From assembly GCA_951406725.2 (NCBI GenBank), contig OX597822.1, forward strand, positions 64,976,001 through 65,040,000: a DNA stretch of 64,000 nt. The letters run 5' to 3'. Position 1 is the stretch's first letter; every line of letters begins with the position of its first letter. The translations under genes and the position numbers were made by a program. Under the pieces are notes generated by a model. That model was not told the DNA's origin, searched no databases, and was given only the letters and a program-made list of their open reading frames with translations. This DNA is from Octopus vulgaris. Lineage: Eukaryota. Shown here in pieces: positions 1-64,000 of this stretch.

Positions 1-59
1 AAAGTGTGGATAGGAGATGAATAACTAGCGTAGGGATCATGTGTGTGTGTGTGTGGGGG

Positions 60-185
60 GGGGAACAGGGAGCGATGTGAAATAAGGTGTCTTGCACATG
101 GAAACGACGCGCTGCCAAGATTCGAAACGACGACATTACGACCATGGATCGAACACCTTAACCACTAAGCCACGCACCTCCACAC
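60..185 (-). mobile_element. Decayed tRNA-derived SINE head
   Basis: Reverse complement has A-box-like tggcttagtggttagg and B-box-like ttcgaatc; similar to 54300-54430. Confidence 0.55.
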
Positions 186-576
186 TTTACACACTTAACG
201 GCAGAAACTGACTAACTTACAGGTACATTTTGTGAAGCGATGTATTAAGATTAACGCATATGTAGATAGCTTTATAAACACACAAACGGATACACGCAGA
301 CTCAAGCACATATATACATACACAAACAGATGCAAACACACACACACACACACACACATGGATGTGTGCAAAATCTTGCAGTATGGGTTTTCTTTTTACT
401 TATTCTTTGCGTTCTTTTTTTTTTACGCTTGAATATTTAGCTTTGTCTTAAGGCAATAAATCGTGCCGCGAAGTAACAGAACAGCGGTGCCGCCCCTTTG
501 CCCCCTCCCCTCACAATTGCCTCTGTCACCGAAAGAAATAAATGAATACTTGTACGCATGTATGAATGTATGTTTG

Positions 577-580
577 TCTG

Positions 581-653
<73 letters not shown>

Positions 654-665
654 CTATCTTTGTAT

Positions 666-720
<55 letters not shown>

Positions 721-760
721 TGTATGTGTATGTATTTTTTTTTGTGTGTGTGTGTGTGTA
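577..760. repeat. Compound microsatellite (TCTA)n/(CT)n/(TG)n
   Basis: Directly visible. Confidence 0.95.
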
Positions 761-1371
761 TCACAGCTTGTCCGTTCCCCTCGCCACTGTGTCCTTCAAA
801 ATAAATTGACAAATAATCACATGTCCTCGTGATGCTTTCAACAACAAACTTTTGTCTCAGCGACACTCGATAGACGTAGAAAAAAAAAAAGAAAAAAAAA
901 GAAACGAAAACCAACGCCGTAAAAAAAAAAGCAGAACGCCGACAACAACAACAACAACAGCAAACATAAAGATAATAACAATAATGAAAGAATAAAAATA
1001 TACAGCAGTGACATCAACAACAATCAAAGCAACAACAACAATACAAAAAGGAAAAAAAAATCAAAAAGCATAATGAAAGACAAGACTTCAGCAATAACAA
1101 CACCAATATCTACGATTCATACTACAAGATAACAACAGCTAAAACCAACCCCCATTCTCCCGTCCTACCCATTCTTATTCTGAATCCCCCATACGTGAAA
1201 AAACGAAAGAAAGAAAGAAATATTTGGTTTTTTGACACGAGGTACAAGAAGAATTACATGAAAATGATTTAGCTAAACTAAATAGCTGGAGAGCAGCAAT
1301 TTAATCTTGGCTCCTTGAATGGTGTATGTATCATTAGACAGCTCTAAATCCTACGTAATTGACCTTTTCAG

Positions 1372-1439
1372 TGCTTAACAGTCGTGGACCAGGAAGGAGG
1401 GTTTGCTTTCAGCGGTATAAAGGGTTTCGAAGATGGAAA
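1372..1439 (+). CDS. Putative internal coding exon A of an unidentified plus-strand gene (CLTVVDQEGGFAFSGIKGFEDG-K)
   Basis: Acceptor ttgaccttttcAG and donor GTACGT; 68 nt, open in phase 0 to 2; joins in frame to 4256-4290. Manual splice reading only. Confidence 0.55.
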
Positions 1440-1502
1440 GTACGTTGTTTGTAGAGTATTGGGTAGGTAGATCAGAAGGATTTGTACGTAAGGAACATGT
1501 AA

Positions 1503-1544
<42 letters not shown>

Positions 1545-1769
1545 GGGAAAGAGGAGGAGTTGTAGAGTTATTGCGAGAATGAACGGCGAATGAGTTATAG
1601 AGATAGACACAATGAAGTAGTAGAGTGAATATATGTACACACACACACACAAGTTTGTATGTTTGTGTGTATCTATGCATGTACGTTTATATATTATATT
1701 TATAAATATACTTATATATATCCACACATATGTATGTACACACACGTATATATAGGTATGTATACATAT

Positions 1770-1770
1770 A

Positions 1771-1853
<83 letters not shown>

Positions 1854-1935
1854 CATATATACATACCTATATATACGTGTGTGTACATACATATGTGTGG
1901 ATATATATTTATATATATATATATATATATATATA
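1770..1935. repeat. (TA)n microsatellite
   Basis: Directly visible. Confidence 0.95.
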
Positions 1936-2339
1936 AGGAAAATAAGAAAAAGGAAGTAAGTAAAGCTAGAAAGAAAGAAAAAAGAAAGAGAAATTACGAA
2001 GTAGAGAAACATGCATTGAAGAAAGAAATAAAGAGAATTAGAAATGGCGAAAGAGCGAACTTAGACAATAAATAAATAAATAAATAAATAAATAGAAATG
2101 AGAGTGGATGAAAGTGTGAAAGAGGTGTGAGAACAAAATAAAGTGCAAAAATATAAAAAACGAAAGAAACAATGGATGGATGGGGAGGGAGGAAAAGAGA
2201 GATTTAATTATATGTTAATTTTTTTGAGACTTGTCAAGATTATCCTAAAATACCTTTTTTTTGTGTTTAACCTTTAAGCAATTTTCGCTTTCCATGTCTC
2301 GGCTAAATAAATTAATTCTCAATACAACACAACTACCCC

Positions 2340-2571
<232 letters not shown>

Positions 2572-2944
2572 GAAAGACGGCAAGACAAGGGATGAGGCTA
2601 ATTGAATCATCCTGGTGTTTCTCTTAACGACTCCCAGGGGACTGGCTAAAAAGTTGAAGCCGACCTGACGGGAATAGAACTCAGAAGGTAAAAACAAGAC
2701 AAGTGACAAGAAAAAAAAAAGCAAGAAATCTTCTGCAAGATATTTTGTTCAATGTATTAACATCTCATTCACCTATCGTCAATAACAAAACTATTTTTAT
2801 TTATTTATTTATTTATTTATTGTTTTTTTATCTTAGGATTTATAAGGCCGGTTACCCTGATTGCCTGGAGTCTGAGTGACGGATATCTCAACATCACTCG
2901 TGAAATGGGGGAAATGTTGCGATCCACGAGCAAGTGCACGTCTC

Positions 2945-3195
2945 TGAGCACAATTACGACAAGGAGCACGAGCACGACAAGGAGCGCGAGCACGACAACG
3001 AGCACAACTAAGAGAACGTGCATGACAACGGCCATAGCCAAGACTACAAGCACGACACCGGCCACAGCCACGACTACGAGCACGACACCGGCCACAGCCA
3101 CGACTACGAGCACGACAACGGCCACAGCCACGACCACCAACAAGACTACGAGCACAAACACGAAGACGAACACGGCTACGACAACGATCTCGACT
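2945..3195. repeat. Degenerate ACN-codon-like minisatellite with a 30-bp unit (acgagcacgacaccggccacagccacgact)
   Basis: About 3 near-exact 30-bp copies at 3047-3135 within a decayed (ACG)n background. Confidence 0.8.
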
Positions 3196-3205
3196 GCAAT
3201 GCATG

Positions 3206-3625
3206 TTTCTTATTTCTTTATTGCATACAAGGGGCTAAACATAGGTAGGACAAACAAGGACAGACAAACAGATTAAATCAATTATATCGACCCCAGAGCG
3301 TAAGTGGTACTTATTTAACCGACCCCGAAAGGATGAAAGGCAAAGTCGACCTCGACGGAATTTGAACTGAGAACATAGCGGCAGACGAAATACCTATTTC
3401 CTTACTACCCACAATGGGCTAAACATAGAGAGGACGAACAAGGACAGACAAACAGATTAAGTCGATTATATCGAACCAGTGCGCAACTGGTACTTAATTT
3501 ATCGACCCCGAAAGGATGAAAGGCAAAGTCGACCTCGGCGGAATTTGAACTCAGAATGTAACGGTAGACGAAATACGGCTACGCACTTCGCCTGGCGTGC
3601 TAACGTTTCTGCCAGCTCGCCGCCT
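3206..3625 (-). mobile_element. tRNA-derived SINE family A (Meta-domain-like core), multimer
   Basis: Reverse complement of ggcggcgagctggcagaa...gttcaaattccgccgaggtcgactttgcctttcatcctttcggggtcgat; two tandem cores. Confidence 0.85.
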
Positions 3626-3639
3626 TATGAATATGTGTC

Positions 3640-3900
3640 GCTATAATCGACTTAATCCGTTTGTCTCTCCTTGTTTGTCCCCTCGGTGTTTAGCCCCCTG
3701 TGGGTAGTAAATAAATATATATTTCGCCTGCCGTTATGTTCTGATTTCAAATCCCGCCGATGTCGACTTTGCCTTTTATCCTTTTGGGGTCGATAAATTG
3801 AGTATCAGTTACGTACTGGGGCCGATGTAATCGACTTAATCCCATCGTCTGTCCTTGTTTGTCTCCTTTATGATTAGCCGCCTGTGGACAATAAAGAAAT
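3640..3900 (+). mobile_element. SINE family A, permuted copy
   Basis: Same core, opposite orientation to 3206-3625. Confidence 0.8.
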
Positions 3901-4255
3901 AAAAATATACACATATTCACACACAAACACACACACAAACACACACACACACACATGTACACACCATACAAAACACATACAAGTTGTTACTTCTTGTTAT
4001 AGTGCTTAATCTACAAACACACGCACACACAGAACAGCACTCATGTACAGAGAAGCACGTAACTTTTTGGGTCTCTCTCTCCCCCTCTTTCTATGTCTCT
4101 CTCTCTTTGACTATGTCTCTCTCTATATATCCCTCTATTTCTCTCTTTCTATCTCTCTCTCTCTCGCTCTCTCTCTCTGTATGTCGCTCTCTTAATCAGA
4201 CTTACCCTGTCTTTCTCTCTTTGTTTGCCTTCCTCTCTGATCTTCTGGCTTCCAG

Positions 4256-4290
4256 AAATAATATGTTGGAGATGAGGCGACAAGCATTAG
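4256..4290 (+). CDS. Putative coding mini-exon B (NNMLEMRRQAL)
   Basis: Long polypyrimidine tract ending ttccAG, donor g|GTACGG; 35 nt, phase 2 to 1, compatible with both neighbours. Confidence 0.6.
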
Positions 4291-4586
4291 GTACGGTTTG
4301 GAATTGGTTAATAATTCATGAAGACTTTCCAAGATGGTGGGCGCCACTCTATTTGGAAAGAATTTCAATGTAGCTACGTCCGTCCTATTCCCACTCAATT
4401 TACCAATTCCATGTTACATGAAGACTATGTATGCATTCGCTGTTAAAACCCGTTATCTGTATCGATTTAAAATAATTAAAAATCACGCATATATGTGTGC
4501 GAGTGTGTGTGTGTGTGTATGTGTCTGTGTGTGTGTGTGTGAATGCGTGTGTGCATGTTTTACACACACACACGCACTACATATTC

Positions 4587-4788
4587 GTTCCTCACTTCAG
4601 GTTTATTTTTGTTTTTAATTCTAAGTGCATTGTCTGGAAATCTTTCATCATGCAATCTGTGACCTCTTCAGCGATTCTCCCTCCTACGTGTCTTCTCTTT
4701 CGTTTAATCCAGCTCACAGGATGTCTGACGAAAGATTTCCAGACAAAGGACGCAAAAGAAGAACAGCAATAAATCTGAGGTGAGGAAC
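4587..4788 (+). promoter_or_regulatory. Long pre-mRNA hairpin covering exon C and its 5' splice site
   Basis: Hand alignment: 4587-4616 pairs with 4759-4788 (29/30, 4 G-U); 4630-4662 pairs with 4714-4746 (30/33, 2 G-U). Confidence 0.75.
4713..4779 (+). CDS. Putative coding exon C (AHRMSDERFPDKGRKRRTAINL)
   Basis: Acceptor tcttctctttcgtttaatccAG, donor ag|GTGAGG; 67 nt. The only open frame (phase 1 to 2) is the one exon B requires. Enclosed in a long hairpin. Confidence 0.65.
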
Positions 4789-4825
4789 AAATGTATAAAA
4801 TAAAATAAATTGGCCTTCCCGAGGT

Positions 4826-4970
4826 ATACTCTCTTTACTCTTTTACTTGTTTCAGTTATTTGACTGCGGCTATGCTGGAGCACCGCCTTTAGTCGAGCAA
4901 GTCGACCCCGGGACTTATTCTTTGTAAGCCCATTACTTATTCTATCGGTCTCTATTGACGAACCGCTAAT
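4826..4970 (-). mobile_element. SINE family B 3' fragment
   Basis: Tail tactcttttacttgtttcag...gctggagcaccgcctttagtcgagc shared with many copies in the window. Confidence 0.75.
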
Positions 4971-5687
4971 GATGTTACCTGAACTTGTACACGGCGCGCC
5001 ACACATCAGATATCGAAATGATCACAGAACAACACGAGATAAAGTTTTTTTCCTCAAAAACACAATGCACCACCCGCTCTAGGAATTGAAACCACGATCT
5101 CGTGAACGTGAATGCAACGCCCTTACCACTACGCCATGGATTCTCACACTTTCAAGTACAATGAATCTAGGACTTAATCGTTATACAAACGTCGTACAGT
5201 TTAACGATAGTGTGTGATTTGGAGTGAGATCCGACAGCTTTTTCTAGCAGACTGATGATATTTCATTAATTAGTGTATTTTAAAGTTTGTTGCTACAGCG
5301 GGCCCCGTGGCAGTGAACTATTCCTTCCCACCAGTTGCCTTTTCACAGCTAGGTCCTCTGACTCGAGGATAGTCTAGCGTCTTGTGACAACAACGTGGTG
5401 CTTCTAACATGATGTGAACAGTCGACCTCTCGGTTTGTCGTCCGACCACTTGATTCATTCTCATTACCTGGATCTCATAGTTTAAATTCACAACTTTTCC
5501 AATGGGGGGAACCTTTATATGGTTGTCGTCCTACTAGAAGTAGCAACAAAATTCCCTTAAATATAGCCTCTCTCTGAAAGACACGACCAGTAAAGTTATA
5601 GACATTCGAAATTAAAGGCTGGCCACTGCTGGAAGATTTTTGATAATCGTACTCTTCAGCTTGGACAGGATCAGCGAGGGAGTAAAC

Positions 5688-5935
5688 AGCGGCAGCCGCA
5701 GCAATAGTAACCGCAGCAGCAGTGGCCGCAACAACAGTGGCCGCAGCAGCAGTGGCCGCAACAGCAGTGGCTGCAGCTGCAGTGGCCGCAGCAGCAGTGG
5801 CCGCAGCAGCAGTGGCCGCAGAAGCAGAGGCCGTAGCAGCAGTGGCTATAGCAGCAGTGGTCGCAGCAGTAGTGGCTGTAGCAGCAGTGGCCGCAGCAGC
5901 GCCAGTCGTAGCGGCAGCAACAGCAGTGGCTGCAG
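5688..5935. repeat. 15-bp minisatellite (agcagcagtggccgc)n derived from (GCA)n
   Basis: More than 10 degenerate copies visible. Confidence 0.85.
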
Positions 5936-6031
5936 GGGCAGAAGCATCCGCACCAACATCGGCAACCGCATAGGCAATACGTACAGGGGAAGAAGTAACA
6001 TCCTCAGGGTAAGCAGCAGCCGGAGTGGAGA

Positions 6032-6255
6032 GGGCGGCGAGTTGGCAGAATCGTTAGCACGCCGAGCGAAATGCGTAGCCGTATTTCGTCTGCCGTTACA
6101 TTCTGAGTTCAAATTCCGCCGAGGTTGACTTTGCCTTTCATCCTTTCGGGGTCGATAAATTAAGTACCAGTTACGCACTGGGAGTCGATGTAATCGACTT
6201 AATCCGTTTGTCTGTCCTTGTTTGTCTCCTCTATCTTTGTGGATAGTTAAGAAAT
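6032..6255 (+). mobile_element. SINE family A, near-full monomer
   Basis: A box tggcagaatcgttag, B box gttcaaattcc, then the family core. Confidence 0.85.
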
Positions 6256-6259
6256 ACGG

Positions 6260-6450
6260 AGTGGAGACGCGATGGTCCAGTGGTTAGAGCAGCGAACTCG
6301 CGGTCGTAAGAACGCAGTTTCAATTCCCAGACCGAGGATTGTGAGTTTTTATTGAGCAAAAAACACCTAAGCTCCACGAGGCTCCAACGGGGAAGGGGGT
6401 GGTTGATCCACGCTGTACTCTTTCGCCACAACTTTCTCTCACATTTTCTT
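6260..6450 (+). mobile_element. tRNA-derived SINE family C
   Basis: Head gtggagacgcgatggtccagtggttagagcagcg...; homologous to 12225-12500 and 34000-34305. Confidence 0.75.
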
Positions 6451-6713
6451 CCTACTTCTGCCATAAAGCAGAGGAACTATGGTGTAACCCACTATGTTGT
6501 GGTAAACTTTCAGACCCTAGTCTAGATTGCGAATCCTCTGTACCCCAGGATGGTTCAGCTCTCCACCCGTTAAAAAGCCACCGTTTACGGAATGAGGATA
6601 ACAACGTAGCTTTCGCCAGTCTATAGCGTGTGGGTGGGTGGATATTCTTAGAAGCTTAGAGTAGGTTCGAATTAAAGATTATTCTTTGTGCCTAACGGGG
6701 TGAGTCCTGATTG

Positions 6714-6806
6714 GAAGAAGAAGAAGAAGAAGAAGAAGAAGAAGAAGAAGAAGAAGAAGAAGAAGAAGAAGAAGAAGAAGAAGAAGAAGAAGAAGAAGAA
6801 GAAGAA
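6714..6806. repeat. (GAA)n microsatellite
   Basis: About 31 perfect units. Confidence 0.95.
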
Positions 6807-7737
6807 GGGGCCGCCGCCGCACCCGCAGTAGCAACAACAAAAATAACAACAACGATAATAACAACAACAACAATAAATGTTGAGATTAACCAGCAAGCTG
6901 TTTCATTGTTATTGTCGTCGTCTGAAACGCTTAAACCGTGGTCTGTTGGCCATCTTGTTAAAAGTTCTATAATTTTGCCTTTACATCGTAAATGCGTGTC
7001 TGAGTGTGCATGTACGTACTTACGTACATATGTATGTATGTGTGCGCGAGTGTTTGTGTGTATGTGTGAGTATGTGTGGCTGTCGAAGCGCAGAAAGAAC
7101 CGCCACAATACGCGTTTACATATACAGAAGAAAGACAAGCAAACAGACAATGTTTATGAAATAGAATTTATCTCAGAGACAATAATAGCAGCTGTAGTTA
7201 TTGCTAGTCGTCTTTGTTATTCCCGTCCTCATTATCTTTGTTGTCCTTAGTTATTATGAGAAACGTAATTATCAGAAAAGGCCTTAGAAAGAACCCCAAT
7301 CTATAAACGTGTCTCCTTGTGCTAAATTGGTATTGCTACCAAGATTTAGTTTGTATGAAAGTTAAACCAAGCGTAAAGTTTAGGTCATTAATAAACTGGC
7401 GCCATTGAAAGTTATTATGGCCAGGAGATCAACGCCACCTGGTATAATCCACTTGTAATCGGCTTATTATAACGTGGTTAATTTAAAGTGGTTGAGGTGG
7501 AAAGTGTAAAGGAGTTAAAAGGATTTTAATGGAGATTACAATGGATGACAAATCAGGCAGCATCGATAACAAAACGACTAGAAAATGAAAACGCCACTTA
7601 ATGAAAGTGAAGATTGCAGTAGACAAGCGGAGCGTCCAGCAACAAGACACCAATTATGTTTTGTGTATGCATGAGTTGAAATTGTTTGTATATCACTGGC
7701 GCTTGAGTTTTTTTCTCATACACACAGCGTTGACGCG

Positions 7738-9575
7738 CTTGGCGAGCTGGCGGAAACGTTAGCACGCCGGGCGAAATGCTTAGCGGTATTTCGTCTGCCG
7801 TTACGTTCTGAGTTCAAATTCCGCCGAGGTCGACTTTGCCTTTCATCCTTTCGGGGTCGATTCAATAAGTACCAGTTATGCACTGGGGTCGATATAATCC
7901 GTTTGTCACCTCTATGCTTAGCCCCTTGTGGGCAGTAAGGAAATAAGAAACGTTAGCACGCCGGGCGAAATGCTTAGCGGTATTTCGTCTGCCGTTACGT
8001 TCTGAGTTCAAATTCCGCCGAGGTCGACTTTGCTTTTCATCCTTTCGGGGTCGATTCAATAAGTACCAGTTACGCACTGGTGTCGATGTAATCAACTTAA
8101 TCCGTTTGTCTGTCCTTGTTTGTCCTCTCTGTGTTTAGCCCCTTGTGAGTAGTAAAAAAATAGGTATTTTGTCTGTCTTTACGTTCTGAGTTCAAATTCC
8201 GCCGAGGTCGACTTTGCCTTTCATCCTTTCGGGGTCGATTAAAGAAGTACCAGTTGCGCACTGGGGTCAATATAATCGAATTAATCCGTTTGTCTGTCCG
8301 TGTTTGTCCTCTCTGTGTTTAGCCCATTGTGGGTAGTAAAGAAATAGGCATTTCGTCTGGCGTTACGTTCTGAGTTAAAATTCCGCCGAGGTGGACATTG
8401 CCTTTCATCCTTTCGGGGTCGATAAATTAAGTACCAGTTATGCACTGGGATCGATATAATCCGTTTGTCACCTCTATGCTTACCCCCTTGTGGGCAGTAA
8501 AGAAATAAGAATCGTTAGCCCGCCGGGCGAAATGCTTAGCGGTATTTCGTCTGCGTTAAGTTGTGAGTTCAAATTCCGCCGAGGTCGACTTTGCCTTTCA
8601 TCCTTTCGGGGTCGATAAATTAAGTACCAGTTACGCACTGGGGTCGATGTAATCGACTTAATACCTATGTCTGTCCTTGTTTGTCCTCTTTGTGTTTAGC
8701 CCCTTGTGGGTAATAAAGAAATAGGTATTTCGTCTGTCGTTACGTTCTGAGTTCAAATTCCGCCGAGGTCGACTTTACCTTTCATCCTTTCGGGGTCGAT
8801 TAAACAAGTACCAGTTACCCACTGTGGTCTATATAATCGACTTAATCCGTTTGTCTGTCCTTGTTCGGCTCCTCTGTGTTTAGCCCCTTGTGGGTAGTAA
8901 AGAAATAGGTATTTCGTCTGCCGTTACGTTCTGGGTTCAAATTCCGTCGAGGTCGACAGTGCCTTACATCCTTTCGGGTCGATTAAATAAGTATCAGTTA
9001 CGCTCTGGGGTCGATATAATCGACTTAAACCCTTTGTTTAACCCTTTGTGGGCAGTAAAGAAATAAGAAACGTTATCACGCCGGTCGAAATGCTTAGCGG
9101 TATTTCGTCTGTGGTCTATATAATCGACTTAATCCGTTTGTCTGTCCTTGTTCGGCTCCTCTGTGTTTAGCCCCTTGTGGGTAGTAAAGAAATAGGTATT
9201 TCGTCTGCCGTTACGTTCTGGGTTCAAATTCCGTCGAGGTCGACAGTGCCTTACATCCTTTCGGGTCGATTAAATAAGTATCAGTTACGCTCTGGGGTCG
9301 ATATAATCGACTTAAACCCTTTGTTTAACCCTTTGTGGGCAGTAAAGAAATAAGAAACGTTATCACGCAGGTCGAAATGCTTAGCGGTATTTCGTCTGCC
9401 GTTACGTTCTGAGTTCAAATTCCGCCGAGGTCGACATTGCCTTTCATCCTTTCGGGGTCGATTAAATAAGTATCAGTTACGCTCTGGGGTCGATATAATC
9501 GACTTAAACCCTTTGCCTGTCCTTGTTTGTCCCCTCTATGTTTATCCCCTTGTGGGCCATAAAGAAATGAGAAAT
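7738..9575 (+). mobile_element. Head-to-tail array of about 10 family A SINE units
   Basis: Core gttcaaattccgccgaggtcgac...tcctttcggggtcgat recurs about every 175-290 bp. Confidence 0.9.
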
Positions 9576-9679
9576 AGCTAATTGGGAAATATAGCACGGG
9601 GATGTTACAAACTTAGGAGTGGTGAGTTCAAATCCATTGTTTTTTGTTTGAAGCCACGTGCAAATCCACTAGTTCGCCT

Positions 9680-10000
9680 TGCACGTGGCTTAGTTGTTAA
9701 GGTATTCGGCTCAGGATTGTAAGGTTCTGAGTTCGATTTCCAAGCGGTGCATCGTGTCCTTGAGCAAGGTATTTAATTCACGTTGCTTAAGTCCACTCAG
9801 CTGGCAAAAATTAGCAGCACCTGTATTTCTAAGGGCCAGCCTTGTTACATTTTATGTCATGCTGAATCTCCCTGAAAACTACTATAAGGGCATGCGGGTC
9901 TGTGGAATGCTCAACTACTTGCACGTTAATTTCATGAGCAGGCTCTTCCGTTGATCGGATCAATTAGAACCATCTTCGTCGTAAGCGACGGAGTGCCGGT
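9680..10000 (+). mobile_element. tRNA-derived SINE family D variant
   Basis: tggcttagttgttaagg...gttcgatttcc head followed by gtgtccttgagcaag...gtccactcagctggcaaaaa. Confidence 0.7.
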
Positions 10001-10079
10001 CATTACCTTACTCAGTACAATATCAATTAATTTGTATCATATCTAATAATGTACAGGAAACTGCATTTCGATTGCTCGC

Positions 10080-10505
10080 TCTTACTCTCTTTTACTCGTT
10101 TTCTTGTTTCAGTCATTTGACTGTGGCCATGCTGGAGTGCCGCCTTTAGTCGAGCAAATGGATCCCAGTACTTATTCTTTGTAAGCCTAGTACTTATTAT
10201 ATCGGTCTCTTTTGCCGAACCGCTAAGTTACGGGGCCGTAAACACACCAGCATAGGTTGTCATGTGATGTTGGGGGGACAAACACAGACACACGAACATG
10301 AAAACACACACACACACACATATATATATATACATATACTTATATATACGACGTGCTTCTTTCAGTCTCCGTCTACCAAATCCACTCACAAGGCTTTAAT
10401 CGGCCCGAGGCTATAGTAGAAGACACTTGCCCGAGGTGCCACGCAGTGGGACTGAACCCATGTTGTTGGGAAGCAAGCTACTTACCGGTAACACAGCCAC
10501 TCCTA
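10080..10505 (-). mobile_element. SINE family B with internal microsatellite
   Basis: tRNA-like head at the right end, internal (CA)n(TA)n, A-rich tail at the left end. Confidence 0.85.
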
Positions 10506-10934
10506 CACCTATATTTAATAAATTTTAATGTGTTTAATGTAGAATGTGTTGACCAAGGTAACCACTCTTGGTTCAGAAAAATCACCAATCCGGAGAGTAT
10601 GTGGACCTAAAGGTTCCAGAAAATCGATCTTGTACCTGTAGTATTGCTTATAAAAAAAGCATTACGTACCGATTAAGAATTTATGATAAAAGTCATCATT
10701 TAATGAGGGAACATTCTCTTATTGTCTGTTGATTGGTTAGAATTGGCGCCTGTTGAATGGTTGATAATTTTGTTTTTCGTGATTGACTGTTTTTTTTTTT
10801 TCTGCGCTAATCAAATAATATTTCCATTGAATACGGTAACAAGATCTGGATACGGATGTTTGTAGCTATTGTTGTTTTGTTAAAATTGGGTTTATGGGGG
10901 AATTTGTTAGTCGCATCATCACATCGTATATATA

Positions 10935-11070
10935 TGGTGTAGACAACAAACATATGTATTAGTTTAACGCTCGGGAAATGAGAAAGTCTTTAACATTTCG
11001 AGCCTACGCTCTTCCACAGAAAGGAACACAGAAACAGGGAGAAAAAAATAAAGAATGTGTAGTGGTTAGC

Positions 11071-11075
<5 letters not shown>
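10935..11075 (-). mobile_element. Penelope-like terminal fragment with degenerate hammerhead motif
   Basis: Reverse complement ctgtggaagagcgtaggctcgaaatgtt; homologous to 60260-60420 and about 17880-17990. Confidence 0.5.
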
Positions 11076-11144
<69 letters not shown>

Positions 11145-11582
11145 TACTTATATAAATGTATATATATATATATGTATATATATTATATATGCATATATAA
11201 TAGATATACATATGTACATATGTTTATATATGTTTGTATATATGTATATATATATATATGTGTGTATGTGTGTGTGTATGTGTGCATATATGTTTGTATG
11301 TATATGTCTTTATGCTCATCTGTGTTCTGTATTAAACCAAATATATCTTAACATATGTTAAACGTAACTGGTTTGTTTTCCTATAATCACAGAATTCTTC
11401 AGAGTAAGTCCTCTATCCTACAAGTAATTTAGAATCAAGGAAACACACTGATATTTATACAGTTTATATTAATGAATATATTCACTACCGACAAATATTT
11501 CTGTTCGTGAAATAAGTAATTATTGTTTTATAAATTTAGTCCGTACATACATATGCATATAAATATAATTATATACATGCAT

Positions 11583-11624
<42 letters not shown>

Positions 11625-12158
11625 TATAATAATCATAAACATAATTGTAACAAGCTCCCGTTCCAAGCTTACGGTAAAAATTATTATATCTACTGCTTTT
11701 GTGAATTTATGCTACGGAGTAACGTTGCTGAAGATAGCAGTAGGTAAAAAATTAAATAAATAAAGAAAGAAAGAAATAAAGAAAAAAGAAAGGCTGTTGG
11801 AAAACCGATTATAGCAGCGATTCCATCTAAGAATATCTGAAGAAGGAATATTATTCTGAAATATCATATCAGACTATGGATGACTAAATTACAACAGGTA
11901 TATAGCCCATTGTCTGTATTATAGTGCATTGTTGTACCATTCAAAACTTTTTATTCTTTATAGTAGATATAATTTTTTTTTACCTTAGGCTTGAATCGGG
12001 ACGCTTATAGCCAATCCCTTGTTATAATTATGCATATAATTATCATAATAACTGCAAGATTTGCCTGTAAAGTTTTTTATTTCCGCGCTGACCCATTGGT
12101 AAAATTAATGTTTTTTTTGTACCTTTTATTATAACACACGCACAGATATATATTTATA

Positions 12159-12224
<66 letters not shown>

Positions 12225-12228
<4 letters not shown>

Positions 12229-12500
12229 GAGGCGCAATGGCCCAGTGGTTTCGTAGGATCGCGGTTTCGATTCACAGACCGGGCGTTGTGAGTGTTTATT
12301 GAGCGAAAACACGAGGCTCCGGCAGGGGGTGGTGATCCCTGCTGTACTCTTTCACCACTCTTTCTCCCACTCTTTCTTCTGTTGGCCTGCTCGCTTAGCC
12401 AGCGGGGTGGCGTTATTCGAAAGCTAAAACAATGCGAACGCATTGTGACCAGCGATGTGTAACTACATCTGATGGACTGGGCGGTCACTTGATCACGTGA
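12225..12500 (+). mobile_element. SINE family C
   Basis: Head gtggaggcgcaatggcccagtgg and conserved body. Confidence 0.8.
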
Positions 12501-12505
12501 CGTGA

Positions 12506-12560
<55 letters not shown>

Positions 12561-12746
12561 CATGTGGTAGTACACGAACATGCAATTTACTGTGATCAAA
12601 ATAGTAGTCTCTATTATTACATTTGGAAACACTACACGAACCGATGCTAGTATGCAAAAAAGGAGAGTCTTCTTGAAGTAAAAGTGTTACAATAGCATTT
12701 ATCGATCCGCCTCTCTCCCACCACCACCACCACCACCACCACCACC

Positions 12747-12779
<33 letters not shown>

Positions 12780-12797
12780 TCTGCTGCTGCTGCTGCG

Positions 12798-12864
<67 letters not shown>

Positions 12865-13010
12865 ACTAGTTTATCACAGACCATACAGAATATTAAAACA
12901 CTAATAACGTGGGTTTTCATCGACTGACACCAATTTAATGAAGCCATGAAGCCACCTATTTCATTTTCAGCCTCAAACATTAATCTTCTGTTGCATGAAT
13001 TATATTGCAG

Positions 13011-13023
13011 TAGAGTTCTTTCT
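13011..13023 (+). CDS. Candidate 13-nt microexon (S-RVLS after exon C)
   Basis: Acceptor ttgcAG, consensus donor GTAAGT; phase 2 to 0; TGCATG just upstream; complementary arms at 13080-13097 and 13263-13282. Confidence 0.4.
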
Positions 13024-13307
13024 GTAAGTGTTCGCGCTGGAGAGAATTAAAAAAAAAAGAAAAGAAAATAATGCGAAAACAGAGCGAAGAGAAGAACAGC
13101 GAAAATGTGTTGTATGAGCAAGTGTCAACCATAAATTGCTATCTCTCCTTTTCTCTAGCTCTTCTCTCTGTTCTCTCTCTCTCTCTTTCTCTCTCTCGCT
13201 CTCCCTCTGTCTGTTTGTCTGTTGTCTGGCTGTCAGTTTCTTTTTTAACAGTGTAGCTTCCGCTCTACGGCGCCGTGCAATACGCTTGTAATTATGTGTG
13301 TGCGTGC

Positions 13308-13357
<50 letters not shown>

Positions 13358-13456
13358 GAGGAGAGAGAAAGAAAAAGAGAGAGGGAGAGAGATGGGGGAG
13401 AGAGAAAGAAAGAGAGAGCGTGTGAGACTTCTAGAGTATACATTTTTACATATATG

Positions 13457-13522
<66 letters not shown>

Positions 13523-13584
13523 AGTATGTATATATGTACACACACAAACGCATATATATATATGTACAAATTTGTATACCCGTG

Positions 13585-13619
<35 letters not shown>

Positions 13620-14245
13620 ATACACACACACGTACATACCCACATACATTTCTTCTTCCTCCTCCTCATCATCATTTTCCTATTTTTCTTCATGTCTTCT
13701 TCACAGATGTGTAATATTTCTTCTCTCAAGTTTTGTTCACAGGAATTAAATTGTAACTGTAGTGAGAATTCTATCGTCAACGGAATAGTCTATCATGTCG
13801 GCCATCAGAACTGGTAGACTCGTGCTTATTTATTTTATTGATCGCACGAAAACAAAGGGCGAAAACACAAAAAAAATATCAACCCGTGATAAGATATCGA
13901 TATCAGCTAAATCTTAAACAGAAATAAGCAAATACCTAACAGTATTTTGCTCCGACGCTCTCCCGAATCTGTTATCCACTATCTTTAATTTGGAGACCTG
14001 CAGAGAAATCGAACCTGTCCAGGCCTCTGAATGCCTATGACACGCAGTATGTCAAGTGTCTAGGATATAACATAGCTTTCACTACACAGTAGTATTGTTA
14101 TGGTAAACTCATCTCTTCCTTCCCGTTTCTTTTGTCGTATCACTTCCGACCATCGGCTGAGTCTAACTTCTATTTCATTTCCCCATCCACTACTATATTT
14201 CTTTCGGGCCTTCGTTACCGTTGAGGCTGCACGGCATCGCTCTCG

Positions 14246-15034
14246 CTTTCAGAGATCCCTGGCCTGGCAGTGCTAACGAGAAGCGCTACCCGTTCGGGAT
14301 TAGCTCTACAGGCATGGCTCGAGAAACCCAGGACCGACCTGCCCGAGATGCAGTGTCCAACCATTTCCGACCTGTGGGCCTATGTTGAACGACTGCTATC
14401 GCTTGTGGGACGAGTTAGTTTATCAGCCGAATCTATCGTGATTATTGTCTCGCCTCCTTCCTTGAAACGAGAAGGAAGGGCCATTTTCATCGCACTTGTG
14501 GCTATGGCGAAAGAATATGTATGGTGGACGCGTCTGAAAGGTCTAAAGAAAAACACTTTCCTCTCCGGTGAGTCTCTCATCAACTTCTTCAAGTATTACT
14601 TGAAGCGGAAGGTGAGAGTAGAGAGGGATTTTTTGTCTAATGAATGCTTCAATAAAAGATGGGTGAATGTAGCAAGGATGGCACGTATGAATGACGAAGC
14701 CACCTTGAGCATAATCGTACGAACCAAAAAAAGAAAAAAGGAAAAAAGAGAGTCACTTACTGTAATGCATTTTCTTTTGCATGACATTATTGCCCGAGGT
14801 TGCCGTGGTCTTTTCCCCTTGGCCTTCTTTCCTCAGATAAAACTAATCTGTTTCCTCTTTTTACACTATGACATTTCTGTGATACACGATCCATATTGAT
14901 CGGCCGTTTTTTTAACGATCCCTTTTCATCGAATTTCTACCTCCTTCTTTTTTTCCTTCTTCTCTTCCCAAAAAGAAAGGCTCTACTTTGTATTTTCCCC
15001 CTGTCTTCAGCCCTGTGTGGCCAATAAAGAAACA

Positions 15035-15035
<1 letters not shown>
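14246..15035 (+). mobile_element. 5'-truncated L1/Tx1-clade LINE (zf-RVT-like and C-terminal ORF2 remnant plus 3' UTR)
   Basis: FQRSLAWQC*REALPVRD*LYRHG...CPRC then QCPTISDLWAYVERLL...AKEYVWWTR...FNKRW; stops and a deletion; aataaa then a microsatellite tail. Confidence 0.75.
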
Positions 15036-15087
<52 letters not shown>

Positions 15088-15094
15088 GTCTGTG

Positions 15095-15204
<110 letters not shown>

Positions 15205-15710
15205 TGTATCTATCAATCTGATGGCCTGCCGGACTCTCTTTCTCTGTATCTCTAATTCTCACAAAAATTAGTTCGAAATACAGAGCAGTTTGTTATTTAA
15301 TTAATTTAGTATAAAAGGATTCAAGACTCAACACTGGGGAAAGTAAGGATTAAGTAAGATGTTTAATATAATACGCTAACTGCATTACATAAAAGCATGT
15401 TTAAAAGTGAAAGAGAAAGATGGATAGATAGAGAGAGAGGAGGGAGCGAAAGAGAGAGAAAGAGATATAGATAGATAGAGAGAGGGAGAGAGAAGGGAAT
15501 AAGGCATATACCTACGTTCGTGGAGTGGTAGAATATGTCTTGCCGTAGGATCCAGTAATGCGTATCCTGAGGCAAGCGTTGCATCGCGTCTTTGGTTAAG
15601 GCATGTAATAAAAATTTATTCCACCGCTGAAGACAGTCATTACATTTTTACTCGCATAACATTGACTTGCGCTCATTTTATTGCATTTGAGGTTCAGGAA
15701 ACGAACTATT

Positions 15711-16210
<500 letters not shown>

Positions 16211-16499
16211 TATTTATTTGCCGGTCTGATTGTCACTCAGTCTGTCTATTTCTTTTTCGTTTTCATTGGTATATGTATACAAACCTGAAAGACCTTACAT
16301 TCCCACCCCACACATACACACATTACGCAAATGCACGCACACACACACACATACACACACACACACACATGCAAAAACGCAGACTCACACGCACACATAT
16401 ATTATAAATTGTTGTATTCAGGAATTGCACAGAAAGATGTGTGCGGGTCTTTTCCGATTATGTATATATTTTAGTGTATTAATGTATGCCTGTACGTAC

Positions 16500-16530
<31 letters not shown>

Positions 16531-16729
16531 TGTATGTATGTATGTATTTATGTATTTATATATATATGTATGTATGCATTATATGTAGGCATATATACTT
16601 AAATACCTTGGAATATGAATATATTCTAAGGTATACATATATATAATATATGTGTATATATACATATATATATATATATACACACAAATATATAGATGTA
16701 TATTATTACTATTATTAAACAATAAATTT

Positions 16730-17530
16730 AATGTCTGGTCATAGAGTGACCAATGGTTTCGCATCCACGAAGGCTGTAACTTCGCAGACGACCCATCACA
16801 GGCTAGTTCGAAGACAAATTCAACTTTTCTCGTCTGGGAGGCACAAATCTGTTGCGGTCAATGGTCATTTGGTTAACAAAGGATAAATAGTTCTACGTCA
16901 GTGAGGACAGGTTATCTCCCCTACAACAGTCATTTTTGGGCCGAGAGACGGGGAATAAGGAATTTATCCCTTGGGCTGTTTTTGGATCATAAGGACCCTT
17001 CTGGGCTTAGTTAGCGAATGGGAAATCCCATGCAAGCAGCAGGTAGCGCTTGAAATGGATGTATGGTGCGAAGATTTCTTGGTGTGTATTCAGTAACCTT
17101 GGTTTCAGGGTGTCTCTGAGTATCCTAGTTCGCTCAGCTATGCAAGCTTGCAGCGTACGATCCCGTTGATGTCGGGTCCCGGCCGCTCCAAGATCTTCCA
17201 CTTAATATCGTACCGTGTCCCTTCGTCGTTGAAGCCCCACACATGGCTGGTCAGGGATGTGACGAATCGTCTTTCCTGGACCCTGAAGGGGGACCTGAGA
17301 TTGTACAGGCGTCGCTTGAAGGACTTTCCGTCCGACCCGAGATGTTTCCAGGCTTGGGTGTTGGTTGCATTCACATTCCTGGTGCATCTTCGGTTGGCTT
17401 CGAGCCTGGGGATATTGTTGTTGCTACCGGTGTTGTTGGGGCTGGCATCATTGTAGTTATCATGCACAGGTCCCGTGATGCCGGTGTGGCTGCTCTCACT
17501 CTGGTTGTCGTCGATGTGTACTTTAGAGTG
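16730..17530 (-). mobile_element. Penelope-like element 3' fragment with GIY-YIG endonuclease remnant
   Basis: KHLGSDGKSFKRRLYNLRSPF...TSLTSHVWGFNDEGTRYDIKWKILE...CKL / CIAERTRIL...LLNTHQEIFAP matches the PLE GIY-YIG C-terminus; frameshifted; degenerate hammerhead motif at about 16740-16790. Confidence 0.8.
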
Positions 17531-19699
17531 TTTCTTTATCGGATATATGATACATTGACGATATATACATACAAATATATATATAAATGAAAAAAATACA
17601 CATTAAGAACAGGACATCATCAACGAGTGAAAAATGCGCACACACACGACGAGAGATAAGTACGGGACAAAATGCTAAAGGAAGTCTAACCCCTCCTCAG
17701 TCGTCGACTGTAATATTACTCCCTGTTTCGTGCTATTAACGACAAGACAGGAAACCTTCGTAGGACAGCAGCATCCAAAAATTTTGAAAATATAAAATTT
17801 GTGGAGAGTTGTATGCATGTTTGTCTGTATGTATGTATAATTCAAATTTACAGAAACAAAAGACGAAGACAAGTGAGGGAACAACAAGCAGGTGTATTAG
17901 CTTAACGCTCAGGAAGGATGGAAAAGTGTTCGACGTTTCGAGCCAACGCTCTTCGATATAAAGGACTGAGAGGAAAAAAAATGGAGATAAAAATAAAAAA
18001 CGGAGCGAGAAAAAATAAAAACGCACTCACACACATGCGAACTTTCTTGCCTTTTTGATAACCGAAGTTATTATATATCTATTTATGATAGCTGTATGTT
18101 ATTAGATCATTATTGAAGTGTTATTAGTAAGAATACAGCAAGACTGTTCGATATGTCATCAATTATCCTTTCACAGATCAGAAATAATGTTTAACTTGCA
18201 ATAATTTTACTTCTTTGTTTAGTTTTTTTTAATAATTTTGGTTTTTTCTTTGTTGTGTTTCTTCAATTTATCTCTTTGATTCTTTTTTAAAGGGAAAATT
18301 AATAAATTAACTAATCGAAAATGAAATATTGCCAAAAACTTTCACGGCATTATTGAACATATCGATAGAGAAATCGATTACCAGTGGTGAAAGATTGGTA
18401 ATAGAGGAAAATATAAAATCAAAAATGTATTTGGTTCTCAGGAAGCGCTATAAGAGAACAAAACAAAAACGAAAGGAATTAAAGTCTTGCTACCGTTAGA
18501 AGTAACAATAAGGTTAGTGGCAGGATAAATACCCATTGTTGGTGGTGATGACAGCAGCAATGTCAGCAGCAGTTATAACAATAACAGCAGCAGCAGCAGC
18601 AGCAATAGCAGCAGTAGCAGTAGCAACAGCAGCAGCCACAGCAGTTTCAAGATTATAATAACTATGAAGTCTGTAAAATAGCAAAATGGCTGAAGTAAAG
18701 ACAGATTTTTAACAGTGATGTATACACAATAAAAATACTAATAAACTGTTTTCTTTTAATCTTTTCTTTTATGAGCTGAAAGTAACATTAGTAACACTAG
18801 CAGCTATGGTAATAACTTCTTCTATTTTTGATGCAATGAAACGAGGAGTGCCTTTCAGTAGTTGTCTGATACGCTAGAAATCATAACCAAATCTCAAAAA
18901 TGGAAAACACACTATATTATGTAGTCAAAGATGCTCAGTGTCGGAAACAGTAACACCAAGAGTAGATTAGCAAAGTTTGAATGGCCTAGAATAACTGTTT
19001 GTTCACGGCTGACCTGGGCCACATAATAAAATTATCCCGAAGTTAGAAGCGCCATAGAAGGACGTTTGATTTATTAGAAATTGCACTCATGTCCCTCTCA
19101 AATCACATACTTTTAAACAGAAAACAGTGGACAATGCAGTCCTAGATATATCTAAAAATAATCTTGGGTTTGTGGTTGATGACTACAGTTTTATTTGATC
19201 AGGTTTGTCCTTGCGCTAAACAAGTATCGTAACAATTACCACAAATCAATAGAAAGCATCGTTTATTAGTGCGCATTTTGTAGCATCGAGTATATTAACT
19301 GAAATGATACGAAGTGGACCAAAGTTTTAACAAAACAAAACTGTTATATAGGAATCAATGTTATGTACAGTGCTAGACTCCGAAATCTTCGGTCAACAAA
19401 GGGCATACACAAGGAGGACGATAAAGCAACATAAAAGTACTGAGACAAAACATCTGAGTGCTAAAAATCGAGTTGTCTATGCACTATTATTCCTCGAATT
19501 TTTCACAGTCACTTCTTCCGTTAATCAGAACACCAAGTGCATTTTAAATGGTTGTAATTTAGTACATCTAAAGAGCATCCTCAAGCCCCAACAAAAACCT
19601 ATAACCAATAAAAATCAATACAGCATAAAAATATAATAATGAGGGCGTGAATTTTATCACAATCTTTATTTTAAGTTAACAAATTATTTGAGCTACAGT

Positions 19700-19925
19700 C
19701 AGCATCATGATCGTAAGATTGTGGTTTCGATTCCTGGACCGGGCGACGCGTTGTGTTCTTGAGCAAAACACTTCATTTCACGTTGCTCCAGTCCACTCAG
19801 CTGGCAAAAATGAGTAACGCTGCGATAGACTGGCGTCCCGTCCAGCTGGGGAAAACATACGCCATTGAAACCGGGAAACCGGGCCCATGAGCCTGGCTAG
19901 GCTTTAAAAGGGTGCATTTATTTAT
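19700..19925 (+). mobile_element. SINE family D
   Basis: gtttcgattcctggaccggg...gttcttgagcaaaacacttc...gtccactcagctggcaaaaatgagt. Confidence 0.75.
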
Positions 19926-20084
19926 TTTAAAGGTGGTGCTCCAGCATGACCACAGTCAAATGACTGAAACACGTAAAAGAGTAAAAAGAGTATATGATCA
20001 TGTCTAGATATGCAGCTTTATATATGATAATACATACATAAAACAAAACATACAAATCTGCACATATATATATACATATAAAAA

Positions 20085-20268
20085 ATATCTTGTTGTTGAT
20101 GTTGGAATTCCAATGAAGGAGCCTTGAATCTAGGTTTGAAACCAGCTCTTCCTCTATTGGCAAGAAATCTTGAAATAAAACTGTACAATGACATACATAC
20201 ATACATACATACATACATACATACATACATACATACATACATACATACATACATACATACATACATAC
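20085..20268 (+). mobile_element. Retroelement 3' end with (CATA)n tail
   Basis: ggcaagaaatcttgaaataaaactg...gacatacatac; the same end occurs inverted at 31342-31482. Confidence 0.55.
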
Positions 20269-20664
20269 TACGCAGTATGCGTAGGAAATTTCGCGTATTT
20301 TTCGAAAACTAAAAAAAGGTTTTGAAATTTTTTATTGAATCATATTATAAATAATTTGATTTGAAATATTTTTTCTCCATTGTTTGATTTCAAGACGATA
20401 TCAGTCGATGGAGATAAGATTAAAAGGGCAGACATCTTTGAAATCTAAATCTTTTGCAATACGCTTGTTACTTGTTGCCACTGACTTATTTTAATCTAAT
20501 ATTTTTATCGTTAAATCAAGAAGTAATTTAATCTATGGAACTAAATCGAAGACATTAACTTGCCTTGCTATAATAATACCAATAAGACATGACAAGGGCA
20601 CGAATAGATTGGTAAAGGTTCAGGAAATCTTACTATGCTGTAATGTAGCCTTACTTTTGCCTGA

Positions 20665-20815
20665 CATACTGACTGACACCGTGCTGGGTAAAGTCATTCT
20701 CTTCAAGGAACGCAGCCACTCGTTTTCTGCGGTCTGTTCGTTCCATGACTTTGCTGATGTGTGAGGCCAGAGAAAAAAACCTATAATTCATAGCATCAGT
20801 TTTGCTTCCTGATAT
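20665..20815 (-). pseudogene. CR1/L2/Jockey-type reverse transcriptase fragment
   Basis: NYRFFSLASHISKVMER...AFLEENDFTQHG resembles the NYRPISL...KxxER...QHGF motif. Confidence 0.75.
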
Positions 20816-20892
20816 ACATTGTGACGTATATATTTCTGCCTTTCGGTTGTAAAATAGCGAACAAGCCACCCTTATACACATACACACACGTG

Positions 20893-20932
<40 letters not shown>

Positions 20933-21247
20933 TATGTATATACATACCTATACATATGTATGTATATATATGTAATCGGTGTGCATTCAAAGCAATGATT
21001 AGTAATTTTACGAAACCGGTAAGCTTTTAAATCTCTTTAACAATTCACAATAATGACTTTTATTACTACCTCAGTTCATCTAATTGTATATATCTATCGT
21101 TACTTTTCATAAAAAGCCTTTACTTCTTTGATTTCCAATGTGCATTTTCACGTATTTTTCTTCTTACCTAACCTATATATGTATGTATACACATTTATGT
21201 ATGTATATATATATATATATATGTAAATATATGTATGTATGTATCTG

Positions 21248-21322
<75 letters not shown>

Positions 21323-21439
21323 CTAATATCACGCGTATGAATTATGTTGATTGGACTCGTATTTTGTTCAGAGGGAATCTGAAACGCTGTTAATAGCACC
21401 CCAAGAAGCGGCAATTAACACCCAATGTAATTAAAACCC

Positions 21440-22024
21440 AAAATGTAAAAAAAGCAAGGCAAATGAAATGAAATCATGATACGTAGGTAATGGTTTTATT
21501 TTGCAAATTTTCATTTGCCTTGCTTATATTTTACATTTTTCTTGAGAACACACTCTTTGTGGTAAGGCGATTTGACGTCTATCTCTAGCGTATAGGAATC
21601 CACTTTCCTCTTATTAATTGTAATATAATTTTTAAATCTTCGGAATTTTTGGAACATGCTAGACCACTGGTTTAAATTGATGTTAAGTTGATAGATATCA
21701 ATTATCTACCCTCATTATTTAATTTAAAATTTATATATATATATATATTCTCTAGAGGAGAATTCAGCGAACACCAGAACCAAATTTGACGGGCAGACTA
21801 TATAAATTTTCATCTGTCCTGCCCGCCAAATTTGGTTCTGGTGTTCGCTGAATTTCTCCTCTAGATAATTTTCTTTGTAGCTTGATCGTTGATGATCTAT
21901 TTCTAGCATACGGCCGACTACCTAGCAGTCTTGCCCTGCCAATATACACATTTCTCAGATTTTTTGTATGCTAGACTACTGGTTTTAAATTGATATTAAA
22001 ATTAATATTAATTTATCTCCCTCA

Positions 22025-22030
<6 letters not shown>
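21440..22030 (-). mobile_element. Two adjacent hairpin-ended Penelope-like fragments
   Basis: Inverted repeats at 21440-21540 and 21751-21865; shared end gctagac(c/t)actggttt...ccctcattat before (TA)n; same family as 28403-28758. Confidence 0.55.
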
Positions 22031-22086
<56 letters not shown>

Positions 22087-22307
22087 CTACTTTTCCTGTT
22101 TGTTCAACGAAACTTATGTACATATGCATATATGCTTATATGCATCTCTGTTAGAGTGTACCCATCTATGTAACTACATTGCGTATTTAAACTGAATTCC
22201 TTTCTTGCAACTTGCGTTGCATGCCTGACAAACTCTGTCACACGAGACTCGAGTCATAGTAAAGGAATTTATTTTAAATAAACTATTTACATTAAAACAT
22301 GTTTTAC

Positions 22308-22490
22308 ATTACGGTGATGTACTTGCATAGCGAGTGACTTGATCTGAGATGCAGCACGAAGCTTTGTCAGTGAACAGGTCGCGGTCTCAAAGCGACGAAA
22401 ATATTTTGACAAATTAAATTCAAATGTTGAAGTGAATCTAACGGTTTTGTGTGTTTCTTAAATGGCTTATAAACACCTTCCACACTGCAA
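22308..22490. mobile_element. MITE-like element fragment (left end)
   Basis: Homologous to 54544-54790, whose right end is the reverse complement of attacggtgatgtacttgcatagc. Confidence 0.6.
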
Positions 22491-23164
22491 ATGTTTTACA
22501 TTCGCTCTTCTCTATTCGACGACAAAAAGTACCCTTCGAATATACACATTTGTTGCTAGTTATCTGCAGATAAATTCGGATACAGCAATGCTATGATCAG
22601 TTTCGTTCCACCCGTGTCAAACTCGTCGAGTCTTTTTTTGTTTATTTCCCAAACTAAATTTGTTGAATATGCACCGTCTTTTAGACCGTAAAATGTCAAT
22701 TCGTTGGAATTGTGATTGCTGTTCCTGGCAGCTTTAGCAGATTTGAACTCTCTCCCTTATTGGTTGGTCAATGCTTGCTTGTTTGTGCGTATTTCTTATG
22801 TACGTGTGCATCTCTCTCGCTCTCTTTCTTTCTTTCTTTCTTTCTTGCTTTCTTCCTTTCTTTCTTTCTTTCTTTCTGCTGACTCTGCTCTCTCTCTCTG
22901 TTTCTCTCTCTACATATATCTATTTACGTACGTCCATATATATCTTAAATATAGACATATAGATAGATATACATATAAATATAATGTATCTGTGGAGTAC
23001 TCAGCCATTTGCACGTTAATTTCACTAGCAGGCTCTTCTATTAGTCGGATCACCTGCAACCCTCGTCGTTGTAACCGACTGACGGAGCGCCACGATATAT
23101 ATATATATACATACACACACACACATATATATGTGTGTGTGTGTGTGTATGTGTATGTATGTAT

Positions 23165-23200
<36 letters not shown>

Positions 23201-23203
23201 GTA

Positions 23204-23300
<97 letters not shown>

Positions 23301-23739
23301 GTAACTATGTTTTTATATATATGAGTACACATGTACGTATGCACTTTTACCTTCATACAGACATGGGAAGTACACGTAGCCATTTGTTAATAATAAAATA
23401 TAGACAACAGCGAAAATAAAAACCAAATGCAAGCAAATATATAATAACTATTTTTGTAAAACCAAAACAAAACTGGCGAACAGATAGTTCAGTATTGCAG
23501 CATTGAAGTGTGGGACTGTATCACCCATAATTTATAGTATATTGATCGCTGGTGTACGATATATTTATATCGATTCGTTTACCGGTGTATAGATCGGAAC
23601 ATCGTCACGCATACGCACACGCACAAAAAACACAAACACGCACACTCATACATATACTTATGCATACATGCATACATACGTAATACATGCATACATACAT
23701 ATATATACGTACATACATGCATACATACATACGTACATG

Positions 23740-23771
<32 letters not shown>

Positions 23772-23830
23772 CGTACATACATGCATTCATACATATATAT
23801 GAATATACATATATATATACGCACATTCAC

Positions 23831-23870
<40 letters not shown>

Positions 23871-24014
23871 CATAAGGGACTAAAGCCATCTGAATATGGC
23901 TAGGGACAGGGCAGGGTGGTGGGGGTGTTACTGTTGCATTTAGCCCCAGGCGAACATCGACGTCACCAGAAAGGCTCGACACCGTCACGGTGCCCTTAAC
24001 CTGCAAAGGGAGGT

Positions 24015-24111
24015 AATTCCCCGATGAAGCGGAAACCACACACGGACCATGGTTTCAAGGTGTATTGCCTATCATCGGCGTGTGGTAGGCCTCCGCTTCC
24101 TCGACGAATTC
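24015..24111 (-). ncRNA. Second copy of the same hammerhead candidate
   Basis: Reverse complement of 24501-24598. Confidence 0.6.
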
Positions 24112-24500
24112 TCTCTCTGCAGGATTTTCTTATATAGATTTTCAAGCAAAATACATTTGCTGATTTCGAAAATCTGTTCGAAAGCAATAAAAATTCTCTA
24201 AAAGGGATATAGACAGTAACTGCTCGATAACATAAGGGACTAAAGCCATCTGAATATGGCTAGGGACAGGGCAGGGTGGTGGGGGTGTTACTGTTGCATT
24301 TAGCCCCAGGCGAACATCGACGTCACCAGAAAGGCTCGACACCGTCACGGTGCCCTTAACCTGCAAAGGGAGGTAATTCCCCGATGAAGCGGAAACCACA
24401 CACGGACCATGGTTTCAAGGTGTATTGCTTTCGAACAGATTTTCGAAATCAGCAAATGTATTTTGCTTGAAAATCTATATAAGAAAATCCTGCAGAGAGA

Positions 24501-24598
24501 GAATTCGTCGAGGAAGCGGAGGCCTACCACACGCCGATGATAGGCAATACACCTTGAAACCATGGTCCGTGTGTGGTTTCCGCTTCATCGGGGAATTA
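24501..24598 (+). ncRNA. Type I hammerhead ribozyme candidate (U4C core variant)
   Basis: cacacg CCGAUGA u-agg-caauaca-ccu-u GAAA ccaug GUC cgugug; palindromic ACCAUGGU stem III; extended stem I gaagcgga/uccgcuuc; predicted cleavage after 24567. Confidence 0.6.
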
Positions 24599-24777
24599 CC
24601 TCCCTTTGCAGGTTAAGGGCACCGTGACGGTGTCGAGCCTTTCTGGTGACGTCGATGTTCGCCTGGGGCTAAATGCAACAGTAACACCCCCACCACCCTG
24701 CCCTGTCCCTAGCCATATTCAGATGGCTTTAGTCCCTTATGTTATCGAGCAGTTACTGTCTATATCCCTTTTTATTG

Positions 24778-24811
<34 letters not shown>

Positions 24812-24903
24812 CACACATTAATATACAGTTTATGATACATTCACACACAGACAAATATATACATATACATATACATATACACACACACACATATATATAT
24901 TTT

Positions 24904-24949
<46 letters not shown>

Positions 24950-25677
24950 TAAGTGACTAATGCATATATACATTTATAAATGAGAGATATTTATAAACAT
25001 ACATACATACACATATGTATGTATGTATATAAATATCTCTCATATCTATGACTATATATAAATGTGTGTGTGTACGTGCGATCATGCAACCGTGTCATGC
25101 ATATAAAAAATGCATGTGCTCCTATAAGTAATATGCTTGTCGTTGGCATACAAAACGCATGTTCATTGAGAGGTGCGATAGATAGCAAGTATTGATAACA
25201 GAATTTCTATGTAAATGGTTGCCCATTCTTTGTCATCTCTGCCCATTGTTTCACTCACGGAGTGGCATACATATTCTCACACATACATATATGTATACAT
25301 ATGCACGTGTGTGCATACTCACACAGCCGTTGAACACATGCGCGTAAGAGCAGATACGTATGCTCTGTCACAACCAAACGTAAACCCCTACGCATATTAT
25401 TCGTAAGCACTCACGTATTAGAATATATTAATCCAAACTTGTGATTTAGCTTACGAACAGGCACGGACGCAAGCACGCACACTCACATACACAAAAGTAC
25501 ATACACATACAAACACGCACATAGACATACGTATGCATGTATAGCTAAATGCATACATATGCAATAGCATTTAAATAATCAGAAAGAGGCGCATGTACAT
25601 GTATACGCATTTACAATCGCACAAAACTATTCTTATTTCAGATGAAAAAAGAAGATACTTGTATGAGAAAATATGTG

Positions 25678-25845
<168 letters not shown>

Positions 25846-26005
25846 CATACACATGCATACACACATACATGTGTATATATGTATATATATATTTATATGC
25901 ACGTATATATATATGTCTTATGTATATGTGTGTGTATGCATATATATATGCATATATTTATATATCCATACATGTATGCATGTATGTATATGTATATATA
26001 TATAC

Positions 26006-26037
<32 letters not shown>

Positions 26038-26500
26038 GTATGTATGTGTGTGTTTGTATTTACATGTATATGTATATACATATAATTATGAAAGCATATA
26101 TAGAGAAAAATTTTAGTATGGATGTGTGGCTATGTATATTTACACATATACATGTATGTATATATATATATATATAATCATCATCATCATCGCCGTCGTC
26201 GTCGTCATCATGACATTCAGAAACAGACAAACAGCCCGACATTCACGTGCATTTAATGTATAATACACATGTGATAAAATGGAATGATATATTGGATACG
26301 TTTCTAGTGTGATTCATTTGTGATATGATCTTCGTTGATTCCTAGACGCAGCAAAACGGTGTGTGTATAGGTGCGAGCATGCTTCTGAGTTCGTTCGTAT
26401 GGTATGTCTATGTGCGATAGTCTCTGTGTATGTATTATTGTATATATATATATATATATATATAAATATATATATATTTCTGCGTGTATATATATATTTC

Positions 26501-26565
<65 letters not shown>

Positions 26566-26806
26566 CGTGTGTTTGTGTGTCGTGTGTGTGTGTGAATATA
26601 CTGTTGCTACCTACGTGAAAAATACTATTCACAATGTTTTTTTGTTGCATATAATTTTTTCCTTTCATTATCTAGACATAAATATAAATACACACATATA
26701 CATATATATATATATACATATATACATACATGCATATATATAACATAAATACATATGCATTCAAACGTACATTGATGTATGTATAAATGTATATATGTAT
26801 ACATGA

Positions 26807-26837
<31 letters not shown>

Positions 26838-26934
26838 GTATGTATGTATATATCTATATCTGTATCTATATCTATAAATGTACGTATTATGTGATGTGTA
26901 TGTATATATTTATGTATGCATGTATTTATGTATG

Positions 26935-26988
<54 letters not shown>

Positions 26989-28402
26989 CGTGTGTGTGTG
27001 TGTATGTATATGTATGTTTGTTTGTATATACGGTGGATTTTTTTTCAAAAGCCAACATTGGATCTACGTACCATAATTCATATCTGACTCTTTAGATGTC
27101 GATACTATCTCAAACGCACCACATTAGCAGTTACTGTTCGTCAATGTTGTCGAAGCTGGTGCTGCCGGCAGGGTTGGTCTTGGTGTGTTATACTGTCGCG
27201 TATTGTTTTATTATAGTTGATTTGACTTCCTACAACAGTTGACGAAACATGTTCCAAGGAGAAGAGCAATATCTGTTTCTTTTGACTCGGTACACAATGT
27301 GAAAACTTACAATAAGATTAGTTGGTGTTAGGGCGCAGTAAAGTGTGAAGAACTAATGGAAAGTTGTGATGTTTACGCTTTAATAGCTACATCAACGATA
27401 AGATAAATGTGAATTGGGAAAAAAGAAATATTTACATGTAGGCTTGGCTGTGTGGTTAAGAATTTCGCTTGCAACCACACGGCTACAGGTTCAATTCCAG
27501 CGCGCGTCATCTTGACCAATGTCTTCTATTATAGCCCCGTGCCGACCGATGCATGTAAGTAGTAGTAGTAGTATTAATAGTAGTAGTAGTAGTAATAGTA
27601 GTGGTAGTGGTGATGGTGGTGGTAGTAATGGCAGTAGCAGTAGTAGTGGTGACGGTGGTAGTGGTGATGGTGGTGGCAGTCATAGTAGTTGTGGTAGTAC
27701 TTTGTTGTGATGTAGAACTGGGCTAGGGTTATAGAGCCGGCTTGTCATCAAAGGAACCCCAGCCATGTCTCTTTCTTTATACCGATATATTCTGCACTGC
27801 GTCCTCTATTGAAGGGCTTATATGTTATCTAATTCTTCGGGGAAGGGCATCTACTAGAGACACAAATTTCCTTATTTTGTGGTGAGCTAGAGATGTCAGA
27901 AGCAGATTCACTGATTCATTCATCACTGTTCCTGGGTACCGCAGTACATCCACCTGTAAACTAAGTGACGCTTATCACGGATTGATGTGTAAGAACACAG
28001 CCCGGTGGTTTGTCTAAGGTTCTACTCGCACTGCAAAAACGCGTCGCAGCACTCGCCCTAATGCTCAGTTTCCTAAAATGCCCTGACTATCGCTTGTATT
28101 TATTTACATGACAGAGCAGCAAAGATGCGTATTTATAATACGGATTTACTGACTCGTACTCACCAATGAACGACGTGGACGGGTGTATTCTCTACAAGAA
28201 ATGGTTGGGATGATCAAGAATATATGTGACATTGAAAGCTTCACTGGTTGGGGCTGTGAGTTTGGTGCCAATGAATTCTCCGTTCCTTTCAATTTACGAA
28301 GCGCTTGGAAATGATTCATTTAACACTGATTCATTTATTATCGTCTGTTTTCTTTAACTAATCTCCTGTAATAAAGAAGGATATATGTATATATATATAT
28401 AC

Positions 28403-28752
28403 TAATTAAGGACTGAACACGAAAAGTGGACGGTCAACATGCTAGATATAGACGTCAAATCGCCATTCTCCACAAAGATTATGTTCTCAAATCAAACTCA
28501 GCGCAAAACCAAAGCAATAAGCAATAAAAATATACGTATATTTTCACTTGTTTATTGCTTTGGTTTTGTGCTGAGTTTGATTTGAGAACATAATCTTTGT
28601 GGAGAATGGCGATTTGACGTCTATATCTAGCATGTTGACTGTCCACTTTTCGTGTTCAGTCCTTAATTGGTATATATAAATATTTTAATCTTCGGATTAT
28701 TTTTTAATATGCTAGACCACTGGTTTTAATTGATAAATATCAATTTCTACCC

Positions 28753-28758
<6 letters not shown>
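28403..28758 (-). mobile_element. Penelope-like fragment with about 118-bp inverted arms
   Basis: 28403-28521 is the near-exact reverse complement of 28549-28668; same terminal motif as 21440-22030; flanked by (TA)n. Confidence 0.65.
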
Positions 28759-28823
<65 letters not shown>

Positions 28824-28924
28824 CTTTTCCACGTTATATAGAGACTACTTGGCTCAATAACGACACATTTCCTTAGTTGTTAAGTTAGGTTAGGCGAAGT
28901 TTATAGATGTGAACGAACTCATTA

Positions 28925-29262
28925 TTTACTCTTTTACTCGCTTGTTTCAGTCATTTGACTGCGGCCATGCTGGAGCACTGCCTTTAGTCGAAGAAATCGA
29001 CCTCAGGACATATTCTTTGCAAGCCTAGTAATTATTATGTCGGTTTACTTCGCCGAACCGCTAACTGACGGGGACGTAAACACACCAGCATCGGTTGTAA
29101 AGCGATGTTGGTGGGGGGGGGGGGCAAACACAGGTACACAAACACATACATACATACATACATGCTTGCATGCATACATGCATACATACATACATACATA
29201 CATACATACATACATACATGCATACATACATACATACATACATACATACATACATACATACA

Positions 29263-29296
<34 letters not shown>

Positions 29297-29413
29297 CGAC
29301 GGGCTTCTTTCCGTTTCCGTCTACCAAATCCACTCACAAGGCTTTGGTCGGCCCGAAGCTGAACTCGGAACCATGTGGCTGGTAAACAAGCTACTTACCA
29401 CACAGCCACTCCT
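28925..29413 (-). mobile_element. SINE family B with internal (CATA)n
   Basis: Family B head, body and tail. Confidence 0.85.
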
Positions 29414-30178
29414 AACTGGTGTAAGCTTTTTCCTTGTTTTTTTTTCTCATTGTATTCTGTTATGAGCTCATTATTCTGCCAGGGAATTAAACTACGAAGC
29501 TTTGGTTCGCCGTAGATATCCTGACTCACTCCAGATGCATAGCTTGAAGGAGATGCTTTTCGAAGTGACCCAGTAACCTACTGCATTATGGAACACACCG
29601 TCCACCGTTGTTTTAATGGTCTCGGAACAGCATTAATTAATAGTATCAAAAGACAAGGAAAGTGTAAAGCACACATATTTATAGACCCGCATCATCTGCA
29701 CAATAAAGGTCATAATTCTGTTAGGATTTCTCTTTTGTCTGTATGGGCATTAAACTGTCGAATTAATTCAGATAAATTTATGAGGTTACATTCAGCATCC
29801 TACGGTTGCTAGTAAAATGGCGGCAATTCTAAGGGTGTTTTTCTCACCTTGTTCATTTAATTTAATTTTATCAGCCAGCTGCACAGATCATTCCTGTTTC
29901 TATAGTTTCACCGCCAATTATAACACTACAGCCATCCCCGAAAATCACAACCATCTTGAATGCTTGTCATATATCAATGTGTATAGAATTAATGATCAGA
30001 CTCTTATCATTTTTAAGGGTGAGCTAACTCATGGATGGTATATTCTTAGTTTTTCGTTCTCTTCTCTATCTTTCCACTATTTCTCTCTCGATCTACATAT
30101 ACATACATAAGTACGTACATACACATATACATACATGCATGCATACATACATACATATATAGTTACATATATACATGC

Positions 30179-30223
<45 letters not shown>

Positions 30224-30389
30224 GAGAGAGAGAGAGAGAGTAAGAGATACGTATATATATATATATGCATATATGCACATATATACATATATGCATATAT
30301 ACACATATAATTATATGTATATATGTATGTATATATATATATATATATATATATACATGCATATAGACGTATACGTATATGCATAAATG

Positions 30390-30429
<40 letters not shown>

Positions 30430-30460
30430 CATACACATACAAACATATACATACATACAC

Positions 30461-30515
<55 letters not shown>

Positions 30516-30543
30516 CACATACATATATACATACACGGACACG

Positions 30544-30595
<52 letters not shown>

Positions 30596-31492
30596 CATAG
30601 ATACATACATACACTTGTACATATAGGTATATAAATGTGTATAGATATGTGTATATATGAGTGTGTATGAGAGTGTGTGCGCGTGTGTGTGTGTATGTTT
30701 GTGAATGGATGGGCGTATGTGTGTATACATACATAACTAAAATTGTGTTTTTATGTTCACTCATTGTCTGAAGGACGCAGTAGATGCGTTGTGCCAAATA
30801 GTTATTTATTAGAATTTTATTGACAGTGATTTCGAAGTTTCGTGTGTCGGTCATGGCTTATTCAAACCCCTACCGCCACACACAGGCTATGAATTAGCTG
30901 CTAAATTTCTTTGCTAAAATAATAAATTTTCTAAACAAAGCCCACCCACCCACCCACCATCTCACACACTCAAACACGCATATATGTGTATATCTTTCAC
31001 TCTAGTTCTACCTAATAATTATGGACCTTTGAATCCCTTTGGGAGTCACCATTTCAGCTAATCAAAGACGTCAGTCGCCAGCTTGACCTACGTCATCATA
31101 TTTGTACAATAATGGCCCTACATCAACACTTAGAAAGTGTTGGGAGCACGCACGAAATTTGTTTCCATATCGGTGCATTACATACAATTATTTTGTTAAC
31201 CATGGAATAAAGTAACTCTGAAGTCGACTTCCAAATGATTTGATCTCAGTATAAAGAAAGTTATATTGTAAAGCATTCAGCGTTACAGATTCCACCCAAC
31301 TTGTAAATAAAGCATTATGTATGCTATGTATACATTTGTACGTATGTATGTATGTATGTATGTATGTATGTATGTATGTATGTATGTATGTATGTATGTA
31401 TGTACGTACGTACGTACGTATGTATGTCATTATTCAGTTATATTTCAAGATTTCTTGCCACTAGAGAAAGAACCAGTTTCTAAAAATATACG

Positions 31493-31533
<41 letters not shown>

Positions 31534-32411
31534 CTGTGTGTGTGTATGTATGTATGTATGTATGTATGTATGTATGTATGTATGTATGTATGTATGTATG
31601 TATGTATGTATGTATACTTAAAAAGGATCCAATACCTTTCCACCCCTTTAATTTTCAGTGTCTTTGTACTCTGTAAGTTGGACCTTTTTATATAAACAAA
31701 TAAATATGTGTATGTGTGTTTGTATCTGTCGTTGTTCTCCCCCCGCCCCACCATGTCTTGACAACCGGTGTTGGTGTGTGTATGTGCCTCTAACTTAGCG
31801 AATCATCAAAGGAGAGAGAGCTGAAGTGGAACACGAATCAAATTCCTCAGAGAATATACATACACTAGGATCGGTCATCGATTCCTTGTCGGTGAATCAC
31901 AACGGCTTAAAATGACACGTGAGGGTGATTACAACTGTTCCTATACCTGTACGGCTGGAAGTCAGTACTTGCTGCAAAATCTTCGGAGTGTGCTCCAAAG
32001 CGCTCCACCATCACCAATTACACACTTCTGAAGACACAAAATGACATCTGATTCGTGGTACACTGTGCATTTGTACAGACAACTTTGATTTGAAAGAGGA
32101 AGGGAGTGACTGTACAGCGCATACTTTTGATCCTTGTAAACAAATCGTCTGCCCAGCAAGAAATTGCAGAAGCGTCTTCCTCGGACATTGCATTTTTTAT
32201 TGGCAAATATCAATAACTACTACTCTCACTACTTCACTGGTTGGGTAATGTGATCTTAGATGGTGGACACTTCTGTTCATTTCGATATGTTATCATCTAT
32301 TTTGTCCTTCATCCAGGCAGGTTTCTCGTTGAATAAGGGTGTAAAATCGTTGAGTATCCCAAAGATAAGTGGACGCATAACGTGATTTCTTAGACAGAAA
32401 CAGCTAACGTA

Positions 32412-33640
32412 CGAGGGTCGGCAGAAAATTTCATAGCCTGACCAAAATACTCTCATGGAATATGACCAAATGAGGTTTTATTTTTATCATGGGTCCTTTT
32501 GCGGTCTGCACATTTCTTCCAGCGGTGTTTAAGTACCTGGATCCCATTGGTGAAGAACCTTTCATCCTGTTGGTCGAAAAAGCCATCAACAGCAGATATG
32601 ACTTCATCATCACTGCAATTTTGGTCCCTTGGCAAGTGTTTTTCAAGGTTGGGGAACAAATCAGTAGAATAGGGTTGTTGATCAACCTGTTCAAAGCCAC
32701 AATTACATTGGAACATTGTCCTGATGAAAGAAGGCCTCCTTTGTCAATTATCCTGGTCGTTTGGCCTTGGTAGCCTTTCGTAACTACCTGAGTAACTTGG
32801 CTTAGTACTTTCCATTGATAGTGTGGCCCTTTTGAAACAATCCATTAAACACAATGCCTTTTTTGCATCCCAGTAAACTGAGACCATCACTTTCCCTGTA
32901 GATTAAATGCCGTTGGCCTACTTTGGAGTAGGTGAGAATGGGTGTTTGCACTGTATTGATTGCCTCTTTGTCTCTGGTTCAATGAGATAAAGCTAACATT
33001 CACCCTGGCTTAGGAAACGTTCAAGGAAGCCAGCTGGATCTGCCTTAAACATCGTCAGATTTGCCCGTGATATGATAAGCCTGATGCTCTTTTGATCAGT
33101 TGTCAGAAGGCGTGGCACCCATCGTTATGCCAAGTTCGTTGTTCAGAATATTCTCAACTCTCTGGACATGATATGCTAAGAGCATTGACCATTTGTTTTA
33201 GAGTCAGTCACCTGTCATCCATCACTATGTGGTGAACACGATCAATGTTTTCCACAGTGGTGGCTGTTGCAGGACATCTAGAACTCGGAGTCGTCTTCAA
33301 GTTTCTCCCTTCTCTTTCTGAATTCAACTGCCCACGTTTGCACTGGTGATAAAACCAAAGCGTCATCCCCTAATGTAACAACCACGTCAGCATGAATTTC
33401 CTTGGAGTCTAAACCCTTTTTCTGCAGGTACTTGGTAATCCCATGGCACCAAATTACGCTCAATTTCAAGAGAAGTCACTGCTAGTTACTTCTGAAATCT
33501 TTGAACTGTCAGATGTCAGTTAGTCTGGCAGAAAATAATGCAGTTAATAATAATACGGGTTGAAATTAATGTATGCAAAGTTTCACAGCTTTAGCATTAA
33601 TCTTTCATAGTCAGCCTATCAACATTTCAGCCCACCCTCA
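32412..33640 (-). mobile_element. Decayed full-length mariner transposon (about 1.23 kb)
   Basis: TIRs cgagggtcggcagaaaatttcatagcctgac / gtcagcctatcaacatttcagcccaccctca; left TA; HTH remnant ITKYLQKKGLDSKEIHADV...VQTWAVEFRK and C-terminal PYSTD...LFPNLEKHL...GIQVLKHRWKKC; many stops. Confidence 0.9.
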
Positions 33641-33999
33641 TTTATGTGACAAGGCTGGAGTTATAAATTACTCGGGGAGTGAATACCAGCGGCTATGACT
33701 CAACTTTTTATTTAATGGCTTTTGTGACAAGAAGACAGGAGACCGTCTTCATACCAGAGACATGGCCAGAGTAAACTCTGCTGAAGGCACCTAACGATCA
33801 GAAGGCATTAAACTAGGTGAAATATTACTTCTACAAGTAAAACCTTCAAACACATACTCTTGGAAGATAACACTACCAGTGCTTGATATATTAGAAATAA
33901 GTGCCAAATTTCACTCTAAACAGATCCAGCGTGTATATAAATGGGAAGGACGCATTAAATGGAGGAGACCTAGATACACCTAAAAAGACAGTACAGTAA

Positions 34000-34301
34000 T
34001 CTCTCGCCATATCGACCAGGCTATCAGATGTTGCTACACATCGCTGGACACAGTGCGCTTCGCATTGTTTTAGCCTTCAATGACGCCACCCCGCTGGCTA
34101 AGCGAGCAGGCCAACAGAAGAAAGAGTGAGAGAAAGTTGTGGCGAAAGAGTACAGCAGGGACCGCCACCACCCCCTGCCGGAGCCTTGTGGAGCTTTAGG
34201 TGTTTTCGCTCAATAAACACTCACAACGCCCGGTCTGGGAATCGAAACCGCGATCCTACAACCGCGAGTCCGTTGCCCTAACTACTGGGCCATAGCGCCT
34301 C

Positions 34302-34305
<4 letters not shown>
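34000..34305 (-). mobile_element. SINE family C, near full length
   Basis: tRNA-like head gtggaggcgctatggcccagtagttagggc...tttcgattccc on the minus strand. Confidence 0.85.
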
Positions 34306-34390
<85 letters not shown>

Positions 34391-34782
34391 ATATGCATAT
34401 AGTGTGGAGGACCCTTTCCTGTTATTCTTCTTTACATAGCAATTAGAACCCTTCCCTCCCCTTCAAAATGGCCCTTCCACTGCCTCTTACCAATAATAAT
34501 CCTAAGATTAGAAACCGCGGCTCTGGTTAAAAATGCTAAGATATAAAATTTCAGTAGCAACGAGACCTTTTGATGTCTTTAATCTTCCGGGTTAGTAAGA
34601 GATAATCCTTAATTCCTACAAAGTTAATGTATTTAGCTAAATATTATCTCTTCAAAATTGAGCTAGGTCAAGCCTTAGTTATCTATGCAATATTTGCTCC
34701 GTTTCTCGATCTTTTGTATTTGCTTATCGTTGCGAATTATCACTGTGTCTGTAAACGTATGTGCGCAATTGTGTGAATAAAG

Positions 34783-34845
<63 letters not shown>

Positions 34846-35211
34846 CTTGTATGCAAATTATGGGTTAAGAGTCAGAATGTCCGTAGCTGATACAGCAAGC
34901 ATTAAATCCCCTCGAAGTAGCTGAAACGAACTAGTTTCTCCGTGGTTGCTTTGGTTACAATTGCAACGCAACGCATTTGGTGTTGTGTATGCTATGTTAG
35001 CAAAAGAAAGACGCCTGCTAGTGAGTGGCCCAAAATGATCTGGATGGACATTTAGGGGTTGTATCAAGGTTTTTTAGATCTGCACACTATAACAATCCAC
35101 ACACACACACACACGCACACACACACACACACACATAAACACACGAGTCAGACTTCTACACATGCGCTGGAGTTCTGCCCACAGATACTCGGACACATAG
35201 CTCAAACATTT

Positions 35212-35244
<33 letters not shown>

Positions 35245-35519
35245 CACACACACAGACAAACGCATACACGCACACACACACGCTGGTGAAGCGTTTACAC
35301 GCCACACACATATACTCGCTAGTGTTCTCCCTTCCCATACATATCTCCATCCACACACTCCACAACACGCAAGTACATTCAAATACACATCTTTCTCTCA
35401 CACACACGCATATACAAACGCATACACACACACATGTACACATACACGCACACACGACCACACACGCAAACACACACCCATACACATAGACACACATTCA
35501 CACACACACACACACACAC

Positions 35520-35566
<47 letters not shown>

Positions 35567-35877
35567 CAAACAGGCTCTACTCAACCTTCTTCACCTTTAA
35601 AAGCGTAACATTTCAATGGAAATGTCACCCGCGAATAAATACGATAATACTGGAATCCCCTAAACCCTTTCATGTCTATCAACACGTCAACGTCTCAACA
35701 CTTGCTAAGGACCTGTCAAACGTAGAAAATAAAAACAAAACAAAACGAGAACCTACGTCATAAAGCCGCCCCCGCCCCTAATATTAATTTCGACTATCCC
35801 ACATTTGACCTTCTTAAATCCAGTTTAAACCCTTTTGTTTTCCCCAAATCTCTCCCTCACTGTCAACCTCTTTACAG

Positions 35878-35934
35878 ACCCTCACTAGAAAGGCTCAGGT
35901 GTCCCTTTAGGCTGGTAACAGTCTTAACAAAGGA
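35878..35934 (+). CDS. Candidate 57-nt cassette exon (PSLERLRCPFRLVTVLTK)
   Basis: Strong pyrimidine tract ending ctttacAG; donor GTAGGT at 35935 (alternative GTAACA at 35915); open only in phase 2; donor lies within a long-range duplex. Confidence 0.4.
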
Positions 35935-35985
35935 GTAGGTTTCTCTTTCACTTTGACGAGTTATAGACACCCCACCTTGTTGCCG

Positions 35986-36017
<32 letters not shown>

Positions 36018-36410
36018 GCTGCTGTCGCTGTGATGACATCAGGTAATGAAGTACCACGTTGTTAAAAGTTTCATTTGTGATTTGTAAAGATTGAAACGTT
36101 TCAAGTTTGATTACACGTTGGATGTTTCTACCTTGGACAGACGAAACCATATAAAAGGTCGATTATTGTTGCTGTTGTTGGCGTTGTGGTTGCTTTTACC
36201 GCTACCGTAACAATCATTGTCTGAGTCTCAGTTGAATTTTAAGATATCGCAGCCATGAAAATTTTCAGCAGTGTATATAATATATATAATATAATATAAT
36301 ATAATATAATTTAATATAATATAGTGTAATATATTTATATATATTATATATCTTTGGAGATATATATATATAATATACTATAGATATAAATATGCATATA
36401 TGCATACATA

Positions 36411-36453
<43 letters not shown>

Positions 36454-36647
36454 TATATGATTGAATGGCACACATCCATTTCCAAGTAAGTTTATCTTAT
36501 ACACACACACACACACACACGCACATATTTATATATATACATTTATATATATATATAGAGAGAGAGATTCATATGAATATGGTACTTAGGTTGAGGCACC
36601 AGAATTTAGCACGGTATTATCCATACAATTTCGAAATAAGGTGATTA

Positions 36648-36757
36648 AAATCAAAATAAACAACAAGGATATCCAGAGGTAAAGCAGTACGATCGTTAAA
36701 ACGTTTTAACGATCGTACTGCACTATTTCTGGATATCCTTGTTGCTTATTTTGATTT
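36648..36757. repeat. Spacer-less palindrome with about 55-bp arms (probably a Penelope inverted end)
   Basis: ...gcagtacgatcgttaaaac|gttttaacgatcgtactgc... centred at 36702/36703. Confidence 0.8.
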
Positions 36758-36769
36758 ATATATATATAT

Positions 36770-36849
<80 letters not shown>

Positions 36850-37081
36850 ATATATAATTTCAATACGGAGCAAATAATTCAGGACAAAATATTTGCTATA
36901 ATGCCAGTCCAGAAACCGGTCCACGTGAGTCCAAATACATCAATGTACGTTGAGAGATTGTCTTAGCCCGTTTGTCCGCAGACGGTTGATTTCAGTAGTT
37001 ATCATTAGTATTTTTCGGCGATTTAAATAAGAGCTTTGACTTATTTCCAGCAGGTTGACATACTTAGTATGTCCTTTGATT

Positions 37082-37140
37082 AATGGCAACTATGGGAGTG
37101 TCTATAACTCGTTAAAATGAAATAGAACCCTACTCCTTTG
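37082..37140 (+). promoter_or_regulatory. Long-range complement of the 35928-35987 exon-end/donor region
   Basis: 37098-37140 pairs with 35928-35970 (40/43); 37082-37090 pairs with 35979-35987. Confidence 0.55.
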
Positions 37141-37221
37141 ATGTTTATACGTTTAAAAGTTCCCAAGCGCAGGTTTGGTTGCATGTACCAACTACATGTG
37201 TGTGTGTATATGGTTGTGTGT

Positions 37222-37405
37222 CTGTTTCAATTAAGCTTAAAGATTAAAATAGCAATTATTAAATCATTGTATTAGGCAAAATCTTATACCAGATGTACAA
37301 AAGTGCTGTGTATTGAATCTAAGCCTCTGATGAGATTTTGCCTAATATAAGGATTTAATAATTGCTAATTTATTCTTCAAGTTTCATTGAAACAGCTGTA
37401 AGAGA
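37222..37405 (+). mobile_element. Inverted-repeat Penelope-like end carrying a hammerhead motif
   Basis: CTGATGA (37327) ... GAAAcagctGTA (37389-37400) with palindromic acagctgt; 37222-37293 is an imperfect inverted copy. Confidence 0.55.
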
Positions 37406-37479
37406 ATATGTTGGATTTTTTGAAGATAATAGATTTTTACTAAGTGCTATTTCTCCATATTCTTAATTTTCTGTGATAC

Positions 37480-37539
<60 letters not shown>

Positions 37540-38294
37540 TCGGAAATGGATGCGTTCAATTAAATAGTAAATAATATACACATATTTTTTTTTCTTTTAT
37601 TCTTTTACTTCCATCAGTTTTTTGACTGCGTCCATGCTGGAGCACCACCTTGGCAGATTTTAGTCGAGCAAAAACGACCCCTGAACTTATTTTTTAAGCC
37701 TAGTAATTATTCTATCAGTCTCTTTTGGTGAACCGCCAAATTACGGGAACCGAAATACGTCAACATCACTTGTCAAGCGATGATGGAGAGGCAATTCAGA
37801 AAGACAGGCAGATACACACACATACACGTATATACGACGAACTTCCTTCAGTTTCCGTCTACCAAATCCACCCACAATGATTTTGTCGACTCGAGGCTAT
37901 AGCAGAAGTGAACCCAGAACCATGTGGTCGGGAAACAAACGTTTTACCACACAGCCATGCCTAGATAATTTTCCTGCATCTCTTCACAACCACAAGCATT
38001 CACATTTACGCTTCTATGTGTGAAATTCATTCATCTACTTCTATCTCCATACTCACAAGTACAACAGTAAGCATGCCTCTATTGAAATATGCAAACACGT
38101 CGTCCATACATATACGTATACATATAAATAATACATACCTGTACATTTAAATAGCCTCATTAGTCATTAGTAAATAGATTGTGGAGCTAACGTAGATGAA
38201 GTGTTGTTCAGACTTAGGAGAACTTAGATTTGCTTGCTTGTTACCCAATACAAACATAAAGGAATAATTCTCCTTCTATGCCCTAGAATATACT

Positions 38295-38553
38295 CTTTTT
38301 AGTCCTTTACTCTCTCTTTTACTCTTTTACTTGTTTCTGTCACTTGACTGTGGCCATGCTGGAGTACTGTCTTTAGTCGAGCAAATCGACCCCAGGACTT
38401 ATTCTTAGGAAGCCTAGTACTTATTCTATCGGTCTCTTTTGCCGAACCGCTAAGTTACGGGGACGTAAACACACCACCATCGGTTGTCAAGTGATGTTGG
38501 GGTGACAAACACAGACACACAAACATATACACATACATACATACATACATACA

Positions 38554-38589
<36 letters not shown>

Positions 38590-38601
38590 TATATGTATAT
38601 A

Positions 38602-38647
<46 letters not shown>

Positions 38648-38817
38648 CATATATACGACGGGCTTCTCTCAGTTTCCGTCTACCAAATCCACTCACAAAG
38701 GCTTTGGTCGGCCCGAGGCTATAGTAGAAGACACTTGTGCCCAAGGTGCCACGCAGTGGGACTGAACCCGGAGCCATGTGATTCGTAAGCAAGCTACTTA
38801 CCACACAGCCACTCCTG
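38295..38817 (-). mobile_element. SINE family B, full length
   Basis: Intact head aggagtggctgtgtggtaag...gggttcagtccc (reverse complement), internal microsatellite, tail. Confidence 0.9.
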
Positions 38818-39314
38818 ACATTGCACCGAGTGAAAAATGAAACGATTTCGCGCGAACTGAATAACTCCTCTGTGTACATATTGATACGCATGCGAATTAT
38901 AAATTTCTGAGCATTCAAAATATCGACATATAAACGCCTGTATATTTGTGTAAGTGTCGTACTTACTCGTTCGTATACACTTCGTAAATTATGTATGAAT
39001 CTATATGATTATATCTATATCTATATCTATATATATGTATATCAGCGCACGCGTGTGTGTATATGTGTGGTTTTATCGATTGGTTTACCGCTTTTAATTA
39101 GGAAATAGCACGGATATTTACATACCATTTGTGTGAATGAGTGTGTGTATGTGTGTTTAACTGTTTGTAATTTGTATGCATTTTACTTGAAACCAATAAA
39201 TCTTTAAGATTGTCTGTCTGTCTGTGTGTATGTATGTATATATATATATATATATATGCACACACACACACACACACTTATATATGATTATATTAATATA
39301 TATGTACATGTTTA

Positions 39315-39360
<46 letters not shown>

Positions 39361-39404
39361 CAAATATGAATATGTGTGTATATATATATGCATATATATA
39401 TTAT

Positions 39405-39658
39405 TTTATTCTTTCGTTTGTTTCAGTGGTTTGACTGTGGCCATACTGGAGCATTGACTTTAGTCGAACAAATCGACCCCACGATATATTCTTTGTAAGC
39501 CTCGTACTTCTTGTATGGGTCTCTTTTGCCGAACTGCTAAGTTAAGGGGACGTAAACACTATCATCGTTTGTCAAGTGGTGGTTGGGGACAAACATAGAG
39601 ATAGAAACACACAGACACACGCACAAACACAGACACAGACACACACACACATACAAAC

Positions 39659-39694
<36 letters not shown>

Positions 39695-40098
39695 TTATTT
39701 ATTTTTTTTTTTTTGTACTTGTTTCAGTCATTTGACTGCGGCCATGCTGGAGCACCGCCTTTAGAGTGGTGAAAGAGTACAGCAGGGATCACCACCATCC
39801 CCTGCCGGAGCCTCGTGGAACTTTTAGGTGTTTTCGCTCAATAAACACACACAACGCCCGGTCTGGGAATCGAAACCGCGATCCTCCGACCGCAAGTCCG
39901 CTGCCCTAACCACTGGGCCATATATATATATATACGACGAGCTTCTTTCAGTCAATGTCTACCGAATCCACTCACAAGCCTTTGGTTGGCCCAAGGCTTA
40001 CAGTAGAAGACACTAGCCCAAGGTGCTACGCAATGGGACGGAACCTGGACCATGTGATTGGTAAGCAAGCTACTCGTCACACAGCCTCTCCTGCGCCT
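39405..40098 (-). mobile_element. SINE family B with nested B-tail and family C fragments
   Basis: B tail and body 39405-39600; a second B tail plus C head 39715-39920; B head 39935-40098. Confidence 0.7.
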
Positions 40099-40242
40099 AT
40101 TATATATATATAAACATTTAGATAGATAGGTAGATAGACAGATGTAAGCCTATGTGTATGCATTTATGCAACCCACACATACATACATACATACATACAC
40201 ACATGCATGTAATGCATACATACATGCATACATGCATACGCA

Positions 40243-40278
<36 letters not shown>

Positions 40279-40374
40279 TATATATATATACACATACATG
40301 CATATACATACATGATATGAATGTACAATCAAATCCGTTTAAAATAAAACATGTACACTTACTATAAATTTTCA

Positions 40375-40798
40375 GGGGTACATTAGGTTGTGAACCTAGG
40401 AATTTAACCAAAATACCTAGAAATACTAAGTTTTCCCAAGAAAGAGCAAAAGAAACTCACGCGGATTCTCCAAATCCAATCTGTTAGCAGCACGGTGATG
40501 CTATGTAAGATATTCCAAAAATTCTCCATCTGAGCTGATTTAGGAGAACAGATGCACACACTTGGGTCTATGCTTCGACAGCTCCACCAACACACCAACT
40601 CAACCACAGATTTAAAACACCGGGAGGCCTTTAAACTCAAGACTTCTAGTCACTTTGTTAGCGACCGGCTTCAAGTCTCTTAAGAAGAACTTAAATAAAA
40701 TTCTAAGCAAGCACACATACATACAGACATACATACATACATACATACATACATACATACATACATACATACATACATACATACATACATACATACAT
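40375..40798 (+). mobile_element. 3' end of an RLE-type (R4/Dong-like) LINE with (CATA)n tail
   Basis: GTLGCEPRNL../YLEILSFPKKEQKKLTRILQIQSVSSTVMLCKIFQKF* resembles the C-terminus at 42060-42195; then UTR, aataaa and (CATA)n. Confidence 0.6.
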
Positions 40799-41467
40799 GA
40801 TGGCTGCCCCTTGTTATCGAGTATGGCCATTGCACGAAGCTTAACTGTTATTGGTGCTGTGATCGAATGTGACTTTTATTTGCTTTTTAAGGCTACAGCC
40901 AGCCATTCAGTTGAGACTCACAGCACTATCAACAATCATGAACGATGTTGTTATCGTGCAATGCCTGTGCAAGAAGATTTTTTTAAAGTGAGGAAAGGCT
41001 GTGCACTGAATCAATCCCACTCACTAAGCAACAGCAGCCATAATCCGAAGAGAAGAACAAGTCAACATCATCGTTATCCACTGAGCCGCAGGTTTTATGT
41101 CGGAGTTATCCCAGTTACCTGAGTTACCTTCTCCTAGAAGGATGCCTTAACTAAGGCTAGGAGTCCTTCACTCCCAATGGTTTAACCGCGCGATCGGGTA
41201 TTCAGTCCGATTATTTCTATGTCCCCGCGCATGATACAGCCTTAAGCCTAAGGAAAAAAGAAATTACACATTTATTGGATAGCCGTTGACTCTCAAGAGT
41301 TCCTCCGCCCTTTGACGGGTTTTGTTTTTCATCTCGCAGGGTGTCCAATAAACACCCTCCTCACCAAACAAGCTTGGTGGGGTTGCCGGTTTAGTCGCCG
41401 ACGACCCGACCATGCAACAGGTTGTACTGGGTTACATATTACCAGTCGCTCTCGAAAGTGACCTGAC
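40799..41467 (-). mobile_element. Non-autonomous RTE-like element inserted in (CATA)n
   Basis: GC-richer non-coding block flanked by (CATA)n on both sides; ggggttgccggtttagtcgccgacgacc resembles RTE 5' UTR sequence (from recall). Confidence 0.4.
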
Positions 41468-41528
41468 ATACATACATACATACATACATACATACATACA
41501 TACATACATACATACATACATACATACG

Positions 41529-42198
41529 TTCACTTTGAAGGATGTTCGTTTTCAATCCAGGAACAGGAAATAGCAACCAATTACCTGGTGCAGAAAAGGG
41601 ACAGAGACCCAGGAAAAGCAGTAAAATGTTATAACCGATGCAGACTTTGTGGAGTTAATACCGAAGATATCACCCACATCAAAAACAGTTGTCCGAAAAT
41701 ATCATCACGGTAGAATCTCTCGGTGAGACATAATGATATTGCTAGGACACTAAATAATAAAATCCGTCGGAAGGATAACCCCCGAGGACAAAGAAATGAG
41801 AACTCATAAGCCATAGACACTCATAATAAAAAGGAGTACTGATGGAATGTCCCAGTGAAGATCTCAATAAAATGTAAGCACAACAGACCTGATATAAATG
41901 TTTGGGATAGAGAAAAGAAACTGTGCACAGTTGTGGAAATTAGCTGGCTAGCGGATGTTAACATCAAACTGAAGATCAGTGAAAAAGAGAACACCTACTC
42001 TGAACTATCGAGAAATCTGCAGTTACTCCAGATTACAAGTTCAGGTTTATACCAGTAATTATTGCGGCTCTGGTATATGTAATACACAGCCTAAATATCA
42101 ATCTTGAAAAATTAGGCTTCTCAAAACCAGACTACAGATTCAATTCATCGCCGGAACTGTAAAAATCTGTAAAACTTCCCAGAAGTTTATCATCTAAG
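41529..42198 (+). mobile_element. RLE-type non-LTR retrotransposon remnant (R4/Dong-like)
   Basis: SIQEQEIATNYL...CRLCGVNTEDITHIKNSC (CCHC knuckle)...RHNDIA...HNRPDI..WDREKKLCTVVEIS (PD-(D/E)xK-type endonuclease); stops and frameshifts. Confidence 0.8.
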
Positions 42199-42233
42199 TA
42201 TATATATATATATATATACTATATATATATATA

Positions 42234-42279
<46 letters not shown>

Positions 42280-42420
42280 TAGATATGCAAATTATCCTGT
42301 TGGTGTTGAAATTCTATTTATTCATTTATTTATTTGTATTCAGCAGAAACAACAGCGTGACTCAGGGGCCGAGAGTTTCATGCGTTGTCACTTATCAAAC
42401 TACGCACACAAACACACATA

Positions 42421-42544
<124 letters not shown>

Positions 42545-43111
42545 TACATATGTGTGAGTGTGTGCGTGTTTGTGTATGTCTACATGTGTGTGTTTCTATG
42601 TGTTACATGTAGTTAACCATATATAACCATCAGCATGGTTATATATCAGCAGTGAATATATGAAAATCGCAATTTCTAGAACAAATATTAAAATAGAATT
42701 ACGAGAATTTGCTACTTTCAAATAGGTTCCTTTTGTTTGTAGAACCTTAGAGTGCTCGACCTTTTTAATTTACCATTAAAATTAAAAGACAGATAGCGTC
42801 TAGTAACCTAAAATCACTAACAAACATCACTCTATAAAATGGGAAAATAATTTCATGCAAAATATCTCCGAATTCCTGATAAACTAATACGATATGAAAA
42901 TAGATTGAAATAATATAGGGAAATAATATAATTAGTTATTAATAATATAGACGGAATGGCGACTGAAATTGATCAGATACACATATTAAAATAAATTTGT
43001 GTATGTATGTTTGTAGGTATATATCTCAGATCTAATATTCTAGTAGTTACAGACGCTTTCTCCCTTACCGTCTCTCTCTTTCCGTCTCTCTCTCCGTCTC
43101 TCTCTTTCTCT

Positions 43112-43157
<46 letters not shown>

Positions 43158-43378
43158 GTATGCATTTGTATGTATATTTTACGTAACACGAATATATCTA
43201 CTGCAAGTCAATGAGGGAGAAAATGGGAACGGCGTAATAAGGGAGAATATAGATAGAGATGGAAAGCAAGATAAGCAGAGAAATACACACACACACACAC
43301 GACACACACACACACACACAGGTATGTATATATGTATGTATATCTATACGCGTATATATATGCATATCTATCTATCCA

Positions 43379-43445
<67 letters not shown>

Positions 43446-43454
43446 CTTTCTATC

Positions 43455-43563
<109 letters not shown>

Positions 43564-43977
43564 CATATGCGTATGTATATATATATGTATATGTATGTAT
43601 GTATATGTGTGTATGTATGTATATATATATATAAAATTATATTATTTTATATATTTATATATAGGGAGACAGAGAAGGAGAAAGGAGGAGAGAGAAAAGT
43701 GAGAAAAAGAGAGAGGGGAGAAAGAAAGGAGAAAGAAAGTGAGAGAGAGAGAGGGACAGAGAGAAAGTAGTGTAGAATTAATGTTCCGATGAGATAGTCA
43801 AGTGTGTTAAATTAAAATAAAACGTAGTTGTTATCTCTGAACTTGATTCTCAAGGTTTAGAAAACATTGCTTTAGATGAAATGTAAATGAAGGCAAGATA
43901 AACGAGTATTTCTCTTTTAATTATTTATTCATATATGTATTTATTTATTTATTTATTTAGTTTCTAAAATTTATTAT

Positions 43978-44022
<45 letters not shown>

Positions 44023-44853
44023 AGTAACGAAATTTAATCAATAAATACAATGATTTCCCTTTAGCTTTTGTAATGAAAAGCTGATCAGTCAGTTAAAACA
44101 TATCTTTATATTCACCAGCTGAGATCGTATATAATTCAAATGGAAGGCAAGCACGCAAAATTGGCCAAGCTAGTGTAATGAGATGCAAACAAGCTTGCAT
44201 ATATATATGGCATCGGATGTATTAGCGTTTGGCATTTGGTGTCTCGTACGGTCGTGTTTTAACTGATTTATACGAAACATCATTATACTTCACTGGCCAT
44301 TATCACGACTGAAGAATGTGCACCATTGATTTTTAACTCCTTCGTACAAGATAAGAATATCTGCGAGCAATGCATTTCCTCACCTGTTCCATTTTTGCTT
44401 CACCTAACATTTTGCTATGCTGACTCGACAACAGCCATTTATTTTGGCTCGTAATGCTTTGCTTTCATTTTCACCGTATTCCTGAACTATAATCCATCAA
44501 GAATCAATAACTGAAATAAATAAATAAATAAATAATTATAATAAAAACAAATACTCTCTCTCAGTCTCTCTCGGTCTCTCTCTCCCCCATCTCCCCCTCT
44601 CTCACTTCAGGTGCATAGCTATGTGACATATAAATCTGTGGTAATGTTACAATGACAGCCCTTCTAGACTGTAAGTATAGGCAGAAGTCGATGACTGTAA
44701 TAAAATGTGTAACGATTGTGTTTAATACGGAGGGATGGTTACTTGACACAAATAATTTTACTGTGTATTCTGCTGTGTCCATATTTTGCAGACATGCGTA
44801 CACCTGTATATTTAGGCAGAAACTAGCTCCCTATCTATCTATCTATCTATCTG

Positions 44854-44915
<62 letters not shown>

Positions 44916-45050
44916 GATCGATCGATCGATCTATCTAGCTAGCTAGCTAGCTACACATATACACACACATGCAAGTGTTGTTATAAACTGAAGCAGGAAT
45001 AGTTATTGAAAATTAAGCAACAAAAGTCAAAATACACGAAATAAATCTGT

Positions 45051-45123
<73 letters not shown>

Positions 45124-45125
<2 letters not shown>

Positions 45126-45284
45126 GCGAAGGAGTGGCTGTATGGTAAGTATCTTGCTTACTAACCACATGGGTTCAGTCCCACTGCCTAGCACCTCGGC
45201 AAGTGTCATCTACTCTAGCCTCGGGCCGACTAAAGCAATGTGAGTGGATTTGGTAAGCAAAAACTGATAGAAGCCCATTGTATA

Positions 45285-45376
<92 letters not shown>

Positions 45377-45573
45377 TGTGTTTGTCCCCCCAACATCGCT
45401 TGACAACCGATGCTGGTGTGTTTACGTCCCCGTAACTTAGCGGTTCAGCGAAACAGACCGATAGAATATGTACTAGGCTTCCAAAGAATAAGTCCTGGGG
45501 TCGATTTGCTCGACTAAAGGCGGTGCTCCAGCATGGCCGCAGTCAAATGACTGAAACAAGTAAAAGAGTAAAA
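45124..45573 (+). mobile_element. SINE family B, full length
   Basis: Head, internal (TA)n(TG)n and tail. Confidence 0.9.
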
Positions 45574-45781
45574 TAGTATATGTTGAATAAAATTTGTTGA
45601 AAAAAGCCGCAATAATTATGCAACAGTACAAAGCGCTCAGTCAGAATTTGAGAGATGCAGGGTTCAATTCTTTGTAGCAGTTTGTGTGGCTTAGTTGATA
45701 GGGTATTCGGCTCCCAGGTGTAAGGTTGTGACTTCAATTCCCGGCGACACGTTGTGTCTTAGAGCATGCGTTTGGGAAGCA

Positions 45782-45819
<38 letters not shown>

Positions 45820-46106
45820 ACACACGCCCCCACACACATGTAATACCCAAATGGTAGGGTTGCACACAGTCTTTGTTAATTGAGCCAAGAAACTGGCCCA
45901 ATCGTGGAAGACATATATCCAAGGTGAAGAGCCTTGACATCGAACCCGGAAGTACATGGACAGAAACCAAATTTCTTAAACCCTCAAAATATGTGCATCT
46001 AACACATACTCTTGTTATATCCATAACATTTATTGTATACCGCTTTATTTAAAGGAACTCAGCCGCGTATTATCAAGAATATGTATATGTGTGGTTTATG
46101 CTGTTG

Positions 46107-46239
46107 AGCAGTGTGGCTGTGTGGCAAGTAGCTTGCTTACCAACCACCATGGTTCCGGGTTCAGTCCCACTGCGTGGCACCTTGGGCCGACCAAAACCTT
46201 GTGAGTGGATTTAGTAGGCGGAAAATGAAAGAAGCCCGT

Positions 46240-46293
<54 letters not shown>

Positions 46294-46365
46294 CGGGGTC
46301 GATTTGCTCGACTAAAGGCGGTGTTCCAGCATGGCCGCAGTCAAATGACTGTAACAAGTACAAGA
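46107..46365 (+). mobile_element. SINE family B, internally deleted
   Basis: Head and tail joined by (TA)n. Confidence 0.75.
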
Positions 46366-46713
46366 AAAAAAAAAGAAGAAAATCCTAGGAAAAGAGCCAA
46401 CTATCTGTCCGGAACAAGGTACCAAATTAGCAAAAGTAATTAACCATTATGGAACGATAAAAATAGCCTATACTATAAAGCTACAACCATTAAATTTCAT
46501 GCATATATTAATTGGGGCCACGCAAAATGCCGAATTTGTTTCTAATATTATTCCTTCTTGGCAAAACCCTTCACGTTCAATTATCATATTTTAATTGTCA
46601 CTCATGCATATTAGTGCACAATTATACAAATATAGCGTGTATATATATGTATACATATATATATAAATAAATAAATAAATAAATAATATATATATATATA
46701 TATATATACATAC

Positions 46714-46870
46714 GGGAGTGGCTGTCTGGTAAGTGGCTTGCTTACCAACCACATGGTTCCTGGTTCTGTTCCACTGCGTGGCACCTTGGGTTAGTGTTTT
46801 CTACTTGGGCCGACCAAAGCCTTGTGAGTGGATTTGGTAGACGGAAACTGAAAGTGCCCGTGATTTATAA

Positions 46871-46913
<43 letters not shown>

Positions 46914-47155
46914 TGTGTGTGTGTGTGTGTGCGTGTGTGTTTGTGTATGTGTGTGTGTTTGTTTGTCGCCCATCATCGCTTGACAACCGATGCTGGTGTG
47001 TTTATGTCTCCGTAACTTAGCAGTTCGGCATCAGTGACAATAGAATAAATACGAGGCAAACAAAGAATAAGTCGTGGGGTCGATACGTTAGACTAAAGGC
47101 GGTGCTCCAGCATGGCCACCGTCAAATGACTGAAACAAATAAAAGAATAAAAGTA
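46714..47155 (+). mobile_element. SINE family B
   Basis: Head, internal (TG)n and tail. Confidence 0.85.
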
Positions 47156-47503
47156 CATATATGTAAATATATATTTGTGTGTGTGTGTTTGTGTGTGTTG
47201 GATCTCCGTCGTTTTCGAAGGGTAATATATGGGTCTTTATCATCTAACAGAATGGCCTGGAAGTTATGTATTCGGTTAAATAGTAAGCGTTCGATTAATC
47301 TACGTTTTTCTGCCTGAATCGTAGGGGTGGGGTGAGGAGACAGCGTGACAGAATGAATTCCATGTAATATTTTCAAATGAATGGTTTCCAAACGGATTTC
47401 ATCTCCCAAATTTACATTATAAATCTTGAATAGATACAGGGAACCATGAGGTGGAATCGAAATTAGGAACTTAAGACTGCGACGAGTACACACAATACAA
47501 ACT

Positions 47504-47541
<38 letters not shown>

Positions 47542-47654
47542 ACAGGTACACGCAAACAAACACACAATTACTTACTATATTGGTAACAACAAGATAGATT
47601 GTCAAGAAGCAACAGTCTCTATTTTTTCAGTAATAATTTCTTGCATTACAACTC

Positions 47655-47749
<95 letters not shown>

Positions 47750-48292
47750 TACACACACACACAGATATTACATAAGCCCGCAAACGAAATGAATAAAAGC
47801 TTTGCGCTTAGATCAATACATTACTAATATTCGTGCCATGTCTCATACACGTCTCATTCAGACTACGTACATATTCAACGTTGAAATTATATAGAAATTC
47901 AATGGTAATGTCTATACCTTTCTCTCAAGGTATATCTCCCCCATCACTTCTCCCTCTCAAATTCTCTGTCTGTTTCTCTCTTTCTCTCTCTGTCTCTCTA
48001 TCTCTCTCTCTCCTTCACTCTCTCTGTCACTCTATCTGCATCACATATTTGTATAAAGATAGATGAGTGTGTATAATCCAGTTGTGCTTATTTCCTGCAG
48101 TAGCTTACAAGGAAACCATAATTTATATTTATTAACATATTTATCTTTACTCTATAATTATTGTCATCATCATCATCGTCGTCGTCGTCGTCGTCATCAT
48201 CATCATCATTATTATTTACTTAACTTCCCATCTATTCCTGTAGTAAACATTTAACTTCATTCACATACATACATACATGTGGACATATATAC

Positions 48293-48352
<60 letters not shown>

Positions 48353-48366
48353 TTAGATAGATAAAT

Positions 48367-48399
<33 letters not shown>

Positions 48400-48453
48400 T
48401 AGATATAGATAGATACACACGTCTCTCTATATATAAATATACATACATACATT

Positions 48454-48517
<64 letters not shown>

Positions 48518-48538
48518 TACTTATATGTGGATATATGC

Positions 48539-48591
<53 letters not shown>

Positions 48592-48689
48592 TATATATAT
48601 ATTTATATATATACATACATATATATATATATATATATATGTTTATATATATATGTTTATATATATATATATATGTTTTATATATATAT

Positions 48690-48736
<47 letters not shown>

Positions 48737-48979
48737 CATATACATATATGTAACTACACTCATAAATACATACATATGAATTATATTTAGAAATGTTTAT
48801 ACGAGTCTTAAATATTTCAAAACAACACCCCCTCCCCCCCACACAAATAATAGGCATTTACATTTGTTATCTAAGATTAAAACTATAAGTTATTATTTCC
48901 TCTTCATATTTACATACATTAGAAATATAATATAATGCCAATGTCCCCGCGAACTAAAGAGAAAAATAAAGCAACAGTA

Positions 48980-49073
48980 ATAATAATAATGATGATGATG
49001 ACGACGACGATGATGATGAGAATAATAATAATGAAAATAACAATAATAATAAAGATAATAATAGAATAATATA

Positions 49074-49108
<35 letters not shown>

Positions 49109-49278
49109 AGTGGTTGTGATGATGCTGATTTTTTATTTGCCACCAGGGCGAAGAATGAGAGGTATTGATGATGATGATGATGATGATGACGATGATGATG
49201 ATGATGATGATGATAATAATAATTGTAATTGTAATTGTAGTGATAATACTAATGATAACTAATAATAATATGTAATAC

Positions 49279-49333
<55 letters not shown>

Positions 49334-49454
49334 AATAATAATAATAATAATAATGATGATGATGATGTTGGTAGTGTTGGTGGTGGTGGTGATAATGATT
49401 CTTTTATTTGCCACAAGGGTGAAAATGTGGGGTAATGATGATGATGATGATGAT

Positions 49455-49520
<66 letters not shown>

Positions 49521-49670
49521 GATAATAACAATAATAATAGTATTTGTAATAGTAGCAGTAATATTAATGATAATAATAATATTAGTAGTTGTAATAATAA
49601 TAATAATAATGATGACGATGATGACGATGATGATGATAATAAAAAATAATAATAATGATGATAATAATAA
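48980..49670. repeat. (AAT)n/(GAT)n low-complexity block with an internal degenerate duplication
   Basis: tttatttgccac(c/a)aggg.gaa.atg recurs at about 49133 and 49403. Confidence 0.85.
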
Positions 49671-50341
49671 AGTAAAAGTATAAATTTGTAAAATTTCTAT
49701 TACTTCCTTCCCACAATCTAACACAAAAGCTCTAGAGGTGAACGATCCAATCGATTTTAGTCTGAAGTGGAACGTATAACTAAACTATTGCAAAGAACAC
49801 TATTAAAGCTAACTATACGTTTATATAGAATATAATAAGAGATATTTATTACAACGCTTTCACACACGCATACACACACACACATATGTAAAACACACAT
49901 ACATACACATACTGATACAGAAGACATACACCATGATGCTTATGCAAACAATTATAAACACAGTCACAAACAAACATAAGTACATACGTGTGTAAAAGAT
50001 ATGCACACGTGGAAACAAAGACACACATGTACATATGTGCTATAATCGACCTCTGTGTGACATTAAACTTCAACAAGTAATTCCTGGCAATGCAGTTAAA
50101 GTGTTAACTCGCTCTTTACTTCTCCACCACGTTAAAAATGTATTGAGTAATGATAAACTCCCTAAAACACTTGCGATATTGATTGAAGTTCATTATCTAC
50201 AAACAATAGAAATCTATGTAGTTTCTATGAAAATTTTCCATTGTCAGAATGAAAGAAATTTAGAAACACATTCTCGATTTATTTTTTCCCCCTCGTTCAA
50301 ATGAAAATAAAATCGATTGTTGCATTAAATTTTCTCACTCG

Positions 50342-50381
<40 letters not shown>

Positions 50382-50408
50382 ACTGTATATATATACATAT
50401 ATACACAT

Positions 50409-50525
<117 letters not shown>

Positions 50526-50594
50526 TATGTATATATATACATATATATATATATAAGTATATATATATTTATGTATATATAACTATATATATAT

Positions 50595-50985
50595 ATTCTT
50601 TTATTCTTTTACTGGCTTCAGTCATTTGACTATGGCCATGCTGGAACACCACCTTTAGTCGAGCAAATCGACCCCAGGGCTTATTCTTTGTAAGCCTAGA
50701 ATTTATTCTGTCGGTTTCTTTTTGCCGAACTGCTACGTTTCGGGGACGTAAACACACCAACATGTCAAGTGATACTGGGGAGACAGGCGTTGACACAAAT
50801 AACACCACCCCACACACACTTATATATACGACGGGCTTCTTTCCGTTTCCGTCTACCAAATCTACTCACAAGGCTTTGGTCGGCCTGAGCCTGTAGTAGA
50901 AGACACTTGCCCTAGGCTTCACGCAGTGGGACTGAATCCAAAACCATGTGGTTGGGAAGCAAGCTTTTTAACTACACAATCACAG
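50595..50985 (-). mobile_element. SINE family B
   Basis: Homology to other family B copies. Confidence 0.8.
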
Positions 50986-51272
50986 TATTGTATATTATAA
51001 AGCTGTAGTCATGTAATAGCTATCTTTGGAGTGGTAGTTACAGCGACACACACATGGTAGGGTAGTTACGACATTCGTTTATCAACTAACACACATATAG
51101 TAGCTGGATCCCACAGTGCGGTACATCATGCATGATGTGCGGCACGCACCTTGGTTTGGGTTACATGGAAACTATGTAGAATCCCGGTGTGTCAGCTATG
51201 TTCGTGTTAACCTTTCTGTGTATAGTGTGTATACCTCTGCCCAACCGTATCTTTCTACCACCTCTCTGCCAT

Positions 51273-51347
51273 GAATATCTCTGACGATCACAGTTATTAG
51301 ATAATCTGATTAAATGATATCCCATGTGAAACTGATGGGTAAGTTCC
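51273..51347 (+). ncRNA. Hammerhead ribozyme candidate with intact core, in a Penelope-like fragment
   Basis: CTGACGA (51281-51287), aca/tgt stem II, GAAActgatggGTA (51328-51341), short stem I ct/ag plus gaa/ttc. Confidence 0.4.
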
Positions 51348-51557
51348 AACTACTTGATAAATTCTTATAAAGAACTCTGGCCGAAATAAGATTAAGATTA
51401 ATGTAAAAAATAAATAACACTGAAGCAAAGTAACGCCAAATATATAGTGCGTGTGTTTTTATTGGCTAAACTGGCAAAATGACCATTCCTAAATACAACA
51501 ATATCTGTTTCAACACACGACTTCACATAAAAAATCTTGCACAACAAATATTTAAAC

Positions 51558-51600
<43 letters not shown>

Positions 51601-52504
51601 TTTGTGTGTCTGTGTTTGCCCCCACTCTCTCACCATCGCTTGACAAGCGATGTTGGTGTGTTTACATTCTGCAAAAGAAACCGATAGAATAAGTACTAGG
51701 TTTACAAAGAATAAGTCCGGGGGTCGATTTTTCGACTAAAGGCGGTGCTCCAGCATGGTCGCAGTCAAAATACTGAAACAAGTAAAAGGGAAAAAAAGAA
51801 TAATCAAAGAAATACGCACGCATGCACTTATATGCACACAGACACAGCACTTAGAAACAGATGCACGCATATGCAAACTCAAATATGAAATTTAAATTCA
51901 GAAAATGAAAAGAAAAATTGTGAATTTGAGCTCCCATATTTTGCCATGCCTGTACCTTTAAGAAAAATGCCACCAGAATCGCTACAATCATTAGAATCAT
52001 GCATTCCAAATCAGTATTGCTCAGACATTGGTGTATAAACATTAATCGACCAAATCGTATCACTTATTCTTGTCAGACTGATGTCTGCGATACTCCGTCA
52101 CAGGGATTTTTAACCGATTCTTCACCGTCATCCGATACTCAATTGAAAGGTGCCAATGGTTAAGTTCCCTTTATGTTCACACTGACATTACCATGGTAAC
52201 AGCTTGCGAGAGAATGATGTAGAGATAAAGTAAAAGAGAAAATGAACACACGACCAGTATTTTTTCGACTGGAAGTGTTCGGGATGTCAGGAAGGCGCTC
52301 AAAGGATATAGTTTGACTTATTACAGATATTAGCGCCTTGGTTTTTCCTTTATTCGCTCCTCTTTCACGGATTTCTTCGAGATAATCCGCCAATATATTA
52401 GCGTCAAATGACTCATTTACTTGACGTCTGTTTGCGCACGCTACAGGAAACGCAGACGGTGATATAATGTGCAATATATACATACATGCATACATATATA
52501 TATG

Positions 52505-52541
<37 letters not shown>

Positions 52542-52569
52542 GTGTGTATGTATAAATGTATATATATAA

Positions 52570-52623
<54 letters not shown>

Positions 52624-53281
52624 ATATGTATATATATATATTCGGTGTGAGGGAGTGCGATGCGAGAGGGACCCACATAAAGATGTGTTCGCATAATCGT
52701 CACCGCCAACACACGGACACGCAGACACACGGTTGTTCAATGCTTAGAATTGCATATACAGAGAGAGCAGAAAACCACACACACTCACACACACATACAC
52801 AATCTCACACGCATACACACACAAACTCCGACGCATGTATAAATGCACAGAAATGCACAAATGCGTACAAGTAGGCAAGCGTATATATTCGCGTGCATGC
52901 ATACAAATGTTTGCACTAAAACGGCATTCACGCTACACACACACACACATAAACACTCATTCATTCACACGCATATATAATATGTGTTTGTTCATTTTAT
53001 ACGCTTAGATTTTATATTGAAATATTAAACAATGTCATATAACATATCGGATTGAACTTGAATCTCTAATTCCTGTCATTCATCTCCGATTGTTGACAGG
53101 ATGCCTAAGACAGTGCTGCGGATGATACGTATCCATCCAACCATCCATCCATCATACACGCACACACACATATACATACATATACATACATACATACGTA
53201 TATATATATACATATATATATATATGCATATATATATATATATATGCGTATACATACATATATATATATGTGTGTATATAT

Positions 53282-53325
<44 letters not shown>

Positions 53326-53328
53326 GTT

Positions 53329-53377
<49 letters not shown>

Positions 53378-53864
53378 ACACACATCCACATCCATATGCA
53401 AGCTGCGCGCGCACATGCAGGTACACGCACAACCATAGTACTTGTTTAATAATAAGCGTCTCCCTGTTATTATATTCGTATTTTTCAAAGAAATGATTAA
53501 AAGTTTGTGTTAAATTACATGTAGTTGCAGTTGAATTACTATTATTAGCATTATCATCACTATTATTCCCATCATGACCATTATCATGATCATCATCATC
53601 ATTATTATTATTTGTAATATAATCAGATTTAATATAAGGATACGCCTCTAAGCCCCAAACCATTTGTTTAACAAGTTAGATTAATAATTAAATATAACAC
53701 GTGTCAAACAATGTTGGATGTTTGTTAGTTATAAAGGGAGAGTAAACATTATCCATCGTTCGATCTGCTAGAAATAGCAGTCACGACCCAACAAGCTCAA
53801 ATCTACCATGTTGCAAAGAGAAAACATACACTGTGTCTTGAAGTCCTAAATGCATACATCTGCT

Positions 53865-54430
53865 GAGACCCCCTTCGGTCATGACTGACCATGGGATTGC
53901 ACCTAGGAGGTTACCCTCCCATGCACAAGTCCGGGCAAGGTTGTTTATGGAAGACCAGCAGTCGCCCATGCATACCTATTTCTTTACTACCCACAAGGGG
54001 CTAAACACAGAGAGGACAAACAAGGACAAACTGATTAAGTCGATTGTATCGACCCCAGTGCGTAACTGGTACCTATTTAATCGACCCCGAAAGGATGAAA
54101 GGCAAAGTCGACTTCGGCGGAATTTGAACTCAGAACATAGCGGCAGACGAAATACTGTTAAGCATTTCGACCGGCGTGCTAACGCCTCCCCTCTTACGAT
54201 GCATACCGGCCTCTCCTCTCCACGCCACCAGTGTTATTCAAGGGAAAGGCAAAGGCCAATACAGCTTGGCATCTGTGACGTAGTAACTCATTTCTACAGC
54301 TGAGTGAACTGGAGCAATGTGAAATAAAGTGTCTTGCGCAAGAACACAACACGCAGCCTGGTCCGGGATTCGAACTTACAACCTCATGATCGGAAGCTCG
54401 ACGCTCTAACCACTGAGCCATGCGCCTTCA
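53865..54430 (-). mobile_element. Family D SINE with RTE-like tail, interrupted by a family A SINE (53977-54198)
   Basis: 9-bp target site duplication atgcatacc at 53968-53976 and 54199-54207. Confidence 0.85.
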
Positions 54431-54543
54431 CATACATACATCACTATGTGTGAATCATGATAGTCCGGCCTGGCCGGAACGTCACCTTTGTTTTTTTCCA
54501 GTCAAAGTCACTTTCGACTAAATATATTTAACATCAAATAGCT

Positions 54544-54790
54544 GCAGCATGAAAGGTGTTTATGAGCCATTTAAGAGATGCAGCACGGAATTTTGGCAGT
54601 GAACAGGTCGCGGTCTGAAAACGACGAAAATATTTTGACAAATTAAATTTAAATGTTGAAGTGAATCTAATCTAACGGATTTTGTGTGTTTCTTAAATGG
54701 CTTATAAACACCTTCCACGCTGCACTTGTTTTTGTTCCAGCACACCATCTCAGATCAGGTCACTTGCTATGCAAGTACATCTCCGTAATA
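54544..54790. mobile_element. MITE-like element fragment with internal inverted repeats
   Basis: gcagcatgaaaggtgtttatgagccatttaag / cttaaatggcttataaacaccttccacgctgc; homologous to 22308-22490. Confidence 0.6.
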
Positions 54791-55573
54791 TCTAACATCA
54801 ACCAACCAATAAATTCATATTAAAGTCATTTCGTTCAGATTATGAAACCTGAATGTATATTACAACATCGATGGAGCTAAGCAATCTATTGTTGCCATTA
54901 AAACACAATGGAACAATAACGTATGAAACGTAATTCATAAAAAAGTTTAAACTTGATCTATATCGTATCTTAATTCATTCATAAGCACTCGTTTCGCGCA
55001 CGCACAAAGGTACATAGCCGCAAAAGGAAACAAAGCACACATACAATGATATATACACCTATTCATCGAACCATCCAATCATCCATCCACCTATCCATCT
55101 ATTCCTTTTCCTTCCTTCCTTCTTTCCTTCCTTGCAATCCCTTGATCGCGAAGTAGTTGGGACATACGTTGATAATGTCCCATTCAGAATTCGCCACTTC
55201 TCTCGGTCGTTCGTCTGTTGCCCTATGTTGGCGAATGTAAGAGGCATGTCCCCTCTTTGATGTTAACTTGATGACTACTGAAGCAAAATGGGTCCTGAGA
55301 ACAACGCTAAGGATAAGCGTGTCTGAGGTGTACTCAGCAACTTGCACGTTAATTTTACGAGCAGGTTGGATCAACTTGAACCCGCATCATCGTGTCCAAT
55401 GGAATGCCGGTACTGCCAGCACTGGCAGTACTTCGTGTGCTTCCGAGAAAATTTTACCGGTGGGTGTGTTAAATTATAAGGCTCAAAAACAAAATGACTC
55501 TCCTCAGACACAACAGAATATGCTTCAACACACGCACTCATATAAAGAATCTTGCAAACCAAATCCAAAAACG

Positions 55574-55627
<54 letters not shown>

Positions 55628-56150
55628 GTATATATATGTATATGCATACATATATAAATGTATATATACACACACACACATATATACACACATACAAACA
55701 CACTCGCATGTACATACATAACTTCAGCATTGTTTTCAGTAAATAATTGAAAAGAAGTAACTGTATATCTTGCTTCTTACCCTTACCATTATTACCATTC
55801 GCTATTATTCATACCTACGTACATGCATGTGTATATACGTACATGCATGGGTATATACATGTACACACGCACATACACACACAAGTATATACAAACGCAC
55901 ACGCATATATATGTGTTACTGCAACATTGTTTTCAGTAAATAATTGAAAAGAAGTTTACGGTATCAGTAGACAGTACATCTTGGTTCTTACTGTTCATTT
56001 TTAGATTAGACATGCAATAAAAATTCTCTTAGCGTAAGCTGTCTTCTACAATATTAACAATTATTGAATTACTAGGAAGTATAAAGTAATAGTTATATTG
56101 ATATTGATGCAGTGTCTTTGATGAGAAAAGATAAATATAGAGATGAGAAA

Positions 56151-56198
<48 letters not shown>

Positions 56199-56541
56199 TG
56201 GACTGGTTATATTAAATCTCCTGCACTACATAACTCCATCTTATTTTCAATTTATACTCTCTCGTTCTTTTCCATGAATAAGAATATATAGCTTTACCTT
56301 GAAATGACTTGGTGTATTTTATTCGTGTTTTAATTAAGTTCAGCCTAATATGTAACTGATGCTTTCGTTATCGCTGTAAAACAAAGAAGTGTGAGTCAAA
56401 ATTTTCGTCTTAAGTTTTACCTATGAAGTTTTAAATTTTGTAGGAGGTTCATTTTGGTAGACTTTCGCTGAGAAAGCTCTTATTTGTACTTTCGGGATCC
56501 GGAGAAATCACACGTTTTGTAAATTTTTTTTATGTCTGTAG

Positions 56542-56599
56542 GATGAGAAGATTTGGCGCAGCTGTTTGGACGCTGATAACTTGGCATGGCGAACTGGAC
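56542..56599 (+). CDS. Candidate 58-nt exon (DEKIWRSCLDADNLAWRTG in phase 0, or MRRFGAAVWTLITWHGELD in phase 2)
   Basis: Acceptor tttttttatgtctgtAG, donor GTATGC; GC-richer than flanks; intronic complement at 56908-56944. Confidence 0.55.
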
Positions 56600-56907
56600 G
56601 TATGCACAAACATGCAAACACACATGCGCGCGCAGGAATATACATACCCGAATGGAGAGACGGATGATAGAAGGTAGGATCATTACAGTTTATTAATTGA
56701 ATACGGTCGACATAAACTCTTTCACTCTCCTCATATACATAGAGAAATGTGCTTACACACACAAACAAACAGAGAAAGAGAGAGAGATATATATTCTGTG
56801 TGTGTATGTGAGAAAGAGACTGAGTTGGAGACAAGGAGAGTGAACGGAAAAGAGAGAGAGAGAGAAAGAGGGTGATGTTCGGAAGGAAGGGAAGAACGAC
56901 AGCAGTA

Positions 56908-56944
56908 ATGTCAAAAAGTCAGCGTCGTATCAGCAACGCCAAAT
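56908..56944 (+). promoter_or_regulatory. Intronic exon-complementary sequence for exon 56542-56599
   Basis: Ungapped pairing with 56551-56587: 29/37, including 2 G-U. Confidence 0.6.
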
Positions 56945-56959
56945 AAGCAGCGTAGAAAC

Positions 56960-58590
56960 GGTTGAGCCAGAATGTTTCATTTCCTTGTTTCTACCTCGAT
57001 GCCTGAACTCATTGCTTAGGTTCATTATGGTCAAGACTTCAGTGTGTCCTTGATTTCATTCCACGGTGAAATTTTGCAAGTTTTATACCCAAAGTAATCA
57101 ATACTATCTTTTCTAGTGACTGAGACGCCCCGTTCTCATTCCTATCTCTGAAAGGAATATTTATTGTGATCAACGATATCAAAAAGTTTTAGATTTAAGA
57201 ATAATTTAGGGTTATACCGTCGACTATTTCGGGCCTCCCTTACTTTTAACGACGAATTAAGTCTACCAGCGAAATCTTGAAAGATGTTCTCTCTGTTTAA
57301 AGTGTTACAGATTATAAACACGCTCCAAATTCGTCTTAATACGCCTTAAGTTTTTAGTATTCCAATATCTATCTATCTTGCGCTTTGTATTGTGCGCGCC
57401 ACCTGATGCACGTCTGAACATTCACCTGAAAATGACGGGACTTGCGCTAGCAGGTCTTGATTATAAGCCATCTCATTTAAAATCTTCTTGGGTGTAAACA
57501 ACAAAAGCGTCAAACTTGCTAATTCCTGGAAGTGTTCCAGGGATTATAATCTTTTTGCAACACCAGAACACAGTAGGGTGGGATTCGGTCGATATTTCTA
57601 GAATTTCTAATCTGCGCAGGTACTATACTAATTAGCGTCGCACATTTCTTGTCTGTTGTTTATCCAAAGGTATAATTTATTAACAAGGAGAGCCTTCTGG
57701 ATTTTCAAATTTCCAGCATTCCGTTCTGAGATTTTGTAGATAAGCGTATTATTCTGGTTATGAGATTTCTTCAAATGTTTTCTAACGGAAGAAACATTTG
57801 TATAAACGTATTGTTTATCGCTAACAGTAATTCCAACATAAGAGTATATAAGATCCAACCACATTTATTACATGCCATATAGTAGATCACATGAGCTCGT
57901 AAATACGTCCTTATTGTTGACAGGAGAGATGATAAGTATACATACATTGTTGCCTTGTGTAAGCAGATTCCTTGAAAAGCTTTTTACGAGACAGATAAGA
58001 GCTAAGCTTATATTCCATTTTGCTTGTGATAAAGGGTTTTTAGAGGCAAATATTGAAATATAAGGTAAGAAGGTAAGCGATTGAGTTTGTTTTCTCTCTT
58101 TTATTTTCAATTTGTAGTTGTTTCCTTAAGCAATTTTAACTCCATTTCATCACGAAACATGATGTTTATCTCTGTATCAAAGTCGTTAACTATAGATTTA
58201 TGAATTTCACAGTTCAAAGTCAAATTGACTCATAAAATAAGATACCGGCTCCTCCAACTAAATCAATTTATTTGTCTAGTTTTTCATTCTGCTTCTCAGA
58301 TATATATGTAAGTATATATCACGTTGGGACATTTATAAGGCCTGTTTATATCGTACAAAATTCGCCCTCCTCGCTTTTGGTTATCAGTCCCTCGTTGGTC
58401 CCCTTTTTCTTTTTATCTTTTACTACAAGTTATTGTTTCGCTATATTTGCAAAGGAAATACCAGCGTCTCTTTGCTGTTATTTTTGTGGTTTACGATTTT
58501 CGTTCTTTGTTTTAAGGCGAGATTCCGTCTTTATTTCTTCGCCGTCTTTTAACCTGCCCTTAACCTACCCGTAACCTACCCGGTCCTTTC
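56960..58590 (-). pseudogene. Decayed multi-ORF segment (possible viral or transposon relic)
   Basis: Microsatellite-free, with broken minus-strand frames containing IDLVGGAG...IVNDFD and LAQVPSFSGECSDV; three 10-bp taacct(g/a)ccc repeats at the right end. Confidence 0.3.
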
Positions 58591-59629
58591 TGCTTATTTT
58601 TATTGTTTTGTGAAAGACGGAAGGAGGGAGTTGTTAGTGCTTTGTATTTTACGTATTATTTGTTTTGCAATGTGCGTGTGTGTGTGTGTGTGTGTGTATG
58701 TGTGTGTGTATGTGTGCGCGTGTGTGTGTATGTACATGGGTGTTGAGAGAGAGAGAGAGAGAGAGAAAATGAGGGACGTATTAAAAAGATACACATATAT
58801 ACATACATATATACATATACGTATATATGAACACATTTGTATAATTATATTACATTATATATTTTATAGACACATACATATATACGCACATATACATATA
58901 CATACACAGACATATATACACACATACATATATATATTTCTCTGTTTCAAATGAAGTCGCATGTCTTTATGAGAACCAGATTGAGACCTTTGTGGTTTCC
59001 TTTTTTTTTTGCTAGATTAAAATAAACCGAAATATAATTCGTCGCCTTACAAAATAAAGCAAAAGCGAATATACAACACAATGCATTTTACTCGCAAAAC
59101 ACATACACACGCTAAAAAACCACGTGTACGGTCGCATACCCACACATGCTTGCAATTAAACTCGCTCACAAACACACACACACACGCGCACACACAAGCA
59201 TAGAATATACTTTAATACATACGTATATGTTTGTGCGCATGCTTATGTGTCTGTGTGTATATGCGTGTGTGTGTGTGTAAAACGTTAAAAATACAAGTAA
59301 ATTTTTTTTAGTACATGCTGTTAGACACCGAGTGTGTAATTTAAAATGCTCTCACATAAAGAGGATAGAGAAGCTTTTTGTGAATCTAACATTCGAATAT
59401 GTATACGCATACATTTAAAAAAAAACCCACATATCAAACGTACATAGATGCATATTCACATACTAATATTCACACACACACACACGCACACACACTCGCA
59501 CATGTGCATGTAGATGTATATGTATAACGTGTTTGTGTCTCTTAATACATACATATTTATTTAAGCAAATAATACTATTTCACAAAAGCACTCAAGTGTG
59601 TGTGGATGAAGATACACACACATACACAG

Positions 59630-59669
<40 letters not shown>

Positions 59670-60034
59670 AGAACACAGGGACACAGACACATACAAACAT
59701 ATACGCACGTGCACATAGAATTTCACAAATAAGCATAGTTTCACACAAGCATACACACACATGCGCCAAAGCACACACATACACTGATTCACAAACACAC
59801 ACATACACAGACTATATATATATATATATATTTGTGTGTGTGTGTGTGTGCGTACATACATATACATAAGTATATACATTAAAAACAAAAGTAACACATA
59901 ATCTAGATTCAAGCCCCGTCTCCGTCGGGATGCAAAGCGAAACGACAAAGTAAAATACACAAAAAATGCCCTCAACAAATACTTAAACAAAACAAAAAAT
60001 AACAACAATGTTTAAAAAACATAAATAATCAAAG

Positions 60035-60795
60035 GTGCAGGCATAGCTGTGTGGCTAAGAAGCTCGTGTTGAAATTACATGGCTTTAGGTTCAGTCCCAC
60101 AGCGCGGCACTTTCACCAAGTGTCATCTACTATAAGCTCGTACCAGACTAATGCCTTCTGAGAGTATTTGGTAGAAGAAAATTGTCTGGAAGCCCGTCGT
60201 GTTTGTGTATATATATATATATGACCCTTGTGTCCGGCATTCGCCATGATAGATCGCTAGCCACTACACATTCTTTATTTTCTCTCCTTGTTTCTTTCTG
60301 TGTCCCTTTCTGCGGAAGAGCGTAGGCTCGAAACGTTAAGACTTTTTCACTTCCCGAGCGTTATACTAATACATCTGTTTGTTGTCTACGTCTTTTGCTT
60401 TTTTGTGAATTGTCCCTATATATATAACTACATAAATAATATTTTTATAAACAAACCCGAATGTGTTTGAGCGTTGTTTCGGTTCGTGTCCCGACGCCAG
60501 AAATATATGTGTGTGTGACTATATATGCGTGTGTGTGTGTGTGTGTGTTCGTGCGTGTGTTTTTGTGTCTGTCACAACCACTCCTAACCGCTTGATAACC
60601 GGTGTTGGTGCGTTTACGTCTCTGGAAATTAGCAGTTCGGCAAAAGAATCCGATAGAATATATACAAACTTAAAAAAAGAAAACGAAAAACTAAACTACA
60701 TAAATGCCGGAGTAGATTTGTTCAACTGAAACCCTTCAAAGCTGTGCTGCAACTTGGCTGGAGTCCAATGACTGGAGCAAGCAAAAGCTAAAAGA
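60035..60795 (+). mobile_element. Old family B SINE with a Penelope-like fragment (about 60223-60420) in its microsatellite
   Basis: B head 60035-60200 and B tail 60560-60795; insert carries ctgcggaagagcgtaggctcgaaacgtt. Confidence 0.65.
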
Positions 60796-60828
60796 TATGA
60801 AGTAAATGAACAACAACGAATTGATATA

Positions 60829-61108
60829 CAGTAAGCCCTCGTCATATCGCGGTTCACCTATCGCGGTTCACCTATCGCGGTTCACCTATCGCGGTTCACC
60901 TATCGCGGTTCACCTATCGCGGTTTATCATTTAAGCTTACGTCGATTTCTCCGTGGTTTTGTCTTGCATTTATAATATAATAAATATATACAAATTACAA
61001 AAAATAATTTTAAAATATATACAGTACAGTACTGTTTGTACTTCGCAGATTGTCACATATCGCAGGGGTTTTTAGACCGTAACACCCGCGATAGTCGAGG
61101 GGTTACTG
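60829..61108. mobile_element. Tc1/mariner-pogo-type MITE (280 bp)
   Basis: TA|cagtaagccctcg...cgaggggttactg|TA; subterminal atcgcgg/ccgcgat. Confidence 0.85.
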
Positions 61109-62514
61109 TAGTAGGAAATTTAATATCTTGAGTAAAAAGAAAGCAAGGAAGAAAACCAGGGGAAGTGGCTTGGATTCACAAACTGGAATAGAAGGAACAC
61201 AGGATAAATTTATTAAAAAAAATCAAGCGAAGGAAGTAATAACATATTACAAGAATGTTCTAGATATTTTTAATGTCTGCAACACACATAAACTCTGAAT
61301 TTGGTCCCATAATCCTTTTTTTCTTTTTTTTTCACTTTGGTATGCGGCAAAGACGCTCTAGACTTTAAACTCCAGGCGCTCTAAGTTTCGTTAATCAATT
61401 CTTTATTATTTAAATGCTCATCGGAGTGAATCCGCATTCATTGCTTTTCTCGACCCGTAAAGAAAAACAGTAATATTATACTCCTAATGGAGATTGAATC
61501 TTGTATCTTATCCTTAAAAATAGGGCGGTGAGCTGGCAAAATCGTTAGCGCCGTAGGCCAAATTCTTATCGGCATTTCGTCTGTGTTTGCATTGAGTTCG
61601 TTTCGCCGAAGTCGACTTTACCTTTCATCCCTTCAGGGGCTGCTGAAATAAGTATCATCCAGCTGAGCACTGGAGTCGATGAAATCGACTTACCCACTTC
61701 CCCAAAATTGCTGGCCTCGTGCGAAAAATTTGAGACATATATTTTGTTAATTGATTCAAACGTTTTTCTATCCGCGATTAAGAAGTCTAAGATAACAAGA
61801 AGACGAGAAAAAAATTAGTAGTTTTATTTTCCTTCTTTTCAAAGAGGAAAACATTGCTAATAGGAACTGCCATATATCTCAACTAACCAATATGGGACCA
61901 ATTATTTGCTACAATATATTGTATAGAATCTCAGCAGAGGGACGCGTGAGAGAAAAAACGAAAGCCATACGCTCAGTGTTGTTATATTCTTAGTAGTTAA
62001 CGAATGGTTTAACAGAAGCGGTAGAATGACGGACGAAATGCTTTGTAATACTTAGAGATGAGCCATTTATTTTCTTAGTTGAAATCCCATCGATGTCTTC
62101 CATTGTTTGAAGATTAAAGATTTACCTTTAATCTTCCTTTGTTTACCAATTGGAAAATGGAGTTGATAGAATCAGCTTTGCAGACCCGCTGCACAAGTAT
62201 TTATGCTACTGTTACTTAACCCTGATATTTGACTGGTATCTATTTTAGCGGCCCCGAAAGGATGAATGACGAAGCCGGTTTCGGCGACATTTGAATTTAG
62301 AAGGGACAGACGAACGAAATGCTGCAAAACCTGACTTAGTGGTTAGCGAGTTGCATTCACGATTGTGGTGGTGGTGGGGTCGTAGTTTCAAATCTCAGAC
62401 AGGCAGTGCGTCGTGTTCATGTTCAAAACATTTCATATTAGGTTGATCCTGTCCACCCAGCTGTAAATAAATACCCTTGCGACGGATCGGCGTACAAGAG
62501 TAAATTAGAGATTA

Positions 62515-62890
62515 CTCTTATACTCTTTTACTTGTTTCAGTCATTTGACTGTGGCCATGATGGAGCACTGCCTTTAGTCGATCAAATCGACCCCAGGCAG
62601 GACTTATTCTTTGTAAGCCTAGTACATATTCTATCGGTCTCTTTTGCCGAACCGCTAAGTTAGGGGAACATAAACACACTAGCATCGGTTGTCAAGAGAT
62701 GTTGGGGGAGAGGACAAACACAGACACACAAACGTATACACATACACACAAACGTATACACAGATACACAAACGTATACACACACACACACACACATAGC
62801 AGAAGACACTTGCCCAAGGTGACACGCAGTGGGACTGAACTCGGAACCATGTGGTTCGTAAGCAAACTACTTACCACACAGCTACTCCTA
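62515..62890 (-). mobile_element. SINE family B
   Basis: Homology to other family B copies. Confidence 0.85.
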
Positions 62891-62949
62891 GGCCTATAAG
62901 GAAATGAAGGGCGGTTTTGTCCGTTTACGTATGTGTAGATTTATGGTCT

Positions 62950-63722
62950 TCTCTACTCTAGGCACAGTGCCCGGAAATTGGGGGAGGGGGACAGTTGTTT
63001 AGATCGACTCCAGTACGCAACTGGTACTTAATTTATCGACCCTGAAAGGATGAAAGGCAAAGTCGACCTCGGCGGAATTTGTACTCACTACGTAAAGACA
63101 GACGAAATGCCGCTAAGTATTTCGCCCGGCGCGTAAACTTTCGTTATTTCTTTATTGCCCACAAGGGGCTAAATATAGAGGGGACAAACAAGGACAGACA
63201 AACGGATTAAGTTGATTACATCAACCCTAGTGCGTAACTGAAAGGATGAAAAGCAAAGTCGTCCTCGGCGGAATTTGAACTCAGAACGTAGCGGCAGACG
63301 AAATACCTATTTCTTTACCACCCACAAGGGGCTAAACACAGAGTGGACAAACAAGGACAGACAAAGGGATTAAGTTGATTATATCGACCCCAGTACGTAA
63401 CTGGTACTTATCTAATCGAACCCGAAAGGAAGAAAGGCAAAGTCGACCTCGGCGGAATTTGAACTCAGAACATAGAGGCAGACGAAATACCTATTTCTTT
63501 ATTACCCACAAGGGGCTAAACACAGAGGGGACAAACAAGGACAGACATAGGTATTAAGTCGATTACATCGACCCCAGTGCGTAACTGGTACTTAATTTAT
63601 CGACCCCGAAAGGATGAAAGGCAAAGTCGACCTCGGCAGAATTTGAACACGGAACGTAAAGACAGACGAAATATCGCTAAGCATTTCGCCCGATGTGCTA
63701 ACGTTTCTGCCAGCTCGCCACC
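62950..63722 (-). mobile_element. Head-to-tail array of about 4 family A SINE units
   Basis: aaaggcaaagtcgacctcggcggaatttg-like core at about 63055, 63250, 63435 and 63620. Confidence 0.9.
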
Positions 63723-63899
63723 TTTGATTCAGAACAATCTTCCGATTGGAGGTCTCACAAACCACGTTTTGCATTCAACAATCGAAGGATGACGATGGAG
63801 ATGACGTGATATTGTCCCTACGATGGTGATTGTCATATGGTTTTTACTTGCGTATCAAAGCCACGCTACAATTAGACGCTGATTCTTTTTTTATTTCAG

Positions 63900-63966
63900 T
63901 ATAAGAAAACGAAACGCTACCTCTTGCGAACCGAAGTCATGCAGATTTGAAACATTACCTGAAGAG
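63900..63966 (+). CDS. Candidate 67-nt exon (IRKRNATSCEPKSCRFETLPEE, phase 2 to 0)
   Basis: Branch-like gctgat plus a T-rich tract ending tttcAG; donor ag|GTACGT; one fully open frame. Confidence 0.55.
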
Positions 63967-64000
63967 GTACGTTAGTCACATCCTATCTCTCTCAAAAGCA

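Follow-up and report, generated by a model that had tools for sequence, protein, structure and literature searches.

At positions 23867 to 24779 of a 64,000-nucleotide stretch of Octopus vulgaris DNA (contig OX597822.1; hereafter the window), a compact repeat element lies between two (TA)n tracts, and no second locus of its unit occurs in the window. The tandem part of the element, 23867–24428, is 562 nt long and holds 1.56 copies of a 360-nt unit, with 24227–24428 repeating 23867–24068 (202 nt, 100% identity, spacing 360). It is joined to an inverted right arm, of which the 350 nt at 24423–24772 are 100% identical to a circular permutation of the same unit; beyond 24772 there is a 10-nt deletion, followed by 7 more unit letters that end at 24779. 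The features, with monomer positions counted from the cut site of the ribozyme motif, are as follows.

23834–23869, no strand: left (TA)n target tract, sharing 3 letters with the start of the left arm
23867–24226, minus strand (ribozyme sense): left arm, full 360-nt unit; its 3' end is monomer position 178
23870–23976, minus strand: 3'-terminal unit segment common to diverged sister repeats in public sequencing runs
24026–24099, minus strand: complete type I hammerhead motif with extended stem I; core start 24078, predicted cut after 24045; mirrors the plus-strand copy
24227–24428, minus strand: left arm, partial second unit, 202 nt, 100% identical, 5'-truncated within hammerhead loop 2
24386–24428, minus strand: hammerhead 3' half only (GAAA, stem III, cut site after 24405, 3' strand of stem I); core box 1 absent
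24423–24428, no strand: 6-nt microhomology where the two arms meet head to head
24423–24779, plus strand: right (inverted) arm, almost exactly one turn, from monomer 216 round to 222, without 206–215 at the 3' end
24513–24586, plus strand: complete type I hammerhead motif; core CCGAUGA 24534–24540, GAAA 24556–24559, predicted cut after 24567
24574–24591, plus strand: 7-nt stretches perfectly complementary to the two core boxes, just past the cut site, present in other copies too
24746–24779, plus strand: 34-nt 'tail' on one side only, equal to 44 nt of the unit if the 10-nt deletion is counted in
24779–24808, no strand: right (TA)n target tract

Read in the ribozyme sense, the two arms stand head to head and both 3' ends point outward into TA, the left arm running from monomer position 337 through a full turn to 178. 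They overlap by 6 nt at their joint, across which the predicted cDNA 3' ends are complementary, and the chance of an overlap of at least 6 nt, over all 129,600 pairs of ends, is 0.00054. The cut site coincides with none of the four arm ends and is crossed three times by the arms together. The element is flanked by (TA)n on both sides while such tracts make up 4.6% of the window, and any target duplication is unreadable within them. Comparison of arm with arm gives 0 differences over 552 positions (divergence below 0.54% at 95%); the insertion is recent, a date that applies to the insertion and not to the family, and gene conversion could have lowered the divergence further. A preliminary description of this DNA had reported about 1.55 tandem units and an apparently identical inverted copy in (TA)n, which is borne out at 1.56 units with two (TA)n flanks, except that the inverted copy, present and identical as stated, is not colinear with the unit and carries the 10-nt deletion.

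Each full unit was also said to carry a type I hammerhead with a palindromic stem III and a CCGAUGA core, and this we recover in both arms. The type I descriptor matches at 24534 on the plus strand and at 24078 on the minus strand, both with a 6-bp stem I, the CCGAUGA core and the palindromic ACCAUGGU stem III; it matches none of 3000 dinucleotide shuffles of the unit on either strand, and three further descriptor rows in the window have a stem I of just 4 bp. The motif is built from a 12-bp outer stem I, a 3x1 internal loop and a 6-bp inner stem I; stem II has 3 bp above a U.U pair, and stem III has 2 bp and a palindromic loop. This is not the geometry of the minimal hammerheads of metazoan Penelope-like elements (PLEs), described in PMC4209133 as having a 7–8-bp helix II, a 4–5-bp helix I and G10.1-C11.1: the 6-bp stem I, the 3-bp stem II over U.U and the 2-bp stem III correspond to the canonical metazoan hammerhead of that paper and not to its minimal pseudo-LTR type. 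Judged by its sequence, then, the octopus hammerhead is canonical-like, not minimal. Rfam returned no hammerhead match at the gathering threshold over the window, and the 16 matches at E<=10 around the element include 0 ribozymes.

The second tandem copy carries the hammerhead 3' half only, lacking core box 1, so that a minus-strand transcript would hold two cut sites 360 nt apart and one core. The ribozyme motif occurs in one polarity of the unit; the earlier statement that both strands carry a ribozyme is right for the locus, where one arm is inverted, and not for the unit itself. An ambisense viroid-like RNA was considered and rejected, the descriptor matching one unit polarity only and the antisense core-like words being without stem I and stem II.

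Predicted folding sets the unit apart as a strongly structured RNA, with a z score of -6.05 for the inverted arm as a linear molecule and of -5.24 for the unit as a circle, 67% of which is paired. Stem III is predicted to be far more stable as a duplex than as a hairpin (-11.2 vs +2.9 kcal/mol), and the active monomer fold lies a predicted 7.4 kcal/mol above the minimum; taken together, these energies suggest that cutting would be dimer-favoured, in agreement with the preliminary reading of the palindromic stem. The CCGAUGA core corresponds to a U4C change, which lowers hammerhead activity considerably in vitro, as reported in PMC3088659. In addition, the 25 nt that follow the cut site contain complements of both core boxes, an arrangement held by 2 of 200,000 random 30-mers (a post hoc test), and C4 is predicted to pair more strongly with its complement than U4 would (-9.1 vs -6.9 kcal/mol). 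A 'blocked' fold acting as an equilibrium latch was rejected because it lies 21 kcal/mol above the minimum with a pair probability of 0.0, the complements being predicted to be out-competed by stem I at equilibrium. They could instead act as a co-transcriptional trap or be a relic of fold-back copying. On balance, we consider cleavage by the ribozyme in vivo slightly more likely than not.

The unit encodes no reverse transcriptase (RT), as the preliminary description had noted: there are stops in all six frames, and the circular unit offers at most 90 codons in a row without one. When eight Penelope-type proteins (8 of the 150 listed homologues of the remnant described below, two long proteins among them) were searched against the 64-kb window, only that remnant, at 17108–17374, was matched. 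A tRNA-derived SINE was likewise looked for by its tRNA-like head and dismissed, ARAGORN finding 0 genes in the window, a search by which decayed heads may be missed.

The remnant in question, within 16720–17440 on the minus strand (protein match 17108–17374, also minus), is that of a Penelope-type C-terminal GIY-YIG endonuclease; its best homologue has an E value of 1.2e-15, and it holds no RT part. Its long homologues resemble, by their motifs, the RT-GIY-YIG ORFs of PLEs. Some members of the Atlas neighbours of these long homologues carry GIY-YIG, RVT_1 and HTH_animal, and Pfam named no such domain in the 10 homologues tested. Judging from this remnant, Penelope-type elements have been in this genome. 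The remnant is not linked to the 360-nt unit, with which it shares only a 29-nt alignment that lies inside the remnant coding region and was therefore set aside, and a word-index search with the endonuclease remnant found nothing. A decayed hammerhead-like 3' half follows the remnant near 16760, and two positions, 60310 (plus) and 17939 (minus), show decayed motifs resembling minimal hammerheads, with a palindromic ACGT stem III, of the kind described in PLE ends.

Several other repeats share the window. A family of 183–184 nt forms partial tandems at 3205–3885, 6033–6200, 7740–9574, 53972–54184 and 62993–63724, with an inverted part (3211–3297 vs 3637–3717) and no hammerhead by our descriptors; within its arrays, 8822–9398 contains a 287-nt duplication at 99.7% identity that is much younger than the other units. 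A 9-nt motif common to this family and the 360-nt unit was set aside as being at about chance level for units of such sizes. At 28389–28683 an inverted repeat with 136-nt arms, 96% complementary around a 23-nt spacer, adjoins TA-rich sequence and has related pieces near 21553–21681. LINE-like 3' remnants, one with a homologue bearing zf-RVT, and weak mariner-type transposase matches below the cut-off lie at 14225–14710 (plus), 41543–41710 (plus) and 32747–33475 (minus); a search with the LINE fragment gave 2 hits and no lineage. No host exon passed the curated Pfam cut-off in the 295 of 376 segments scanned (low-complexity-masked, at least 40 codons), a scan that would miss short exons, so that an intronic position, and with it the proposed cleavage of a host pre-mRNA, is unsupported.

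The unit is not confined to this assembly. Half or more of its words are present in 20 of the 24 public runs listed, which come from 8 studies and carry four organism codes; codes B–D are not counted as a wide host range, since the samples may be mixed. None of the unit-holding runs listed is on record as RNA, and runs guessed to be RNA are no evidence of transcription. Four runs were compared to the unit through their contigs, which cannot distinguish a circle from a tandem. The head-to-tail joint, where 24226 is followed by 23867, was present in all four; in run X11 one contig of 390 nt (360 + 30) contains the whole unit and leaves no loose end, forming a closed 360-nt cycle, and in runs X3 and X10 the unit appears as one 359-nt contig spanning the joint. 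The closed cycle implies tandem or circular units without an intervening ORF and, together with the joint in every run compared, indicates that the unit is more than the terminal part of an element with an ORF. A rarer autonomous partner is still compatible with these data, given that contigs drop rare branches and that 16 of 80 loose ends were viewed.

These runs also separate the age of the insertion from that of the family. From 23998 to 24113 no variant reaches 5% in any of the four, so that the hammerhead, including C4 of its CCGAUGA core, is characteristic of the family. At 23997 and 24114 the window copy departs from three of the four runs, and at 24191 from all four, and the last of these argues that it is not a polished consensus; at 23997 and 24114 every arm covering the position has the same letter, which is what a single template would produce. 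In all three cases the copy and the majority of the runs differ by an A/T swap, and an A-to-G editing signature was not seen. In run X1, 1383 contig pieces fall on the unit, 624 at 99% identity or above, 476 at 95–99%, 253 at 90–95% and 30 below. Such variant pieces and the 20 runs containing the unit fit a variable multi-copy family, for which depth gives no copy number. The label 'very young' therefore suits the insertion and not the family as a whole, with 624 of 1383 pieces in X1 at least 99% alike. Diverged sister repeats share 23870–23976 of the unit. One record in X3 (number 19) is a 314-nt sister contig that shares both unit ends and the head-to-tail joint and differs in the ribozyme region.

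Animal retrozymes, their circles and their proposed mobilisation by PLEs have already been published (PMC7761336, PMC7229834, PMC4209133; Li et al., bioRxiv 10.64898/2026.07.22.740005), and those tested in PMC7229834 accumulate as circles. The octopus unit shares with the metazoan non-LTR retrozymes described there (coral, mussel and axolotl in PMC7229834, and those of Li et al.) a non-coding tandem unit of a few hundred nucleotides, its 360 nt lying within both the 150–450 bp by which retrozymes are recognised and the 350–390 bp given for mussel retrozymes in PMC7229834. Also shared are one type I hammerhead per unit, a short palindromic stem III, a monomer RNA predicted to be highly self-paired and a GC content below 50%; with axolotl HHR_Amex2, as drawn in PMC7229834, it has in common the 2-bp stem III and the U.U at the base of stem II. 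It differs from the retrozymes described in these sources in its family-wide U4C core, in a stem I extended by at least 12 bp, in the complements of both core boxes just past the cut, and in a locus of 1.56 units plus an inverted arm. The same core change is found in a viroid hammerhead variant cited in PMC3088659, whereas in the octopus it is the majority state of an animal genomic repeat family. Li et al. reserve the term 'active retrozyme' for copies with two consecutive units bearing complete hammerheads, and the present locus, having no such pair, fails this rule as a source copy, which is not a statement about its family; the same preprint reports no in vitro cleavage for 8 of 9 predicted Xenopus retrozyme dimers. 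For the giant squid genome, 235 hammerhead 1 matches are counted (PMC6962438). Our literature search, which covered the main text of mainly open-access papers, found no publication on cephalopod retrozymes and, within the same limits, none proposing a two-ended insertion model for retrozymes. We conclude that the element is real and best read as a non-LTR retrozyme, of the kind known in other animals, whose core is a variant and whose insertion layout is informative.

That layout is the point at which the octopus element meets the PLEs. Their insertions are described as partial tandems with an adjacent inverted, 5'-truncated copy, a 30–40-bp tail at one end and a bias for (TA)n (PMC8557442), and as having head-to-head arms, microhomology joints and deletions (PMC3846280). 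The octopus locus shows the same partial tandem, the same head-to-head, inverted and 5'-truncated arm, a microhomology joint with a deletion, a one-sided tail (34 nt in the locus and 44 nt on the unit, at this one locus) and a TA target; as in PLE pseudo-LTRs, the repeat carries a hammerhead. It differs from PLEs in lacking an RT-GIY-YIG ORF in the repeat unit and in its canonical-like rather than minimal hammerhead. A PLE protein has been reported to cut and extend both strands of AT-rich DNA and to initiate at two sites inside the RNA, which delimit the tail (PMC11167929); the putative octopus start sites differ in lying 178 and 222 nt past the cut site, outside the unit's AC-rich stretch. 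The Chlamys/MRC1-type derivatives of PMC8557442, mobilised in trans, offer a close parallel in being ORF-less and head-to-tail with pseudo-LTR anatomy. They differ in that they are described there as mostly without canonical hammerheads and as resembling an identified autonomous family at the 3' end, whereas none has been identified as the autonomous partner of the octopus unit. On this anatomy, we hold it highly probable that the 360-nt unit was mobilised by a Penelope-type machinery, and we consider it somewhat more probable still that the element is a non-autonomous hammerhead repeat. The earlier proposal of a recently inserted repeat of this sort with Penelope-type anatomy accordingly stands, on the identity of the arms, the layout, the TA target and the tail.

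The reading that we favour, and regard as probable, is a recent insertion of a non-LTR retrozyme by a Penelope-type enzyme acting in trans on both cut strands, likely from a circle. A tandem copy elsewhere would have been transcribed, its hammerheads cutting as dimers, probably slowly or with the help of protein, and a host ligase would have closed the monomer. The GIY-YIG endonuclease of a PLE would then have cut both (TA)n strands, and each cut 3' end could have primed cDNA at monomer position 178 or 222, the 44 nt between these sites giving rise to the tail. The resulting cDNAs, of 562 and 357 nt, would have passed the cut site three times without ever ending there, and their 3' ends would have annealed over 6 nt, to be followed by fill-in.

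As to the template, the absence of all four arm ends from the cut site and its three crossings point to a circle or an uncleaved multimer rather than a simple cut monomer. A circle is favoured by the circles of the tested retrozymes, by the minority letters common to the arms and by the right arm, which comes within about 10 nt of one full turn (a rough 5% coincidence, at one locus). A linear multimer is favoured by the one reconstituted PLE, for which PMC11167929 reports unprocessed RNA as the main substrate and a ribozyme cleavage that is protein-assisted and dispensable. Weighing these analogies, we place the circle as template at even chances. The corresponding alternative, in which the same element and a Penelope-type enzyme used an uncleaved linear multimer, the hammerhead being weak, protein-dependent or a passenger and no circle being needed, is in our view a strong rival, although less likely than the circle. 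It would sit well with the U4C variant, the weak monomer fold and the inactive Xenopus dimers of Li et al., and both arms would fit within about 2.9 units of a linear template; it fits less well with the accumulation of circles in PMC7229834, with a hammerhead region free of 5% variants in all four runs and with a right arm of almost exactly one turn, and a linear-only route would not easily rebuild tandems.

The remaining explanations depart further from the evidence. That the unit is the pseudo-LTR of an autonomous PLE, and the locus a severely 5'-truncated copy, we think very unlikely, even though all the insertion hallmarks are those of autonomous PLEs (PMC8557442, PMC3846280). Contigs drop rare branches, only 16 of 80 loose ends were viewed, at 30 letters each, and records running into unlike sequence make up 0.3 of those compared in X10 and 0.05 in X3, all of which leaves room for such an element. 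The closed cycle in X11 and the joint in every run nevertheless speak for a repeat unit without an ORF; the long loose ends among those viewed lie at the segment shared with the sister repeats or look like diverged unit, and the hammerhead is without the minimal traits given for metazoan PLEs in PMC4209133. A satellite-like repeat spread at the DNA level, by unequal crossover or fork template switching, its inversion arising by microhomology-mediated repair, would have to explain a single short dispersed insertion in (TA)n with 3' ends outward and a one-sided tail, as well as the strong RNA fold and the ribozyme motif. Tandem units and microhomology joints can form by DNA-level processes. Satellite-style local amplification is discussed by Li et al. 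(bioRxiv 10.64898/2026.07.22.740005), and we judge this origin highly improbable here. Least credible is that assembly or library preparation joined pieces of a multicopy repeat into a chimera with this tandem-plus-inverted layout: the arms are perfectly identical and such structures trouble assemblies (PMC8557442), but the inverted stretch does not reach beyond the element, the flanks are unlike each other, a tail and a deletion mark the right arm, and the copy, differing from all four runs at 24191, is no polished consensus.

Returning to the favoured retrozyme insertion by a Penelope-type enzyme, a bolder form of it can be put forward, which we consider unlikely as it stands. Both arms would derive from one circular 360-nt RNA, copied by a Penelope-type RT dimer with both TA strands primed and the right arm halted after one turn at its own start, while a ribozyme damped by U4C and the core complements, and triggered only by dimerisation or by the Penelope protein, would spare the circles. 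If true, the locus would show directly, at the level of the genome, that a circle can template retrotransposition, and it would offer a substrate ready for reconstituting the process.

Mollusc retrozymes and their link to PLEs are already in print, a link drawn from co-occurrence and from kinship of sequence. A young retrozyme copy that bears the whole set of Penelope insertion marks adds anatomical support for the PLE route, a finding useful to the specialist rather than surprising. With a template of only 360 nt and two readable start sites, it makes testable how the tandem-plus-inverted insertions of Penelope elements form, and whether their template is circular.
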